The notes under the pieces are model-generated. The model was given only the letters and a program-made list of their open reading frames with translations. It was not told the origin of the DNA and did not search any database. The position numbers and the translations under genes are program-made. Of a stretch of 64,000 nucleotides of DNA, positions 1 to 64,000 are shown in pieces. The stretch comes from an uncultured Bacilli bacterium (GTDB lineage Bacteria; Bacillota_I; Bacilli_A; RF39; UBA660): contig CAKOXO010000002.1 in the NCBI GenBank assembly GCA_934130165.1, positions 261,632-325,631 on the forward strand, read 5' to 3'. How positions within the stretch are numbered: the first letter of the stretch is position 1; every line of letters begins with the position of its first letter.

Positions 1-111
1 CTCCACCAAAATTCAGTACTTTCAAGATAAATTTAATAATTAAATATATAAACATTATGATATTATATAGTTATTAAGGAAATAATATAAAAAATAAAAA
101 GTGGTGATTCT

Positions 112-960
112 ATGATATTATATAAAAACACTTTTGATAATATTAAAACTGTTGGATATAATGTTCCAATTGAGGATAGTTACTACTGTAAAAATAATTT
201 TGCTGTTGTTGCTGATGGTATAACTAGGGATCCAAATGGTATAAAATATTTTGATTCTACCTCATTTGAAGAAAAAATTAATAATTATCCTAACCCAAGC
301 GGTGCTAGTATGGCAGCAAATTTAATTTGTAAAACATTTGAAGAAAACTATAACGGTATTATTAGCAAAAAGCTATCACTAAAGGAAGCTTTTATAAAGG
401 CTAATAAAGAAGTTAAAAAATTAAATAACGCACACATTAAAGTATGTGATTATTTAGAAAGTGATTATTATGGAGCAGTTGGTGCTTCTGCACTAATTGA
501 AAATAACAACTTATATTACAGTTATATTTGTGATTGTGGAGTTGCAGTTTTTGATAAGAATGGAAAGTTAGCATTCAAAACTGAAGATGATATGGAAAAA
601 GTTAACAAACACTTTGATACTGGCTCCTTTAATTGGAATCAACCTGAAGCTAGAATAATTGTTAGAAAAGACTACCGTAATAATCCAAATAATAAATATT
701 CATATGGAGCAATAACTGGTGAAAGAGAATTTGAGCATTATCTAAAGGAAGGTTCTTTAAAATTAAATGATAATGACATAGTTATAGTATATAGTGATGG
801 TTTTGCTAATTACTTGTTTGATAAAGATTTTTATAATAATTTAATAAATCTAATCAATAAAGATTACTCTACTTTTCAAAACTATTTAGAAAAAATGGGT
901 AGTAAAGATTACAGAAAATACGGAAAAGAAAAAACATTGGTGGTGATTAAAAATGGATGA
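112..960 (+). CDS. PP2C-family (PP2C_2/SpoIIE-like) protein phosphatase-like protein
   Basis: 282-aa ORF with RBS AGTGGTGA upstream. Motifs AVVADGITRD and VIVYSDGFANYL resemble the metal-binding Asp motifs of PP2C-like phosphatases. The canonical DGMGG is absent. Confidence 0.5.
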   Translation: MILYKNTFDNIKTVGYNVPIEDSYYCKNNFAVVADGITRDPNGIKYFDSTSFEEKINNYPNPSGASMAANLICKTFEENYNGIISKKLSLKEAFIKANKEVKKLNNAHIKVCDYLESDYYGAVGASALIENNNLYYSYICDCGVAVFDKNGKLAFKTEDDMEKVNKHFDTGSFNWNQPEARIIVRKDYRNNPNNKYSYGAITGEREFEHYLKEGSLKLNDNDIVIVYSDGFANYLFDKDFYNNLINLINKDYSTFQNYLEKMGSKDYRKYGKEKTLVVIKNG

Positions 961-1897
961 TTTGATTTCTAAAATAAGTTTTTTCAGTGATAAAGCAATA
1001 TTTGAAACAATTAGTGATAGTAATTCTGGCGCTATATTAAAAAAAGTTAAAGATAAAAATGATACTTACTTTTTAAAAATAGTTCAAAATAACAGTGTAG
1101 ATATTAATAGAATCCAAAAGATAATAGAAATTTATGATAAATATGATATAAATACCATTAAATTATTAGATTATGGATATATAGATAATAAAGTATATTT
1201 AATTTATAATTTTATTGATGGCTTTGCATTAAATACAGTTTATGATAAATATGATGTTAACGACTACAGTAATATGGGATTTAATATAGGATCCAGCTAT
1301 AAAAAAATCAATTTCAAACATGAATTTGATAATGACTTTGTAAACAATTATGATTTAAATACTTTGGTGAATGAATGTATAAATTCATTTAAAAATGTAT
1401 ATAATGGGAAATTATCATATATAAAAAATATAATTAATGAAAAAAGAATGACGAATATTATTAATAGAATGAAAGAGCTTACTTCTTCATTCAATAATGA
1501 AAAAAAAGCCTATATTCATGCTGATATGCATCCTAAAAATATCATGATTGATAATAATCAAAATTTATATATAATTGATATTGAGTCATTTTGCATTGAC
1601 TATTTTGTAATGAATGTAAGATGGTCTATAATAGCAGCTTTTAGAAATAAGGAGAATAACGAATTTTTCAAAGGTTTTATTAATGGTTATTATGATAATA
1701 ACATCCCAGATAGTTTTAACAAGCAATTAATATTTATTACAATATTTAATTTTTTAGAACATACTATTGAATTTAGTAAAACTAAAGAGAAAGAATTCAT
1801 CATTGACTATATCTCTAAAATAAATCTTCTATTTAATAGTGTAGACTTATTTAGTGACAATAACATTTTAGATAATACAACAATCTTTAATAAATAA
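953..1897 (+). CDS. Kinase-fold phosphotransferase (APH/choline-kinase family)
   Basis: 314 aa. Catalytic loop YIHADMHPKNIMID followed by LYIIDIESF (HxDxxxxN ... D motif of the aminoglycoside/small-molecule phosphotransferase family). Its ATG overlaps the upstream stop (ATGGATGA). Confidence 0.65.
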   Translation: MDDLISKISFFSDKAIFETISDSNSGAILKKVKDKNDTYFLKIVQNNSVDINRIQKIIEIYDKYDINTIKLLDYGYIDNKVYLIYNFIDGFALNTVYDKYDVNDYSNMGFNIGSSYKKINFKHEFDNDFVNNYDLNTLVNECINSFKNVYNGKLSYIKNIINEKRMTNIINRMKELTSSFNNEKKAYIHADMHPKNIMIDNNQNLYIIDIESFCIDYFVMNVRWSIIAAFRNKENNEFFKGFINGYYDNNIPDSFNKQLIFITIFNFLEHTIEFSKTKEKEFIIDYISKINLLFNSVDLFSDNNILDNTTIFNK

Positions 1898-1970
1898 GAA
1901 ATATATATAATCTGAATTCCTTGTTCTATATTATTTTATAACTATGATATAATTGTATCAGGTGATTATT

Positions 1971-2768
1971 TTGAATATTTATAAATGTTTAAATGAAATA
2001 ACAAAATATATAGATGATAACTTAGAAAATAAAATAGATTATGATGTTCTGGCAAAAATCATGGGAGTAAATTCATATACAATGCACAGAATATTTTCAT
2101 TAATATTTGGTATTTCCTTAGCTGAATATATAAGAAAAAGAAGATTATCAAATGCAGGTTATGACTTATATGAAACAAATGCTAAGGTTATGGATATTGC
2201 AATTAAATATCAATACGATAATGCTACATCTTTTTCAAGAGCATTTGAAAATTTTCATAATATTAAACCTAGTCAAGTAAATAAAATATCAAAACTTAAA
2301 AGTTTTCCTAGAATTATACTTAATGAAGAAATAACAGTAACTAATGAAATTGAATATAAAATAATAAAAAAAGATGAATTGATTTTGTATGGATTAGGTA
2401 TTAAAACTAATAATGAAAATATTGGTATAGATGCACCCAATTTCTTTAAAGATATAGAATTTAAAAATAAAGAAAAATATGGAAAAATAAAATTTGGTAT
2501 GATTACTTATGATGATGAATTAAGAGAAACTTGTAATGGCTATTATATTCTCTATGATAAAAAAATTGATAGATTAGAAAAGATAGTAATACCCAAAAGC
2601 AAATGGCTTGTATTTAGAATTAATTCTCAAAATCCTAAAGATATACAAGAAATGTCTCATAAATTTTATTTGGAATTTCTACCATCCTGTAAATATAATT
2701 TAAAAGAAATTCCTGAATTAGAATATTATCATGATGGAATAACTGATTTTTTAGTACCTATATATTAA
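1971..2768 (+). CDS. AraC-family transcriptional regulator with GyrI-like effector domain
   Basis: HTH signature YDNATSFSRAFENFHNIKPSQV and RKRRLSNAGYDL, with a C-terminal ~150-aa GyrI-like region. The ORF track opens at TTG 1953. TTG 1971 lies 6 nt after CAGGTGA and is the likelier start. Confidence 0.8.
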   Translation: MNIYKCLNEITKYIDDNLENKIDYDVLAKIMGVNSYTMHRIFSLIFGISLAEYIRKRRLSNAGYDLYETNAKVMDIAIKYQYDNATSFSRAFENFHNIKPSQVNKISKLKSFPRIILNEEITVTNEIEYKIIKKDELILYGLGIKTNNENIGIDAPNFFKDIEFKNKEKYGKIKFGMITYDDELRETCNGYYILYDKKIDRLEKIVIPKSKWLVFRINSQNPKDIQEMSHKFYLEFLPSCKYNLKEIPELEYYHDGITDFLVPIY

Positions 2769-2806
2769 ACTGACAAATTTGGTAAACTAAAAGTCAGTTT
2801 TTTATT
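2768..2806 (+). terminator. Putative rho-independent terminator after the AraC gene
   Basis: AACTGAC (2768-2774) pairs with GTCAGTT (2793-2799) and is followed by a T-run. The loop is long (18 nt). Confidence 0.45.
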
Positions 2807-2844
2807 TTCGTTTTTTGATACAATTCTATTAGAGGTGACTGATT

Positions 2845-4701
2845 ATGGGATTAACATCAGAAATTTACCTTACCAAGAAACATATATCAAAAGATGAATG
2901 GCTAGAATTAATAAGGGTTATATCAAATTATAATGGATTATTTAAAAAATGGAAAATAATTATTAAAAATGATAAAAATCAAATAAGATATTTTGTAAAA
3001 ACAAAATGTAGTTTACCTTCTACAATTAATAGTTTAAGTTCTTTTTTATTAAAGTCTGTAAATGATATTAACCTACCCAATCCTAATATTAATTTACCTT
3101 TTATAATAAAACTTGGAAGTAACATTGTTGATATAATAAACTATATAGAGATTAAAAATAAAGGAAAGTTAAAATTTTTAGAAATAACTTTTCAAAAATT
3201 ATATGAAAACAAAATAAAATCAAATACAAGATTTTATCTAAATAAAAATGGAATTATTAAAAGATATAAAGCTATATTTTGCTTACCTACCGATATTTTA
3301 TCTGTAAATTTTGATTGTAATAGAAGGTATTTTTATAAAAATGCACCAAAGTATTTAGATATTAATAAAATTTTACACTTATTAAATACAGATTCAAATT
3401 CTTCCATATTGAAGATTGATACTTTTCCTTATTTGCAGGGAGATTTTTACTTAAATCAAAATAGTTATAATTTTGACAAACACTCCATTGTGTTGGGGTC
3501 CAGTGGATGTGGAAAATCTAAATTCATAAGTCTACTTATAAAAAATATTTATAAAAATAACACTTTAAAACAGAAATATAAAATTGTTGTAGTTGATCCA
3601 CATGCATCTTTAGAAAATGATATTGGTGGTATAAGTAAAGTCATCGATTTTAAAAACACATTAGATAGTATAGATTTATTTATCAATAATAGTGATGATG
3701 TTATTTCTTCAACTGAACTATTATTAGAACTTTTAAAATCTTTAATTGCCGATCAATATAATTCTAAACTTGAAAGAGTTTTAAGACATAGTATTCATAT
3801 ATTACTTACAAATGAATCATTTAATTTTAGAAATTTAAGAAAATTATTACTTGATTTGGAATATAGAAATTCATTAATAAAAGAACTTAAATATAAATTA
3901 CCTATTAGTGTTATAGATTTCTTTTTATCAGATTTTAACGATTTAAAAACCAAATCTTATGGAGAATCTATTTCACCAATTATAGCATTTATTGATGAGA
4001 TGGAAATGCTCCCTGTATTTAACGAACAAAAAACTAAAGAGAATTTAAAAGATACCATTTATAATAATTTTCTAACTTTATTTTCTTTAGATAGAACAAA
4101 ACTAGGAGATAAAGTTACTAAAACTATTTCTGGATTAGTAATGCAACAACTATTAACTATAATTGAAAGACGAGAAATAAATGAACACATTATATTTATA
4201 GTGGATGAAGTTGCTGTTATAGAAAATCCCATTTTATCAAGATTCCTATCTGAAGCTAGGAAATACAATTTGTCATTAATTTTGGCAGGTCAATATTTTA
4301 ACCAAATTTCTGAAAATCTAAAAAATTCTATTTTTGCTAATGTAGTTAACTATTACATATTTAGAGTATCTAAATTAGATGCTAATGTATTAGTAGATAA
4401 TTTTAATATGAAAATACCACTAGATAATACAAGAGAAAGAAAAATAAAAGTTTTAACTGAATTAAATAATCGGGAATGTATTGTTAGAATTGATTCAAAT
4501 GGAATATTACTACCTGCATTTAAAGCAACAACCTTGAATTATATTAGTGTTCCTAGAATTAAAAATAATACTCAAACAAAAATAACTAATAATAATACTC
4601 CAATTTTATTTAAAGAAAATAGTAAATTTAAAATAGGAAATAATATAAATTTAAAAGACATATTAATATCTAATTCATCAAGTAGAAAGGTTGTGAAATA
4701 A
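2845..4701 (+). CDS. HerA/FtsK/TraG-superfamily P-loop ATPase (DUF87-like) with an unrecognised ~215-aa N-terminal region
   Basis: 618 aa, RBS AGAGGTGA. Walker A is LGSSGCGKSKF, then VVVDPHASLEN (DPHGEY-type motif), Walker B IIFIVDEVAVIE, and ARKYNLSLILAGQYFNQIS (RK[FY]G..hh..Q motif). No transmembrane segment. Confidence 0.7.
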   Translation: MGLTSEIYLTKKHISKDEWLELIRVISNYNGLFKKWKIIIKNDKNQIRYFVKTKCSLPSTINSLSSFLLKSVNDINLPNPNINLPFIIKLGSNIVDIINYIEIKNKGKLKFLEITFQKLYENKIKSNTRFYLNKNGIIKRYKAIFCLPTDILSVNFDCNRRYFYKNAPKYLDINKILHLLNTDSNSSILKIDTFPYLQGDFYLNQNSYNFDKHSIVLGSSGCGKSKFISLLIKNIYKNNTLKQKYKIVVVDPHASLENDIGGISKVIDFKNTLDSIDLFINNSDDVISSTELLLELLKSLIADQYNSKLERVLRHSIHILLTNESFNFRNLRKLLLDLEYRNSLIKELKYKLPISVIDFFLSDFNDLKTKSYGESISPIIAFIDEMEMLPVFNEQKTKENLKDTIYNNFLTLFSLDRTKLGDKVTKTISGLVMQQLLTIIERREINEHIIFIVDEVAVIENPILSRFLSEARKYNLSLILAGQYFNQISENLKNSIFANVVNYYIFRVSKLDANVLVDNFNMKIPLDNTRERKIKVLTELNNRECIVRIDSNGILLPAFKATTLNYISVPRIKNNTQTKITNNNTPILFKENSKFKIGNNINLKDILISNSSSRKVVK

Positions 4702-5400
4702 ATGAATGATAATATTGCCTTAGAAATTGTTGATAAAATATTCAGTGATGTTTTTAATAGAAATAATAAATATTCATTAAGTGAATTGTTAGAAACATTT
4801 GCTTTTGATATAAAACTGCCAAAACAGGTTAATGATTCAACAACTAATGAAGTAACATGGGCAGATTCAATTAATAGTGGTAAATTTATTACTAATGCCA
4901 ATATGACAAAAAGAGATTCAACAATTGGTTGGATGTTATCTAAAAAGAAATTTAACAGTCTACAAGAATTAGTAGAAATTTGGAATTCTATAAATCTAAC
5001 CACAACAGAAAGGGTTTATGATTCTATTAATACAGTTAAAAGTGATACTATTTATAGATGCGAAAACGTTTATAGGTGTACAGGTTGTAGTGATTCAAAA
5101 AATATCATATATTGTGATTCTTGTGGAAATTGTGAATATATATTAGGATCACAAAGATCTGTGAATTGTAATTTCTGTATAAGAACCGATGATTCTAAAA
5201 ATTGCAGTAATAGTTACAATATAATTTGTTCCAATAAAGTTGGCAATTGTTTATTTATACAGGATTGTTTTAACTTATATGAATGTATGTTTTGTTCTCA
5301 TATTGCTAACAAAAGATTTTGTATAGCTAATATGCAATTTGAAGAAGAAGAATATTATGAAATTAAAAAAGCAATTATTGATTGGATTTTAAACTCCTAA
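4702..5400 (+). CDS. Cysteine-rich repeat protein of unknown function
   Basis: 232 aa. The ATG directly abuts the TAA of the ATPase gene (4699-4704 TAAATG). There are 15 Cys in the last ~95 aa, in 8-10-residue quasi-repeats (YRCENVYRCTGCSDSKNIIYCDSCGNCEY...NCNFC...KNCSNSYNIIC...), ending FCIANMQFEEEEYYEIKK. Confidence 0.6.
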   Translation: MNDNIALEIVDKIFSDVFNRNNKYSLSELLETFAFDIKLPKQVNDSTTNEVTWADSINSGKFITNANMTKRDSTIGWMLSKKKFNSLQELVEIWNSINLTTTERVYDSINTVKSDTIYRCENVYRCTGCSDSKNIIYCDSCGNCEYILGSQRSVNCNFCIRTDDSKNCSNSYNIICSNKVGNCLFIQDCFNLYECMFCSHIANKRFCIANMQFEEEEYYEIKKAIIDWILNS

Positions 5401-5479
5401 TAATTGCTTTGTTTTTTATTCTTTCAATATATAATTTAGCTATATAGCCTACCAACATCCTATTTTGGTATATTTTAAA

Positions 5480-6202
5480 TTATTTATTGTTATTTATTTC
5501 CATTAAATGTTTAAGCTTATCTGGAAAATTAACAGTCATTCCATCTATATCAAGTTTATAAACATCCTTCATTATTTTTTCGTCCAAAACTCCCCAAAGT
5601 CTTACTTCAAGCCCATTTTTTTTAGCTAACTCTATGTCATTTTTTGTAACATTACTAGCTTTAGGACATATTTGAGTTTCCTTAATTTTCAATAGTCTTT
5701 CTATATTATTTTTATTAATGCTATCCTCTATCAACCAAGATAATTTTATATCTGAATCAAGTTTTCTCATATTTTCAAGTGCTTTATATTTAAAAGATGT
5801 TATATAAATATTATTATGTGTTGCATATTTTTTTATAATGTTCAGTGTTTCTTTTTCTATTCCTTCTTCTTTTAGTTCTATAGCAAAAGTTAGTTTTTTT
5901 GGTAAAAACTTTTTTGCAAAATCTTCAAATAAAACAATATTTTCATTTTTATATTTTAAACTAAACCAGCTTCCAAAATCAAAACCTAATAATTCTTGAT
6001 AAGTATAATCACTTATTTTTCCTGTTTTATTAGATTTTTTATCAATTTCACTATCATGAAAAATTACAATTTTCCCATCTTTTGTCATTTGTAAATCTAA
6101 TTCAATTCCATTTGCTCCTAACTGTAATGCCCTATCAAATGCTGGCATTGTATTTTCTGGTGCATATTCTGAGGCACCTCTATGTGCATAGTTAATAAAC
6201 AT
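5480..6202 (-). CDS. Glycerophosphodiester phosphodiesterase (GDPD family, cytoplasmic type)
   Basis: N-terminus YAHRGASEYAPENTMPAFDRALQLGANGIELDLQMTKDGKIVIFHD is the classic GDPD active-site region. No signal peptide. Confidence 0.85.
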   Translation of the reverse strand: MFINYAHRGASEYAPENTMPAFDRALQLGANGIELDLQMTKDGKIVIFHDSEIDKKSNKTGKISDYTYQELLGFDFGSWFSLKYKNENIVLFEDFAKKFLPKKLTFAIELKEEGIEKETLNIIKKYATHNNIYITSFKYKALENMRKLDSDIKLSWLIEDSINKNNIERLLKIKETQICPKASNVTKNDIELAKKNGLEVRLWGVLDEKIMKDVYKLDIDGMTVNFPDKLKHLMEINNNK

Positions 6203-6293
6203 AAGTGAACATCTCCATTTTACATATTACATAACAAAATTATACTATAAAACAACAATATTCTCTATACTCTTATTCAATAAAAAAAACTAA

Positions 6294-7163
6294 TTACTTT
6301 ATCAAATAATCAATAAATTTATTACAACTATTACTCAATATATTGTTTTTCAAAGTAATAATCCCATAAGAAATTTTAGGTGTTTCTGGAATTGTTTTTA
6401 TAATAAATAAACTTTTATTTTTTAATTCCTTTTCAATATATAGTTTAGTTATATATCCTACTCCATATCCTATTTTAGTAAAATCTGTAAGTAAAGATGA
6501 ACTTCCAATATTTAATTTAGAATCTATTTCTATATTATTTTCTTTAAACAATTTCTTTGAACTAAAATAAGAATTTGATGGTTCCCTTTGAAGTAATATA
6601 GGATAATTTATTAAATCACATAATTTAATAGGTTGTTTAATTCTATTATATAAATCTTTATTAGCAACAAATTCGTATGAAGACTCACCCATTTTAATAA
6701 AATTTAAGTCTTTATCCAAAGTAGTTGGTAATTTACAAACAACTAAATCAAGTAGTCCATTTTGTAAAAGTTTAATATTATCTTTAGTTGTATTGGTACT
6801 AATCTCAATTTTTACATTAGGATATTTTTTATAAAAAGTATTTATATAATCCATTAATATTCTTACTAAACTAGTGCTTATTCCAATTCTAATTATTCCA
6901 CAGTCATTATCATTATAATTTTTTATTTCATTTTCCACATTATTAAAAATAGTTAATGCATTTTTTATTTCTAAAAATATTTTTTGTCCTATTGGTGTTA
7001 ATATTACTCCTTTTCTTGTTCTATTAAACAAAATTACGCCTAATGATTCTTCAAGATTTTTAATATGTTTTGTTATAGCTGGTTGTGATATATTTAACTC
7101 CTTACTAGCTTTTGTTATATTTTGATTAACCGCTACAATATAAAAGATTCTATATAATTCCAT
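6294..7163 (-). CDS. LysR-family transcriptional regulator
   Basis: HTH region NITKASKELNISQPAITKHIKNLEESLGVILFNR plus a C-terminal substrate-binding domain. The ORF opens at TTG 7184. The ATG at 7163 gives the typical MELYRIFY N-terminus. Confidence 0.85.
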   Translation of the reverse strand: MELYRIFYIVAVNQNITKASKELNISQPAITKHIKNLEESLGVILFNRTRKGVILTPIGQKIFLEIKNALTIFNNVENEIKNYNDNDCGIIRIGISTSLVRILMDYINTFYKKYPNVKIEISTNTTKDNIKLLQNGLLDLVVCKLPTTLDKDLNFIKMGESSYEFVANKDLYNRIKQPIKLCDLINYPILLQREPSNSYFSSKKLFKENNIEIDSKLNIGSSSLLTDFTKIGYGVGYITKLYIEKELKNKSLFIIKTIPETPKISYGIITLKNNILSNSCNKFIDYLIK

Positions 7164-7196
7164 ATTTATCACTTTCATCACCAAATTTATTATATC

Positions 7197-7211
7197 ATAA
7201 CTAAAAGTTAT
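7197..7211. promoter_or_regulatory. Candidate LysR box (ATAAC-N5-GTTAT, a T-N11-A type site)
   Basis: Dyad ATAACTAAAAGTTAT in the divergent intergenic region between the LysR gene and the HD hydrolase gene. Confidence 0.35.
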
Positions 7212-7281
7212 TGCATATATACACTATTTGTATTTTTAATTATTATAATTTTATTATATATTGGCATTGGAGGTAGGGAAT

Positions 7282-8103
7282 ATGGAAAAAGAAAGAAGAA
7301 AATATTTATTAAATAAAGGAGATAAAAATAAACACTCATATTTGATTATTATTGTTGATAATAGTGAAATAATACCAAATCAAATAACAAGGTATGTCAA
7401 TAGAGATGAAGATATAGGCGATATACTGTTTCAATATGCATGTAATCCCAATTTAAAAATATCTAATATATATAATTACGATATGGAGTTAGATGCTCAA
7501 ATCAATGAAAGCAATCCCTATCACGTAATAGCACCATACAATAAAATGGAAGAAGCATATAATTTTGCAAAACAAAAACATGAAGGACAAATTAGAAAAG
7601 ATGGTAGTGCATACATTAATCACCCTAAAAAAGTTGCCGAAATTGTTAAAAAGTATTTTTCATATCACTCTAGAGTTAACGAACTTATAACTGCTGCTTA
7701 TTTGCATGATGTCGTTGAGGATACTGATACTACTATAGAAGAAATTAGAGAAAAATTTGGAGAATATGTAGCTTATTTAGTTAATGGAGTTACAAATAAT
7801 GACATACAAAAAAAGAGGATGGGCAAAACTAATTATTTATGCAATAAAATGTTACATATGGATGAAGATGTTCTAAATTTAAAATTATGTGATAGATTAT
7901 CTAACACTTTAGATTTATGTAATGCAAATAAGGATTTTGCTGAAAAATATGAAACAGAAACCACAATTATTTTAAATTATTTATTAACTAATAAAAAGCT
8001 AACCAGTAGTCAAAGAGAACTTACAAAAAGGATAAATTCTGAAATTAATAATTTAAGACAACAAAATATTCTGCAATTAACTAGAAATCAAAAACATTCA
8101 TAA
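7282..8103 (+). CDS. RelA/SpoT-type HD-domain hydrolase (stand-alone small alarmone hydrolase-like) with N-terminal extension
   Basis: HEGQIRKDGSAYINHPKKVAEIV ... AAYLHDVVEDTDTTIEEI matches the (p)ppGpp hydrolase HD domain. No synthetase domain. GGAGGTAGGG RBS precedes the ATG at 7282 (the ORF track starts at TTG 7261). Confidence 0.7.
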   Translation: MEKERRKYLLNKGDKNKHSYLIIIVDNSEIIPNQITRYVNRDEDIGDILFQYACNPNLKISNIYNYDMELDAQINESNPYHVIAPYNKMEEAYNFAKQKHEGQIRKDGSAYINHPKKVAEIVKKYFSYHSRVNELITAAYLHDVVEDTDTTIEEIREKFGEYVAYLVNGVTNNDIQKKRMGKTNYLCNKMLHMDEDVLNLKLCDRLSNTLDLCNANKDFAEKYETETTIILNYLLTNKKLTSSQRELTKRINSEINNLRQQNILQLTRNQKHS

Positions 8104-8109
8104 AAAAAA

Positions 8110-8137
8110 CTTCCATATTTATGGAAGTGATTTTTTA
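8110..8137. terminator. Bidirectional rho-independent terminator
   Basis: CTTCCATA/TATGGAAG hairpin (8110-8127) flanked by an A-run upstream and a T-run downstream. It sits between convergent genes. Confidence 0.7.
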
Positions 8138-8152
8138 TTTTTAAAAAGAAGA

Positions 8153-9067
8153 TTAATTTTTATAATTTAATAACTCTAGTTTCAATTTATCATATGCTTT
8201 AGTTTCTAATTTTGATTTTTTCTTTAATTTTTCAAATTCATTATTCAAGAGTATAAATTCCTCTTTTGCACTCATTGCATGATCTGATATACATATTTTA
8301 CCTATAAAGTTAGAAAACATAAATCTATAAATAAATGCACATAAATTTTTCCTATTAACACAGTTTTCATATTCACCTTTAGGAAGTATTTCATAACCTA
8401 ATTTTTTAAGAACATCATATCCTTCAATAATTGCATCCATAATCAATAAAGAGTATTCTTTATCCTTTTTTAGTAATTTTAAATTTCCATTTAATTTATA
8501 ACTTGCAAACACAAGTGGAAGAACAGCACAAGCATGTGTTTTAAGATAATCATTCATCCTATTTTCTATAGTTACTTTTATTTTTGTTTTTCTAAATATG
8601 GATTTTATAAATTCATCACTTATATTCTTTCCATCTACTCTCCCAATTTCAATTTTATTTAAACAAATTGAATTGATATATCCATCACATTTCTTACCAG
8701 CTGCCATAAAGAATGCAAATAATACATTTTTATTTTTAATATCCATATATTTTTCTACAGACATATTATTACCTACAAATACTATATTTCTACTTTTATT
8801 GTTTTCTATAATTGGAACAATACTGTCTAAAGATGAAAATCTAGAAACTATGAATATTACGTCATAAATATCATTTTTATCTAACTTTTCTATTACATTG
8901 AAATGATCTATAGTTTTTTTACCTAGTTTATGTTTTATAATAAGTCCATTACTTTTCAAATTCTCTTAAGTTTTATTTTTAGCCAAAATAGTTACATCGT
9001 TTCCCTTTTTTATAGAATGCGCCAGATTTGATCCAAGTACACCAGCACCAATAATTAATACTTTCAT
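8153..9067 (-). pseudogene. Ketopantoate reductase (ApbA/PanE)-like NAD(P)-dependent oxidoreductase interrupted by an in-frame TAA
   Basis: ATG at 9067 encodes MKVLIIGAGVLGSNLAHSIKKGNDVTILAKNKT (GxGxxG Rossmann start). TAA follows at 8966-8968. The same frame then continues as ENLKSNGLIIKHK... into ORF 8153-8959. Confidence 0.65.
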
Positions 9068-9266
9068 TTTAAAACAATCCCTTTCTGTAATACATTTTCA
9101 CATATATTATTTAATAATTAAAATTAATCTTCTATATATACCACCATAATTATACTATTTTTCTTTAATATTTTCCATATTTCACTATTTTTTATACATA
9201 ATTGTAATTAATAATCTTAATATAATACAAAAAAAGAAGATTTAAGTAATAATACTTTAAATCATT

Positions 9267-10760
9267 CTATTTTTTTGGATCTTTTTTTGTAAACACCTTA
9301 GATTCGTTGTCAGGATCTACATCAGATACAGATTTAATTATTGGTGAAGTAGCATTTTCTATTTGACTTTGTAAAATATCTAAATAATCAGAAACAACAT
9401 CCCTGTTTTTAATTAACTCCCCTTTAGAAAGTTTTTCTAATTTTTGTTTACGTTGTGAATCTTCCATTCCCTTTTGATTAAATAAGTAATAACTAATTTG
9501 ATAGTATACATTATTGCCAATTTCATTCATGTTTAATTTTGAAATATACTCCATGTCATAATCATGATCATCTTTATCAATACTCAACTTGTCAGTTGCT
9601 TTTCTTACTAATAATTTAGATATATCTTCCTCCTGTGCCTTACTTATAATAACTGCATCTTTTTTATGATGAATACTACTTGATGAGCTTTCATCCATCA
9701 TGTACATACATAAATTTGCAAAAGTAGATTCATTATCTACATTTTGTAATAATTCTAAATCAAAATTTTTATATTGACTGTTTATAAAATTTAGATTTAG
9801 TAATAAAATAGCAAAGTTCACAACATATTTATCATCCATTTTACTTATTCTAACTAAATTATTTAAATAATCTGGATCAGTCTTACCAGATACGCAATTA
9901 TCAACACTTATAGGATATGCTACATTTGATATTTTTCTATCTGGATTGGCAATATAATAATATAATGCTCTACATGTTTCTATACTTTTGGCATTCATTA
10001 ATACATCTACTTCTCTACGATAGTTTTCTCCTTCAATAATATCTGGATCAGTCATAACTGCACACAAGTAAGATCCAAATTCAGGTTTTGTTGATAGTAT
10101 TTTCATATTTTCTAAATGATATTTATCTGCTAATGATACCTCGTTTGTAGCCAAATAATTAAGACCAGCATTCCAACAAGAGAAAAGTGGTTCTAAACAA
10201 CTACTACCTGCTGTTGCTATCATTTTAATATCCGCTTGATGATATGGACTTTTAATGGAAGCAGCACTACTAGCAACCATTGCAATAGCATCCTTTACCA
10301 TAAAGTCTAAAGGTTTTTCTTTTTCTGTATCATGTGCTTCAACAAGTAATTTTAAATCTTCTTCATGATAAGGGCTATTTATAAAATCCTTTGATCCTAA
10401 TACCCAAAGACCGTTACTATTATTAGTTTTACTTAGTATTTCTATATCTCTATAAAAATTATCACTTTTTAAGAAGTTAGGATTATATACGTCGTAAAAA
10501 GTATAACAATCACTTTTTAATTTTGTCATTGCAGTAATCCTTTGGTTATAATCATCACAATCTAATAAATCAGTATTAACTAATAAATTTTTAAATCTTT
10601 TTATTTTTTTTGGATCTATATTCAAACTAAGAAAACTATTTATTTGAGTACTATCTAACTCTGAAACCCATTTTTTAAATCCTTCTACATCAACAAATGA
10701 ATCAGTTAATTCATATTTTTTTATTTGCTCAATTACTTTTTTTAATGTTTCATTTTTCAC
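9267..10760 (-). CDS. Hypothetical repeat protein (~9 copies of an unrecognised helical repeat)
   Basis: 497 aa, GTG start 7 nt after GGGAGG. Recurrent motif such as FINSPYHEEDLKLL, IKSPYHQADIKMI, LADKYHLENMKIL, EGENYRREVDVLM, INSQYKNFDLELL. No TM segment and no signal peptide. Confidence 0.6.
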   Translation of the reverse strand: MKNETLKKVIEQIKKYELTDSFVDVEGFKKWVSELDSTQINSFLSLNIDPKKIKRFKNLLVNTDLLDCDDYNQRITAMTKLKSDCYTFYDVYNPNFLKSDNFYRDIEILSKTNNSNGLWVLGSKDFINSPYHEEDLKLLVEAHDTEKEKPLDFMVKDAIAMVASSAASIKSPYHQADIKMIATAGSSCLEPLFSCWNAGLNYLATNEVSLADKYHLENMKILSTKPEFGSYLCAVMTDPDIIEGENYRREVDVLMNAKSIETCRALYYYIANPDRKISNVAYPISVDNCVSGKTDPDYLNNLVRISKMDDKYVVNFAILLLNLNFINSQYKNFDLELLQNVDNESTFANLCMYMMDESSSSSIHHKKDAVIISKAQEEDISKLLVRKATDKLSIDKDDHDYDMEYISKLNMNEIGNNVYYQISYYLFNQKGMEDSQRKQKLEKLSKGELIKNRDVVSDYLDILQSQIENATSPIIKSVSDVDPDNESKVFTKKDPKK

Positions 10761-10813
10761 AACAAAACCTCCCTGTTTTTTTGGGTATTATAACATAATA
10801 TTATGTTGTTTTC

Positions 10814-10839
10814 AAAAAAAAAGACTAGAAAGTTCTAGC
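10814..10839 (-). terminator. Rho-independent terminator of the upstream membrane-protein gene
   Basis: On the minus strand, a CTAGAA/TTCTAG hairpin is followed by T9 (plus-strand A-run at 10814-10822). Confidence 0.6.
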
Positions 10840-10915
10840 ATTTTAATTGAGATAAATTGTTCTATGAATCACTCTATGATCAATAAATATTTTAAACTCT
10901 TTCATTAATCTTTAC

Positions 10916-12151
10916 TTATGATAATAAATTCTCAGCCGTATTTTTTATATTTTTTTCATTAATACTTTTTTTAGGTATTACCCTACCTACTTTATCCACA
11001 TTATAATTTAACTTAAAAAATATATTAACAGAAATAAATTGATATATAGATGCAGATACTTGACCAATACCAGTACAGAAAGGTGTTTTTAAAAGTGACA
11101 TTGCCATTCTCAAAATAGATCCAATTATCTTATTAGATGTTATTTTAAACGCTGACCACTCTAATTGTAGATAACAGGTTTTAATTCTATATATAGGATA
11201 TAATATAAAATTAACAATTTCAAATCCAAAATAAATCATTGTAATTATAAAATTTAAATCGTAAAACCAATATAAGCAAACAAACATAAATAAACTTGTC
11301 AAAAATAGTATACCTAATAGTTTATAAGCATTATTTCTATGATATTTATAATTAAAATTACTTTTACTAATATCAATCGTTGCAGCAGTAACTACTGCAT
11401 TTGCAGTATCCCATTGTGTATCTGTTATAAGAGCTATAAATGTAAGTGCATTTGCATATTCCCAACCAAATTCTAAAGCATTACTTAGGCCAAATAAAAA
11501 TATCAAGAAAAATGAAATGTTATTGAAAAATTCTACTGAATCATATTTTATACACTTTATTAGATCTAATTGTAATTTAAATTTATCACTATTTTTTATA
11601 TAAATATATAAGGTAAATAAAGCTAGTGGAATAAGTGTTGTTACAATTATAACAACTTGATTCTTTGTTATTAAAGATGTAGCAATCAATAATATAAAAT
11701 TTAATAAATTAAATATTAAAGAATATTTATTTGCTAATGTATTTTTTTCTTCATAGTATAACTTATTCAAAATCATTGCAAATTCCAAAGAAATAAATAA
11801 TTGAATTACAGAATAGATAGTAAATGTTTTATATGTATGAATATCCATATTCATAAAATTTATATAATTATCTATATTAATTAATACTACCAAGAAAATA
11901 ATAGTTGAAACAATCGTTCCTATAAACATACCTGACATTACTGCATTTTTATTATTATCTTTTTCTTTGCTTATGTTTGCACCAGTAGAAAATACAGAAC
12001 TTAGTATATAATATATAAACTGTAATGGGTAAGTCAAAGTAAAAATATTAATTAAATTTTTATCGACTATTATTCCCAATAAAAACCAGGAAACAATTGG
12101 TATAAAAGATAATAAAGATAAATCAAAACTAATTTTTAATAATCTTTTCAT
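10916..12151 (-). CDS. Polytopic membrane protein (flippase/MATE-like topology), function unknown
   Basis: 411 aa, hydrophobic throughout with roughly 10-12 predicted TM segments. No catalytic motif recognised. Confidence 0.6.
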   Translation of the reverse strand: MKRLLKISFDLSLLSFIPIVSWFLLGIIVDKNLINIFTLTYPLQFIYYILSSVFSTGANISKEKDNNKNAVMSGMFIGTIVSTIIFLVVLINIDNYINFMNMDIHTYKTFTIYSVIQLFISLEFAMILNKLYYEEKNTLANKYSLIFNLLNFILLIATSLITKNQVVIIVTTLIPLALFTLYIYIKNSDKFKLQLDLIKCIKYDSVEFFNNISFFLIFLFGLSNALEFGWEYANALTFIALITDTQWDTANAVVTAATIDISKSNFNYKYHRNNAYKLLGILFLTSLFMFVCLYWFYDLNFIITMIYFGFEIVNFILYPIYRIKTCYLQLEWSAFKITSNKIIGSILRMAMSLLKTPFCTGIGQVSASIYQFISVNIFFKLNYNVDKVGRVIPKKSINEKNIKNTAENLLS

Positions 12152-12337
12152 TTTTTACTCCTCACTGCTTAATGAAAGAACTATGTTGTCTAACTTTCTA
12201 CCTTTCTTAACAAATTAATTCTATCATCTACAAATTTTTTATGTATATAACTTTTACAATAATTTAACCTTTTAAAAACTAGACTCATTATACTATATAT
12301 TGTGAAAAATATATACTTGTACATTACTTTTATTAAG

Positions 12338-13483
12338 TTAAAGTTGTTCTTTTCTAATTTCAAAGTTTATAACTATAGTTGAAATTATAGATAACATAAA
12401 TATTACATAAAATATTCTTTCACCTATAAAATTTGCCAATATTGCTAATATAGCAAACACAACAACTTCAGTAAAACATAAACTCATTTGACCTACTGAT
12501 GATAATAAATCACTATTTTCTTTTGAGTTTTTTATAATATTTTGAATTGATGTCTGAATTGATGTTTCATAAACTTTTTCTAAATTATCTCCAATTGTTT
12601 TATTAACAGAAACCACAAATTTATTTTTTACAAGCAAATAAATTGAAGTTATAATTATTCTTATTAATGATACCAGTGTATTCGATTTCTTAATATTTTT
12701 ATCGGTATATTTTCCAATTAGTGTAACTGTGATTATTTGAAATAATAATGACACTATAATTACTACTGAAAATGCTTTAAAATCTTTTAATATAATATAT
12801 AAATACATTGGAACAAATAATCTCTCTATTATATGATTAGTTCTAAGGGCATATATAAGTTTATATTTACTTTTGCTATGCAACAAGTAATTAATACTAG
12901 ATTTGAATGTACGAGTTTTTTTCTCTGGTTTATAATCGATTTTTAAAATTACAATATACTGAAGTATATAGAAAATACAAATCACACCAAATAAAGTTAT
13001 TTTATTATCACATATTACACCCCACGCTACTAAGATACTGGCTAATGCTGCACCCAAAATCTTACCACTAAAATACAAACTGTTAAATCTTCCTCTATGT
13101 TTACTTTCTACATATTTACTTGAAAGTGAATCTGATGAAGGATTTGAAAGCCCCATAAGTCCCATTGTTATTACAAAAATCACTATATTAGCATATAAAT
13201 CTTGATTATTTAACATAAAATAAGAGTTTATAGCACTAAACACATTTGAAATTAATACACATTTTGCAACACCTATTTTATTTGATATTACTACAAATAA
13301 CGGCGTTATAAGCCCAGTAATAAGAAATCTTATACCATATATTAATAAAATTAAATATATTGGTAACCCAGCTTTATATAACATAACAGTTCCAAATGTT
13401 TCACTTAGTGCATTTGCAAAGTTATAAAAAAATATACTTAGATACATGTACTTATACTCTTTTTTGTAAAAATATTCCTTCAT
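12338..13483 (-). CDS. MFS-type transporter
   Basis: 381 aa with about 10-12 hydrophobic helices. The loop SKHRGRFNSLYFSG resembles the MFS loop 8-9 motif. Confidence 0.6.
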   Translation of the reverse strand: MKEYFYKKEYKYMYLSIFFYNFANALSETFGTVMLYKAGLPIYLILLIYGIRFLITGLITPLFVVISNKIGVAKCVLISNVFSAINSYFMLNNQDLYANIVIFVITMGLMGLSNPSSDSLSSKYVESKHRGRFNSLYFSGKILGAALASILVAWGVICDNKITLFGVICIFYILQYIVILKIDYKPEKKTRTFKSSINYLLHSKSKYKLIYALRTNHIIERLFVPMYLYIILKDFKAFSVVIIVSLLFQIITVTLIGKYTDKNIKKSNTLVSLIRIIITSIYLLVKNKFVVSVNKTIGDNLEKVYETSIQTSIQNIIKNSKENSDLLSSVGQMSLCFTEVVVFAILAILANFIGERIFYVIFMLSIISTIVINFEIRKEQL

Positions 13484-13634
13484 TTAATACTCCTAAAATT
13501 GTTTTCTAAAAAAATTATATCATATTTTTTATTATTTCATCTTTGATAATATACTAATGCAATTTCTTTTTTTATAAAATCATTGATTTTTGGTAAACTT
13601 TTATATACAATAATGATGAAAAGAGGTAATAAAT

Positions 13635-14270
13635 ATGGTTAATTTTTATATTAAAGGAATGTCAACTACTGAAGAAGAACAAAAAACTATTATCAATAAT
13701 TTTAAAAAGAAAAAGATTGATGTCATTCCAATTATTGATGATTATTCAAATTATTCTATTAAAACAATTTTTCCATATATTGAAAAATTTATTAAAGATC
13801 ATAATCCGAATGATGAAGAAATCAACTTAATTTGTCACTCTATGGGATGCAATTTTGGTTATCTATTTAATAAGGGTAATAATGTCAATAAATTAATTTT
13901 AGTATCACCCGAATTTATTAGTACAAATAAGAAACAAAAAAAAGAAATTGTATCTAATTATGATGGTATTGATTATAATACATCTAATAACCCTATAAAA
14001 CCAAACTTGCATAATATGATTCTATATTACCAATCTTTAAAAAATGTAGTCAAAATTCAAAATACGGCACCTTCACTAGATACAAATTCGTTAGTTATAT
14101 ATTCAAAAGGTGATCCTTTTGTGAATCAATATTGGATTAATTCTGATATTAATTTGTTATCTCAAGCATTTGAAGTTAATTCAAATTCACATAACCCACT
14201 ATTAACTAATGATGAAACTTATGACGAAATAGCAAAATTCATTAAAGAACCATTAGAAAAAATAAAATAA
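13635..14270 (+). CDS. Alpha/beta-hydrolase-fold serine hydrolase (YdeN/RBBP9-like)
   Basis: 211 aa. Nucleophile elbow LICHSMGCNFG (GxSxG-like), later SKGDPFV and a C-terminal His region. RBS AGAGGTAA. Confidence 0.5.
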   Translation: MVNFYIKGMSTTEEEQKTIINNFKKKKIDVIPIIDDYSNYSIKTIFPYIEKFIKDHNPNDEEINLICHSMGCNFGYLFNKGNNVNKLILVSPEFISTNKKQKKEIVSNYDGIDYNTSNNPIKPNLHNMILYYQSLKNVVKIQNTAPSLDTNSLVIYSKGDPFVNQYWINSDINLLSQAFEVNSNSHNPLLTNDETYDEIAKFIKEPLEKIK

Positions 14271-14300
14271 CACAAATTACTAATCAAAATACTTTTTACT

Positions 14301-14330
14301 AACATTAAAATTAAGTTTTAATGTTTTTTA
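14301..14330 (+). terminator. Rho-independent terminator
   Basis: Perfect 10-bp stem AACATTAAAA/TTTTAATGTT with a 5-nt loop, followed by a T-run. Confidence 0.7.
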
Positions 14331-14336
14331 TTACAA

Positions 14337-16049
14337 TTAATCTTCTGTTACTAATTGCTTATAAATTTTATTATTTTTTATTAAATCATCATTATTTCCA
14401 ATACATTCTACTTTACCATTATTTAAAACAATCAATTTATCTGCCCTACGCATTAAATCTTTGTTATGGGTAATAACAATAATTGTATGATCAGTTTTCA
14501 AATCATCTAAAAGATTTATAATTTTATCAGTTGTATTTGGATCTAATGAGGAGGTCACCTCATCTAAAAGTATTATTTCAGAAGATGTAAGAAGTGCTCT
14601 AGCCAATGATAAAAGTTGTTTTTGGCCACCACTAATATTAGTTGCATCTTCTTTCAAAATAGTACTATAACCATCAGGTAGGGACATTATAAAATCATGT
14701 ATTCCAACTCTTTTACAAGCATCAATTTGTCTTTTCTTATTTGAATCAATTAGTGATAAATTAGCTCTTATACTCATATTAAAAATAAATGTCTTTTGAT
14801 TTACAATACTAACATTTGAATTAAATACATCTCTAGAATAATCATAAATATTTATCCTATCTATCAAGATTTTACCATCATTTACTCTATACATTCTTAA
14901 AAGAAGGTTAAATAATGTTGTTTTTCCTGATCCAGTTTTACCAACAATTGCAGTTATTTGATTTGGTTTTGCAGTAAAAGATACATTTTTTAACACTTGA
15001 AGTCTACTGTATTTAAAAGATACATTTTTAAATTCAACATAACCAGCAATATCATCATTATTAACTATACCATCTAATACTAAATTACTGTCTTTATAAT
15101 TAACTATTTGATTTATCCTATATAATGAAACTGATTCTTCCATAATAGATACATCAAACTCCATTATGTCATTTATAGATTCTTTTGTTTTATCATAATA
15201 TGAAATTAATAATAAAAACATAGCAATTTGTATTTTTCCTTTAATAAGAAGAACTAACACAATAAAATATAAAATTATTTTACCAAAATCAATTACTAAA
15301 CCTACCAAAGTTTTTCTCGTAAAATAATATTTTCTTTTAAGAAAGTAATTTTCTTGCCATCTTTTCCTATATGTATCTAATTTATTATTTAATCTACTTC
15401 CAATATTAAAACTTTTAATATCTTTAAGTCCTATCAAAATTTGAGATAACATCCCTACCATTTTATCAGCATATTTTATTTGTTTTTTTAAATAATGAGC
15501 GTTTTTATCATTACATTTTCTTGCATAGATATAATATATAGCATCTATTATAATTACATATATTGCCACTAAAACACTTTGCTTAGCAAACACAAAATAT
15601 ATAACTAACAATTTAATAAATTCAATTAATAGTTCAATCATAAAAGAAGGTACTTCTGCAATATTAATGATATCTGAATTTGAGGAGTTTATAATTTTTC
15701 CAATAGACATTTTTTCTGAATACTCGTAATCGAAATCATATACACTATTTACTAATTTCTGATGTACTGAAACATAGGTTTCTTTAAAAAAATTAGCATA
15801 ACACCAATTAGTACAATAAGAACCAATTTTATTTAATAAATAAGTTATTCCCAAAGCAACAATTAAAACAATTGCTACATTATAGAGTTTATTTGTTACA
15901 ACCTCAACAATTAATGATATAAGAAAAGGTATCAATAAACTTATTAAAACATTTATTAAATCGATAATTATAAAAGTTATCAAGTACTTATTTTTAAAAC
16001 TAACCAAAGAAAAATAATCCTTTGCAATTTTAATATTTTTTTTAATCAT
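14337..16049 (-). CDS. ABC exporter, fused permease/ATPase (MsbA/type-I exporter family)
   Basis: N-terminal six-helix TMD. Walker A GKTGSGKTTL, signature ISGGQKQLLSLARAL, Walker B ILLDEVTSSLD. The ATG at 16049 follows GGTGAG (the ORF opens at TTG 16061). Confidence 0.9.
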   Translation of the reverse strand: MIKKNIKIAKDYFSLVSFKNKYLITFIIIDLINVLISLLIPFLISLIVEVVTNKLYNVAIVLIVALGITYLLNKIGSYCTNWCYANFFKETYVSVHQKLVNSVYDFDYEYSEKMSIGKIINSSNSDIINIAEVPSFMIELLIEFIKLLVIYFVFAKQSVLVAIYVIIIDAIYYIYARKCNDKNAHYLKKQIKYADKMVGMLSQILIGLKDIKSFNIGSRLNNKLDTYRKRWQENYFLKRKYYFTRKTLVGLVIDFGKIILYFIVLVLLIKGKIQIAMFLLLISYYDKTKESINDIMEFDVSIMEESVSLYRINQIVNYKDSNLVLDGIVNNDDIAGYVEFKNVSFKYSRLQVLKNVSFTAKPNQITAIVGKTGSGKTTLFNLLLRMYRVNDGKILIDRINIYDYSRDVFNSNVSIVNQKTFIFNMSIRANLSLIDSNKKRQIDACKRVGIHDFIMSLPDGYSTILKEDATNISGGQKQLLSLARALLTSSEIILLDEVTSSLDPNTTDKIINLLDDLKTDHTIIVITHNKDLMRRADKLIVLNNGKVECIGNNDDLIKNNKIYKQLVTED

Positions 16050-16122
16050 ACATCTCACCAATGTAATTGTAAATTAATTTTTAGTATATTTCTTTACATT
16101 TTAAATATTAAATTTGTTAAGA

Positions 16123-16914
16123 TTATTTTATAGGCAAATATATATAACAATACTCATCTTTATATAATTCAATTTTAAGATCATTTTTAACACTATAATT
16201 TGTTGAAGGTATCCATTGTGAATCTATTTTTTTCTCAAAGTCAGCTATTTTTTCTTGTTGTCTTGATGAAAACTTAAAAGCAACATATTCATTTTCCTTA
16301 ATTTCATATTTTTCTAAATCCGAAAAATATTTTGAAGATCCTAAATAATAATGGTATAAGCCTTCATCTTTAAAAAATATTCCATACATTCCTGATTCAC
16401 TAAACTCTTTATAATGACCATTATCTTTTGCTTTTATATATAATTGTTTAATTTTATACAATAAATCAGAATGTTTTTTTGAAGTAATATGATAACAGTA
16501 TAAAAAAGTATTAGGAATTTTTCTTACTTCATAATCAAAGTTATATTTTTCATTATTAGTTTCAAAGTATTCTATAGGTATTATTTTATAACTACCTATA
16601 CCCTTTCTACATTCAGTAGGCGTTATACCGAATAATTTTTTAAATGCTCTATTAAAGGATACAGCTGAATTATATTGATATTTAAAAGCAATATCAATTA
16701 TTTTACAATCGGTATTTCTAATTTCTTCAAATGCTTTACTTAATCTTCTTTTCTTTATATATTCGTTAATTGTCATATTAGTTAAAAACATAAAAATACG
16801 TTCAAGAATAAATAAATTGGTATTAGTTATTTTACTTAATGTATCTAAATTAATTTGACAATCAAGATTATTTTCTATATATTTAATCATTTTATTTAAG
16901 CAATCAAAATTCAT
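16123..16914 (-). CDS. AraC-family transcriptional regulator with GyrI-like effector domain (paralog of 1971-2768)
   Basis: YNSAVSFNRAFKKLFGITPTECRK HTH. Same domain architecture and similar length to the first AraC gene. Confidence 0.8.
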   Translation of the reverse strand: MNFDCLNKMIKYIENNLDCQINLDTLSKITNTNLFILERIFMFLTNMTINEYIKKRRLSKAFEEIRNTDCKIIDIAFKYQYNSAVSFNRAFKKLFGITPTECRKGIGSYKIIPIEYFETNNEKYNFDYEVRKIPNTFLYCYHITSKKHSDLLYKIKQLYIKAKDNGHYKEFSESGMYGIFFKDEGLYHYYLGSSKYFSDLEKYEIKENEYVAFKFSSRQQEKIADFEKKIDSQWIPSTNYSVKNDLKIELYKDEYCYIYLPIK

Positions 16915-16994
16915 TTAAATCACCTCTAACAGACTAATAGATATTATACCATTAAATGATAAATCAAACAAAAAAATGATTTTTTTACTTCGGA

Positions 16995-17026
16995 TATTCA
17001 AATAAATATCATTATTCAAATAAATA
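16995..17026. promoter_or_regulatory. Direct-repeat candidate operator (2 x TATTCAAATAAATA, 18-bp period)
   Basis: Perfect 14-bp direct repeat at 16995-17008 and 17013-17026, in the divergent region between the AraC gene and the beta-helix protein gene. Confidence 0.4.
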
Positions 17027-17062
17027 AGCGTTCATATATTATATCGAAGGACAAGTGATTTT

Positions 17063-18934
17063 ATGAATAAAATAAATAATAATACAGTTACGGTTTCCAC
17101 AAGTGATGAATTAAAAGAAGCTTTGGAACAAAACAATGGTTATGAATATATTTATTTAGAAAATGATATTACTTTAAATAGTGGTATAACAATAAACTCA
17201 AATAAAAGTAAAGTAACTATTAATGGAACCTATCAAAATATTATGCATACTTTAACCGGAATGAATAGTAAAGAAGAAGCTGATACTATTGTTCATACTG
17301 CCCTTACAAAAGAAGTTCAAATCAAAAATATTAAAATAATAAATCCAAATATATATGGTATTATCTGTGTACCAGTAGATGATAGTTATGATGAAATAGT
17401 AACCAGTTATGATAATATTATATTTAATGGAACACAACTATCATTTAATCCTTATGGTACTGTTAAAATTAATAATTCTAATATTACTATTGAGAGTACT
17501 AGTGAAATAGAGTCCGAAGAAATATGTGAAGCAGAACGAGTTATAATAGGAGGTAAAACAAACATAATAAGTAGTTCTCCTAATCTACCCCTATTCTCTT
17601 TTAGAAGTGACTCTACTAATCCCTCTGTTATATTTTTGTGCAAAAGTGATGTTATCATATCAACCGATACAAGAGAATTTATGTCTGGTACAAATAAATT
17701 AAATTTTACCATTCTTCATGATACAAATGTACATCTAACAACTGGAAATGGTTTTTCTTCTAAGACAATTCATGGGGCTAACAATGTTTTAATTGATGAC
17801 AGAGCATCATTCATATTTATTGAGAAAAGTCACCAAAGAATTCCTATGTGGGCTATTTTTGGAAGTCTTACAATGAAGGAAGATTCTGAATTACAAATAA
17901 TAAATTCATATAGTAATACTCCTAGTGATAACTACAATATTCACTTTAAAGGAACTGATTGTAAAATAAATCTATATAATCCTAAAAATCTAACAATATA
18001 TACTAAAAATGCAAATGTTATATATACAAATAATCCTTTAACATTTAGTATAAGTTGTTCTAGAATTAACATGTGGCAAAATTCTACTGATATTTCTTCT
18101 GCTGGTGATATAAATAATATTCCTGATTATTCCTGGTACAAAGATGATGGCCTACTTCAAATTGAGGGAACCATAACTTCAGATCTTACAGCCATTACCA
18201 AATATAATTTAACAGCTAGTGAACTTGCAAAATTACCAGATGTAGGTAACTTTAAATTTCAAGATAGAAAACAACTCTCTATTGGAACTACTCTTATGAA
18301 TATTCATCCAATTAACTCAAGTAAAAATACAATAAGTGGTCATACTGATAGTTTTGCTGATATATTAATTAAATATAATGATAATTCAGAGATAGTAAAT
18401 GCTGATGATAATGGATTTTTTGAATATAATCTTCCTGCTTCTATAACAGATAATACCGAAGTTGAATTAACAGCCAATGTATCAAGTAGTTTTATCTATG
18501 GTACAAGAACAGTTACTACTCCATTTACAGGAGAATTAACACTACTTGATATAAATAATTCCATATCATTTTCACAAACACCAATAAATAATACTCTTAT
18601 ATTTCCAAAAACAAAAGAGTTAAAAACAAAAATTGTTGATAGTAGATTAAACAGTTCCGATTGGAAACTTTATGCTTATATAAATAATCCTCTAACATCA
18701 ACTAATGGATTTATATTAGAAAATGCTTTAGTATTTAAAAAATTTGATGATGAGGTTATAACTTTATCTAATACTCCAACAGTTGTTTTTACAGGTAGCA
18801 ACAATGAGGGAATTGTAAGTTTTAAAGAACTTAACTGGTCAACAGAAAAAGGTCCTCTATTAGATCTTACTAATGAGGCTCTAGAAATAAATGAAGAATA
18901 TTTTTCAACTATTTATTTCAATATAGAGGAGTAA
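17063..18934 (+). CDS. Large beta-helix (pectate-lyase-like adhesin domain) protein with Ig-like and WxL-like C-terminal regions
   Basis: 623 aa. The N-terminus VTVSTSDELKEALEQNNGYEYIYLENDITLNSGITINSNKSKVTINGT resembles the pectate-lyase-like adhesive domain of Gram-positive surface proteins. ISGHTDSFADILIKYNDNSEIVNADDNGFFEY is Big-like. The C-terminus carries DWKL and LNWS motifs (WxL-like). No signal peptide seen. Confidence 0.5.
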   Translation: MNKINNNTVTVSTSDELKEALEQNNGYEYIYLENDITLNSGITINSNKSKVTINGTYQNIMHTLTGMNSKEEADTIVHTALTKEVQIKNIKIINPNIYGIICVPVDDSYDEIVTSYDNIIFNGTQLSFNPYGTVKINNSNITIESTSEIESEEICEAERVIIGGKTNIISSSPNLPLFSFRSDSTNPSVIFLCKSDVIISTDTREFMSGTNKLNFTILHDTNVHLTTGNGFSSKTIHGANNVLIDDRASFIFIEKSHQRIPMWAIFGSLTMKEDSELQIINSYSNTPSDNYNIHFKGTDCKINLYNPKNLTIYTKNANVIYTNNPLTFSISCSRINMWQNSTDISSAGDINNIPDYSWYKDDGLLQIEGTITSDLTAITKYNLTASELAKLPDVGNFKFQDRKQLSIGTTLMNIHPINSSKNTISGHTDSFADILIKYNDNSEIVNADDNGFFEYNLPASITDNTEVELTANVSSSFIYGTRTVTTPFTGELTLLDINNSISFSQTPINNTLIFPKTKELKTKIVDSRLNSSDWKLYAYINNPLTSTNGFILENALVFKKFDDEVITLSNTPTVVFTGSNNEGIVSFKELNWSTEKGPLLDLTNEALEINEEYFSTIYFNIEE

Positions 18935-18947
18935 TATTTTAATATTA

Positions 18948-18982
18948 AAACTTACACACTATTAAAGTTTGTAAGTTTTTTG
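18948..18982. terminator. Bidirectional terminator hairpin
   Basis: AACTTACA (18949-18956) pairs with TGTAAGTT (18970-18977). A-run before and T-run after. It sits between convergent genes. Confidence 0.55.
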
Positions 18983-19060
18983 TTTCAATTATAAATTGCA
19001 TTTTATTTCTGGAAATAAATCATATAGATTATATCCAAGTAAATCATCAAAGTATTTTTT

Positions 19061-19140
19061 TAATTTGCAGGCCTCAATTAAATGATAATGCGTATTTTTT
19101 TAATTTGCAGGCCTCAATTAAATGATAATGCGTATTTTTA
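19061..19140. repeat. 40-bp tandem duplication (2 copies, 39/40 identical)
   Basis: TAATTTGCAGGCCTCAATTAAATGATAATGCGTATTTTT[T/A] occurs at 19061-19100 and again at 19101-19140. Confidence 0.95.
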
Positions 19141-19640
19141 TATACACCATGTCTCATTAATAAATCCATCATTCTCTTTTCTAATGTTTGCAATTTAGTT
19201 GTACACATTAAATCGCAAAGATTTATAATCTTTTCATAAATTGTATATTCATTTAAAAGATAGTTTTTTATAAAATCATAATTTTCATTAGTTGAATCTG
19301 TATAATCTCTATCATTTGCCAAGCAGTTTATATCATTATTTAAAAACGAATGTTTTATACATATTCCTGCATATTCTTCTCCATAACCTAATTCTTTTAA
19401 ATAATTATATCCATTAATAGCATGAGGTATTACTCCTTCATAGCTATTAAAACTAAACCTTTTACCAATATCATGAATATATCCAAGTGTCTTTGCATAA
19501 TCTTCATCTAATTTTAATGCTTTTGCTATCATACTAGCAGTATTACCAACACAAATTGAATGTAAAATCCAACTATCATTCCTTACTTTTTGTCTTTCAA
19601 ACTCTAATAATTTTTTTGCTTCTTTACTTGTCATTTTCAT
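19074..19640 (-). CDS. HD-domain phosphohydrolase, C-terminally frameshifted paralog of 23459-24067
   Basis: HSICVGNTASMIAKAL ... LGYIHDIGK HD motif. The ORF ends prematurely (…KLKKYALSFN*) inside a 40-bp tandem duplication. The ancestral frame continues to a TAA at 18989-18991 (…YFDDLLGYNLYDLFPEIKCNL*). Confidence 0.7.
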   Translation of the reverse strand: MKMTSKEAKKLLEFERQKVRNDSWILHSICVGNTASMIAKALKLDEDYAKTLGYIHDIGKRFSFNSYEGVIPHAINGYNYLKELGYGEEYAGICIKHSFLNNDINCLANDRDYTDSTNENYDFIKNYLLNEYTIYEKIINLCDLMCTTKLQTLEKRMMDLLMRHGVYKNTHYHLIEACKLKKYALSFN

Positions 19641-19666
19641 AGCTCATCTTCCTTTATTACAATTAT

Positions 19667-20884
19667 CTAATATAATTTTTTACTTTTCATAATTCCAGAA
19701 TAAATACCTAATATTAAATATGAAAATATTGCTAAAACAAAAGTGATATTTATAGCATTATTATTTTCAGATAAAATTGTGTATGACAATAATGGTATAA
19801 TTGCTGTTATAATTCCTTCTATAAACCTTTCAAAAGTAACATAAGAAGTTTGTAATTTATCTTGTGAAGCCTCATATATAGCAACATTATCAAATATTTC
19901 ATAAGCTCCATTTCCAACACCTAATAATAAATAAATTAATGGCAATATGAATTTTAATATTTTATTTGGTGTTATGAATAAGCCTAAAAAAGCAAATACA
20001 AATATTATACACATTGGTAAAATAACGTTTTTCCAGTTTCTATCATTTGCCCTGTTTGCCCAATGTTTACTTGATATTGCTTCTGATAAATTTATTATAA
20101 TATTTAATAGACTATAATAAACATAACTTATTTTTAAATACCTTAGTAAAAAAACGTTTAAATACATAATACCGATTCCGTTAGCAAATCTATTTATTCC
20201 ACATATTACAATTATCTTTCTGAATTTTTTATCTTGTGCTGGGATTTTTATTGTATTTTTTATTGTTATTTTATTCTCTTTTATAAGTGGTTTGTATGTA
20301 ATAATTCTTATTGCTATATCTATAAACGTAATCAAAAAAACAATAAAAAATAAAATCATAAATCCATATAACTCATATCCATGCTGTGCAAACTTATCTA
20401 GAATAACTCCCATAAATAAACTGAATGCTAAAACTATAGTGTTTTTATACATATTCTTTGTTGCTGCAAACTTGGTTCTATCCTCTTTTTTCAGTAAAGA
20501 CATTCTCCAATTAACAAAAGTTATATACCCCATTTCTCCTGTGATTGCATACACTGAAGCAAATATAAAAAATAATGTAGTACGTACACTAATATTATTT
20601 GATACAAATGGGATAACTGCAAAACATACAGATGAAATTCTATATATTGAATAATTTGTTAAAACAACCTTTTTTGATTGCCCTATTCTTGAAAATAATG
20701 GTGCAGCAAATATTTGAAAAACATTAGTTATTGTATCTAAAACAGTATAAATTCCAATTGAAAAATCTGATATACCCAAATATATAGCAAAGGCTGATAT
20801 AAAAGATGTACTTGCTATTTTATTATTTGCATTATCTAATACAGATGAAATCAAATATTTTTTGTATTCTTTTTCATAATTCAT
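19667..20884 (-). CDS. MFS-type transporter
   Basis: 405 aa, roughly 12 hydrophobic helices, typical two-halves organisation with a charged central loop (KENKITIKNTIKIPAQDKKFRK). Confidence 0.6.
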   Translation of the reverse strand: MNYEKEYKKYLISSVLDNANNKIASTSFISAFAIYLGISDFSIGIYTVLDTITNVFQIFAAPLFSRIGQSKKVVLTNYSIYRISSVCFAVIPFVSNNISVRTTLFFIFASVYAITGEMGYITFVNWRMSLLKKEDRTKFAATKNMYKNTIVLAFSLFMGVILDKFAQHGYELYGFMILFFIVFLITFIDIAIRIITYKPLIKENKITIKNTIKIPAQDKKFRKIIVICGINRFANGIGIMYLNVFLLRYLKISYVYYSLLNIIINLSEAISSKHWANRANDRNWKNVILPMCIIFVFAFLGLFITPNKILKFILPLIYLLLGVGNGAYEIFDNVAIYEASQDKLQTSYVTFERFIEGIITAIIPLLSYTILSENNNAINITFVLAIFSYLILGIYSGIMKSKKLY

Positions 20885-20895
20885 ATTACAACCTA

Positions 20896-21705
20896 CTATA
20901 TATCCAAATTTTCATCGCAAAAATGTAGTTTTTTAATGATATCTTGTCCAATATGATTATTAGCAATCTCTATTGCTTTTTCATAATTTATAATTTGATA
21001 TTTAAAATGGGCATCTATTCCATATAACACTTTTAAATTATTATATTCTGAGGCTATTTTCCAAAATTCTTTACAAGGGTATATGATATCATTTCTTTTT
21101 CCAATTATACATTCATTAGGATGAGACAAATTAATCTCTAATGGTATTTCATATTTTTCTGCTACAGCACAAATTATATGTGCTGCTTTTGCATCTATAT
21201 TTGTGAAAGTATTTCTACCTAACATATAAATATCAGGATGTGCTATTATATCTGGTATATTTTTTTCAATTGCTACTTTTATATATTCTGCATATTTTAA
21301 GACATCTTCGTCTGTGTATTTTTGCCTTGTTAAAAGTTTAATATTATTATTTTCATCATATATAAAATGTTGTCCTATAATTATCTTGTCAGTTTCTTTT
21401 TTTAACTCAAATATATTTTCTTCTTGTCCAGGTAAATACTCAACTTCAAAACCTGTTTCTATTTCTATTTTATCTTTATATTTATCCTTTAAAGATTTTA
21501 TACTTTCCAAATATTCTTCTTTTTCACTATATTTCATTCTCATATTTTTTCTATAATCTATTTCTTCTTTTTCAGGGCAATGATCCGTAAAAGCCATTTT
21601 GATAATTCCTTTTTTTATAAGCAACCTTACAAAATCCTCATCTGTCATACTATCATCAGCATGCCCACATCTTCTTGTATGTGTGTGGTAATTAAACTTT
21701 TGCAT
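20896..21705 (-). CDS. PHP-family phosphatase (histidinol-phosphatase HisJ-like)
   Basis: N-terminus FNYHTHTRRCGHA and FTDHCP, later GQHF and IAHPD, fit the HisJ/PHP metal-ligand pattern. Confidence 0.75.
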   Translation of the reverse strand: MQKFNYHTHTRRCGHADDSMTDEDFVRLLIKKGIIKMAFTDHCPEKEEIDYRKNMRMKYSEKEEYLESIKSLKDKYKDKIEIETGFEVEYLPGQEENIFELKKETDKIIIGQHFIYDENNNIKLLTRQKYTDEDVLKYAEYIKVAIEKNIPDIIAHPDIYMLGRNTFTNIDAKAAHIICAVAEKYEIPLEINLSHPNECIIGKRNDIIYPCKEFWKIASEYNNLKVLYGIDAHFKYQIINYEKAIEIANNHIGQDIIKKLHFCDENLDI

Positions 21706-21719
21706 ATTAATCCTCCTAA

Positions 21720-22916
21720 CTATACACTTCTTCCAAATATCTTTTTATTAACCTTATTAGCTATTAAATATATAACAACTATAAATACTAATAATCCTAT
21801 AGATAAATATTTGAACCCGATAATTCCCTTTATTACAAAATATCTGCATACAAATATTGAAGCTAGTGATGTAATTGCTCTAACAATAAAATAAATATTA
21901 TTTATTAATGCATATTTTCTTCTATTATTATCAGAATAACTACTTATTAATGCACCCCATACTGGATCACCTATAGTTGCTGATATACCAGATAAAAACA
22001 TAACAACTGCTATACTTATTTCACTATGAAAAGTAGAAATTATAAGTAAATAGCACATATCACAAACTGCACATATAGTTTGCCAAAATAATAATTTACC
22101 ACTCTTTTTAAACCAATTAATTATTTTAGCATTAATAACAAATAATGCTATTATTTCAACGGTTGTATAGATTGCATTTAGATAGCCTACCTTTTTTGAA
22201 ATAAGAGGAACTAATTCATTAAATGCTGCTAGTCCCATACACCATGCCCCTACTTCTACTCCATATAAAATTGTTATTAAATAAATATTCTTTTTCTCTT
22301 TTTTAGATAGTACTTTATCATCTTCCACCGGTTTCATACAATCTTCTTTTGATTCTATGTTAGGAATATTAGAATTTGTAATAAAAATAATCATACCAAA
22401 TATAATAAACCCTAATATATATATTAACGGATTAAAATCATAAATAATTTGACTTACAATCAATCCTAATGTAGCTCCTATTACACTAGATCTTTCTTCT
22501 TCAACTAAACAATAAGATTCATATTTTATATTAGATGTATTTATTCTTGTAACACATGAATCATTAATACCTGATAAAAATCCTAATAAAATTGTAAAGA
22601 AATACACAATTATAACGCTATGGCTTTGAGATATTATTAAAAATATTAAACTTATAATTAATAAATAAATTAAATGATATTTTTTATAATTAATGCTTAT
22701 TGCAATATTTATAATTTTTTTAAAACCACGAGATAGCATTTTTGAAAACTCAAGTACAACTGGTATTGAAACTGCAATCCATGGTACTACATTATTTGCA
22801 AGCATATAAACTACTACTACTTTTAAAAAATATTGCAATAAAAACGAATTTCCAATTACAGTTTTTCTAATTACTTTTATATATGAGTTTAATTTTTCAT
22901 TATCTTCTTCATCCAT
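21720..22916 (-). CDS. Polytopic membrane transporter (MFS-like)
   Basis: 398 aa, about 10-12 hydrophobic helices. Sits in the operon between phosphatase genes. Confidence 0.5.
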   Translation of the reverse strand: MDEEDNEKLNSYIKVIRKTVIGNSFLLQYFLKVVVVYMLANNVVPWIAVSIPVVLEFSKMLSRGFKKIINIAISINYKKYHLIYLLIISLIFLIISQSHSVIIVYFFTILLGFLSGINDSCVTRINTSNIKYESYCLVEEERSSVIGATLGLIVSQIIYDFNPLIYILGFIIFGMIIFITNSNIPNIESKEDCMKPVEDDKVLSKKEKKNIYLITILYGVEVGAWCMGLAAFNELVPLISKKVGYLNAIYTTVEIIALFVINAKIINWFKKSGKLLFWQTICAVCDMCYLLIISTFHSEISIAVVMFLSGISATIGDPVWGALISSYSDNNRRKYALINNIYFIVRAITSLASIFVCRYFVIKGIIGFKYLSIGLLVFIVVIYLIANKVNKKIFGRSV

Positions 22917-22924
22917 ATTATTCC

Positions 22925-23449
22925 CTACATTTCATACATCTTTATCTCACAATTTTTAAGACCTCTATTTAAAAACTTTCCATCTTTAATACCTTCAAAG
23001 TAACCACTAAATGCCTTTGATACACCAGAATGAGCTACTATTAATACTTGCTCATATTTTTTTGTTTTAAGTTCATCTAAAAAAGCATAAACTCTTTCAA
23101 AAAAACTCTTAATATTTTCACTTGTTCCATATTGAATTTTTGTGTAGTAATTCCAATATTCTTCTCTGTTTGTATATTCATTAGGTTTACCATCCAAATC
23201 TCCGCAATCTCTTTCTTTTAATCTTTCATCAGTAATAATACTATCATCATAATAGGTTAGTATATTTTCTGTATGTATGGTTCTTAAAAGTGGAGAAGAA
23301 ATTACTATATCAAATTTTATATCTTTAATTTTTTCTCTCAATTCTAATGCTTGAACTATTCCGTTATCTGTTAAATCCTCATCACTACTATTATACTCTT
23401 TTCTTACATTGTGTGGAACTTCTCCATGTCTTACTATATATACTTTCAT
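22925..23449 (-). CDS. Histidine phosphatase family protein (phosphoglycerate-mutase-like)
   Basis: MKVYIVRHGEVPHN (RHG motif), SSPLLRTIHT, and VAHSGV (second catalytic His). Confidence 0.8.
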   Translation of the reverse strand: MKVYIVRHGEVPHNVRKEYNSSDEDLTDNGIVQALELREKIKDIKFDIVISSPLLRTIHTENILTYYDDSIITDERLKERDCGDLDGKPNEYTNREEYWNYYTKIQYGTSENIKSFFERVYAFLDELKTKKYEQVLIVAHSGVSKAFSGYFEGIKDGKFLNRGLKNCEIKMYEM

Positions 23450-23458
23450 ATTTTTCTC

Positions 23459-24067
23459 CTATAAATTTTCATTTATTTCTGGAAATAAATCATATAAATT
23501 ATAGCCTAGTAAATTATCAAAATATTCTTTTAATTTATAAGTTTCTTTAATATGGTACTGTGTATTTGAATACGCACCTTTTCTAATCATAATATCAATT
23601 AATCTTTTATCAATTGTAAATACTTTATTAGCTTGAGGGCACATTAAATCACATAAATTTATTAATTTTTCTTCAATTGTATATTCATGTTTTTTTATAA
23701 AATTAGCTAAAAATAGATTATCATCTGGATTTGGCACACCTCCAGCAGTACACACAATATCGTTATTTAAATATGAGTGTGTTAGACATATATTAGCATA
23801 TTCATCATCATATCCTTTACTTTTTAAATATTCATACCCTCTCATAACATGACCCTGTGATTCTCCATTATATTTACCAATATCATGTAAATATCCAAGT
23901 GTAATCGTTTTATCTACATCAACACTATATCCTTTATCATTTAATGCTTTGGCAATTCTACCAGCACTATCACCAACAGATAAACAATGGGTAATCCATC
24001 TATCATCCTTTGTTTTTTGTCTTTCAATTTCTAATAATTCTTTTGCTTCTTTACTTGTTATTTTCAT
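23459..24067 (-). CDS. HD-domain phosphohydrolase (intact paralog)
   Basis: 202 aa with HCLSVGDSAGRIAKAL ... LGYLHDIGK. Collinear with 19074-19640, including the C-terminus YFDNLLGYNLYDLFPEINENL. Confidence 0.75.
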   Translation of the reverse strand: MKITSKEAKELLEIERQKTKDDRWITHCLSVGDSAGRIAKALNDKGYSVDVDKTITLGYLHDIGKYNGESQGHVMRGYEYLKSKGYDDEYANICLTHSYLNNDIVCTAGGVPNPDDNLFLANFIKKHEYTIEEKLINLCDLMCPQANKVFTIDKRLIDIMIRKGAYSNTQYHIKETYKLKEYFDNLLGYNLYDLFPEINENL

Positions 24068-24597
24068 AGTTCATACTCCTTTATCTCGCAATTACCTGAG
24101 CCAAAATTTTCCAATTTACCATCCTCTGGAATTTCATTAAAGTAAAAATAAACTCCTCTTGCAACACCTCCATGTGTTACAATTAAAATATTTTTATCTT
24201 TATATTTTTCTTTTATTTCATCTAAAAATAAGGATACTCTTTTAAATAATTCTGGTATTGTTTCCAATCCTTCAATTTTTTTATTTGAATAATAATTCCA
24301 ATAATCAGTATAATAAAATTCTCCTAACTTTTCATTTGTTAATTTTCCACAATCTCTTTCTTCTAATCTTTTATCATAAATAATTGGTATATTATTGATA
24401 TTTATAATATTACAGGTATGTTTCGTCCTTAATAAGGGAGAACATATTATTAAATCTATATCCAATTTTTCTACTTTTTTTCTTGCTTCCTCTGCTTGTT
24501 TTATTCCAACCTCATTTATATCTTCATCTAACTTACCATTATATTTTCCTTCATCATTGCAATTTGTTCGTCCATGTCTAACTACATATAATTTCAT
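24064..24597 (-). CDS. Histidine phosphatase family protein (paralog of 22925-23449)
   Basis: MKLYVVRHGRTNCN, CSPLLRTKHT, VTHGGV. 4-nt overlaps with both neighbours. Confidence 0.8.
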   Translation of the reverse strand: MKLYVVRHGRTNCNDEGKYNGKLDEDINEVGIKQAEEARKKVEKLDIDLIICSPLLRTKHTCNIININNIPIIYDKRLEERDCGKLTNEKLGEFYYTDYWNYYSNKKIEGLETIPELFKRVSLFLDEIKEKYKDKNILIVTHGGVARGVYFYFNEIPEDGKLENFGSGNCEIKEYEL

Positions 24598-25094
24598 ATC
24601 TTTCTCCCTCTTTTTATATCATTTTTCAATAGAACATAAATTCCAGTAACTAATAAAACAACATCACCTAATACCATAAACCAACTACTATAATAAATAT
24701 AATATGATCCATATAACAAACCTGTAGTAATTCCTGAAATTCTTACTAGTTTCATATTTGATTGCCATAAGCAATATGTTCTAATTATTGAACCAATTGT
24801 TGGTAATAATGAAATAATTCCTTGCCATGTGTATAGACAATTAATAATTATAATTGATTCAAAAATAATTAACATTATTAAATATACCCTTTTACTAAAT
24901 TTTTTCTTATTTATAAATAAAAATGAACGTATTAAATTAATTATACTTAAAAACGCTCCAGTAAAAGCTGATATTATAAAATTGTAAATTGCTTCAAACA
25001 AACAATTTAAAGATTGCACACATAAAGATCTTTTTCTATCCTTTATGCAGATACTTATTATTAATGTAATAAATGCTAATACACTAAATATCAT
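24594..25094 (-). CDS. Small membrane protein, YgjV/PnuC-like (possible nucleoside/vitamin-type transporter)
   Basis: 166 aa with about 5-6 TM helices. LPTIGSIIRTYCLWQSNMKLVRI is reminiscent of the YgjV family. This assignment is tentative. Confidence 0.4.
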   Translation of the reverse strand: MIFSVLAFITLIISICIKDRKRSLCVQSLNCLFEAIYNFIISAFTGAFLSIINLIRSFLFINKKKFSKRVYLIMLIIFESIIIINCLYTWQGIISLLPTIGSIIRTYCLWQSNMKLVRISGITTGLLYGSYYIYYSSWFMVLGDVVLLVTGIYVLLKNDIKRGRKI

Positions 25095-25098
25095 ATTT

Positions 25099-26526
25099 CT
25101 ATCTCAACTTTCTAAATAAATCACTATATATCTTTTCCCTGTCTAATTTAGTAACAAAAGTAATATTGTGATTACCTTCAGTAAACTCATAAGAGGTATC
25201 TTCTTTTATATTAGGACAACTTATCTTTTTTGTTTCAAACCAATTTCTATTTATCATATAAGCTACAACTGATATATCCCAAATAACACGACTTTCCTCT
25301 ATTCCATGATATCCATCATTATAAAATCTCCTAATTAAATAATTACATAATTCTGATTTATTTTCTAAATTATTTCTTAAAGTATCAATATCAATTCTTA
25401 AATTTGATACAACATTATTGCAAGGCAAGATAGTAAGTTTTACTTTTGATTTCAAAACTGTTTTAACTGCTTCAATATCTTGTCTAAAATTAAACTCTAA
25501 ATTATCTTTATAACCTAATTCATTACCACCTAACCAAATAACTTCCATTTTATCAATTATTGATGGTTCTTTCTTTATAGCAAGTGCAACATTAGTAATA
25601 GCACCGATTGCTAATATTGTAGTTTTATCATTCTCGTTTACAACTTCAATTATCTTTCTAATAGCATCATTATCTTCACAATATCCATTACAAAGATAAT
25701 CCATAGAACCTTTAAAAACTTTATTGTCAGTATCAAAATTTAACCAATTACATATTTTTAGTGTTTCTTTATAACTTAACTCTTGCCCTTTTGTAACGGA
25801 TGCATTTTTTATTGTTTTATGAGAATAGGGAGCAACTGTGATTGCTTCTATATTAAATAAATTTTTATTTTTAAGTAGATATGCAAGTGCAAAATAATCA
25901 TCACATTCATTACAAATATCGGTATCTAAAATTACATTAATTTTATCTTTTTTATAATTAGAAATAAAATCATAAAATTCTTTCCAACTTTTAACTCTTT
26001 CTATATCTGCATATTGATTATATGGTGTATCCATTAAAATTGTTTTAATTCCATTATTAATACAATCTCTACATATACTAACTGAGTCATCTATCATAAT
26101 ATCAATATTATATTCTATACATTTTTCTGATTTAGCATGTTTATCATAAGCATCAGTTAAAATTAAATTATCATAATAAATATGATTACTATCAAGCCAG
26201 GTCTTTGTCATATTATAAGGATCAGTATAGTCACCATTATCTCTTCCTGTTATAACATAAATAATATGTCCATCATTATGCAGTTTATCTATATACTCCT
26301 TTGCACCTTCAATAAGTTCTAGTTTCTTAGCAATTTTTTCTATATTATTTCTATAAAAAGAATGATCTTCATCTTCATCCCAATCAAACATGCCATCTCT
26401 AATATATTTAGCATTTTTATTTACAATGCCGTTATTACGTAATGTCTTATCATATATTAAATATTCATTCAATAATGTATCATTAAAATTTGAAATTACA
26501 TTATCTATATCTATTCCTATTCTCAC
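25099..26526 (-). CDS. Fusion protein: HAD-type 5'(3')-nucleotidase (NT5C-like) + nucleoside hydrolase (IUNH family)
   Basis: The N-terminal RIGIDIDNVISNF (DxDxV HAD motif I) ... IMIDDS (motif IV) is followed, from about residue 195, by VILDTDICNECDDYFALAYLL (the DxDxxxDD nucleoside-hydrolase signature), ILAIGAITNVALAI and VIWDISVVAY. Confidence 0.7.
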   Translation of the reverse strand: MRIGIDIDNVISNFNDTLLNEYLIYDKTLRNNGIVNKNAKYIRDGMFDWDEDEDHSFYRNNIEKIAKKLELIEGAKEYIDKLHNDGHIIYVITGRDNGDYTDPYNMTKTWLDSNHIYYDNLILTDAYDKHAKSEKCIEYNIDIMIDDSVSICRDCINNGIKTILMDTPYNQYADIERVKSWKEFYDFISNYKKDKINVILDTDICNECDDYFALAYLLKNKNLFNIEAITVAPYSHKTIKNASVTKGQELSYKETLKICNWLNFDTDNKVFKGSMDYLCNGYCEDNDAIRKIIEVVNENDKTTILAIGAITNVALAIKKEPSIIDKMEVIWLGGNELGYKDNLEFNFRQDIEAVKTVLKSKVKLTILPCNNVVSNLRIDIDTLRNNLENKSELCNYLIRRFYNDGYHGIEESRVIWDISVVAYMINRNWFETKKISCPNIKEDTSYEFTEGNHNITFVTKLDREKIYSDLFRKLR

Positions 26527-26598
26527 GCTACCACCTAAAATAAATTATAACATATATATCTATTTAAAATAAGTTTAAAAGTAAAATCATGTAAACCA

Positions 26599-26623
26599 AT
26601 AAAAATCATTCTAAAGAATGATT
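26599..26623 (-). terminator. Putative terminator after the ABC-2 permease gene
   Basis: AATCATTCT/AGAATGATT hairpin (26604-26623). On the minus strand it is followed by TTTTTATT. Confidence 0.5.
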
Positions 26624-26657
26624 TAATATTTAATAATAATTTATTTATATATAACAT

Positions 26658-27806
26658 CTATTCTATTACTTGTTTTTTTCTGCTTATATAATTAGTTATG
26701 ATAATAAATAACACACTAAATAAAATAATTATTACTCCATTAATTAACAGTGGTTTGATATTTTGAAAATTAAATAATTCTAATTTCTTAATTATTTCAT
26801 TACTAGAAACAAAGTAATAAGTAGGAAGAATATGTGCAATTTTTATAACATAATTAGGCATATATTCAAATGGTACAAAACATCCGCATAAAAATGATGT
26901 TCCTAGTGCTACAACATTTACTATACCACCAATAGCATTTTTATTTTGAGTTATATTTCCTATTAAGAATCCAATTGTTACAGTACAAAATGCAAATATA
27001 AAAGAATTAATTATATATAATATTCCATTTAAATTTATCATAAAATCTTTAAATAAAATTAAACTTAAAACCATGTACAACAACCACATGATAAATATTA
27101 CAATAGCATTTGAAAATAATACAATTCTATTATATTTTTTATAATCATAACTACTAACAATTGTTCTTTTTCTTATATTTTCTTTCTTTAGGCTTGATAA
27201 GATCATACTTATACAATATACACATCCAGCTAAAAAGGCATAATTTAAGAAATTAAAATATCTAGTCATACTACTTAATTTTGACGTATCTAAAGTAGTT
27301 TTCAAATTCACTTTTATTTCTTTTTCTACTGTTTTATCTACTTCATTTATTAGCTCTTTACCACTATAATAATCTCTATAGACAAATATTGTTTTTAGAT
27401 ATTTTTCTATGATCATTTTACTATATGATGAATATTCATCACCACTTGCTTTATATTTTAAACTAGGATTTTTACCATTTAATATATCATTTCCAAAACC
27501 ATCTGGTATATATATAACAAAATTAACATCTCTATAGAAAATAGCATCATTTATTTTTTCTTCATCTTTTGTATCTATTTTTTTTATTTTAGAATGTTTA
27601 CTTATATATTTAACGAAGCTATCGGTAACAATATTTTTTTGATCTTTATTTACAATTAAAACATCTGGTTTTTCTTCTTCAAAATTAGTTATTTGATTTC
27701 CTGATGTTTGGTTTAATGTCGTTATACATATTAACATCACAGTATATAGAATTAACATTCCTTTTAGTTTATTTAATATTTTTAATATGGTTTTAAATAC
27801 TGTCAT
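26658..27806 (-). CDS. ABC-2-type transporter permease
   Basis: 382 aa with an N-terminal TM, a ~150-aa extracytoplasmic loop and a C-terminal cluster of 5 TM helices. Overlaps the upstream permease gene by 14 nt. Confidence 0.7.
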   Translation of the reverse strand: MTVFKTILKILNKLKGMLILYTVMLICITTLNQTSGNQITNFEEEKPDVLIVNKDQKNIVTDSFVKYISKHSKIKKIDTKDEEKINDAIFYRDVNFVIYIPDGFGNDILNGKNPSLKYKASGDEYSSYSKMIIEKYLKTIFVYRDYYSGKELINEVDKTVEKEIKVNLKTTLDTSKLSSMTRYFNFLNYAFLAGCVYCISMILSSLKKENIRKRTIVSSYDYKKYNRIVLFSNAIVIFIMWLLYMVLSLILFKDFMINLNGILYIINSFIFAFCTVTIGFLIGNITQNKNAIGGIVNVVALGTSFLCGCFVPFEYMPNYVIKIAHILPTYYFVSSNEIIKKLELFNFQNIKPLLINGVIIILFSVLFIIITNYISRKKQVIE

Positions 27807-28968
27807 ACTTTTCCCTCCTTAAACTAACGAAAGAAATTGTTAAACAGATAATTATAAATATCAACAAATAACTTATATCTCTAAAATATCTATTTAAAGT
27901 ATCATAATAATATAATGAATAAAAACCATCAGTGATTAAATTGTTTGGATTAATAAGATTGACTACTGGAATATTTTTATCAATTACATACTTTAAAGTA
28001 ACTCCCATCATTCCTGATAAGACTGATAAAAACATTGTTATAGCAATAGTGATTCCTGTCTTTGCACCTTCAGATACCCTAAATATAGAAGCAATTAAAA
28101 CACCAAGAGAAATACCAGCTAAATTTCCAATCATAGAAAGCAGAATAACTAAAAATGCATTATCTCCAAAATCTACTTTTAAGATTACTTTCAGAAAAAC
28201 TAAAAGTAATACTAAGCCAACCAAACTTACAATATATGATCCTATAGCGGAACTTAAAATAATTACACTCTTTTTATTTGGTGATACAGAAATTCTTTTT
28301 CCTTTACTACTCATATTAGCCAAAGAATTATTTATAGCTGTTAGTCCAAGCATACCACCATACATACAGGCCATAGCAATTAAAGTATAATATTCTATTT
28401 GCATATAACTCAAATTAGAATTAGAAATATTTTGAAGTTCTACTTTTTCACTTTTAATTTTATTTAAGATATTATCAACTATTTTTTCTTGATCAATAGA
28501 AACATTTCCATTTGTAATTTCAGTTTCTACCTCTTTTTTACTTAAATTTTCTATCATTATTTTGTTTTGATTTATTTCTGCAATCACAAATTTAATAATA
28601 GTTTGATAAGTACCATTTTCTTTTATAACTACTTCTGGTTTATCATTTTTAAAAATAATATATCCTTTAATATCAGAATTATTTAAAAGGCTATCCGCCT
28701 TTTTTTGACTAACATATTTAATATTAAATAATTTATCTTCACCGTGGGATAATTTTTTTAACGCCTCTTGATAGATTTTTTCCTTTTGAAACTGATTATT
28801 ATTAACAACAGCTATATCAAAAACTTGTAATTTCTCATCTTTTTCTATATTTGAAAAGGCCATATTAAAAAATAATCCTAAAATAATTGGAAAAGCAAAG
28901 GTCCAAAAGATTAAAACTTTGTTTTTAAATAGCGTTTTAATTGTATATTTTAAATTATGAATAAACAT
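27793..28968 (-). CDS. ABC-2-type transporter permease
   Basis: 391 aa with the same topology as its neighbour. Its start overlaps the ATPase gene stop (28968). Confidence 0.7.
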   Translation of the reverse strand: MFIHNLKYTIKTLFKNKVLIFWTFAFPIILGLFFNMAFSNIEKDEKLQVFDIAVVNNNQFQKEKIYQEALKKLSHGEDKLFNIKYVSQKKADSLLNNSDIKGYIIFKNDKPEVVIKENGTYQTIIKFVIAEINQNKIMIENLSKKEVETEITNGNVSIDQEKIVDNILNKIKSEKVELQNISNSNLSYMQIEYYTLIAMACMYGGMLGLTAINNSLANMSSKGKRISVSPNKKSVIILSSAIGSYIVSLVGLVLLLVFLKVILKVDFGDNAFLVILLSMIGNLAGISLGVLIASIFRVSEGAKTGITIAITMFLSVLSGMMGVTLKYVIDKNIPVVNLINPNNLITDGFYSLYYYDTLNRYFRDISYLLIFIIICLTISFVSLRREKYDSI

Positions 28969-29729
28969 TAATCTCTTAGTTCCTTTCCTGTAAGTTTTAA
29001 GAATACATCATTTAAAGTTGGTCCTACACGTTCTACTTTCACTTTTATATTTGCTTGTTTTTTTAATTCTTCACTTGTTCCTTGAGCTATTATTTTTCCT
29101 TTATCTAAAATAATAATTCTATCACAAAGAATTTCTACTTCTTCCATATAATGTGTTGTATAAATTATAGTTGCTCCATCATCTCTTAATTTTTTTATAC
29201 CATCTAAAATATTATTTCTACTTTGCGGATCAACAGCAACAGTTGGTTCATCTAAAAAAATTAATTTTGGTTTATGGGCAATTCCACAAGCAATATTTAA
29301 TCTACGAAGTAGCCCTCCAGACAGTTGTTTTGGATAATATTTTTTAAACTCACCTAATCCTACTAAGTCAATCGCATCCTCTACATATTTTGATCTAGTT
29401 TTTTTATCTTTTATATATAGTCCACAAAAATAGTTAATATTATCATAAACATTTAACTCATCAAAGACTGCAACATCTTGAAATATTACTCCTATTTTTG
29501 ATTTTATATCATAAGAATCAGCCTGCATCATCTCTCCAAATATTTTTATACTACCTTTTTGATACTTTAGTAATGAAAGAAGACAATTAATAGTTGTACT
29601 TTTTCCACTTCCGTTTGGACCAAGTAGTCCAAGTATTTCACCTTCATATAAATCAAATGATAAATTATCCACTGCTTTTTTATTTTTATATTCCTTAGTT
29701 AGATTACTAACTTCTATTATTTTTTTCAT
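28968..29729 (-). CDS. ABC transporter ATP-binding protein
   Basis: Walker A GPNGSGKST, signature LSGGLLRRLNIACGI, Walker B LIFLDEPTVAVD, H-loop TTHYMEE. Confidence 0.9.
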   Translation of the reverse strand: MKKIIEVSNLTKEYKNKKAVDNLSFDLYEGEILGLLGPNGSGKSTTINCLLSLLKYQKGSIKIFGEMMQADSYDIKSKIGVIFQDVAVFDELNVYDNINYFCGLYIKDKKTRSKYVEDAIDLVGLGEFKKYYPKQLSGGLLRRLNIACGIAHKPKLIFLDEPTVAVDPQSRNNILDGIKKLRDDGATIIYTTHYMEEVEILCDRIIILDKGKIIAQGTSEELKKQANIKVKVERVGPTLNDVFLKLTGKELRD

Positions 29730-29795
29730 AAAATTCCTCTCTATTTAACTTCTACTCAATCAAAGATTATCTTTGATTTATTATTTAATTTTTTA

Positions 29796-30338
29796 TTAAT
29801 ATTTTAGTATGATCAAGGCAAAAATCAGAAAAATTATTACACCTAATAATATAAGGTTTAAAAGTTTACTTGGTTTTATATTTCTGTCAACATAACTCTC
29901 TTTTGGTTTTGAAGGATTATAATAGACATCTACTTCACTATTTATAGGATATAATTCATATAATGGTAATTTCTTAAAATTAATAATTTGACTATTATAC
30001 AAACTAATTTTTAATACCTCTGGGAGAGATTCTTTTGTAGTTAAATTACTAATAATTTCACTTTTAGAATTATTTAGTGGATTATTAATTTTTTTTATAA
30101 TTATCCATCTGAATTTTGGACCTACAACTGTATATTCTCTATTATTTGCACTATATTGAACAACTGGAAGTCTAATACCATTATATCTCATATTTGAGTA
30201 TCTAACTACTACACCTGTTGTTTTTTCTAAACACCTTTTTTCTGTGTTTCTTTTTTTAAAATAAATAAAATACCAAGTGATAAACATTGCTAGTGAAAAA
30301 GCTAAGATATAAATACACCAAAAAATATTTAATTTCAT
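29796..30338 (-). CDS. DUF3592-like membrane protein
   Basis: 180 aa with N- and C-terminal TM helices flanking a beta-rich core (TTGVVVRYSN...LPVVQYSANNREYTV...EVDVYYNPSKPKESYV). RBS AGGAG. Confidence 0.55.
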   Translation of the reverse strand: MKLNIFWCIYILAFSLAMFITWYFIYFKKRNTEKRCLEKTTGVVVRYSNMRYNGIRLPVVQYSANNREYTVVGPKFRWIIIKKINNPLNNSKSEIISNLTTKESLPEVLKISLYNSQIINFKKLPLYELYPINSEVDVYYNPSKPKESYVDRNIKPSKLLNLILLGVIIFLIFALIILKY

Positions 30339-30356
30339 ATTATCAACTCCTATTAA

Positions 30357-31295
30357 TTATGTTATATTCCATTTAGGCGGATAAAAATATTCTATTTTTT
30401 CCTTTTTTGGTACATAATGCTTTTTTATTTTTGTTCGATTTGATTTTAAATTTGGAAAAGCCTCCCTACAATATTTATCTAGTTCACAAAATATATTTTG
30501 ACAATCTATAAGTTGTAATGGTCTATTTCCAATCCTTTTAAAATTTAAATTAAGCCTTTTAAATTCTTTATCTTGGTGTTCATACATATATCTAATGATA
30601 TCCTCATTACTTAAATCTCCCTTATCAATAAAACATTTTTTTATACCCCTTAATGAACCTGGACCCGCTACTGTAAATTCATCTTCTTTCCAATTTACAG
30701 TTTCACTATAGTTAATATCAGTTACTAATTGATAAGCCATAAAGTTTCCAATCAATGGATAACTTTTTATAATATCAAAACCCTCTTTCATTGTTTTGCA
30801 TTTGATAATCTTTTTCTGCATTTTATCTATATTAAACATTTTATCTAAAAGTGCCAAATGATTATCATGTTTCCTATCGTAACCAAATGCTTTATTTGCA
30901 CAACTAATATAGGCATCATTATAAATTTTTACACCATTTGAAATTGCTTCTTCTAACACTTTAGAGTATTCCTCTTTATTAAATGTTTTTAAAGTAATAT
31001 CTTGAAAATGATCTAATAATAACTCCCAAGTTGATTCTTTATTAAAAAGTTTAAATAATAGTATCCTAAATAGCATATCGTCATTAGAATATTTTTTACC
31101 ATTATATATAACGTTTTTAAGCAAATATTGACTAACCCTATCATTAACTCGATAACTATTACAAAATTTATAATTTTGTAAAATTTCATCAGTTGTCCAT
31201 GGTGAAGGTTCACCATTTAACTTTTTTATAAAAATATTTTGCCTTTCACAAGCAAAATACCAATATAAATCATATATTTCTTGTCTTTTTATCAT
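30357..31295 (-). CDS. Orphan protein, tentatively aGPT-pyrophosphorylase-like (putative DNA base hypermodification family)
   Basis: 312 aa, RBS GAGGTGA. The N-terminus EIYDLYWYFACERQNIFIKKLNGEPSPWTTDEILQNYKFCNSYRVNDRVSQYL matches my recollection of the conserved N-terminal block of alpha-glutamyl/putrescinyl-thymine pyrophosphorylase-type proteins. Not verifiable here. Confidence 0.4.
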   Translation of the reverse strand: MIKRQEIYDLYWYFACERQNIFIKKLNGEPSPWTTDEILQNYKFCNSYRVNDRVSQYLLKNVIYNGKKYSNDDMLFRILLFKLFNKESTWELLLDHFQDITLKTFNKEEYSKVLEEAISNGVKIYNDAYISCANKAFGYDRKHDNHLALLDKMFNIDKMQKKIIKCKTMKEGFDIIKSYPLIGNFMAYQLVTDINYSETVNWKEDEFTVAGPGSLRGIKKCFIDKGDLSNEDIIRYMYEHQDKEFKRLNLNFKRIGNRPLQLIDCQNIFCELDKYCREAFPNLKSNRTKIKKHYVPKKEKIEYFYPPKWNIT

Positions 31296-31512
31296 TATAT
31301 CACCTCATACTTTTTCTTAATTATTAAAAATTCTAATAGCAAAACAACTCCTAGAACTAAGAAAATTATGAAAAATATTTTTAATACTATATTACTACAA
31401 ATTCATAATACCTTACAAACAAAATAAAATCAACATCATACTTACTTTATAATACTAATTATAGTAAAGTCAAAAAAAGCTAACCTACATAAAATATTAT
31501 AAGGAGGATATT

Positions 31513-31902
31513 ATGGAAAAAGAATTAAATAATACAGTCAATGCTGTTGGTAATTACAATAGTATTCCTACATCTGTTACTTCTGCTGCGTCAGTAGTTA
31601 CAATGATTGATGGATTAACAATTACAAAAGTTGCAGATAAACCTGTTTGGGCAGATGGTGAGTTAACATATACGATTACAATAAGTAATAATGCTGATAA
31701 ACCATACGTTAGTCCAAAAATAAAAGATACTCTAGATAGTAGTTTAATTGAATTTGTATCAGATAGTGTTACTATCGATGGTGTTGAAGCATCATCTTCA
31801 GAATATGAATACGATACAGGAACCAATACTTTGACAGTAAACCTAACTGATATTGATGTTACAAATTCTAAAGTAGTTACTTTTAAAGTTAGAAAAAAAT
31901 AA
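31513..31902 (+). CDS. Small DUF11 (conserved repeat domain) protein
   Basis: 129 aa with a strong RBS AAGGAGGA. LTITKVADKPVWADGELTYTITISNNADKPYVSPKIKDTLDSSLIEFVSDSVTIDG...VVTFKV fits the DUF11 fold pattern. Confidence 0.7.
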   Translation: MEKELNNTVNAVGNYNSIPTSVTSAASVVTMIDGLTITKVADKPVWADGELTYTITISNNADKPYVSPKIKDTLDSSLIEFVSDSVTIDGVEASSSEYEYDTGTNTLTVNLTDIDVTNSKVVTFKVRKK

Positions 31903-31980
31903 TTATATAAAATAAAAGGTAGAAATTCATTATTTGAACATAACCATAAACCAAAACCACCTGTGCAACGTATTTATTTT

Positions 31981-32151
31981 ATGGGTTCGACATGACCAAC
32001 GGGACCTAGTGGCAAGGGATTAGAAATATTAGGTAGTTATGATACTCTAGATGAGTTAATGGATGAACATCCGACAGGTGATGCTAGTACTGTTAAAATA
32101 GATTTTGCCAATGTAAATTTAATTGTTAAAAAATATAATGTTTCTGTATAG
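31981..32151 (+). pseudogene. Remnant of a collagen-like (BclA/tail-fibre-type) protein gene with an in-frame TGA
   Basis: The frame reads MGST*PTGPSGKGLEILGSYDTLDELMDEHPTGDASTVKIDF...*. It has G-X-Y triplets (GST-[TGA]PT-GPS-GK) followed by the GSY..L..L...HP.G motif seen after collagen repeats. No convincing start or RBS. Confidence 0.35.
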
Positions 32152-32190
32152 AAAAAAATACCTAAAACTATTTTCGTTTAGGTATTTTTA
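32152..32190. terminator. Bidirectional terminator hairpin
   Basis: 11-bp stem AAATACCTAAA (32156-32166) / TTTAGGTATTT (32177-32187) with a 10-nt loop, an A-run before and a T-run after. It overlaps the last codons of the GT8 gene. Confidence 0.65.
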
Positions 32191-33145
32191 TTTTTGCTTT
32201 TATTTTACTTCGTTTTTCATCATCCATATATGAATTAGATACTGCTTTTAGTAAAGATATTCCTGGAACGTATGCTAAAATACTAGAAGATGGCTCTTTT
32301 TTATAATCACTATCCCAAATTTTTCTATAAGAATCATAAATACTATTATAAGGATGAATTCTATTTTTCTCCCAAGTTCTAGTCATAAGATACTCTAATA
32401 AATGTAATACGACTGGAGTTTCTAGAGATTCTTTCACCTCAGAGTGTGAATAAAAATTTTCATTTTTTGAATACATATTTTTTGCTAAAATATTATGCCT
32501 ATTCATGTAATAAACTAGTGGATGGATATTATAATTTACACTAAGGGTATCAATTTGATTATCAAAAGCTAAATTAAGTAAATCTTGATCTGGATATATT
32601 AATTGATCTTTATGCTTCCTAGAAAATGAATACAATCTATCACTGCATTCAGATTCATCCCATTTATTAAAATCAAATAGTAAAACTCCACTATTATAAT
32701 AAGTAGCCACTTTACCTTTCATATGTTTAGGTACTGAAAATTCTTTTACAGCAGCAACGGGTGAATTAATCTTTAAATTAAAAACATTATCTAAAGGATT
32801 TAAAATTATAGTATCACTATCTAGATAAAGCATCTTATCACTATCTTGAAAAATATCTCTAGCAAATAATCTTGCATTAGCAACCTTTGTTCCTCTCCAT
32901 GTTGGAATATCATATTTATTTAACTTATCCATTATACATGAAATAGAATGAATACTAACCCTTAAATTAGGATATAATTCCTGCAATAACTCCAATTTTT
33001 GGAAATTATCAGCAGTTAAATCTTCAACTATTATATTGGCATTAATAACTGCTTTTTGACTATTTTCCATTAAAGAACATATAGATGTTAACATATGAGG
33101 AAAATAAGCATCATTACAGGTATATAAGATATCAATATTATTCAT
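32168..33145 (-). CDS. Glycosyltransferase family 8
   Basis: ILYTCNDAYFPHMLTSICSLMEN, DxD motif LYLDSDTIIL, YYNSGVLLFD. RBS AAGGAGATG. Confidence 0.85.
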   Translation of the reverse strand: MNNIDILYTCNDAYFPHMLTSICSLMENSQKAVINANIIVEDLTADNFQKLELLQELYPNLRVSIHSISCIMDKLNKYDIPTWRGTKVANARLFARDIFQDSDKMLYLDSDTIILNPLDNVFNLKINSPVAAVKEFSVPKHMKGKVATYYNSGVLLFDFNKWDESECSDRLYSFSRKHKDQLIYPDQDLLNLAFDNQIDTLSVNYNIHPLVYYMNRHNILAKNMYSKNENFYSHSEVKESLETPVVLHLLEYLMTRTWEKNRIHPYNSIYDSYRKIWDSDYKKEPSSSILAYVPGISLLKAVSNSYMDDEKRSKIKAKIKIPKRK

Positions 33146-33265
33146 TATGTCATCTCCTTAAATAACTAATCCCCTAAGACATATTTCAACAAATATCAAG
33201 TTCCTTTTTTTCTAAAATTGTACCAATAACAACATTATATATATGAAATATCTTTCAATAAGTCA

Positions 33266-33297
33266 TTAAAAGCTAATGTTTAATCATTAGCCTTTTA
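33266..33297 (-). terminator. Terminator after the PHP gene
   Basis: AAAAGCTAATG / CATTAGCCTTTT hairpin (one bulge) with flanking T/A runs. Confidence 0.55.
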
Positions 33298-33304
33298 TCA
33301 GAAA

Positions 33305-34207
33305 TTAATTACTATTTAAATTATTTAATACTTGATTAATATAGCTATTAGTCAAATCTAATTCTTCATTAACAAGTCCAATTAATGGAGCAATACCATC
33401 ATTTTGATGGAAATCTGAACCTACGGTTGTAAATAAATTATGTTCATCAGCGAATTTAGTCCACTTTTTAGTATCATCTATCTTTTTATTGTTATTTCTT
33501 CTTTGAACATAAATGTAATTAGCTTCAATACCATCAGCTTTCATTTCATTAACTAAACTTAGAATTTCATCTTCTGTAAGTCCATCTTCATAAGTGTATG
33601 CAACAGGATGGGCTAAAACTACTTTTCCTCCAGCTTTTCTTATCATCTCAGCTGCTAATGAAGGGGTAGCAGTTTTTTTCTCTACATAAGCTGGACAACC
33701 TTCATTCATTATAGTTTCTATATATTCACCTCTATTTGGAATGTAACCAAACCTTTCCTTTAGAATTTTTTCATTCAAAGGATTATCAACTACATTTGAA
33801 GCAATATGAGCCTTTGTAACAGCATCAATTTTATCTAGGTTTTCAACATCAATTATATAACCTAAAGCACTTATTTTTTCTGCTACGTTATGTAAGTAAT
33901 CATGTCTAGCATTTCTTAATTTGAATAAATCATTTCTAAAATCTTCATTATTTAAATCTATATTATAACCAAGAACATGAATACCACATTTTTTTGTTTT
34001 TGTAGATATTTCAACAGCTGGTATAAGGTTAATATTCTTTTCTTTAGCATAGTTAAACAGCTCATCACTATATGCATCAATAGTATCATGATCAGCTATT
34101 GCTACTATTGACACCTTATTCTTAACAGCCTCATCTATAACCTCCTTTGGACTTAGTTTTCCATCTGATTTATTTGTATGAATATGTAAATCTATTTTTT
34201 TCTCCAT
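33305..34207 (-). CDS. PHP-domain metal-dependent phosphoesterase (TrpH/YciV-like)
   Basis: IDLHIHTNKSDGKLSPKEVIDEA, VAIADHDTIDAY, GIHVLGY, VLAHP, GSDFH: the full PHP ligand set. Confidence 0.85.
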   Translation of the reverse strand: MEKKIDLHIHTNKSDGKLSPKEVIDEAVKNKVSIVAIADHDTIDAYSDELFNYAKEKNINLIPAVEISTKTKKCGIHVLGYNIDLNNEDFRNDLFKLRNARHDYLHNVAEKISALGYIIDVENLDKIDAVTKAHIASNVVDNPLNEKILKERFGYIPNRGEYIETIMNEGCPAYVEKKTATPSLAAEMIRKAGGKVVLAHPVAYTYEDGLTEDEILSLVNEMKADGIEANYIYVQRRNNNKKIDDTKKWTKFADEHNLFTTVGSDFHQNDGIAPLIGLVNEELDLTNSYINQVLNNLNSN

Positions 34208-35154
34208 GTTTCCACCCTTTCATTAAATATTTTCTTTAAGCTTTTAGATTCAAATCTTCTTTTATTTGCATCTGTCGCAGATGCATAAAGAAATCTAAAT
34301 AGTTCCTCATTAGTAAAATCACTTGTAACCTGTTCTCTACTATCCACTAACGCTTCCATTATATCACAATCACAATTAAATGGGGTAAATGCTGATAAAT
34401 AATCATAAATAAAATTATAAGCCTCATCATCATATTGCCATTTTTTTCTATATGATTGAGGATGAATTGGTAAATAAGGTGTATTATCACTAATTGATTT
34501 TCTTAATGTTTTAGGAACATTTTCGATTAAATCTATAAGTGTTTCTTTATCAATTATATGCGCATCAAGTGGTAAATTTTTATCTGGCATAGTACCACTT
34601 TCTATACTTTCACTAATTTCTATAATATCTTGCATTGTTTTAAGTGGATTGATATCTGATGGATATAAATTAAAGGCAGTAAATAACTCCATCATTTCTT
34701 CCTTTGTTTTTGAAACCATATTTGCAGGAGAAACAACCCACATATCAATATCAGGTAATCTATTAATTATTTTTCTAGGTTTTAGCTCATTATCAATTCT
34801 TGGACAAGGCTTACAAATTTGTTTTAAATCAGGTAATGTTTCCCCTCTTTTTTCCAAACACTCTCCACATAGCCATATTATTTTATTACTTTCCTTTATT
34901 TTCTCTAACAATTCCTTATTATATCTTAACTGTTCCTTTATTACTGGTAACTTACCTTCTAAATTAGAATCAAGTGCATAGAAAGGATAACCAGTACCAA
35001 AGGTACCATTACTATTAGAAACGTATTTAGCCATATTATTAAATTTATTAATATTTTCGAGTACATATAATCGTTTTAAATCTGTATTATTAATTTCAAA
35101 TATTGTTGATGCTTCCACAGCTTTTTGGCAATAATCCATTGAAAATTTTTGCAT
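34192..35154 (-). CDS. Hypothetical protein with CxxC...CxxC zinc-ribbon and weak nucleotidyltransferase-like motifs
   Basis: 320 aa, RBS TAGGAGTG. CGECLEKRGETLPDLKQICKPCPR, then RLPDIDMWVV and LDAHIID. Its last 16 nt overlap the PHP gene start. Confidence 0.55.
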   Translation of the reverse strand: MQKFSMDYCQKAVEASTIFEINNTDLKRLYVLENINKFNNMAKYVSNSNGTFGTGYPFYALDSNLEGKLPVIKEQLRYNKELLEKIKESNKIIWLCGECLEKRGETLPDLKQICKPCPRIDNELKPRKIINRLPDIDMWVVSPANMVSKTKEEMMELFTAFNLYPSDINPLKTMQDIIEISESIESGTMPDKNLPLDAHIIDKETLIDLIENVPKTLRKSISDNTPYLPIHPQSYRKKWQYDDEAYNFIYDYLSAFTPFNCDCDIMEALVDSREQVTSDFTNEELFRFLYASATDANKRRFESKSLKKIFNERVETWRKK

Positions 35155-35216
35155 ATTAACACTCCTATAAATTGACTGTTATAATACCATAGTTTTCTAA
35201 ATATAGCAACTAATCT

Positions 35217-35849
35217 TTATTTAGATATATTAGTTTTTATACTAAATGTAGGAATCCCTGTAGAATATGGTGCTATATCATACTGATTAAAAAATATTAT
35301 AATATTACCATTTGAATCTAGATAATAATTTTCAGGTTTAAAAGTATCAAGAATAAGTTTACATGGATCATCAAAATAATATACTTTATTTTTATTTATT
35401 TGCATAAGAATTTGTTTGAAAATATTGGTTAAAAAGTAACAATTATTTGAAAAACAACATAATTCTACCATAGTACCATCTACCAAATTCCATGTTTGAG
35501 ATACTCTTTTATCATCTCCATGAGCACCACCAGTATATATATAACTATCTAAATATAAACTAACTATTTTCCCTCTAGAAAATGTATAATAAACTTTTCT
35601 AACTATTTCATAAAATCTAACAGGTTGATTATTACTTTTCAAATCTTTATAAAAGTTAATTGCCTCACTATATAATTTATTTTCTATAAAATTTCTAAAC
35701 TTTAAGGCATTACTTTCGTTATAATCATTAAATTTATCTATTTTATATAAACTAGAATCAATTACTGGATACTCAATATAATATTTAAGCACCATAGTAT
35801 CATCATAAAATAGTTCCTTTTCCAATTTCTTTTTTCTCAAATCTATCAT
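35217..35849 (-). CDS. DUF3298/DUF4163-domain protein (RsiV/PdaC C-terminal-like)
   Basis: YIYTGGAHG motif and C-terminal FNQYDIAPYSTGIPTFSI. The ORF opens at 35933, but the ATG at 35849 (MIDLRKKK) avoids a 37-nt overlap with the upstream HD gene. Confidence 0.65.
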   Translation of the reverse strand: MIDLRKKKLEKELFYDDTMVLKYYIEYPVIDSSLYKIDKFNDYNESNALKFRNFIENKLYSEAINFYKDLKSNNQPVRFYEIVRKVYYTFSRGKIVSLYLDSYIYTGGAHGDDKRVSQTWNLVDGTMVELCCFSNNCYFLTNIFKQILMQINKNKVYYFDDPCKLILDTFKPENYYLDSNGNIIIFFNQYDIAPYSTGIPTFSIKTNISK

Positions 35850-35896
35850 AATAAAAACCTCTATACAATGTATGAGGTTTTTATCAGTTTTATTAA

Positions 35897-36355
35897 TTAA
35901 TAACTTATTGAAAATGTTTCTAGTAGTGCACAAATTTTATCTGCTATACAAACTATAAAAGATTCTAAATATCTCGGTGGAGTTATATTAAGTGGAAACA
36001 TATGCTTTTTAATTATGTCTTTTTCTATCTTACAAAGTGAAAAATCTCTTGATGCATTTTCTAAGGCTCGAGTTGCATGTGTAAAACCATGTAGTTTATG
36101 ACTATCATCTTTTACATGCCAATCATATAAGAAATAATCATGTAATAAAGCACCTCTAATTAATGCCCTTTGATTTATTTTAAGAGGAATAAAAAGTGAA
36201 ATATATGCACATAGGCAAGCTACACCTACTGAATGTTGAAAAACAGTTACATTTCCATGTTGTATAAAAGTTTTTTCAAGTTGCATACATTCAGATTGTA
36301 TTATATCTCCTCCATGAAATAATACTAAAGCTTTCATATGATTAACTATACTCAT
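35897..36355 (-). CDS. HD-domain phosphohydrolase
   Basis: 152 aa with HSVGVACLCAYI ... GALLHDYFLYDWH. RBS GGTGGTGA. Confidence 0.7.
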   Translation of the reverse strand: MSIVNHMKALVLFHGGDIIQSECMQLEKTFIQHGNVTVFQHSVGVACLCAYISLFIPLKINQRALIRGALLHDYFLYDWHVKDDSHKLHGFTHATRALENASRDFSLCKIEKDIIKKHMFPLNITPPRYLESFIVCIADKICALLETFSISY

Positions 36356-36412
36356 TCAATCACCACCGTTACGCATTCTCATTATAATACACTATCTATA
36401 TTATTTCAATAA

Positions 36413-37075
36413 TTATTCATTTCCTTTTAGGCTAGTTACCATATCTATAGAATTAATTTTTCTAGATAAAACTTTAGATACTATATAAGATACTAGGAAT
36501 GTTCCCACTATGGCATAAATATAAGAATAAAGACTAATATTTGCACCAAAATCATAGCTTTCTTCAACAGCGGTCTTAAATAACCAATCTGTTAAATAAT
36601 ATCCAGCTGGCAAACCTAAAATGATAGATATTATAGCAATGATGTTATTTTGTTTTATAAAGATTTTTCTAATCTGTTTATTCTTAAATCCTAATACTTT
36701 TAATGTTGCGAATTGATATTGTTTTTCAGTATAAGATAATACTCCCATATTATAGATAATTACAGCACCTAAAACAATTGCGATACATATAATTAAAACA
36801 ATCATAGTTTTCATTGTAGATAACATATTACTCATACCTTCTTCTAAAGAGTTAAGATCTTGAATTAATTCTACATTTCTAATCTCTTTAGTATCTTTTA
36901 AATCTTTATTTGTATATAAAGAATCAGGTTGATAAGTATTACCTAACTTTTCATAATATTTTTTAGTAATAGTCATATTTTGATTTTGAGGATCTTTATT
37001 AAATCCAATAATTTTTGACTTATAATATTTATCATTTCCAACAAGATGCCATGTAATAGTATCACCTAATTTAGA
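36413..37075 (-). pseudogene. 5'-truncated FtsX/MacB-type ABC permease gene
   Basis: The C-terminal four-helix FtsX domain is present (ATLKVLGFKNKQIRKIFIKQN...). The frame stays open upstream of the annotated Met (…SKLGDTITWHLVGNDKYYKSKIIGFNKDPQNQN-MTITKK) until it meets the IS fragment. There is no N-terminal TM and no partner ATPase. Confidence 0.65.
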
Positions 37076-37470
37076 ACAAATAAATGATATGCTTAATAAA
37101 GCATTTGATGGCAGAAATCTAGAAGAATTAATATTTCATTCGGATCAAGGATGGCAATATCAACATAAATCTTATCAACAGCGATTAAAGAATAAAGGTA
37201 TAAAACAAAGTATGTCTAGAAAAGGAAATAGTATGGATAATGGAATGATGGAAAATTTCTTTGGTTTACTTAAAACAGAAATGTTTTATGATCAAGAAGA
37301 TAGTTATAAAACATTAGATGATTTAATAAAAGCAATTGATGACTATATTTATTATTACAATTATGATAGAATCAAAGTTAAATTAAAAGGACTGTCACCC
37401 GTAAATTACAGGTTACAATCCTCTAATTAGAAACTATTTATAAACTGTCCAACTTTTGGGGTTCAGTTCA
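37062..37470 (+). mobile_element. IS3-family (IS150-like) transposase 3' fragment with terminal inverted repeat
   Basis: SPNLEQINDMLNKAF...IFHSDQGWQYQH...KQSMSRKGNSMDNGMMENFFGLLKTE...YYNYDRIKVKLKGLSPVNYR is the C-terminal part of the DDE integrase core (ORF 37089-37430). The putative right end ...TGTCCAACTTTTGGGGTTCAGTTCA finishes at about 37470. The N-terminal two-thirds of the element is missing. Confidence 0.8.
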
Positions 37471-37489
37471 TTTAAAGTTGAGTTTTTAT

Positions 37490-38245
37490 TTATTTTCCAC
37501 TTTCTTTTTTATACTTTTTTTCATTTGTATCATTTTTATCAATGAACTTTATATCAATAGCTCCATAATCATCAAAGTCTAATTTTAAACTATCAGATAA
37601 CATCTTATAAATTTCATCATATGTTATTTTTTCTAAGTTCAATAGCGATTCTTTTAATTTCTGATTATCTATATATTCATTAAGATAGTTCAGATTTCTT
37701 AATCTTTTCTTAAAATCTACATTCAATTTCAAGTTATCAAAAGATAATGCATAACAATTATAAGAAACGTATTCTTTTATACCATCCTTATTTTCTATTT
37801 TTTTTGATACAAGTATTTTTTTTCCGGTGTTTCTATCAGTAATAAAATTATACTTAATTTTTTGATCATTATAAATTATTCTAAATTGAGAAGGATGATC
37901 AACAAAATTTCCAAATGAAAAACTTATTTTTGCCTTTTTACCAGTTTCTAATATATCACAATCAAATGACTCCTCATCACTATTATATCCACTTATAATA
38001 TAAAATCTACTCTTATCCAAACCAAATAATCTTAAATATCTTGGAAATATTTCACTGACTTCATCTAAACTTCTTTTTAATGTATTATTATCTAACAAAT
38101 CTTCTGCTGGACAAGGAATATTATACTTTGTAAAAATACTACTTTTTTTATATGTGCTTTGTATTATTCCTAACCATTGACCCATTTTTATTTGTAACAT
38201 TTTATCATCAAAAATTGCTTTAGAATAATTTGTATCACTTTTCAT
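37490..38245 (-). CDS. Hypothetical protein
   Basis: The ORF is open from 38275, but the ATG at 38245 (MKSDTNYSK) follows a strong GGGGGAG RBS and removes the overlap with miaB. No motif recognised. Confidence 0.55.
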   Translation of the reverse strand: MKSDTNYSKAIFDDKMLQIKMGQWLGIIQSTYKKSSIFTKYNIPCPAEDLLDNNTLKRSLDEVSEIFPRYLRLFGLDKSRFYIISGYNSDEESFDCDILETGKKAKISFSFGNFVDHPSQFRIIYNDQKIKYNFITDRNTGKKILVSKKIENKDGIKEYVSYNCYALSFDNLKLNVDFKKRLRNLNYLNEYIDNQKLKESLLNLEKITYDEIYKMLSDSLKLDFDDYGAIDIKFIDKNDTNEKKYKKESGK

Positions 38246-38267
38246 ATTATCTCCCCCTAAATCTATT

Positions 38268-39689
38268 CTATTCAACTATTTCACCATTCATACTCCAAGT
38301 TTTTACTTCAGTTATTTTAACATTAATTATTTGACCTATATGTTCAGAACTTCCTTTAACATTAACTAATTTCATAGTATCAGTATACCCCATCAAATAT
38401 TTATTATCTTTTTCACTATAACCTTCAATTAATACTGGAACTATTTTATTTAAATATTTATCATTAGCAAGCTTTGAATATTTATTTACTAGTTCATTTA
38501 ATTGTTGCAACCTTTTATTCTTTTCTTCCAAACTAACATTATCTTCCATTTTTTCTGCAGGTGTACCAACTCTTTTTGAAAAGATAAAAGTAAAAGCAGA
38601 ATCATATTTACATTTATTAACTACATCAAGTGTTTCTTTAAAATCATTTTCATCCTCACCTGGAAACCCTACTATAATATCTGTTGTAATAGATGAGTTT
38701 GGTATAGCTTTTTTTATTTTATTAAATAATGTTAGGTATTCATCCTTTGTATATCTTCTACCCATAAGTTTTAAGATTTTATTTGAACCACTTTGTAGCG
38801 GTAAATGAATATAAGGCATAATATTTTTATTTTCTTTTATTACTTCAATCATTCTATCAGTAAAATCCCAAGGATGACTAGTTACAAATCTTATTCTTGG
38901 TATATTAGTTTTAGCAACATCTTCCAGTAAATTTTCCATGCCATAGTCTATATCTAAATCTTTACCATAAGCATTAACATTTTGTCCTAGTAGAGTCACT
39001 TCCTTATATCCATCTTCAATTAATTTCTTAACCTCTTTTAATATATATTCTGGTTTTCTACTTCTTTGTTTTCCTCTAGTATATGGAACTATACAATAAG
39101 TACAAAACTTATCACATCCATACATAATGTTAATCCATGCCTTGTATTTAGAATCTCTTTTTACAGGAACATTTTCAATAATATCCCCTTCTATACTCAT
39201 AACTTCTATTTCTAGTTCTTTATTCTTTATAGATTCATGTAGTATTTGTGGCAATCTATGAATATTATGTGTTCCAAAGACTATATCAACCCATTTATAC
39301 TTTTCTTTAATCTCTTTAACCACTACTTCTTCTTGAGCCATACATCCACATAATCCTACTACTATATCAGGTCTCTCAGCTTTTAAATGCTTTAGTCTAC
39401 CTAACATTCCAAATGCTTTATTATGGGCATTTTCTCTAATAGAGCATGTATTTAATAATATTAAATCAGCTTTTTCATAATCGAGTGTTTCAGTATATGA
39501 CATATCTTCAAGTATTGCTTTTATATTTTCACCATCATGCTCATTCATTTGACATCCATATGTTTTTATAAAATATTTTTTATTAACACCTAGATTTTTT
39601 TCGTAATCATCAACAAAATAGTCATTATCTTTTACTAATACTTTTTTTCTACTTCTCTTTCTTGCTTCAGTTAAACTTGGCATTATCAT
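38268..39689 (-). CDS. miaB: tRNA-2-methylthio-N6-dimethylallyladenosine synthase
   Basis: KYFIKTYGCQMNEHD (MTTase N-terminal domain), radical-SAM CDKFCTYCIVP, and a C-terminal TRAM domain. Confidence 0.9.
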   Translation of the reverse strand: MIMPSLTEARKRSRKKVLVKDNDYFVDDYEKNLGVNKKYFIKTYGCQMNEHDGENIKAILEDMSYTETLDYEKADLILLNTCSIRENAHNKAFGMLGRLKHLKAERPDIVVGLCGCMAQEEVVVKEIKEKYKWVDIVFGTHNIHRLPQILHESIKNKELEIEVMSIEGDIIENVPVKRDSKYKAWINIMYGCDKFCTYCIVPYTRGKQRSRKPEYILKEVKKLIEDGYKEVTLLGQNVNAYGKDLDIDYGMENLLEDVAKTNIPRIRFVTSHPWDFTDRMIEVIKENKNIMPYIHLPLQSGSNKILKLMGRRYTKDEYLTLFNKIKKAIPNSSITTDIIVGFPGEDENDFKETLDVVNKCKYDSAFTFIFSKRVGTPAEKMEDNVSLEEKNKRLQQLNELVNKYSKLANDKYLNKIVPVLIEGYSEKDNKYLMGYTDTMKLVNVKGSSEHIGQIINVKITEVKTWSMNGEIVE

Positions 39690-39742
39690 AAAAACACATC
39701 CTTACATCTCTTAAATCCACTATATTATACCATCATTACAAT

Positions 39743-39773
39743 TAAAAAGAAAGTACAATATTTTATACTTTCT
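39743..39773 (-). terminator. Rho-independent terminator of the ATPase gene
   Basis: AGAAAGTA (39748-39755) pairs with TACTTTCT (39766-39773). On the minus strand it is followed by T5. One arm overlaps the last codons. Confidence 0.6.
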
Positions 39774-41631
39774 TAACCATTATTAATAAAGAATTTAAAA
39801 TTGAAATCATTGTTACACCAACATCTGCGAACACTGCCATCCAAATGGAAGTGGTTTTTAATACTGCTAATAATAAAACTATAAACTTAACTAATAAAAC
39901 AAATGTAATATTTGCTAACATCTTTTGCTTAACTAATCTCGAAATTTTTATCATTTCAGGTAGTTTTTCTAAATTATCATTCATAATTACGATATCACTA
40001 TATTCAATAGCAGCATCACTACCTATCATTCCCATTGAAACACCAATATCAGCACATTTCATAACAGGAGCATCATTCATACCATCACCAATAAATAATG
40101 TAGTACCTTCTTTTCTTAACTTTTTAACTTTATTTACTTTATCTATTGGAAGGAGTTCAGCAAAATAATTATCCATATCTATACTTTCTGATATTAATTT
40201 TACTGATTTAGTATTATCACCTGATAACATCACAAGATTTTTAATACCCATTTCTTTTAATGACGCTAAAGTCTTTTTAGCATTACTCTTAATTTTGTCA
40301 GATACAACTATATATCCTTCTAGCTTTTTATCAATTGCAATATAAGAAACACTACCTATTACTTCTTTTTCTTCTATAGGAATATTATTTTCCTTCATAA
40401 ACTTAGCTGTACCTATTAAAATAGATTTGTTATTAATCCTACATCTTATACCACTACCACTTATTTCCTTATAATTTTTTATATCTTTATTGTCAATCTT
40501 TTTATTATAAGATTTTACTATAGCACGAGCTATTGGATGATTCGAAAAACTTTCAGCCTTTGCAGCTAACGTTAATAAATCATCTTTAGATAATGTATTA
40601 CTTTCTATTTTTGTAACTTCAAACACACCTTCTGTAATTGTTCCTGTTTTATCAAAGGCAATATTTTGAACATTAACTAACTTATCTAATATATTACTTC
40701 CTTTTATTAAGATTCCATTATGACTAGATTTTCCTATTCCACAAAAATATGATAAAGGAATTGAAATAACTAAAGCACAAGGACATGATGTTACTAAAAA
40801 TATTAGTGACTTATATAACCATGTATTAAAATCTTGTTTAAAAATAAGCACAGGGATTATTACCAAAAGGAATGCTACTACAACTATAATTGGAGTGTAG
40901 ATTTTAGAAAATTTAGTTATAAACTTTTCAGTTTTTCCTTTTTTGTCATTTGAATTTTCTATTAAGTCTATTATTTTATATGCGGTGGAAGTTTCATAAA
41001 TAGATGTAGATTTTACAGTTAAAATAGAATCCTTATTGATATATCCACTTAATACAGAATCATTTTTCTTAACAGTTTTTAAAACAGCCTCTCCAGTTAA
41101 AGATGATGTATCAACACTACTAACACCATCTATGATAATACCATCTAATGGAACTTTTTCACCGGGTTTCACTACAAAAATATCATTTATCTCTACTTCT
41201 TTTATATCAACCTTTTTTATTTCATTATCTTTTTTTAAATTAACAAAATCACTCTTTAAATCTATTAAGGAAACAATTTTCTTTTTGGAATTATCAACTG
41301 CTAAATCAGATAAATACTCTCCTATTTGGAACAATAATACTACAATTACAGCTTCACTATAACTTTTAATAACAAAGGCTCCAATAGTTGCAATAATCAT
41401 TAATATATTTTCATTAAATATTTCACCTTCTAATATTTCTTTAATAGCATTTATATATAGTTCATAGGAAACTATAATATAACTTAATACTAAAAAGATT
41501 AGCTTATATTTAGGGAATACATAAGATAAGACAAAAAGTATTATCGATAAAATTATTTTTAAGGGTTCAATATATTTTTTCAAACTAGACCAACTTTCTA
41601 AATAAATCCATAACTTCATCAATGGATTCAT
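39763..41631 (-). CDS. P1B-type heavy-metal-translocating ATPase (Zn/Cd/Co-type), no N-terminal HMA domain
   Basis: TGEA (SSLTGEAV), CPC (TSCPCALVISIP), FDKTGTITEG, GDGMNDAP. The final TM, AVFADVGVTMISILNSL, is CadA/ZntA-like rather than the CopA MxxSS. The exact start is uncertain because the first ATG overlaps csoR by 47 nt. Confidence 0.85.
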   Translation of the reverse strand: MNPLMKLWIYLESWSSLKKYIEPLKIILSIILFVLSYVFPKYKLIFLVLSYIIVSYELYINAIKEILEGEIFNENILMIIATIGAFVIKSYSEAVIVVLLFQIGEYLSDLAVDNSKKKIVSLIDLKSDFVNLKKDNEIKKVDIKEVEINDIFVVKPGEKVPLDGIIIDGVSSVDTSSLTGEAVLKTVKKNDSVLSGYINKDSILTVKSTSIYETSTAYKIIDLIENSNDKKGKTEKFITKFSKIYTPIIVVVAFLLVIIPVLIFKQDFNTWLYKSLIFLVTSCPCALVISIPLSYFCGIGKSSHNGILIKGSNILDKLVNVQNIAFDKTGTITEGVFEVTKIESNTLSKDDLLTLAAKAESFSNHPIARAIVKSYNKKIDNKDIKNYKEISGSGIRCRINNKSILIGTAKFMKENNIPIEEKEVIGSVSYIAIDKKLEGYIVVSDKIKSNAKKTLASLKEMGIKNLVMLSGDNTKSVKLISESIDMDNYFAELLPIDKVNKVKKLRKEGTTLFIGDGMNDAPVMKCADIGVSMGMIGSDAAIEYSDIVIMNDNLEKLPEMIKISRLVKQKMLANITFVLLVKFIVLLLAVLKTTSIWMAVFADVGVTMISILNSLLIMVKKV

Positions 41632-41884
41632 AATTTTCTTTTTTTATATCATCAACCATACATGTTTTCATATGATTATGTAATAATTCTTGACCTAAAC
41701 TTTTCAATGATTTAGTAACAGCAGCAATTTGTATTAATAATTCGTCACAGTGTCTATCTTCTGAAATCATCTTATTAATCCCCCTAATACTACCTTCAAT
41801 TCTATTTAATCTTATTGTATATTTTCTTTTTTCATCATTACTCATATGTACTACTTTAGTACACCTATCTCTTTCTCTTGTCAT
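41585..41884 (-). CDS. csoR: CsoR/RcnR-family metal-sensing repressor
   Basis: RLNRIEGSIRGINKMISEDRHCDELLIQIAAVTKSLKSLGQELLHNHMKTC gives an x-C-H-C ligand fingerprint. RBS AAGGAGGA. Confidence 0.85.
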   Translation of the reverse strand: MTRERDRCTKVVHMSNDEKRKYTIRLNRIEGSIRGINKMISEDRHCDELLIQIAAVTKSLKSLGQELLHNHMKTCMVDDIKKENYESIDEVMDLFRKLV

Positions 41885-41924
41885 ACATCCTCCTTATTAT
41901 ATATTATATTCGTTCAATGAAATT

Positions 41925-41945
41925 ATATACCCCCTATAGGTATAT
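41925..41945. promoter_or_regulatory. Candidate CsoR operator
   Basis: ATATACC-CCCTATA-GGTATAT: 7-bp inverted arms around a C-rich core, 41-61 nt upstream of the csoR ATG. Confidence 0.5.
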
Positions 41946-41957
41946 GTCAATATAAAT

Positions 41958-41990
41958 AAAAAAAGATTAAACTATATAAACAGTTTAATC
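41958..41990 (-). terminator. Rho-independent terminator
   Basis: GATTAAAC/GTTTAATC hairpin (41965-41990). On the minus strand it is followed by T7. Confidence 0.6.
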
Positions 41991-42003
41991 ATATATTTTA
42001 CAA

Positions 42004-42312
42004 TTATTTTGTTTTCTTTGTTTTTACAACAATACTGGAATTTTTCATATCATCGCTATTTAATAGTGATGCATACATAATTTTCTTTACAGCCTGTGCC
42101 TTATTCATTAAGTCTCTATCACTATTTAAATTGTAACTATCCCTTTTATAATCAGAGGCATCTATTAATACATAATTATCGATTCCTTTCAATGATGTAA
42201 GTAATTCATCATCAAACAATTTCTGATAATATGGAATATTGTTTTCCATATTTTTTCCAAAACTGTTAGTTCTGTATCCTAAAAACAAAACTACTTCTTC
42301 TATTTTACTCAT
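42004..42312 (-). CDS. Hypothetical protein
   Basis: 102-aa ORF in an operon position downstream of the TSCPD gene. No motif recognised. Confidence 0.45.
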   Translation of the reverse strand: MSKIEEVVLFLGYRTNSFGKNMENNIPYYQKLFDDELLTSLKGIDNYVLIDASDYKRDSYNLNSDRDLMNKAQAVKKIMYASLLNSDDMKNSSIVVKTKKTK

Positions 42313-42332
42313 TTTACCTAACTCCCAACTAA

Positions 42333-42590
42333 TTATTTTTTAGTATCAACAGTAACTTCTTCAATTGCCTTTGATAATTGGTCAATACAAGAAGTATCCC
42401 TAAAACCACATTTTATTCCTTTGCATCTTTTTTGAAATTCATCTATATCCATTCCTTCAACTAAGCTAGATATAGCTTTTAAATTTCCATTACATCCACC
42501 TGTGTACCTAACATTGTAAATCTTATTATTATCAATGTCAAATTCTATTTCACTAGAACAAGTATTTTTCGTTTTATATTTGTAATGCAT
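42333..42590 (-). CDS. Small TSCPD-domain protein (TIGR03905-like, four conserved Cys)
   Basis: 85 aa: KNTCSSEIEFDIDNNKIYNVRYTGGCNGNLKAIS...CKGIKCGFRDTSCIDQLSKAI. Confidence 0.65.
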   Translation of the reverse strand: MHYKYKTKNTCSSEIEFDIDNNKIYNVRYTGGCNGNLKAISSLVEGMDIDEFQKRCKGIKCGFRDTSCIDQLSKAIEEVTVDTKK

Positions 42591-42601
42591 TATCCCACTT
42601 C

Positions 42602-43378
42602 CTATATAATTTCAATATCATCATTTTTATTTTGTTTTGATGTTTTTTTAACTTTTTTCTTTGTTTTTTTATTTTTCACTTTCTTTTTCTTTTTATCTTT
42701 TTTCTGCTCAATTTCTTTTATTTCTTTTTCTAATATATTATCAACCTCATCAACGATTTTATCTTTATCAAATAATGTAACAATTATTAAAATAAGTAAA
42801 ACAAATGCCATTAATAAAAGAGTAATTACTATATAATTCAAATTTTCTTTCTTAGTTTGTGTTGTATCTAAGTAAGTATCTGTTAAATACTGTTCAAAAT
42901 TATCCTCTGTAAGTTCAACTTGATTTTCTATAGGAACAAAGTTTTTAATATTTTTAATTGCCAAAGATTTGATATTTGAAGATATCTTCACTGGATACCC
43001 ATATAACCTTAATTTTTCTGGTTTTTCTTCTGTTCTCTCATATGTATAATCTATTATTTTTTTATATTTATCATAATCACTATTTTTTATAGCAATTAAA
43101 TATGTATGCCATTCTAAATCTTCATCCTGTTCAATAACAAAGTGAATTTGTTTATTTTCTTCTTTTATTACTGCAAAAGCCTCAGACATTTGAGATACAT
43201 CTATATATGAGTATTCACCAGTTGATGATACATCTGACCATTTAATTATTTTTCTATCTTTTTCATGTAGTTTATAGGCACATAAAACTAATACTGAACC
43301 TATAACTAAATAAATAAAGCATAATAATATCTTTACAAGTAATCTGAACCTTTTCTTCTTTTTCTTTGCCATAAGCAC
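42602..43378 (-). CDS. Membrane protein with lysine-rich C-terminal tail
   Basis: 258 aa with an N-terminal TM (LLCFIYLVIGSVLVLCAY), a second TM (IVITLLLMAFVLLILIIV), then KKDKKKKKVKNKKTKKKVKK. Confidence 0.55.
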   Translation of the reverse strand: MLMAKKKKKRFRLLVKILLCFIYLVIGSVLVLCAYKLHEKDRKIIKWSDVSSTGEYSYIDVSQMSEAFAVIKEENKQIHFVIEQDEDLEWHTYLIAIKNSDYDKYKKIIDYTYERTEEKPEKLRLYGYPVKISSNIKSLAIKNIKNFVPIENQVELTEDNFEQYLTDTYLDTTQTKKENLNYIVITLLLMAFVLLILIIVTLFDKDKIVDEVDNILEKEIKEIEQKKDKKKKKVKNKKTKKKVKKTSKQNKNDDIEII

Positions 43379-43424
43379 TCCCTCATTTTATCCCCTACAG
43401 AATCTATTCTAACACATTTAAAAG

Positions 43425-43448
43425 AAAAAAACTACCTATTGGTAGTTT
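43425..43448 (-). terminator. Rho-independent terminator after dut
   Basis: AAACTACC-TATT-GGTAGTTT hairpin. On the minus strand it is followed by a T-run (plus-strand A-run at 43425-43431). Confidence 0.7.
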
Positions 43449-43460
43449 ACAATATTATAC

Positions 43461-43922
43461 TTAATTTTTACTATCAGTAGAACCAAATCCTCCTGCTCTT
43501 ACTCCTTCTGCTTTATCATCATCAACAGTTAAATACTTTTGGAAAATAACTTGTCCTATTACATCACCTTTTTTTACTTCTAAATCTTTATCAGAAAAGT
43601 TAAAGTATTGAAAGTAAAAATGTCCTTCATTTGACTCATTATTATAATAATCACTATCAACTATTCCAATACTGTTAGCCATTATGAATCCTTTTTTAGG
43701 ACCACTGCTTCTATTAACAAGCATATAATACTCATCTTCTGCACAATAAGCTTTCAATCCAGTTGGTATAAGGGTTGGTTTAGTTCCAAATTTATATGCT
43801 GGAATTATAACATCTTCGGCTGCTTCTACATCATATCCAGCAGAAAATTTGGTTTTACGTACTGGTAAATTTATTCCCTTATCTTTATATTCCTCTACTA
43901 TTTCAAATCCTCTTTTTCCCAT
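43461..43922 (-). CDS. dut: dUTP diphosphatase
   Basis: SAGYDV, NRSSG, GIVDSDYY and C-terminal RAGGFGST motifs. Confidence 0.85.
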   Translation of the reverse strand: MGKRGFEIVEEYKDKGINLPVRKTKFSAGYDVEAAEDVIIPAYKFGTKPTLIPTGLKAYCAEDEYYMLVNRSSGPKKGFIMANSIGIVDSDYYNNESNEGHFYFQYFNFSDKDLEVKKGDVIGQVIFQKYLTVDDDKAEGVRAGGFGSTDSKN

Positions 43923-43927
43923 ATTTT

Positions 43928-44440
43928 TTATATAGTTATTTTATCTTTTGTCTCTTTTAAAATAACTACTTCTCCCTTCTTCAAAGTTTTTTTAACATCA
44001 ATTAATCTCTGATTTGATGATCCTCTAAAATATAGTGTTGGATCATGTAATTCATCCATAAATAACCCATCTACTAACACATCAATATATTTAAGAGCCT
44101 CTTTATTAAGTAATTTTTCTACATTGTATCCAGTCCATACCCAAACACTTTTTTTGGGATATCTTTTTTTGAATTCTTCTGAAAGCATTCTAGTTGCTTC
44201 TATATTTTTAGGATGCATTGGTTCTCCTCCTAAAATTGATAAACCTTCAACATAATCTTTCTCACATAGATCCATTACTTTTTCTACAGTTTCTTCAGTA
44301 AATTCCTTACCTCCATTAAAATCATGAGTTTCTGGATTAAAGCAATTTTTACAATTAAATGTACATCCTTGTAAAAATATTGAAACTCTTATTCCTGGAC
44401 CATTTGATATATCCATTTTTCTTATTTTATTATATCTCAT
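43928..44440 (-). CDS. nrdG: Anaerobic ribonucleoside-triphosphate reductase activating protein
   Basis: ISNGPGIRVSIFLQGCTFNCKNCFN radical-SAM cluster motif. Sits immediately downstream of nrdD. Confidence 0.9.
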   Translation of the reverse strand: MRYNKIRKMDISNGPGIRVSIFLQGCTFNCKNCFNPETHDFNGGKEFTEETVEKVMDLCEKDYVEGLSILGGEPMHPKNIEATRMLSEEFKKRYPKKSVWVWTGYNVEKLLNKEALKYIDVLVDGLFMDELHDPTLYFRGSSNQRLIDVKKTLKKGEVVILKETKDKITI

Positions 44441-44442
44441 AA

Positions 44443-46599
44443 CTACTCTGCATCCTTATTATCAATATGAATAACTCTTTCTTTTATTTCTTGAGTTCTT
44501 CCTTTATTCCAGAAATTACTTCCGATATATCCACAAGTACGTCTAGCAACATTTAATTTATCATGATCTTTATTACCACAATTAGGGCAATACCATTCTA
44601 AATCATCATCAATCAATATCTCACCAGTATAGCCACATTCTTGACAATAATCTAGTTTAGTATTTAATTCTGCATACATAATATTATCATAAATAAATTT
44701 AATTACTTCCATTACAACATCTAGATTATTACTTAAATTAGGAGTTTCTATATAACTTATAGCTCCACCTGGTGACAACTTTTGGAATTCACTTTCTAGC
44801 TCCAATTTAGAAAATGCATCAATTTCTTCAAATACTGGTACATGATATGAATTAGTAATATAATCTCTATCTGTAATACCTTTAATTACTCCAAAACGTT
44901 CTTTCAAGCATTTTGCGAATTTATATGTAGTTGATTCAATAGGAGTTCCATATACACTGTAATCTACTCTTTCAGCTTCTTTCCACTCTTCACATTTATC
45001 AACTAATCTTTGCATTACTTGAAGTCCAAATTCTTTTCCTTTTCCACCATCAGTATGTGAATGTCCAGTCATAAATTTAACACATTCATAAAGACCTGCA
45101 TATCCTAATGAAATTGTTGAGTAACCATCATGTAATAATTCATGAATAGATTCTCCTTTTTTTAGACGAGCAAGTGCTCCATGTTGCCAAAGAATTGGTG
45201 CAACGTCTGATGTTACTTTAGATAATCTTTTATGTCTTATTTGTAGTGCTCTATGACATAGTTCAAGTCTATCATCTAAAATATTCCAAAATAATTCAGG
45301 ATCTTTATCAGCTGATAAAGCAACATCAACTAGGTTAATTGTAACAACACCTTGGTTAAATCTACCATAGTATTTTGGTTTACCATCTTTATCAACATAT
45401 GGAGTTAAAAATGATCTACATCCCATACATGGATAACATTGTCCATCACCATTTGAATCAACCTTTAATTCTTTCATAATTTTTTCTGATATATAATCAG
45501 GAACCATACGTTTAGCAGTACATTCAGCAGCTAGTTTTGTCAAATAATAGTATTTTCCTTTTTTATTAATATTGTCTTCTTCCAAAACGTATAAAAGTTT
45601 AGGAAAGGCTGGAGTTATATAAACACCCTTTTCATTTTTCATACCTTGAATTCTTTGTTTTAAAAATTCTTCTATAAGCATAGCAAGTTCATCTTTATAT
45701 TTCTTAGTTTCACCTAAATACATACAAACACTTAAGAATGGTGCCTGACCATTAGTTGTAGTCATTGAATTAATTTGATATTGGAATGTTTGTACACCAT
45801 CTGTGATTTCTTTTTTCAAATCTTCTTTAGCATATTTTTCACAATCTTCTTTACTAAATTTACGCTTTTTATATTTATCAAAATGTCTTTTATAGCTTTC
45901 TCTTACAAATGGTGCTAAATGAGTAAGTGTAATTGTACAACCACCATATTGACTTGATGATACTGCGGTAATAAGTTGTGTAGCAATTGTCATAGCAGTC
46001 AAAAATCTATGAGGTTTTTCAATCATTACTCCATTAATATTAGTACCATTTTGTAACATATCTTCAAGATTAATTAAATCACAGTTATGTAGAGCATTTT
46101 GTGCAAAATAATCAGCATCATGAAAATGAATAATTCCCTCATCATGTGCTTCTACTATATCTTCTGGAAGTAAAAAACGTCTTGTTATATCAGTACTAGT
46201 AATACCTGCTAAATAATCTCTTTGAGTAGTAACAACAGTTGAATTTTTATTAGAATTTTCTGTATTCCAATATTCACTTTCTCCTTCTATTAATTCTTTA
46301 ATAGCTAAATCTGTTGTATTACTTTTCCTTACTAAATCTCTTGTATATCTATATGTAATATATTTCTTAGCAAGTGCATATTTACCAATAGACATTAATT
46401 TCATTTCAATAATATCTTGTATATCTTCAACTAGTATTCTTTTCTTACCTAATTTTTCAATATATTTAATAATATTCCTTATTTGAGTAGAAGAAGCTTG
46501 ATCTTCCTCTTGAACCTCTAAATTTGCTTTATTAACAGCATTTTCAATCTTATCTGGACTATAATCAACCATATGTCCATCTCTTTTAATTACTTTCAT
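44443..46599 (-). CDS. nrdD: Anaerobic ribonucleoside-triphosphate reductase
   Basis: ATP-cone start MKVIKRDGHMVDYSPDKI (ATG 46599 after AAGGTAGTGA). C-terminal Zn site CQECGY...CPNCGN and glycyl-radical motif RRTCGYIGS. Confidence 0.92.
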   Translation of the reverse strand: MKVIKRDGHMVDYSPDKIENAVNKANLEVQEEDQASSTQIRNIIKYIEKLGKKRILVEDIQDIIEMKLMSIGKYALAKKYITYRYTRDLVRKSNTTDLAIKELIEGESEYWNTENSNKNSTVVTTQRDYLAGITSTDITRRFLLPEDIVEAHDEGIIHFHDADYFAQNALHNCDLINLEDMLQNGTNINGVMIEKPHRFLTAMTIATQLITAVSSSQYGGCTITLTHLAPFVRESYKRHFDKYKKRKFSKEDCEKYAKEDLKKEITDGVQTFQYQINSMTTTNGQAPFLSVCMYLGETKKYKDELAMLIEEFLKQRIQGMKNEKGVYITPAFPKLLYVLEEDNINKKGKYYYLTKLAAECTAKRMVPDYISEKIMKELKVDSNGDGQCYPCMGCRSFLTPYVDKDGKPKYYGRFNQGVVTINLVDVALSADKDPELFWNILDDRLELCHRALQIRHKRLSKVTSDVAPILWQHGALARLKKGESIHELLHDGYSTISLGYAGLYECVKFMTGHSHTDGGKGKEFGLQVMQRLVDKCEEWKEAERVDYSVYGTPIESTTYKFAKCLKERFGVIKGITDRDYITNSYHVPVFEEIDAFSKLELESEFQKLSPGGAISYIETPNLSNNLDVVMEVIKFIYDNIMYAELNTKLDYCQECGYTGEILIDDDLEWYCPNCGNKDHDKLNVARRTCGYIGSNFWNKGRTQEIKERVIHIDNKDAE

Positions 46600-46660
46600 T
46601 TTTTCACTACCTTTCCTACCTTTGACAAAATAAGTATACCAAGAATATAAAAAAATAGAC

Positions 46661-46676
46661 TGTTGCATTTGCAACA
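46661..46676. promoter_or_regulatory. Perfect palindrome TGTTGCA-N2-TGCAACA, candidate Crp/Fnr-family site
   Basis: 16-bp dyad in the nrdD / crp-fnr divergent region. Its centre lies about 30 nt upstream of a TATACT hexamer (minus strand, 46638-46633) that precedes nrdD. Confidence 0.45.
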
Positions 46677-46716
46677 TTTTACAAAAAATGATAAAATTTT
46701 TACAGAAGGTGTAAAT

Positions 46717-47346
46717 ATGGAAGAATTATTTGAAAATATTACCAAAAATAATAAAGAAAAAATATGTAATTTTTTAGAAACCTTGATATGTACTTTTCCT
46801 AAAAATACCAACGTTTTTTCTAAAATAAAAAGTACAATTGACCTTGCTTATATAGAGTATGGTTCCATAAAAATAATAAAAAATGATTATAATGGAAATA
46901 GTACAATAGTTGACACTTTATATGAAGGAGATATTTTTGGTAATTTAATTTTTCCTATTTCTAATGATGATTATGAACTTATTACCTGTGAAGATACCAA
47001 AATTATACTATTTGATTATAATTTAATACTAAATACTTCTGATGTTAAATACACATATTATAATCAATTTGTAAGGAATCTTTTAAAAATAATGGCAAAA
47101 AAAATAGAAGAAAATAATGATAGATTAGAAATTTTAAGTAAGCGAAGTATTAGAGATAAATTATTAGAATATTTTAAAATCTCTAGAAAAAAAACTGGTT
47201 CTAAAATAATATACCTACCTATTAGTTTTACAAGTCTTGCAGATTATTTGGTAGTTGATAGAAGTGCAATGTCTAGAGAAATAAAATTTCTAAAAGATGA
47301 AGGTTTTATAAAAGTTGACAATAAAAAAATAACTATTCTTTATTGA
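46717..47346 (+). CDS. Crp/Fnr-family transcriptional regulator
   Basis: cNMP-binding-like beta-roll (YEGDIFGNLIF) and C-terminal HTH (SFTSLADYLVVDRSAMSREIKFLKDEGFI). The ATG at 46717 follows GAAGGTG. Confidence 0.8.
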   Translation: MEELFENITKNNKEKICNFLETLICTFPKNTNVFSKIKSTIDLAYIEYGSIKIIKNDYNGNSTIVDTLYEGDIFGNLIFPISNDDYELITCEDTKIILFDYNLILNTSDVKYTYYNQFVRNLLKIMAKKIEENNDRLEILSKRSIRDKLLEYFKISRKKTGSKIIYLPISFTSLADYLVVDRSAMSREIKFLKDEGFIKVDNKKITILY

Positions 47347-47669
47347 TAGTTATTTTTTTCAAATGATATAAGTTTCATTCCTTTATATGTCAGCTTTCCA
47401 ACATCACCTTCGATCAATAGTCCATAGTAATCTGATTCAACAAGTAATTCAACCCTACTTTTATCACTAAGTTCAAAAGTAATGTAATAACTAGTATATA
47501 TAGTAGAATCTGAAAAGTTAGACATTTCCTGCCTCTTTCCTAATACTTTTGCACTATCTGTTTTTACGTTGGCAGTAGCTTGCTTAATACCGGAAATAAT
47601 AATTGAGCATGCTACTAGAAGTGTTGCTAAAATAATAACTATAATCACTATTATATTAAAATATTCCAT
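47340..47669 (-). CDS. DUF2500-like small membrane-anchored protein
   Basis: 109 aa with an N-terminal TM, then YYITFELSDKSRVELLVESDYYGLLIEGDVGKLTYKG. Confidence 0.55.
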   Translation of the reverse strand: MEYFNIIVIIVIILATLLVACSIIISGIKQATANVKTDSAKVLGKRQEMSNFSDSTIYTSYYITFELSDKSRVELLVESDYYGLLIEGDVGKLTYKGMKLISFEKNNYQ

Positions 47670-47687
47670 ATCCTTTTACCTCCCTTT

Positions 47688-49835
47688 TTATCTTTCAATT
47701 AAACTTAGACTAACCTTTTCTGTTTCTACCTTTATATCATCTACATAGCAATCTACTATATCCCCTACTGAAAATAAATCGGATGGATGTTTTATAAATT
47801 GGTTACTAAGTTTTGAAATATGAGCTAAGCCATCATTATGTAGTCCAATATCAATAAACAAACCAAAGTCAACAACATTACGTACTGTTCCTTGAAGCTT
47901 ATCCCCTACGTGTAAATCTTCTATATGTAAAACATCACTTTTTAAAATAGGTTTTGGCATATCATCTCTAGGATCTCTTTCAGGTGATATCAAACTTTTT
48001 ACAATATCTTCTAATGTATATTTATCAATATCTAATTCCTTAGACTTTTTATCTATATCAATATCTTTTAAAGCATTTTTTAATTCATCAGATCCAATAC
48101 TAGCTACATCAAATGATAAACTATTTAACAATCTAATAGTAGCATCATAACTTTCTGGATGAATTGATGTTTTATCAAGTGGATTAACTCCATCAAGTAT
48201 TCTCATAAAACCAATTGATTGTTCATAAACTTTTGGAGTGATTCCTTTTAGTTTTTTTATTTCATCACGGGTAGTAAATTTTCCTTCATCATTTCTTCTA
48301 TTTAAAATTGCGTCTATAGATCTTTTTGAAAGTCCAGATACATATGACAATAAACTACGTGAAGCTGTATTTATATTTACTCCTACACTATTAACACACT
48401 TTTCTACAACAAATTTTAATGATTCATCTAACTTTTTAGGAGTAACATCATGTTGATATAATCCTACTCCTATACTTTTAGGATCTATTTTTACAAGTTC
48501 TGATAAAGAATCTTGCAATCTTCTACCAATACTAATGGCACTACGTTTTTCTACAGTTAAGTCAGGAAATTCTTCTATAGCAAGTTTAGATGCAGAATAT
48601 ACTGAAGCTCCTGCTTCATTTACAATAATATAATCAACATGTCTTTTAGCCTCTTTAATAACACCAGCTATAAACGATTCAGATTCTCTAGATGCTGTTC
48701 CATTTCCTATAGCAATAATATCAATATTATATTTATCAATAAGCTCTAATACTTTCTTTTTTGACTCTTCTATCTTTAAGTGGGGTTCAGTTGGATATAT
48801 TACTGCAATTTCTAGTGGCTTACCTGTTTTATCTAATACTGCAAGTTTACATCCAGTTCTAAAAGCAGGATCATAACCTAGCACCACTTTTTCTTTCATT
48901 GGTGGAGTTAATAATAGATTTTCCACATTAGTTGAAAAGTTATTTATAGAAGCAATTTCAGCATTTTCTTTTAATTCGGCTCTTATTTCTCTTTCAACAC
49001 TAGGTAATATCAATCTCTTTAGTGAATCTACTATAGCATTTTTTACTATATCAACAACAAAACTTTTATTATTTTTAATTAACTTTTTTTCCAAGAAAGA
49101 TATAATATTATCTTTATCATAGTCTAATGAAACTGATAAAACACCTTCCTTTTCGCCTCTATTCATGGCCATAATTCTATGAGGTTTTACATATTTTACA
49201 ACCTCACTATAATCATAATACATTTCATAAACTTTATTAGAATCTTCCGCTTTTTTCTTTATTTTTGAAGTTATAGTGGCATTTTTAAATAAATAATTTC
49301 TAATATATTTTCGATATGATGCATTATCACTAATCCATTCTGCAATAATATAAGATGCTCCTTCTACTGCTTTTTCAGTATCAGAAACATTTTCATTTAT
49401 ATATGGTTTTGCTAGCTCCTCTATACTTCCATTAATAGGGAATGACATTATTTTTTTTGCTAACGGCTCTAATCCATTTTTTATAGCATCTGTTGCCTTT
49501 GTTTTTTTCTTTTCTTTATATGGTCTATATAAATCTTCTACTTCTACTAATTTAGAACAAGCTAAAATAGTATTTTTTAATTCTTCTGTTAGGAGTCCTT
49601 TTTCATCAATAAGTCTAATGACATCTTCTTTTCTTTTTAATAGATTAAGTTGATATTCATAAACTTCATTTATTTTTCTTATAACTTCCTCATCTAATGC
49701 ACCAGTTGCTTCTTTTCTATATCTAGCAATAAAAGGAATTGTATTACCATCACTAAGTAATTCTAAAACTGTTGTTACTTGTTTTTCACTAATACCTAAA
49801 TCCCTACCAATTTCTTTTATTATTGTATCATTCAT
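47688..49835 (-). CDS. tex: Tex-like RNA-binding transcriptional accessory protein
   Basis: TIPFIARYRKEATG, a YqgF/RuvC-like centre, HhH, and a C-terminal S1 domain (GDKLQGTVRNVVDFGLFIDIG). Confidence 0.9.
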   Translation of the reverse strand: MNDTIIKEIGRDLGISEKQVTTVLELLSDGNTIPFIARYRKEATGALDEEVIRKINEVYEYQLNLLKRKEDVIRLIDEKGLLTEELKNTILACSKLVEVEDLYRPYKEKKKTKATDAIKNGLEPLAKKIMSFPINGSIEELAKPYINENVSDTEKAVEGASYIIAEWISDNASYRKYIRNYLFKNATITSKIKKKAEDSNKVYEMYYDYSEVVKYVKPHRIMAMNRGEKEGVLSVSLDYDKDNIISFLEKKLIKNNKSFVVDIVKNAIVDSLKRLILPSVEREIRAELKENAEIASINNFSTNVENLLLTPPMKEKVVLGYDPAFRTGCKLAVLDKTGKPLEIAVIYPTEPHLKIEESKKKVLELIDKYNIDIIAIGNGTASRESESFIAGVIKEAKRHVDYIIVNEAGASVYSASKLAIEEFPDLTVEKRSAISIGRRLQDSLSELVKIDPKSIGVGLYQHDVTPKKLDESLKFVVEKCVNSVGVNINTASRSLLSYVSGLSKRSIDAILNRRNDEGKFTTRDEIKKLKGITPKVYEQSIGFMRILDGVNPLDKTSIHPESYDATIRLLNSLSFDVASIGSDELKNALKDIDIDKKSKELDIDKYTLEDIVKSLISPERDPRDDMPKPILKSDVLHIEDLHVGDKLQGTVRNVVDFGLFIDIGLHNDGLAHISKLSNQFIKHPSDLFSVGDIVDCYVDDIKVETEKVSLSLIER

Positions 49836-49901
49836 ATTTACACCTCATATTCATCATATCAAAATAAAAAAATAATTTAAAGTATTGACATACCCAAATT
49901 A

Positions 49902-50210
49902 TTAATGTTCATCTCCGTTATGGTCCATAGCTTTTAATCTTTGTTTAACCATAAGTATAAGTTTTATAGGGGCATCTATTTTATTAAGTACCAATAAACT
50001 ATCCTGAAGTTTTGTTTTTAAAGAAAGCTCATCATTTATTTTTTCAGCCTCCTTTTTATAATCATAATTATCTATAGGATTGGTTTCAATATAGTCTCTA
50101 ATATAATTTTCTATATCTTTTAAGACATATATTTTTAAATCATATTCATCCATTTCTCTTATTCCATAATATCCACCAACTAGATATTTAAATTCATCTT
50201 TTAAATTCAT
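49902..50210 (-). CDS. Hypothetical protein
   Basis: 102-aa ORF with no recognised motif. Confidence 0.45.
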   Translation of the reverse strand: MNLKDEFKYLVGGYYGIREMDEYDLKIYVLKDIENYIRDYIETNPIDNYDYKKEAEKINDELSLKTKLQDSLLVLNKIDAPIKLILMVKQRLKAMDHNGDEH

Positions 50211-50276
50211 ATTAATTACCTCTATTTAATTATACAATATTTCCAACCTCAAGAAAAGATAAGGACTTAATATTCC

Positions 50277-51014
50277 TTATCTTCCTTTTCTTAGTAATTC
50301 AAATTTTACATTAGTTAAAACTCCAACATTCCAAGCTTCACTAGCTGAATTATAAGCTAAATCAAGAACAAATTTTCTTCCTTCACCAATTCCTATATTT
50401 TTATCTCCATTATCACGAACAATTACATTCATAACACTACCATTCGATAATGTACATCTTAAAATACTATATTTAGGAATTTGACTATTATTACTTGCAA
50501 CAATTCTAACAGTTCCATACTTAGAATCATAATCATATATACCATTTCCACCATTTTCTTTGGAACGTAAATCCCAACCTGTAGCAGTCCTATAAAGATG
50601 CCATATATTGTTATCATCAATCCAAGGTCCATAACCACTCATGTTACCATAGTAAGTTTCTAATGCATCAGGTGCATTTTCAGAAGGAGGAGCAACCGGC
50701 TGTTCTGGTACCTTGACAGATTCAGCCATTTTTTCCTTCATATCTTCATATTCTGTTTCTGTCTTTACAGTAGTAGCAACCTTTTGAACGGGTTTAACGT
50801 CTTCCTCTTTTTTTTCTTCTACTTTTTCTTCTTCCACCTCAGGGGTAGTTATATTTTCATCTACTTTAGAAATAAAACTAGTAGCAAGTGTTTTAGTATC
50901 GGCGTCGGAGTTTATTGTATTTGTTTTAACATTTACAGTCAAAAGAATAACAGGTAATGAAAAAAGTAATACCCAATTTATAACACTAAAAATTTTTCCA
51001 TTTCTTTTCTTCAT
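50277..51014 (-). CDS. Secreted/membrane-anchored protein with C-terminal 3D/RlpA-like (DPBB) domain
   Basis: Signal/anchor FSVINWVLLFSLPVILLTV, an E/K-rich linker, then VRIVASNNSQIPKYSIL...VIVRDNGD...VLDLAYNSA, loosely 3D/DPBB-like. Confidence 0.4.
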   Translation of the reverse strand: MKKRNGKIFSVINWVLLFSLPVILLTVNVKTNTINSDADTKTLATSFISKVDENITTPEVEEEKVEEKKEEDVKPVQKVATTVKTETEYEDMKEKMAESVKVPEQPVAPPSENAPDALETYYGNMSGYGPWIDDNNIWHLYRTATGWDLRSKENGGNGIYDYDSKYGTVRIVASNNSQIPKYSILRCTLSNGSVMNVIVRDNGDKNIGIGEGRKFVLDLAYNSASEAWNVGVLTNVKFELLRKGR

Positions 51015-51109
51015 AATAAAAACTCCTCATATACATGTTAACATATATACAAAGAGTTTACAATAGATTGACATAAATTACCAAATAGGCAAGTGTCAAA
51101 AAAAGTAAA

Positions 51110-52210
51110 TTATCTTTTTTCACATTTATAACCAGTGGAAATCATTTCTGATTCAATTTTACTAATATCTTCTGATTTTTTAAATTCTCCTGGATAAACT
51201 CCACCTGCTTCAGTATAAGCAGAAGTCACTTTATTTAGATCAAGTTTTTCATAATCTAGGATTTGTTTATTACTATTAACTCCATTATTAAGACTACATG
51301 AGATGGTAACTCCATCAAGTTGTCCAGCTTCATCTTTTAATAACAAACATTTATCATTAAGAGCTTTTAATTCAGTGGCATCCTCTACTTTATCTCCAGT
51401 TGATACTGTATTATAGCTTAGTTTATACATTTGTTTATTAGAAAAATAAAACATTGCTTCTATATTTATATCTAGATTCTCACTAGTTTTCTTTAAAGAA
51501 CAAATTAAAGTACCATCACTTATATCTTGTTGGTTATTTTTCTCTTTTAACTCATTTATGTAGCTTGTTATTTCTGGCAAAAAGTAAATCATAGCCATAA
51601 GAGAAATAAAAAGTAAAACAGCCAAAACTCGCTTAAAAGTAGTTGGTCCGCCTTCATTAGAAGCAGCTTGATCAGATTTAGGTTCATTTGACGCAACACT
51701 TTTTGATGCTTGAAGATGCATATTTGTTTGTGCAACATTTGAAGATGCTGCTTGTTCATTTATAAGCTTTTGTTGTTCCCTTCTTTTGGCTTCTTCCTCT
51801 AATCTTTGTTGTTCTTGTTGTGCTTTTAAGGCTTCAGCCTGGGCGTTTTTTTGTGCTTCGATTTCTTGTTGTTTTCTTAACTTTTCAGCTTCTATTCGTT
51901 GCTTTTCCAAAGCTTCGGCTTCTTTTTGTTTCTGTTCTCTAATTTTGGCATCCTCTATTGCCTGTTGCTGAGCTTTTAATTCTGCTTCCCTTTTCTTTGC
52001 TTCTTCTTCAATTTTTTTTCTTTTTTCATTTTCAATTGCTTCTAATTGCTGTTCTTTAGAAACATTCTTAATTCTTTCCATTTGTTCAGATAAGGCCTCT
52101 TCATCACCACTAACAACCTCTTCTACTTCTTGCGATGAAAGTAGACTCTTATCTTTATTTTCTGCAGGAACCACTGGTGGTTGTTCTTCAACTATTTTTT
52201 TCTTTGCCAT
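51110..52210 (-). CDS. Membrane-anchored coiled-coil (E/K/Q-rich) protein
   Basis: 366 aa with about 130 aa of EAEKLRKQQEIEAQK-type heptads, a single TM (VLAVLLFISLMAMIYFL), and a ~150-aa C-terminal domain. Confidence 0.55.
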   Translation of the reverse strand: MAKKKIVEEQPPVVPAENKDKSLLSSQEVEEVVSGDEEALSEQMERIKNVSKEQQLEAIENEKRKKIEEEAKKREAELKAQQQAIEDAKIREQKQKEAEALEKQRIEAEKLRKQQEIEAQKNAQAEALKAQQEQQRLEEEAKRREQQKLINEQAASSNVAQTNMHLQASKSVASNEPKSDQAASNEGGPTTFKRVLAVLLFISLMAMIYFLPEITSYINELKEKNNQQDISDGTLICSLKKTSENLDINIEAMFYFSNKQMYKLSYNTVSTGDKVEDATELKALNDKCLLLKDEAGQLDGVTISCSLNNGVNSNKQILDYEKLDLNKVTSAYTEAGGVYPGEFKKSEDISKIESEMISTGYKCEKR

Positions 52211-52229
52211 ATCCCTTTCTCCTTTTTAT

Positions 52230-52856
52230 TCATCTCAAACTATCTATTTTTTCTTGTAGATCATCACCATTAATAATGTAACTACCAGATACTACTATAT
52301 CACAATCAGTACAGTATTTTTTTGTTCTATCATTAATGCCACCATCTACACTTATTTTAACATCACTATTATACTCTGATAATAATATTTTTAATTCTTT
52401 AATTTTATCTTTTGTCTTAACAATAAAATCTTGTCCTCCAGCACCAGGCTCTACTGACATTACTAATACAAGATCTAAAAGTGGTAAATAGGGAACCAAT
52501 TCTTTTATTTCAGTATCAGGACTTATTGCTAACCCACTTTTAATACCATATTCTTTGATTAATTGTAGATTTTTTTCTATATTTTCATCCGATTCAATAT
52601 GAAATGATATATATTCAGTATTTAGGCTTGCATAATCTTCTATATATTTTTTAGGATTTTTAACCATTAAGTGAACATCCAATCTCTTATTTGTATACTT
52701 ATATATATTTCTCATTTCCTTAAAAGGCATTGTCTTTTTCTTTACAAACTTGCCATCCATTATATCTACATGAATATAATCAGTATCTGTTTTATCTAAT
52801 TCTACTAAATCATGAATTAAATTTTTACTACTTAAAAAGGAAGTTGAAATTAACAT
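52230..52856 (-). CDS. rpe: Ribulose-phosphate 3-epimerase
   Basis: HVDIMDGKFV, HLMV, MSVEPGAGGQDF, VDGGI. Confidence 0.85.
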   Translation of the reverse strand: MLISTSFLSSKNLIHDLVELDKTDTDYIHVDIMDGKFVKKKTMPFKEMRNIYKYTNKRLDVHLMVKNPKKYIEDYASLNTEYISFHIESDENIEKNLQLIKEYGIKSGLAISPDTEIKELVPYLPLLDLVLVMSVEPGAGGQDFIVKTKDKIKELKILLSEYNSDVKISVDGGINDRTKKYCTDCDIVVSGSYIINGDDLQEKIDSLR

Positions 52857-52860
52857 ACAA

Positions 52861-53688
52861 TCACTTTCTTTCTATAAACTTCAAATAATTATCATATCTA
52901 CTCTTAATAATATTATTATCATTTACTGCTTTTTTTACCATACATTCTTCTTCTTTTTTATGCATACAGTCATTATATATACAAGGATAATTCCTAAATT
53001 CAATAAAGGCATCTCTAATATCGGCATCACTATATTCATATAAATCTAATGCTGAAAATCCAGGGGTATCAAGTACCTTACCATCACCAAATTCAAATAA
53101 TTCTACTACTCTTGTAGTATGTCTACCTCTTCCTAAAGCAATTGATACTTCTCCTGTTTCTAAATTCCAGTTAGGATTAAGTTTATTTAGCAAGGTAGAT
53201 TTTCCAGCTCCTGTCTGTCCAGTAAATACACTTGTTTTATTACTTAACATATCCTCTATTTTATCCAATTCATAATTAAATACTACTGTATACCCAATAT
53301 TTCTATAATATTTCAAAACTTCATTTATTTTAGACATTTCATTACTATCTACTAAATCACTTTTAGTAATACATATTATTGGAGTAACTTTATGAAGTTC
53401 CATCAAAACGATTAACTTATCTAATAAATTTAAAGAAAAATCTGGTGTTTTTAAACTTGTTATTAAAAATGCCTGATCTATATTAGAAACGCATGGTCTT
53501 TTAAATGAGTTTTTTCTAGGTAGAATTTCTTCAATAATTTTCTTTTCTTTATCAAATATTACATAATCTCCAACTTGTGGAATTGTTTTTTTCATCCTAA
53601 AACGACCCCTGCATTTACAACCTATCGTTTCATTATTATAACTAACAATATGAAGATCACTAATAATTTTAATAATTTGCCCTTTCAT
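52861..53688 (-). CDS. rsgA: Ribosome small-subunit-dependent GTPase A
   Basis: Circularly permuted GTPase with TKSDL, GQTGAGKSTLLN, RGRHTTR and a C-terminal Zn knuckle (CIYNDCMHKKEEEC). Confidence 0.88.
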   Translation of the reverse strand: MKGQIIKIISDLHIVSYNNETIGCKCRGRFRMKKTIPQVGDYVIFDKEKKIIEEILPRKNSFKRPCVSNIDQAFLITSLKTPDFSLNLLDKLIVLMELHKVTPIICITKSDLVDSNEMSKINEVLKYYRNIGYTVVFNYELDKIEDMLSNKTSVFTGQTGAGKSTLLNKLNPNWNLETGEVSIALGRGRHTTRVVELFEFGDGKVLDTPGFSALDLYEYSDADIRDAFIEFRNYPCIYNDCMHKKEEECMVKKAVNDNNIIKSRYDNYLKFIERK

Positions 53689-53696
53689 TAATCTAC

Positions 53697-55469
53697 CTAC
53701 TCGTCTTTTTGTTGTTCACTATTAGGTGTACTAGGAGTATTAGAAGGAGTACTGTCTGATTTTGTTGTATCTTTCTTTTCTGTAGGTTTAGCTGCTACAT
53801 CAACTGTTAAAGTAGAACCTTCTACTACATCACTACCTTTTCTTAATGATTGAGAAATAACTTTACCTTCTTCATAAGCTGAAGTTTCTACATAATTAGC
53901 TTTAATAGTTAATCCATATTTTTTACAGAAAGCAACTGCTTCATCATAAGTATAACCTTCACCAACCATATCAGGGAATGTTTCTATTAAGTTAGGTATA
54001 TATAATGTAATAGAGTCACCTTTTTTAACTTCAGAACCTTTTGCTAAAGATTGTCCTATTATTGTATCTTCTTCATAGTCTCCATCTCTTACATCTTTCT
54101 TTTCTATTGTAACAACTAATTTATATTTGGTTTCTAGGATTGTTTGTACTTCAATATAATTTTTACCAGTATAATCACCTAATTTATATGTTTTTTCACC
54201 TGCTGATTTATATAAAGTAACTTTACTACCAATTTTTACTTTCTTACCCTTTGCAGGATTAGTTTTAACAATTCTTCCTTTATCTACCTTTTTATCAGTA
54301 ACTGATTTTATTGAGGTATTAACCTCTAATCCTAAATCCTCTAATTTAGATGTTGCTTTACTAACAGTTAAACCTTTTACACTAGGTATTGTTACTTCTT
54401 TAGATTTAGTAACACTAGGAATGATAAAGAATATTGTTGCAAGTAAGAGAATAATTCCTCCAAAAACACAAGATAGTATAATTATAATTTTTTTGTTCTT
54501 TTTTTCTGATGCATCTAAATCATCAATTTTTTCTGCTATTTGATCATCAGTTTCATCTTCTAATTCTTCTAGTTTTTTTATTCTTTTTGTATTTTCTGAT
54601 TCATGTTCAGGATATTTATATACATATGGTGCTTCATCCATTCTATCATCATCTAAAGCAGTTAATAAATCATCATGCATGCTTCTAGCATCATCATATC
54701 TATTTTTAGGATTCTTGGCAGTAGCTTTCATAATGATATTTTCTATGCTTTGTGGAATATTTGGATTATCTTCTTTTAGACTAGGTAGAGGATCTCTCAT
54801 ATGTTTTAAAGCTATTTCTACAGCATTATCACCTTTAAATGGAAGCTTTCCAGTAAGTAATTCATAAAAAATTATACCTAGAGAGTAAATATCACTTTTT
54901 GTTGTTGATCCTTTTCCACTTGCTTGTTCTGGTGGTAAATAATGAACTGAACCCATTACTGAATTAGTTTGAGTAAGTTGGGTAGAATTAAGTGCCATAG
55001 CAATTCCAAAATCAGTTATTTTTATTTGACCATCATCTTGAATCATAATATTTTGTGGTTTTAAATCTCTATGAATAATATAAGAGTCATGCGCATGAGC
55101 CATACCATCTGTTAATTGAAGCATTATATCTATTGCTTCTGATAAAGTAACAGTTCCTCTTTTCTTAAGTAATTGCTTTAATGTTTTTCCCTCTACATAT
55201 TCCATAACTATATAGTAAAGGCCGTTATCCTCTCCAACATCATACATCTCTACAATATTAGGATGAGAAAGGCTAGAGGCTGATAATGCTTCTCTTTGGA
55301 ATCTTCTAACAAATTTCTCATCATTTGACAAATCACCTCTTAGTACCTTTATAGCCACATTACGATCTAGTATTTCATCATATCCAAGGTAAACATTAGC
55401 CATTCCGCCTTCACCAATACTCTTTATAATTTCATAACGATCATTAATTTTTTGCCCCTTTGTTATCAT
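53697..55469 (-). CDS. prkC: Ser/Thr protein kinase with PASTA repeats
   Basis: HRDLKPQNIM, DFGIA, a TM helix, then three PASTA-like repeats. The ATG at 55469 follows GAAGGTGGA, 1 nt after the stp stop. Confidence 0.9.
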   Translation of the reverse strand: MITKGQKINDRYEIIKSIGEGGMANVYLGYDEILDRNVAIKVLRGDLSNDEKFVRRFQREALSASSLSHPNIVEMYDVGEDNGLYYIVMEYVEGKTLKQLLKKRGTVTLSEAIDIMLQLTDGMAHAHDSYIIHRDLKPQNIMIQDDGQIKITDFGIAMALNSTQLTQTNSVMGSVHYLPPEQASGKGSTTKSDIYSLGIIFYELLTGKLPFKGDNAVEIALKHMRDPLPSLKEDNPNIPQSIENIIMKATAKNPKNRYDDARSMHDDLLTALDDDRMDEAPYVYKYPEHESENTKRIKKLEELEDETDDQIAEKIDDLDASEKKNKKIIIILSCVFGGIILLLATIFFIIPSVTKSKEVTIPSVKGLTVSKATSKLEDLGLEVNTSIKSVTDKKVDKGRIVKTNPAKGKKVKIGSKVTLYKSAGEKTYKLGDYTGKNYIEVQTILETKYKLVVTIEKKDVRDGDYEEDTIIGQSLAKGSEVKKGDSITLYIPNLIETFPDMVGEGYTYDEAVAFCKKYGLTIKANYVETSAYEEGKVISQSLRKGSDVVEGSTLTVDVAAKPTEKKDTTKSDSTPSNTPSTPNSEQQKDE

Positions 55470-55470
55470 A

Positions 55471-56217
55471 CTAAATTCCACCTTCTTTTTCACGAATTAA
55501 ATATGCTACTGATATATTATCAGTACCGCCTCTATTATTAGCTTTACGAATAAGTCTAATTACTTTTTCTTCTATATCTAAATCATCACTTAATAGAACT
55601 TTTTCTATTTGTTGTTGTTCTAACATATTAGTAAGACCATCACTGCATAACATAATTTCGTCTATTTCCATATCACAATCAAATATATCTACATCAACTT
55701 TTGTTGATGCCCCAAGTGCTTTCATTAAAACATTTTTCTTTGGATGATCTTTAGCTTCTTCCTTAGTAAGTTCCCCAGCTGAAACTAATAAATTAACTAA
55801 AGTATGATCATAAGTAACTTTATGTAATGTGTCATCTTTCATAACAAATCCAGAAGAATCTCCAATATTTCCAAATAGTAAATAATCTTTTGTTAATATT
55901 GCCATTACTAGGGTTGTCCCCATTCCTTTACTCTCAGGATGATTTTTTTCATATTGGAATATTAAAGTATTAATTTCATTTACACAATCCCTAATCCAAT
56001 TAACTGAATCAACTTTACTCATATTAAGAAAAGTTTCGTTAAAGTGTTTTCCTAAATAACTTATAGCAATGGATGAAGCAACTTCTCCTGCTGAATGTCC
56101 ACCCATACCATCTGCTACAGCCATTAAATAATCATCATTAGAGTTTTTAACTATTATCACACTATCTTCATTGTGATCCCTTACTTTACCAGCATCTGTC
56201 AAGTAAAATGATTTCAT
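55471..56217 (-). CDS. stp: PP2C-type Ser/Thr phosphatase
   Basis: RDHNEDS, AVADGMGGHSAGEVAS, CSDGLTN, GGTDNISV. Confidence 0.9.
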   Translation of the reverse strand: MKSFYLTDAGKVRDHNEDSVIIVKNSNDDYLMAVADGMGGHSAGEVASSIAISYLGKHFNETFLNMSKVDSVNWIRDCVNEINTLIFQYEKNHPESKGMGTTLVMAILTKDYLLFGNIGDSSGFVMKDDTLHKVTYDHTLVNLLVSAGELTKEEAKDHPKKNVLMKALGASTKVDVDIFDCDMEIDEIMLCSDGLTNMLEQQQIEKVLLSDDLDIEEKVIRLIRKANNRGGTDNISVAYLIREKEGGI

Positions 56218-57236
56218 AAAGTTTCCTCCTTACTTCTTAGTTGTCCACATGCAGCACTTATATTACTACCAAATTCACGCCTTATTGTTACGTTTATCTT
56301 ATTCTTCTTTAGTATATCATAAAATTTCATAATTTGTATAGTTTTACTACGATTAAAACCTAAATTTTCAGTATAATTATATGGTATTAGATTTACATAA
56401 GCATTAAGACCTTTTATCAATTTAGCAAGACATAAAGCATGTTCTTCTTGATCATTTATACCATCTAATAAAATATATTCAAAAGTAAGTCTACGATTAG
56501 TTTTTTCTATATATTTTTTTAGTGTTTTCATAAGTTTATCTAATGGATAAGCTTTATTTATTGGCATAATACTACTTCTTAGCTCATCATTAGGTGCATG
56601 AAGTGAAATAGCTAAATTTACTTGATATGGAAAATTCATAAATTCCTCTATTTTTGGTATTATTCCACATGTTGATACTGTAATATGTCTACTACCTATT
56701 TGTAATCCCTTTGGATGATTAATTATTTTAATAAATCTAGTAACATTTTCATAGTTATCAAATGGCTCACCTATTCCCATAACTACTACATGGGATATCC
56801 TCTGTTTTATATCATCTTCAACTTGTAATATTTGTAAAACCATTTCATATGTTTCTAAATTTCTAACTTTTTTTCTTCTACCACTTTCACAAAATCTGCA
56901 TCCCATATTACAACCAACTTGACTAGAAACGCAAATACTATTTCCATAATCATGTCTCATTAAAACTGCTTCTATATGTTCAAAATCATTTAACTTAAAT
57001 AAGTATTTATTTACATCTAAATCTCTTTCTACCTTTACTATTTCTAATTTTTTAATACTATATTCCTGACTTAATTTATCTAGCATTTCTTTTTTTATAT
57101 TAGTTACTTCATCATAAGAATTAATACGTTTTTCATATAACCAATTAAAAAGTTGATCAGCATGAAATTTTTTACTATTATTTGAAATAAAATAATCTTC
57201 CATTTCTTCTATATCTAAATTATATATATTCTTCAC
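56214..57236 (-). CDS. rlmN: 23S rRNA/tRNA (adenine-C2)-methyltransferase
   Basis: Radical-SAM GCNMGCRFCESG and C-terminal ISAACGQL. Conserved position upstream of stp-prkC. Confidence 0.9.
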   Translation of the reverse strand: MKNIYNLDIEEMEDYFISNNSKKFHADQLFNWLYEKRINSYDEVTNIKKEMLDKLSQEYSIKKLEIVKVERDLDVNKYLFKLNDFEHIEAVLMRHDYGNSICVSSQVGCNMGCRFCESGRRKKVRNLETYEMVLQILQVEDDIKQRISHVVVMGIGEPFDNYENVTRFIKIINHPKGLQIGSRHITVSTCGIIPKIEEFMNFPYQVNLAISLHAPNDELRSSIMPINKAYPLDKLMKTLKKYIEKTNRRLTFEYILLDGINDQEEHALCLAKLIKGLNAYVNLIPYNYTENLGFNRSKTIQIMKFYDILKKNKINVTIRREFGSNISAACGQLRSKEETL

Positions 57237-57275
57237 TTATATCACCACACATAATACATATTATACTAATAAATC

Positions 57276-57312
57276 AAAAAAAAAGATAGCTAAATGAAAA
57301 ATATAACTATCT
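57276..57312 (-). terminator. Rho-independent terminator
   Basis: On the minus strand, an AGATAG...CTATCT hairpin is followed by T9 (plus-strand A-run at 57276-57284). Confidence 0.5.
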
Positions 57313-57844
57313 ATTTTAGTTTAATTGAATTTAACATTTTATTAAAGTTTTGACTACATTTACCTTGTTTAGTCTTTGTTAAATAATTAGATTGATCAAT
57401 AAGCTCTAGACTATAGACTTTATTACCATAATCAATTGCATAGTAACTTATTGACGGATTTGATTTAACAGTTTTTAAATAACTCCAATTATTTTTATTA
57501 ATTACTTTTTCTTTAATTTTTCCTGTTGTAAAGCCACTTTTTTCTAAATCACTTTTTCTTTTATTTAAATAATCTTTATCAGATTTTTTAGAATTTATAC
57601 AGATAGTTCCACAAGTGCTTTCCTTATAATTAAGTCTATATGCTTTATCACAATTAATATCCTCAAACTTATTCATACCCAAAACTACTTCATAATTTAG
57701 TTTATCTAATTTTTCCATATGCTTTTTACTCTTATAAAAAGCGAAAAAGCCACCAACTAATAATATAACAAATACTATAAAAATTACTATAGTTTTTCTT
57801 GTTCTATGTATCTGAAACGAATAGCTAAAATACCTATTAGACAT
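57311..57844 (-). CDS. Hypothetical membrane-anchored protein
   Basis: 177 aa with a single N-terminal TM (IVIFIVFVILLVGGFFAF). No motif recognised. Confidence 0.5.
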   Translation of the reverse strand: MSNRYFSYSFQIHRTRKTIVIFIVFVILLVGGFFAFYKSKKHMEKLDKLNYEVVLGMNKFEDINCDKAYRLNYKESTCGTICINSKKSDKDYLNKRKSDLEKSGFTTGKIKEKVINKNNWSYLKTVKSNPSISYYAIDYGNKVYSLELIDQSNYLTKTKQGKCSQNFNKMLNSIKLK

Positions 57845-57874
57845 ATCTTATCAACTCCAAATTAACAATCTAGT

Positions 57875-58522
57875 TTAGTCATTTCTTTTACCAAATAATT
57901 CTAGTAATCTAATAAAGATATTTATAAAGTCTAAGTATAATTGGAAAGCTCCATAAACTGCGGATTTATCTTCATCCATTGTTCCTACTAAATATTTGAT
58001 ATTATTCATATCATAAGCAACATATCCTAAAAATATTAAAATTACTAGTATTGATAATCCCATTTCTAATTGTGAACTATGGAATATAAAAATATTTAGG
58101 ATTGATACAATTATAGTAGCAATTAAAGCAATACATAAAATTGTTCCTATTTTTGTAATATCTTTATTTGTCTTATAACCATATAGTGCTAAAAGTCCAA
58201 ATAAAACTGCAGTTACCAAAAAGATTGATATTATAGACCCCATCTCATAAGCTAAAAAAACTGTTCCAAATGTTACACCAGTTGTTATAGAATATATAAT
58301 ATAAAATACTTTTGTCATTATAGGACTTAACTTTTGAACAAAGAATCCCATGGCAAAGGCTATTATTAGTTCTATAACTATAATAGGAATAACACCTACT
58401 GATAAAACACTATATAATAATGTTTGATTAATAGATAAGCAATATCCTGAAATAAAAGTTATTAATAAACCAACAAATAACCAATTAAACATTTTTGAAT
58501 AAACTCTGTTATCAACATTCAT
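57875..58522 (-). CDS. Bax-inhibitor-1/YccA-family membrane protein
   Basis: 215 aa with 7 TM helices, N-terminal YSKMFNWLFVGLLITF, and C-terminal GAFQLYLDFINIFIRLLELFG, typical of the BI-1 family. Confidence 0.75.
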   Translation of the reverse strand: MNVDNRVYSKMFNWLFVGLLITFISGYCLSINQTLLYSVLSVGVIPIIVIELIIAFAMGFFVQKLSPIMTKVFYIIYSITTGVTFGTVFLAYEMGSIISIFLVTAVLFGLLALYGYKTNKDITKIGTILCIALIATIIVSILNIFIFHSSQLEMGLSILVILIFLGYVAYDMNNIKYLVGTMDEDKSAVYGAFQLYLDFINIFIRLLELFGKRND

Positions 58523-58557
58523 CTTATCACCTCATTATAAATTTTATCACATTATAT

Positions 58558-59472
58558 TTAATTCCACAAATTATTATTATATTCTCCTCTATCAATTAAA
58601 TTTCTTATAGCCTTTTTTACATCATCTGCATCTTCTCTATAAGTAACTCCATGCCACTCAGCAGTTGTCTTTATAACATCCACTGTAGAAAAATTATCTT
58701 TTATACTATCAAATAACGCATTAGGAATTAAATATTCACTTGATTCATAATCATTTTTATTCTCTTCCAAAAATTTAGGAAACTCTTTATTTAAGTATTC
58801 AAAAATTGATGGATTAAATAATAGCATATTCATAGAAACTGGCGTGTTTTCTGAAACTACAAAAGGGTCTTCTCCATCTAGAGGAGTTGCTATTATTTTA
58901 TCATTTACTCTTTCAACCTTACTTTCTGTAAGTTTTAGCAATTTATTATCTTCAACCTCACAAACACCTCTTTTTACAGAGCCATTTTCAGTTATAGTAT
59001 TTTTTACTAAATATGCAATCAATCCATAATTTTCTTTATCTCCACTATGTTCAGCACTTAAAAACTGATAAGCCTTAACATAAGCATCTCTTCCATAAAA
59101 ATCATCAGCATTTATTATTGCAAAATTTTCATTTACTATATCTTCACAACAAATCATTGCATGGGCAGTTCCTAAAGGTTTTTCCCTAAATTTAAAATTT
59201 TTATACTTGTCATTAACATTATCATTTTTTTGAAAGCAGTACTCAACCTTAACATGTGGCTCTACTCTTTTTCCAATAGTATTTTTAAACACCTCATAAT
59301 TTTCCTCTTTAATAAGGAAAACAACTTTGTTAAACCCTGCTTTTACAGCATCATATATTGAATAATCAATTATAAATTCACCATTAGGTCCCATAGGTTC
59401 TATTTGTTTTAAGCCACCAAATCTACTTCCCATACCACCAGCTAAAACAACTAATGTTATATCTTTTTTCAT
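58558..59472 (-). CDS. Sugar-phosphate nucleotidyltransferase family protein
   Basis: VVLAGGMGSRFGGLKQ (the GxGxR NTP-transferase signature), GTAHAM, INADDFYG. Confidence 0.75.
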   Translation of the reverse strand: MKKDITLVVLAGGMGSRFGGLKQIEPMGPNGEFIIDYSIYDAVKAGFNKVVFLIKEENYEVFKNTIGKRVEPHVKVEYCFQKNDNVNDKYKNFKFREKPLGTAHAMICCEDIVNENFAIINADDFYGRDAYVKAYQFLSAEHSGDKENYGLIAYLVKNTITENGSVKRGVCEVEDNKLLKLTESKVERVNDKIIATPLDGEDPFVVSENTPVSMNMLLFNPSIFEYLNKEFPKFLEENKNDYESSEYLIPNALFDSIKDNFSTVDVIKTTAEWHGVTYREDADDVKKAIRNLIDRGEYNNNLWN

Positions 59473-59849
59473 ATTAAAACCTCCTCTTTAGTTTTAATTT
59501 CTATTTTTTGATTTAGTCTATTTAAAGCATCATCTAATTTATATTTTTTACTAACAATAATATTATTCCATGTTATTACATCATTATATTCACCCATAGT
59601 TGCTTTTTCTTGAAGTGATACAAAAAATTTATTTTCTACTCTATCAAAAGAAATAAATAAAGCATTAATATCACTCAAATTCTTACTAATAAAATTATAA
59701 TTATTAATAAAATGCATATCAGATAATTCTAATTGAACGATATCTTTATAATTATTTTCGCTTTCTTTTAAAGTTAGTGTGCCAACTAAATTACTTTCAG
59801 AGTTTTTCCTTATAAATAAATTATATCCCTCTTTAATTTTTTTATTCAT
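59469..59849 (-). CDS. Hypothetical protein
   Basis: 126-aa ORF with a 4-nt overlap onto the downstream gene. No motif recognised. Confidence 0.5.
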   Translation of the reverse strand: MNKKIKEGYNLFIRKNSESNLVGTLTLKESENNYKDIVQLELSDMHFINNYNFISKNLSDINALFISFDRVENKFFVSLQEKATMGEYNDVITWNNIIVSKKYKLDDALNRLNQKIEIKTKEEVLI

Positions 59850-59859
59850 TTTTCTCTCC

Positions 59860-61959
59860 CTATACCTTTGCTAATTTTTTATGATTTTTCATCAATTTTT
59901 TAATTCCATGTGGATGTTTGAAAGCAACACTTACTAAAGTATTAGTGACTTCTACAACTCTACCAGAACCAAATGTTTCGTGATATACATAATCTCCAAC
60001 TTGATAATCAACGTCTTCATCTCTAAAGACTTCTTTTTCATCTAATTTTTCTTTTGAAGTTTCTAATTCTTCCTGCTTTACATTAGTTTCTAATAAATTA
60101 TTATCTATCTCTCCTATAAATCTACTTGGGGGATTTATTTGATCTTTACCAAATAATGTTCTCCTTCTTGTATTAACTATATGAAGACATTTCTTTGCCC
60201 TAGTAATTGCTACATAACATAATCTTCTTTCTTCTTCAAGTTCAGAATTCTCCATCAATGAATTCATATGAGGAAATATTCCCTCTTCCATCCCAACTAC
60301 AAAAACATGATCAAACTCTAATCCTTTAACGGAATGAACAGTCATTAAACTAACTCTATTTAAATCATCCTTATATTCTTCTACATCACTAATTAAACTA
60401 ATTTCTAGTAAGAAATCCTCTAAAGAAATTAAGCCCTCTCTTTCTTCAAATGATTTAGTTATAGATTTAAATTCTTCTAAGTTTTCAAGTCTAACTTCGC
60501 TTTCTAAAGTATTTTCAGACTCAAGTTCTTTTTTCATACCAGTTGCATCTAAAACTTTATCAATTAATTCAGTTAAGGTTAATTCATTAGATAACTTTCT
60601 TAATTTCTCAATAATTTCTTTAAATGCCAACTCTTTTCCTGTTGAAATTGCATCATACATACTAATATTTTGACTATCTGCAATTCTAGTTAAATTCTCT
60701 ATAGATTTGAGACCTATTCCTCTTTTTGGTGTATTTATTACTCTTGTTAAGCTAACATTATCTTTTGTATTATGAATTAATCTTAAATAAGCAATTAAAT
60801 CTTTAATCTCTTTTCTACTATAGAAGTAAAAACTACCAACTACTCTATATGGAATATTTTCTTTTAACATTTCTTCTTCTAAAATACGAGATTGAGCATT
60901 AGTTCTATATAATATTGCAATATCTTGATAATTAGTATTTCTAACACTTAATTCTTTTATTTTTCTAATAACATATTGAGCTTCATCTCTTTCGTTATAT
61001 GCTCTATAATATTTAATTTTTTCTCCATCATCATTAGAGGTCCATAAATTTTTCTCTTTTCTTGATTTATTATTTTTAATTACACAGTTTGCAGCATTTA
61101 AAATATTTTTTGTTGAACGATAATTTTCCTCAAGTAAAATTGTTTTAGCATCCTTATAATCTTTTTCAAAATTTAAAATATTTTTATAATTTGCTCCTCT
61201 AAAAGAATATATAGATTGATCATTATCACCAACACAACAAATATTTCTATATTTAGCCCCTATCATTTTTGATAAAATATATTGAGCTTCATTGGTATCT
61301 TGGTACTCATCAATTAAAATATATTTAAATCTATCTTGGTATTTTTCTAATATTTCTGGATTCTTTTTAAATAATATAATTGGTAAAATTAATAAATCAT
61401 CAAAATCAACTGAATTATTTCTATGTAATTTATCCTCATATTTTTCATATACCTTTAATACAACCTTTTCATATTCACTAACTGCATATCTTTCATACTC
61501 AATAGGCATCATCATTTCATTTTTACAACTACTTATCTTGTTTCTAATTGCTCTTGGATTATATATTTTAGGATCATAATCTAATTCTTTTAATATTTTT
61601 TTAACAACAGTTAAAGAATCATCACTATCCATTATTACAAAATTATGATCATAACCTAAAGCTTCACAATTTTCTCTTAATATCTTTAAACCAAAACTAT
61701 GAAACGTAGAAACTTGAATACCTCTAGATCTCTCTCCTATTAAACCATCAATTCTCTCTTTCATTTCCTTTGCAGCTTTATTAGTAAATGTAATTGCTAA
61801 AATGTTATACGGATGTACATTTACATCTTCTATTAAGTAGGCAATCTTAGTAGTCAAAACCCTAGTTTTACCACTACCTGCACCTGCTAAAATAAGAAGA
61901 GGTCCGTCATTATATAAAACTGCCTCTTTTTGAAATTCATTTAATCCACTTATATCCAT
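59860..61959 (-). CDS. pcrA: ATP-dependent DNA helicase PcrA/UvrD family
   Basis: LAGAGSGKTRVLT, ILIDEYQDTN, TVHSVKGLEFDHVF, VAITRAK. Confidence 0.9.
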   Translation of the reverse strand: MDISGLNEFQKEAVLYNDGPLLILAGAGSGKTRVLTTKIAYLIEDVNVHPYNILAITFTNKAAKEMKERIDGLIGERSRGIQVSTFHSFGLKILRENCEALGYDHNFVIMDSDDSLTVVKKILKELDYDPKIYNPRAIRNKISSCKNEMMMPIEYERYAVSEYEKVVLKVYEKYEDKLHRNNSVDFDDLLILPIILFKKNPEILEKYQDRFKYILIDEYQDTNEAQYILSKMIGAKYRNICCVGDNDQSIYSFRGANYKNILNFEKDYKDAKTILLEENYRSTKNILNAANCVIKNNKSRKEKNLWTSNDDGEKIKYYRAYNERDEAQYVIRKIKELSVRNTNYQDIAILYRTNAQSRILEEEMLKENIPYRVVGSFYFYSRKEIKDLIAYLRLIHNTKDNVSLTRVINTPKRGIGLKSIENLTRIADSQNISMYDAISTGKELAFKEIIEKLRKLSNELTLTELIDKVLDATGMKKELESENTLESEVRLENLEEFKSITKSFEEREGLISLEDFLLEISLISDVEEYKDDLNRVSLMTVHSVKGLEFDHVFVVGMEEGIFPHMNSLMENSELEEERRLCYVAITRAKKCLHIVNTRRRTLFGKDQINPPSRFIGEIDNNLLETNVKQEELETSKEKLDEKEVFRDEDVDYQVGDYVYHETFGSGRVVEVTNTLVSVAFKHPHGIKKLMKNHKKLAKV

Positions 61960-62012
61960 ATCCTAACCTACTTCCTAATATAATTATATCTTACTTTTAA
62001 ATAAAAACAAAG

Positions 62013-62036
62013 AAAAAAAGCGCCACTTGACGCTTT
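62013..62036 (-). terminator. Rho-independent terminator
   Basis: AAAGCG-CCACTTGA-CGCTTT hairpin. On the minus strand it is followed by T7. Confidence 0.6.
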
Positions 62037-62038
62037 AA

Positions 62039-63022
62039 TTAAATATTTAAAAGTTCATCTAGTTTAGTAGGAAATTTATTAATGATAACATCTTCCTTAG
62101 CAGATATTACATTGTTATCAATAACCTCGTTTTTAACATTTTCTTTATTACCCTTTAAGATATTTAAAACTGTTTTATATTCTTCTAATGTAAACATGTT
62201 ACCATACTTATTAGACTCTATTTCTTTGTTTCTAATTTCTAATTCCCTATTTTTCAATTCTAGTTCTCTATTTTTAATTTCTAGTTTCTTATTATAATAT
62301 TCCATTGGTACAACCTGAGGTTCCTTCTTTTGTGATGCTGTACCAGCTATTAATTTAGGAAAATCTACATTTACTATATTCGGATTAACCCTCTTTACAG
62401 GAACTTCCACATATTTAGTAACTACTTCTTCATTTCCTAAATTCTTAGCTTTTTGAGTTTTTCTTATAATTTTATAAATAATTATAAAGATAACCCATAC
62501 TATGAAAATAATACTTGTTAAACTTATCATGGCAGAAGCCTTTTCATTACCATATACTGATGTTTGACTAAAAATATCTAACTTATTTTTTGTTACTATA
62601 TTTAATATTAATATTAAAAGATAATGTATAAAAGAATATACTATCGTATTAATTATTTTTAAAAGTTTGTCTTCCTTAAAATTGAATATACTTACAAACA
62701 GAATAATATTAGTTGCTATGATAGCTGCTAAATATATAGCTAAATTTGGAAAATAGAATACTATGAAAAAGTTATTCATCATGTAATCAAACATCTTTGG
62801 TAAAGAACTACTATATTGTAAGCATAATACAAGTATTAAAATAGTATATATTCCAATAAATAGTAATCTTGTAGATTTGGCATTTTTTCTACTAGTAGTT
62901 AAAAACATAAATGCCATAAATACTAGTATAAAAATACTTGCTATACAAATTCCTGAAGATGATGATACATCTACAAAAATTTTTAATTTTTCCACTAATG
63001 ATAGATCACCCATCATCTTCAA
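62039..63022 (-). CDS. Polytopic membrane protein with C-terminal coiled-coil segment
   Basis: 327 aa with about 6 TM helices, then KLEIKNRELELKNRELEIRNKEIE. Confidence 0.5.
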   Translation of the reverse strand: MKMMGDLSLVEKLKIFVDVSSSSGICIASIFILVFMAFMFLTTSRKNAKSTRLLFIGIYTILILVLCLQYSSSLPKMFDYMMNNFFIVFYFPNLAIYLAAIIATNIILFVSIFNFKEDKLLKIINTIVYSFIHYLLILILNIVTKNKLDIFSQTSVYGNEKASAMISLTSIIFIVWVIFIIIYKIIRKTQKAKNLGNEEVVTKYVEVPVKRVNPNIVNVDFPKLIAGTASQKKEPQVVPMEYYNKKLEIKNRELELKNRELEIRNKEIESNKYGNMFTLEEYKTVLNILKGNKENVKNEVIDNNVISAKEDVIINKFPTKLDELLNI

Positions 63023-63036
63023 CCCCCTTTTAAATT

Positions 63037-63708
63037 TTATTCTACTTTTTCTAACTCTGAAATATAAATAGTCTGTGTTGTACTATCATCATTAGTACAA
63101 GTAACAAGTGTCAATGTTGTTCTGTTTTTATTTCTATATACTGCAATTTGCCCTACTTTTGGTGCCTTATAAATATTAACTATTTTATAAGTATAAGTTT
63201 TATTATTAAATATAACTTTCGTCTCATCTCCGACAGATAATTTATACAAATCATTAAAGAATGAATTCCATGCTGTTCCTGAATGTCCAGCAATTATTAA
63301 ATTACCTCTTGAAACATTTGGATAACTTGACTCTTTTACTAAAAGTAGGTTCTTATCTACATCATTTAACTCTGAACTTTTTGGATAAAATCCTTTTTTA
63401 AAATTCAATTTAGGAATTTCTAAATAACCAATGTATTGATTAGGATCCATTTCTGATTCATCAATTCCCTGATCACTATTATTTATATTTTCCTCTTCTA
63501 CACTAGGTTTATTCTCATTTCCCTTAGTATAAAAGACATTATTCATATACTCATATACCATAACCTTTTTGGTCATTATATAATTATATGAAAGAAAGAA
63601 TCCACCTATTATTATTATAATAGTACCTATACAAGCTACTACACTAGGTGAGATTCTTCTTTTCTTTTTATTATTTTGTTTAGTTTGCTTTGTTATATTT
63701 ATAAACAT
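63037..63708 (-). CDS. Sortase (transpeptidase)
   Basis: N-terminal TM anchor, GYLEIPKLNF, IIAGHSG (catalytic His region), TLVTCT (catalytic Cys). Confidence 0.85.
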   Translation of the reverse strand: MFINITKQTKQNNKKKRRISPSVVACIGTIIIIIGGFFLSYNYIMTKKVMVYEYMNNVFYTKGNENKPSVEEENINNSDQGIDESEMDPNQYIGYLEIPKLNFKKGFYPKSSELNDVDKNLLLVKESSYPNVSRGNLIIAGHSGTAWNSFFNDLYKLSVGDETKVIFNNKTYTYKIVNIYKAPKVGQIAVYRNKNRTTLTLVTCTNDDSTTQTIYISELEKVE

Positions 63709-64000
63709 ATCCTACACCAGCAGATATAATAGTGATACCTAATAAATATAGTAATGTTTTATTTGAACCAGTATTTGGTACTTCAACAGAACATTCATCT
63801 TCATCTTTACCACCATTTTCGCATGTTTGTGGTACATTTTTTATTGTTATTTGATATGATAGATGCTCATTATCAATTGTAAATGTTTGCTCTTCTTCAT
63901 TTAAGAAATATCCATCTGGAGCTTCTTCTTCTCTAACTGTGTATGTTCCATCTGCTAAATCTTTTAATACATAAGCTTCATTAGTTGATGTAAATCTTGC
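63680..64000 (-). CDS. Partial (5'-truncated by the window edge) cell-wall-anchored surface/pilin-like protein
   Basis: The frame is open from 64000: ...LADGTYTVREEEAPDGYFLNEEEQTFTI... (Cna-B/SpaA-like), then sorting signal EVPNTGS, TM LLYLLGITIISAGVGYVY, tail KYNKAN*. Stop at 63680-63682, inside the sortase gene start. Confidence 0.7.
   Translation of the reverse strand, partial: ARFTSTNEAYVLKDLADGTYTVREEEAPDGYFLNEEEQTFTIDNEHLSYQITIKNVPQTCENGGKDEDECSVEVPNTGSNKTLLYLLGITIISAGVGYVYKYNKAN

Follow-up and report, generated by a model that had tools for sequence, protein, structure and literature searches.

HerA-type ATPases that work with a dedicated partner are a recurring design, found in DNA repair (HerA-NurA) and in immunity (SIR2-HerA and HerA-DUF4297). 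In HerA-NurA, which is present in Archaea and some Bacteria, an ATPase of the FtsK-HerA superfamily is encoded beside an obligate partner that sits as a dimer on the hexamer; both genes reside on the chromosome and are inherited vertically. The HerA of this complex bears an N-terminal HAS-barrel domain, and Mre11 and Rad50 are usually encoded nearby. SIR2-HerA (Nezha) and HerA-DUF4297 are operons of two genes, whose ATPase is soluble and binds its partner through an N-terminal domain. Further comparisons are offered by the type IV coupling proteins (T4CPs: TrwB/VirD4, Cag-beta with CagZ, the DotL complex), by VirB4 and by the MADS defence system, and small-residue-ladder beta-solenoids are known from the Cys/Thr-ladder insect antifreeze beta-helices, the hexapeptide LbetaH proteins and the pentapeptide-repeat DNA mimics, among them MfpA with its NTPase partner MfpB.

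Here we analyse a locus in a 64-kb stretch of DNA (the window) which shares with HerA-NurA the placing of an FtsK-HerA-superfamily ATPase beside its partner, and with SIR2-HerA and HerA-DUF4297 both the operon layout and the soluble ATPase with an additional N-terminal domain. It differs from all of these in the partner, a new family which has no Pfam, NCBIfam or PADLOC profile and yet is tied to the ATPase across two domains of life. Our literature search found no paper describing the pair or the partner.

The gene pair and its distribution

The gene for the ATPase (2845..4701, forward strand; 618 aa, FtsK-HerA-type) and that for the small partner protein (4702..5400, forward strand; 232 aa) are in direct contact, with the ATPase stop codon TAA (4699–4701) abutting the partner ATG at 4702. 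Both the coordinates and the abutment were re-read from the sequence and agree with the preliminary description. An ATPase homologue immediately precedes the small gene in 79 of 80 species-level genomes, with a gap between the two of −20 to +5 nt, and in approximately 73 of 80 diverse metagenomic loci (23–56% GC). Six of the seven metagenomic loci without an upstream ATPase end at a contig edge, and one locus, L130, carries the small gene without the ATPase. The pair was found in gut Bacilli, Saccharibacteria (Saccharimonadales) and Archaea, and the distant partners P0300 (25% identity) and, from Archaea, P0258 also follow the ATPase.

The mirror-tree correlation between ATPase and partner is 0.95 (r, 116 pairs) and the ATPase clades follow GC content and taxon; by this sequence-based measure the two proteins co-evolve. 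The pair is a real, functionally constrained module. It had been proposed to ask whether the two families remain neighbours beyond close relatives: they stay adjacent far beyond them, their co-occurrence is general, and the partner is not a stand-alone housekeeping protein. The core of the preliminary description, an uncharacterised ATPase-plus-partner gene pair, is therefore upheld by adjacency across Bacteria and Archaea, by co-evolution and by a partner that belongs to no known family. In Southlakia epibionticum (S. epibionticum) the uvrB-gatC interval lacks the pair and the annotation table shows no matching gene, so the pair is not universal, even within Saccharibacteria.

The ATPase

The first protein of the pair (2845..4701, forward strand) is a soluble P-loop ATPase of the FtsK-HerA superfamily, as assigned from Pfam, PADLOC, AF2, Foldseek and family alignments. 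The Walker A motif G218-S-S-G-C-G-K224-S225 (3496..3519, forward strand) contains G218, G221, G223 and K224, which are invariant across 35 diverse ATPase sequences. The D251-P252-H253 motif is present and conserved across the family. The Walker B motif IIFIVD454-E455 and the arginine-finger-type E470-A-R472-K473 (together 4189..4263, forward strand) contribute five further residues, D454, E455, E470, R472 and K473, that do not vary in the family alignments. All of the ATPase motifs quoted in the preliminary description are thus present and conserved throughout the family. Its statement that the protein has no TM helix also stands, since hydropathy reveals no TM-like segment (maximum Kyte-Doolittle 19-residue mean 1.34).

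The protein begins with an alpha/beta domain (aa 1 to ~205), followed by a RecA-like core that carries a helical insert (aa ~286–407) and by a disordered, variable linker of low complexity (aa 574–600). The C-terminal tail INLKDILISNSSSRKVVK (aa ~601–618; 4645..4698, forward strand) is conserved, with the family consensus NL-DLLA-QSSSRKKV; it is kept in most clades, is missing from a short (~560 aa) subclade and is predicted by AF2 to contain a short helix at 603–610. The N-terminal 215 aa gave zero Pfam matches; the 205-aa N-terminal domain shows no sequence kinship to any Pfam family, a difference from the T4CPs, and the AF2 model (pLDDT 77.8) presents it as a mixed alpha/beta domain.

In profile searches, Pfam DUF87 matches the ATPase at 1.6e-7 (32.1 bits, cutoff 23.2), TrwB_AAD_bind (PF10412) matches marginally over 88 residues at 4e-5 (23.1 bits, cutoff 20.5), and TraG-D_C (PF12696) at 5e-4 falls below its cutoff of 22 with 20.4 bits; PF10412 is also precomputed on most family members. 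The best profile match is PADLOC mad8 (PDLC04140; 1.8e-16), which covers only the P-loop core (aa 211–509), and several PADLOC HerA models match weakly. NCBIfam NF042943 (HerA_antiphage) reaches 19.4 bits where the cutoff is 800, and only over aa 211–251. The likeness to MADS ends with the mad8 core: the other mad genes are absent from the conserved unit, which here is the pair, sometimes joined by a regulator, and the partner matches no PADLOC model.

Foldseek, which had been suggested as a check on both proteins, returned HerA/VirB4-type folds for the ATPase and no similar fold for the partner. The nearest folds of the ATPase are the HerA proteins of SIR2-HerA and HerA-DUF4297, then VirB4, Cag-beta, TdpA and DotL; the probability is 1.00 for HerA, VirB4, Cag-beta and DotL, and FtsK is weaker. 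The anti-phage HerA structures (8xaw, 8uae, 8sub, 8j4u and 8ziq; E 1e-10 to 1e-7) are aligned over their full length, yet with a global TM of only ~0.35. The fold also matches 9x1l, of the HerA-NurA type, at an identity of only ~14%, and among T4CP and VirB4 structures it matches 8dol (Cag-beta), 6sz9 (DotL) and 4ag5, with a TM of 0.65 on the VirB4 C-terminal domain. The ATPase bears only a remote likeness to anti-phage HerA, VirB4 and VirD4, and it does not fall firmly within a T4CP/VirB4 clade.

These matches bear on the idea that the ATPase is an orphan of the T4CP-like or DNA-transfer/uptake kind, that the partner is its dedicated adaptor or chaperone (compare Cag-beta and CagZ, or DotL and its adaptors), and that the two serve a secretion, conjugation-like or competence apparatus whose genes lie elsewhere. 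The TrwB_AAD_bind and TraG-D_C signals, the Cag-beta and DotL folds and the helical insert in the NTPase core are shared with T4CPs, and the conserved C-terminal tail beyond a flexible linker recalls the tails of those proteins. A T4SS cluster without a recognisable coupling protein has moreover been reported in Saccharibacteria (PMC10633639). However, unlike a T4CP the ATPase has no N-terminal membrane anchor, and at most loci there are no adjoining T4SS, relaxase or pilus genes, a relaxase being found within 5 kb in only ~4–5 of 86 Bacilli-clade loci. S. epibionticum, which apparently lacks the pair, carries other T4CP-like genes (SEML1_0142 and SEML1_0293), and locus L111 holds a separate TM-anchored paralogue that coexists with the pair. 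We regard this explanation as quite improbable.

The partner protein

The partner (232 aa; 4702..5400, forward strand) was analysed by AF2 modelling, alignment and periodicity. It comprises an N-terminal alpha/beta region (aa 1 to ~100), a solenoid of short strands with a Ser/Cys ladder (aa ~100–212) and a C-terminal helix (aa 215–231), modelled with a pLDDT of 76 and a pTM of 0.82. No TM-like segment is present (maximum Kyte-Doolittle 19-residue mean 0.93). The family comprises 400 clusters at 50% identity. Across it M1, C207 and N210 are invariant and I208 and Q212 are conserved in at least 90%; the most conserved motif is F-C207-I-A-N210-M-Q212 (5317..5337, forward strand), and a peptide pattern from this stretch retrieved 390 species genomes.

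The quasi-repeats noted earlier in the partner are real and far above chance, but they recur every 6 residues (with harmonics at 12 and 18) rather than every 8–10. The Ser/Cys autocorrelation over residues 100–212 is 0.41, 0.50 and 0.39 at lags 6, 12 and 18, and the lag-6 value was reached by none of 5000 shuffles. The Hexapep and Pentapeptide Pfam profiles do not match, and the period is 6, not 5. As with MfpA and MfpB, an NTPase is encoded alongside and most family members are acidic (pI ~5); a few are basic (pI ~9), which argues against conserved DNA mimicry.

The window's partner contains 15 Cys, all within residues 120–207 (88 residues), as counted earlier. This abundance invites the reading of the partner as a Zn- or Fe-S-binding cysteine-cluster protein, for example a redox or metal sensor, and towards the end of the ladder the positions are indeed increasingly Cys (56% at 189, 78% at 195, 94% at 198 and 100% at 207). 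The richness in cysteine is nevertheless specific to the lineage, and what characterises the family is the Ser/Cys ladder. Relatives have only 4–13 Cys, and at 13 of the 15 positions most of them have Ser or some other residue. Only C207 (invariant) and C198 are conserved, whereas a canonical Zn or Fe-S site needs at least 3–4 conserved Cys/His ligands, and no metal-binding family matches the protein; a metal cluster is accordingly unlikely, and we think it highly improbable that the partner is a metal protein at all.

The alignment shows no conserved acidic, His or multi-Cys constellation; conserved catalytic or metal-ligand residues are absent from the partner. In contrast to NurA it has no NurA domain, RNase-H-like nuclease signature or conserved acidic residues, and it is neither SIR2 nor DUF4297/Cap4 by Pfam and PADLOC. 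It matches nothing in Pfam, NCBIfam or PADLOC, nor any PDB sequence, and a PDB profile search gave only a spurious 46-residue Sir2 match (E = 0.3); a weak match to phrog_15341 (3e-7) was obtained. Foldseek against the PDB gave no match at E ≤ 10, and we found neither a solved nor a predicted structural relative.

The absence of catalytic residues, the regular repeat architecture and the very slow evolution of the partner over its whole length would also suit a self-assembling scaffold or filament, bactofilin-like in principle, which the ATPase assembles, remodels or moves along. Partner modules do multiply: tandem duplicates are found at L112 and L145, and in Archaea the ATPase of this family is followed by double modules fused head to tail and by arrays of four modules. 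The AF2 model, however, carries capping N- and C-terminal elements, and Foldseek shows no likeness to bactofilins or to any solved beta-helix, so that a filament seems very improbable. The duplicated, fused and arrayed modules hint at an oligomer, and the fused and duplicated forms in particular at a dimer such as that of NurA on its hexamer.

Regulation, genomic context and the role of the pair

An AraC-family HTH regulator with a GyrI-like/Cass2 ligand-binding domain (1953..2768, forward strand) is encoded upstream of the pair. Its Pfam domains (HTH_18, HTH_AraC, GyrI-like and Cass2) were read on the identical gene in L001–L006, and its annotated start in relatives corresponds to ~1971. An AraC/GyrI-like gene lies directly upstream on the same strand at ~68 of 80 species loci and likewise precedes the pair in the deep clades L119, L138 and L143; among the low-GC Bacilli it forms part of the conserved cassette. 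A PP2C-like/kinase pair (112..1897) is conserved solely within the species.

The regulator gene is followed by a palindrome, ACTGAC-N18-GTCAGT, and a T-run (2769..2809, forward strand), recognised by RNA folding and sequence conservation. The hairpin (2769–2798) with its T-run has a folding energy of −11.4 kcal/mol (z = −3.5) and is not listed in a strict terminator scan because it has too few G-C pairs. The palindrome occurs once in the window and matches nothing in Rfam. With a fixed 18-nt spacer it is found in 61 of 72 upstream regions, and it is present in 54 of 57 regions with an adjacent AraC-type gene versus two of eight without. The palindrome probably serves the regulator gene as its intrinsic terminator, and it may also be an operator for the regulator. 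Downstream of it are a promoter-like extended −10 box, TG-n-TACAAT (2816–2824, forward strand), and an RBS, AGAGGTGA (2831–2838, forward strand), both read from the sequence; TGnTATACT and GAGGTGA are kept at matching positions in related loci, and we take the two elements as putative expression signals. In Archaea, homologous double Lrp/AsnC-type regulators lie divergently upstream of the pair at two distant loci. The earlier view, in which the two genes form a unit of their own amid unrelated accessory genes, needs revision: in the window's lineage the regulator and the conserved palindrome travel with the pair.

The preliminary description also gave the pair the flavour of a defence system. 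One form of this idea is a new HerA-type anti-phage or anti-plasmid system in which the ATPase senses or threads invading DNA, the solenoid is a novel effector or sensor and the AraC-type gene is a lineage-specific add-on. The structures nearest to the ATPase are those of anti-phage HerAs, the mad8 and weak HerA profile matches point the same way, and the two-gene operon is compact. Flanks in the gut Bacilli clade vary between species and even between strains, and serine-recombinase or relaxase genes lie beside the cassette at ~10% of these loci, as expected for accessory or island genes. Among 147 flanking proteins there are scattered REase, DrmC, PDC-S04 and AriA matches, with three matches each to mad3 and mad8 (generic ATPase-type models).

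Set against this, no defence neighbour recurs among those 147 proteins, and the partner has neither a PADLOC match nor a conserved catalytic constellation. A tblastn search with the small protein gave no match among 50,697 phage records and 72,556 plasmids, and an IMG/VR scan gave no relative; the ATPase has zero tblastn matches in phages and only three, weak ones in plasmids. The surroundings are of a housekeeping kind in Saccharimonadales, where the pair sits in stable synteny between uvrB and gatCAB, and in Archaea, where ribosomal or translation genes form its context. The cassette shows no GC anomaly and its clades track taxonomy. In gut Bacilli the small protein is more conserved than 25 of 26 neighbour families and equals PPDK (pyruvate-phosphate dikinase), a conservation at least that of central metabolic enzymes and unlike that of arms-race genes. 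In the searches run, the pair does not behave as a mobile defence-island gene, and it differs from SIR2-HerA and HerA-DUF4297 in lacking their defence-island/MGE distribution and in evolving slowly. A defence role is possible but on balance doubtful.

We favour instead, with a probability of roughly 45%, a motor and an adaptor that form an obligate complex on the plan of HerA-NurA or HerA-Sir2, in which the partner is of a new, non-enzymatic type and expression is regulated; we take this complex to be cellular and not a mobile anti-phage cassette. Because the pair is chromosomal, slowly evolving and regulated, it is in our reading a machine of the cell that can be induced and that acts on DNA or nucleoprotein. 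The ATPase would be soluble and probably hexameric, an NTP-driven translocase from the HerA/VirB4/VirD4 branch of the FtsK-HerA superfamily. The partner, with its N-terminal alpha/beta domain, Ser/Cys-ladder beta-solenoid and C-terminal helix, would be non-enzymatic and would probably dock on the ATPase ring as a dimer or higher oligomer. Such a complex would have an architecture like that of HerA-NurA, SIR2-HerA and HerA-DUF4297, except that an adaptor or structural module takes the position of the nuclease or NADase; unlike the situation for HerA-NurA, no Mre11 or Rad50 genes lie near the pair and its neighbours are unrelated. The module would be chromosomal, largely vertically inherited and under strong purifying selection. 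In the window's lineage it may be regulated by the ligand-sensing AraC/GyrI-like activator through the conserved palindrome and promoter, and in Archaea possibly by the divergent double Lrp/AsnC-type regulator beside it. We infer hexamer formation, a physical complex, its stoichiometry, DNA as the substrate and inducibility.

Weighing against the motor-plus-adaptor complex are the variable flanks of gut Bacilli with their recombinase and relaxase genes, the defence HerAs as best structural matches together with the few flanking genes that match defence models, the apparent absence of the pair from S. epibionticum and the small gene without an ATPase at L130.

The host lineages (Saccharibacteria, uncultured gut Bacilli and Archaea) retain little dispensable DNA. 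Solving the role of the pair would define a new partner class for HerA/VirB4/VirD4 motors and annotate more than 1000 hypothetical proteins, and the conserved regulator and palindrome provide a direct experimental handle towards the inducing ligand. A wider and unlikely reading is that of an ancient machine common to Bacteria and Archaea, kept preferentially in small-genome lineages that depend on a host or partner (Saccharibacteria and other CPR, some Archaea, RF39-like gut Bacilli). In such a machine a HerA-like motor and a Ser/Cys-ladder beta-solenoid, acting as DNA mimic, clamp or scaffold, would remodel DNA or nucleoprotein on a small-molecule signal received through a dedicated regulator, AraC/GyrI-like in Bacilli and Lrp/AsnC-type in Archaea. 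Tolerance of DNA-damaging or topoisomerase-poisoning xenobiotics would be one example of such a function.

Linkage and distribution of the two genes

The ATPase gene (2845..4701, + strand, 618 aa) and the gene for its small partner protein (4702..5400, + strand, 232 aa) lie where the preliminary description had placed them, with the partner ATG at 4702 directly following the ATPase stop codon (TAA, 4699-4701). The ATPase gene is preceded by the ribosome binding site claimed for it (AGAGGTGA at 2831-2838). The window contains a single copy of the cassette, whose GC content (22.7%) is close to that of the window as a whole (25.2%).

Relatives of the small protein are encoded in 390 of 185,579 species genomes. 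Adjacency was counted in the best 80 of these (69–85% identity), which comprise uncultured gut Bacilli, MAGs labelled "Tenericutes" or Erysipelotrichaceae, Ca. Coprovivens and Ca. Ventrenecus. The ATPase gene is directly upstream in 79 of the 80, the two reading frames being separated by -20 to +5 nt, and the sole exception falls at a contig edge. A metagenomic scan seeded with distant members yielded a further view across 80 loci of 23–56% GC, in which the ATPase gene is upstream in 73, room is short at the contig edge in six, and there is one true exception. In that locus (L130:6539-7327), the only clear case with no upstream ATPase, the small-protein homologue lies 3' of two ABC-transporter-like genes. 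Adjacency is kept down to 25% identity and in Archaea: upstream of one such remote homologue (P0300, 25% identity) and of an archaeal one (P0258) we found ATPase C-termini 38% identical to that of the window. Moreover, the divergences of ATPase and partner correlate pairwise (r = 0.95, 116 pairs). The pairing extends beyond close relatives, the partner is strictly co-inherited with and translationally coupled to the ATPase, and on this basis the core proposal of an uncharacterised two-gene system stands.

Searches with the ATPase profile retrieve proteins named at NCBI as Candidatus Saccharimonadales or Saccharibacteria, on contigs of up to 1.26 Mb. On an 821-kb Saccharibacteria contig the pair sits among genes for transketolase, FBP aldolase, a SLOG protein, UvrB, GatCAB and DNA pol III alpha, and the order uvrB ... 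pair ... gatC-gatA-gatB is repeated in five metagenomic loci (L112, L124, L135, L152 and L154). The archaeal pairs neighbour genes for eIF-6, L39e, S19e and prefoldin (L173), KH_PNO1 (L176), or aEF-1beta and aS21 (L177). Clades of the ATPase track GC content and taxon, which indicates mainly vertical descent.

The partner module is both fused and duplicated. In archaeal locus L176 (2545-7351), the genes that follow the ATPase gene encode a 525-aa protein with two fused modules and two single-module paralogues, and L177 (2259-5445) encodes two double-module partner proteins in tandem; in Saccharibacteria-type loci L112 (1599-3007) and L145 the small gene is tandemly duplicated downstream of a single ATPase gene. 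Together, the fused archaeal modules and the tandem Saccharibacteria copies point to a dimeric or oligomeric partner. The gene for a further archaeal double-module protein (L088:4127-5737) has an NTase/HEPN pair downstream, and no ATPase gene lies closer to it than 4 kb. A protein of 530 aa encoded close to the pair in L172 was rejected as a double-module relative.

The ATPase and its partner

The ATPase motifs claimed from the sequence were found and prove to be invariant across 34–35 diverse homologues (G218, G221, G223 and K224; D251-P252-H253; D454-E455; E470, R472 and K473), such that the P-loop motor is intact. Neither the ATPase, as had been proposed, nor the partner contains a TM-like stretch. 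Profile searches place the ATPase in the FtsK-HerA superfamily: in Pfam, DUF87 matched at 32 bits (cutoff 23) and TrwB_AAD_bind marginally above its cutoff, NCBIfam gave only Walker-A-level matches (anti-phage HerA, 19 bits versus a cutoff of 800), and PADLOC mad8 matched the core at 1.8e-16.

In an AF2 model of the ATPase (pLDDT 78), an alpha/beta domain at the N-terminus precedes a RecA-like core bearing a large helical insert, and the chain ends in a disordered linker and then a short helix. The top Foldseek matches in the PDB are the anti-phage HerAs from the SIR2-HerA and HerA-DUF4297 complexes (E 1e-10 to 1e-7), followed by VirB4 (TM 0.65 on target), then Cag-beta, TdpA and DotL and, more weakly, FtsK. 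All of these matches are at 9–16% identity, and the spread of such low-identity fold matches over HerA, VirB4, Cag-beta and DotL assigns the ATPase to the HerA/VirB4/VirD4 branch, outside every solved subfamily. Beyond a variable, disordered, low-complexity linker, most members have a conserved C-terminal tail (NL-DLLA-QSSSRKKV; window 4645-4698, aa 601-618) which could contact the partner, the membrane or DNA. The tail is missing from a short subclade (about 560 aa), in which the partners are slightly longer. One low-GC bacterial locus additionally encodes, 2.6 kb downstream of the pair, a T4CP-like paralogue of the ATPase (L111:6981-9314, 777 aa, E 2e-17) with an N-terminal TM anchor, and soluble and membrane-anchored forms therefore coexist there. 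Two members of the family, P0412 and P0429, bear the JGI name 'nicotinamide riboside kinase', a label probably transferred in error on the strength of a Walker-A match.

The partner had been presented as a cysteine-rich protein and candidate effector. Its 15 cysteines are indeed present, all between residues 120 and 207, but neither framing stands. An exhaustive search gave 400 clusters at 50% identity, and in an alignment of 32 members (24–58% identity) C207 is the sole invariant cysteine and C198 is 94% conserved, while at the other 13 positions most relatives have Ser or a different residue, their total being 4–13 cysteines as opposed to 15. The underlying pattern is instead a ladder in which Ser or Cys recurs every six residues between residues 100 and 212 (autocorrelation 0.41, 0.50 and 0.39 at lags 6, 12 and 18; the lag-6 value was reached by 0 of 5000 shuffles). 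The AlphaFold2 model (pLDDT 76, pTM 0.82) contains an N-terminal alpha/beta domain (1 to ~100), very short strands (~100-212) and a C-terminal helix (215-231). The conserved residues (L39, P40, S114, S120, R161, F197, C198, C207, I208, N210, Q212 and Y218) do not add up to a catalytic constellation or to a set of metal ligands.

Pfam, NCBIfam and PADLOC profile searches with the partner matched no family, and PDB searches with the single sequence and with a profile gave no significant match; the sole profile match there, 46 residues of a Sir2 protein at E = 0.3, was dismissed as chance. Foldseek with the model returned no solved structure at E <= 10 from the PDB and only matches of the Cys-composition type (TM < 0.2) from BFVD, and the single weak match in PHROGs is to a family of unknown function. 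Given these conserved residues and the lack of relatives in the searches, our conclusion is that the partner belongs to a new family and has a structural or adaptor role, and that it is not a metal-cluster protein. Most members are acidic, but 3 of 32 have a pI of about 9, which reduces the idea that the partner is a DNA mimic to speculation.

The regulator and a conserved palindrome

In about 68 of 80 species of the gut Bacilli clade, the gene immediately 5' of the pair, in the same orientation, encodes an AraC-HTH plus GyrI-like/Cass2 regulator and makes up a three-gene cassette with it, whereas the remaining surroundings differ among species and even among strains. This gene order is also found in three deep clades (L119, L138 and L143). 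The terminator said to precede the cassette was confirmed as a hairpin with a T-run between the regulator and ATPase genes (2769-2809, -11.4 kcal/mol, z = -3.5; same position in L007-L086), overlooked by a strict terminator scan because of its G-C criterion. It is a sequence-conserved palindrome, ACTGAC-N18-GTCAGT, with a spacer of always 18 nt and a loop of about AAAAYTGATTRYTAAAAA, and it shows no covariation. It is present in 61 of 72 upstream regions, 43–49 nt 5' of the ATG, and is followed by an extended -10-like box and then the RBS. It accompanies an adjacent AraC-type gene in 54 of 57 loci, compared with 2 of 8 loci lacking such a gene, and occurs once in the 64-kb window. The palindrome may be a terminator and an operator at once. 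It matched no Rfam family, and scans of the whole window (1-64000) gave neither tRNA genes nor any Rfam family at the gathering threshold.

In two distant archaeal loci, double Lrp/AsnC-type HTH regulators are encoded divergently from the ATPase (L109:4690-5694 and L176:1279-2307, both on the - strand) and are homologous to one another (26% identity, E = 2e-33). The presence of dedicated small-molecule-type regulators in two domains argues for controlled, probably inducible, expression of the pair. A second AraC/GyrI-like paralogue in the window (E 4e-30 to the cassette's regulator) adjoins an ABC exporter-type gene, and the two genes (14337-16061 and 16123-16914, both - strand) look like a separate xenobiotic-response unit.

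Possible cellular role and proposed mechanism

The nearest folds to the ATPase are those of defence HerAs, and several features lend the cassette an accessory character that would suit a HerA-type defence system. Its flanks are variable in gut Bacilli, and about 10% of Bacilli-clade loci have serine-recombinase or relaxase genes beside it. Large serine recombinases and relaxases of the MobA/VirD2 or Mob_Pre type are encoded a few kb or less from the cassette, on either side (L011:1772-5149, L014:1475-5143, L010:10857-12002, L034:3014-4717 and L004:1-1678), and these flanks are an insertion-prone region. Likewise, the uvrB-gatC interval of Southlakia epibionticum lacks the pair and its annotation table contains no matching entry, so that Tn-seq fitness tables are inapplicable to the pair; SEML1_0142 and SEML1_0293 from this organism were rejected as pair ATPases, being different, longer T4CP-like proteins with no partner.

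Against defence, however, PADLOC matches among 147 flanking proteins are scattered singletons with no recurring partner, and the partner itself has no PADLOC match. Pfam families among the flanking proteins include NUDIX, ABC transporters, regulators, UDG, CTP synthase and Ham1. Searches with tblastn gave no partner match in phages (INPHARED) or plasmids (PLSDB), and an IMG/VR scan contained no relative; for the ATPase there was no phage match and just three remote plasmid matches (22–27% identity). On these searches a phage or plasmid origin was rejected. Compared within identical genome pairs, the partner averages 79% identity (ATPase 67%) and outranks 25 of 26 neighbour families in conservation, being on par with PPDK (85.1% versus 82.8%) and above thymidine kinase, Ham1 and NUDIX. 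The view of the locus as an accessory island is not upheld; a regulated cellular function is on balance favoured, and we consider a defence system the less likely reading. That uvrB neighbours the pair in Saccharibacteria, and that the Bacilli regulator has a GyrI-like sensor domain, weakly hints at a link to DNA-damage or xenobiotic stress.

By analogy with the HerA-NurA, SIR2-HerA, HerA-DUF4297, Cag-beta/CagZ and DotL complexes, the ATPase would form a hexameric translocase to which partner dimers might be docked by its N-terminal domain and/or C-terminal tail. The substrate of such a complex would be DNA or nucleoprotein, with the partner possibly serving as a clamp, adaptor, mimic or scaffold. 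The design of a HerA-type motor with a partner is already known. The pair is undescribed in the literature searched on DUF87/HerA in Saccharibacteria, HerA effectors, and HerA in Patescibacteria/DPANN, and the libraries and literature searched contain no account of the partner family, of its fold or its spread across Bacteria and Archaea, or of the regulator and the palindrome.

Upstream of the regulator gene in the window, genes for a PP2C-like phosphatase (112-960) and an APH-like kinase (953-1897) have an 8-nt overlap. They occur beside the cassette in same-species contigs (L001-L006) only, and we therefore place them outside the system. An ORF of 497 aa that starts with GTG occupies 9267-10760 on the minus strand and, from 19 kb onward, nearly all ORFs of the window are on this strand.
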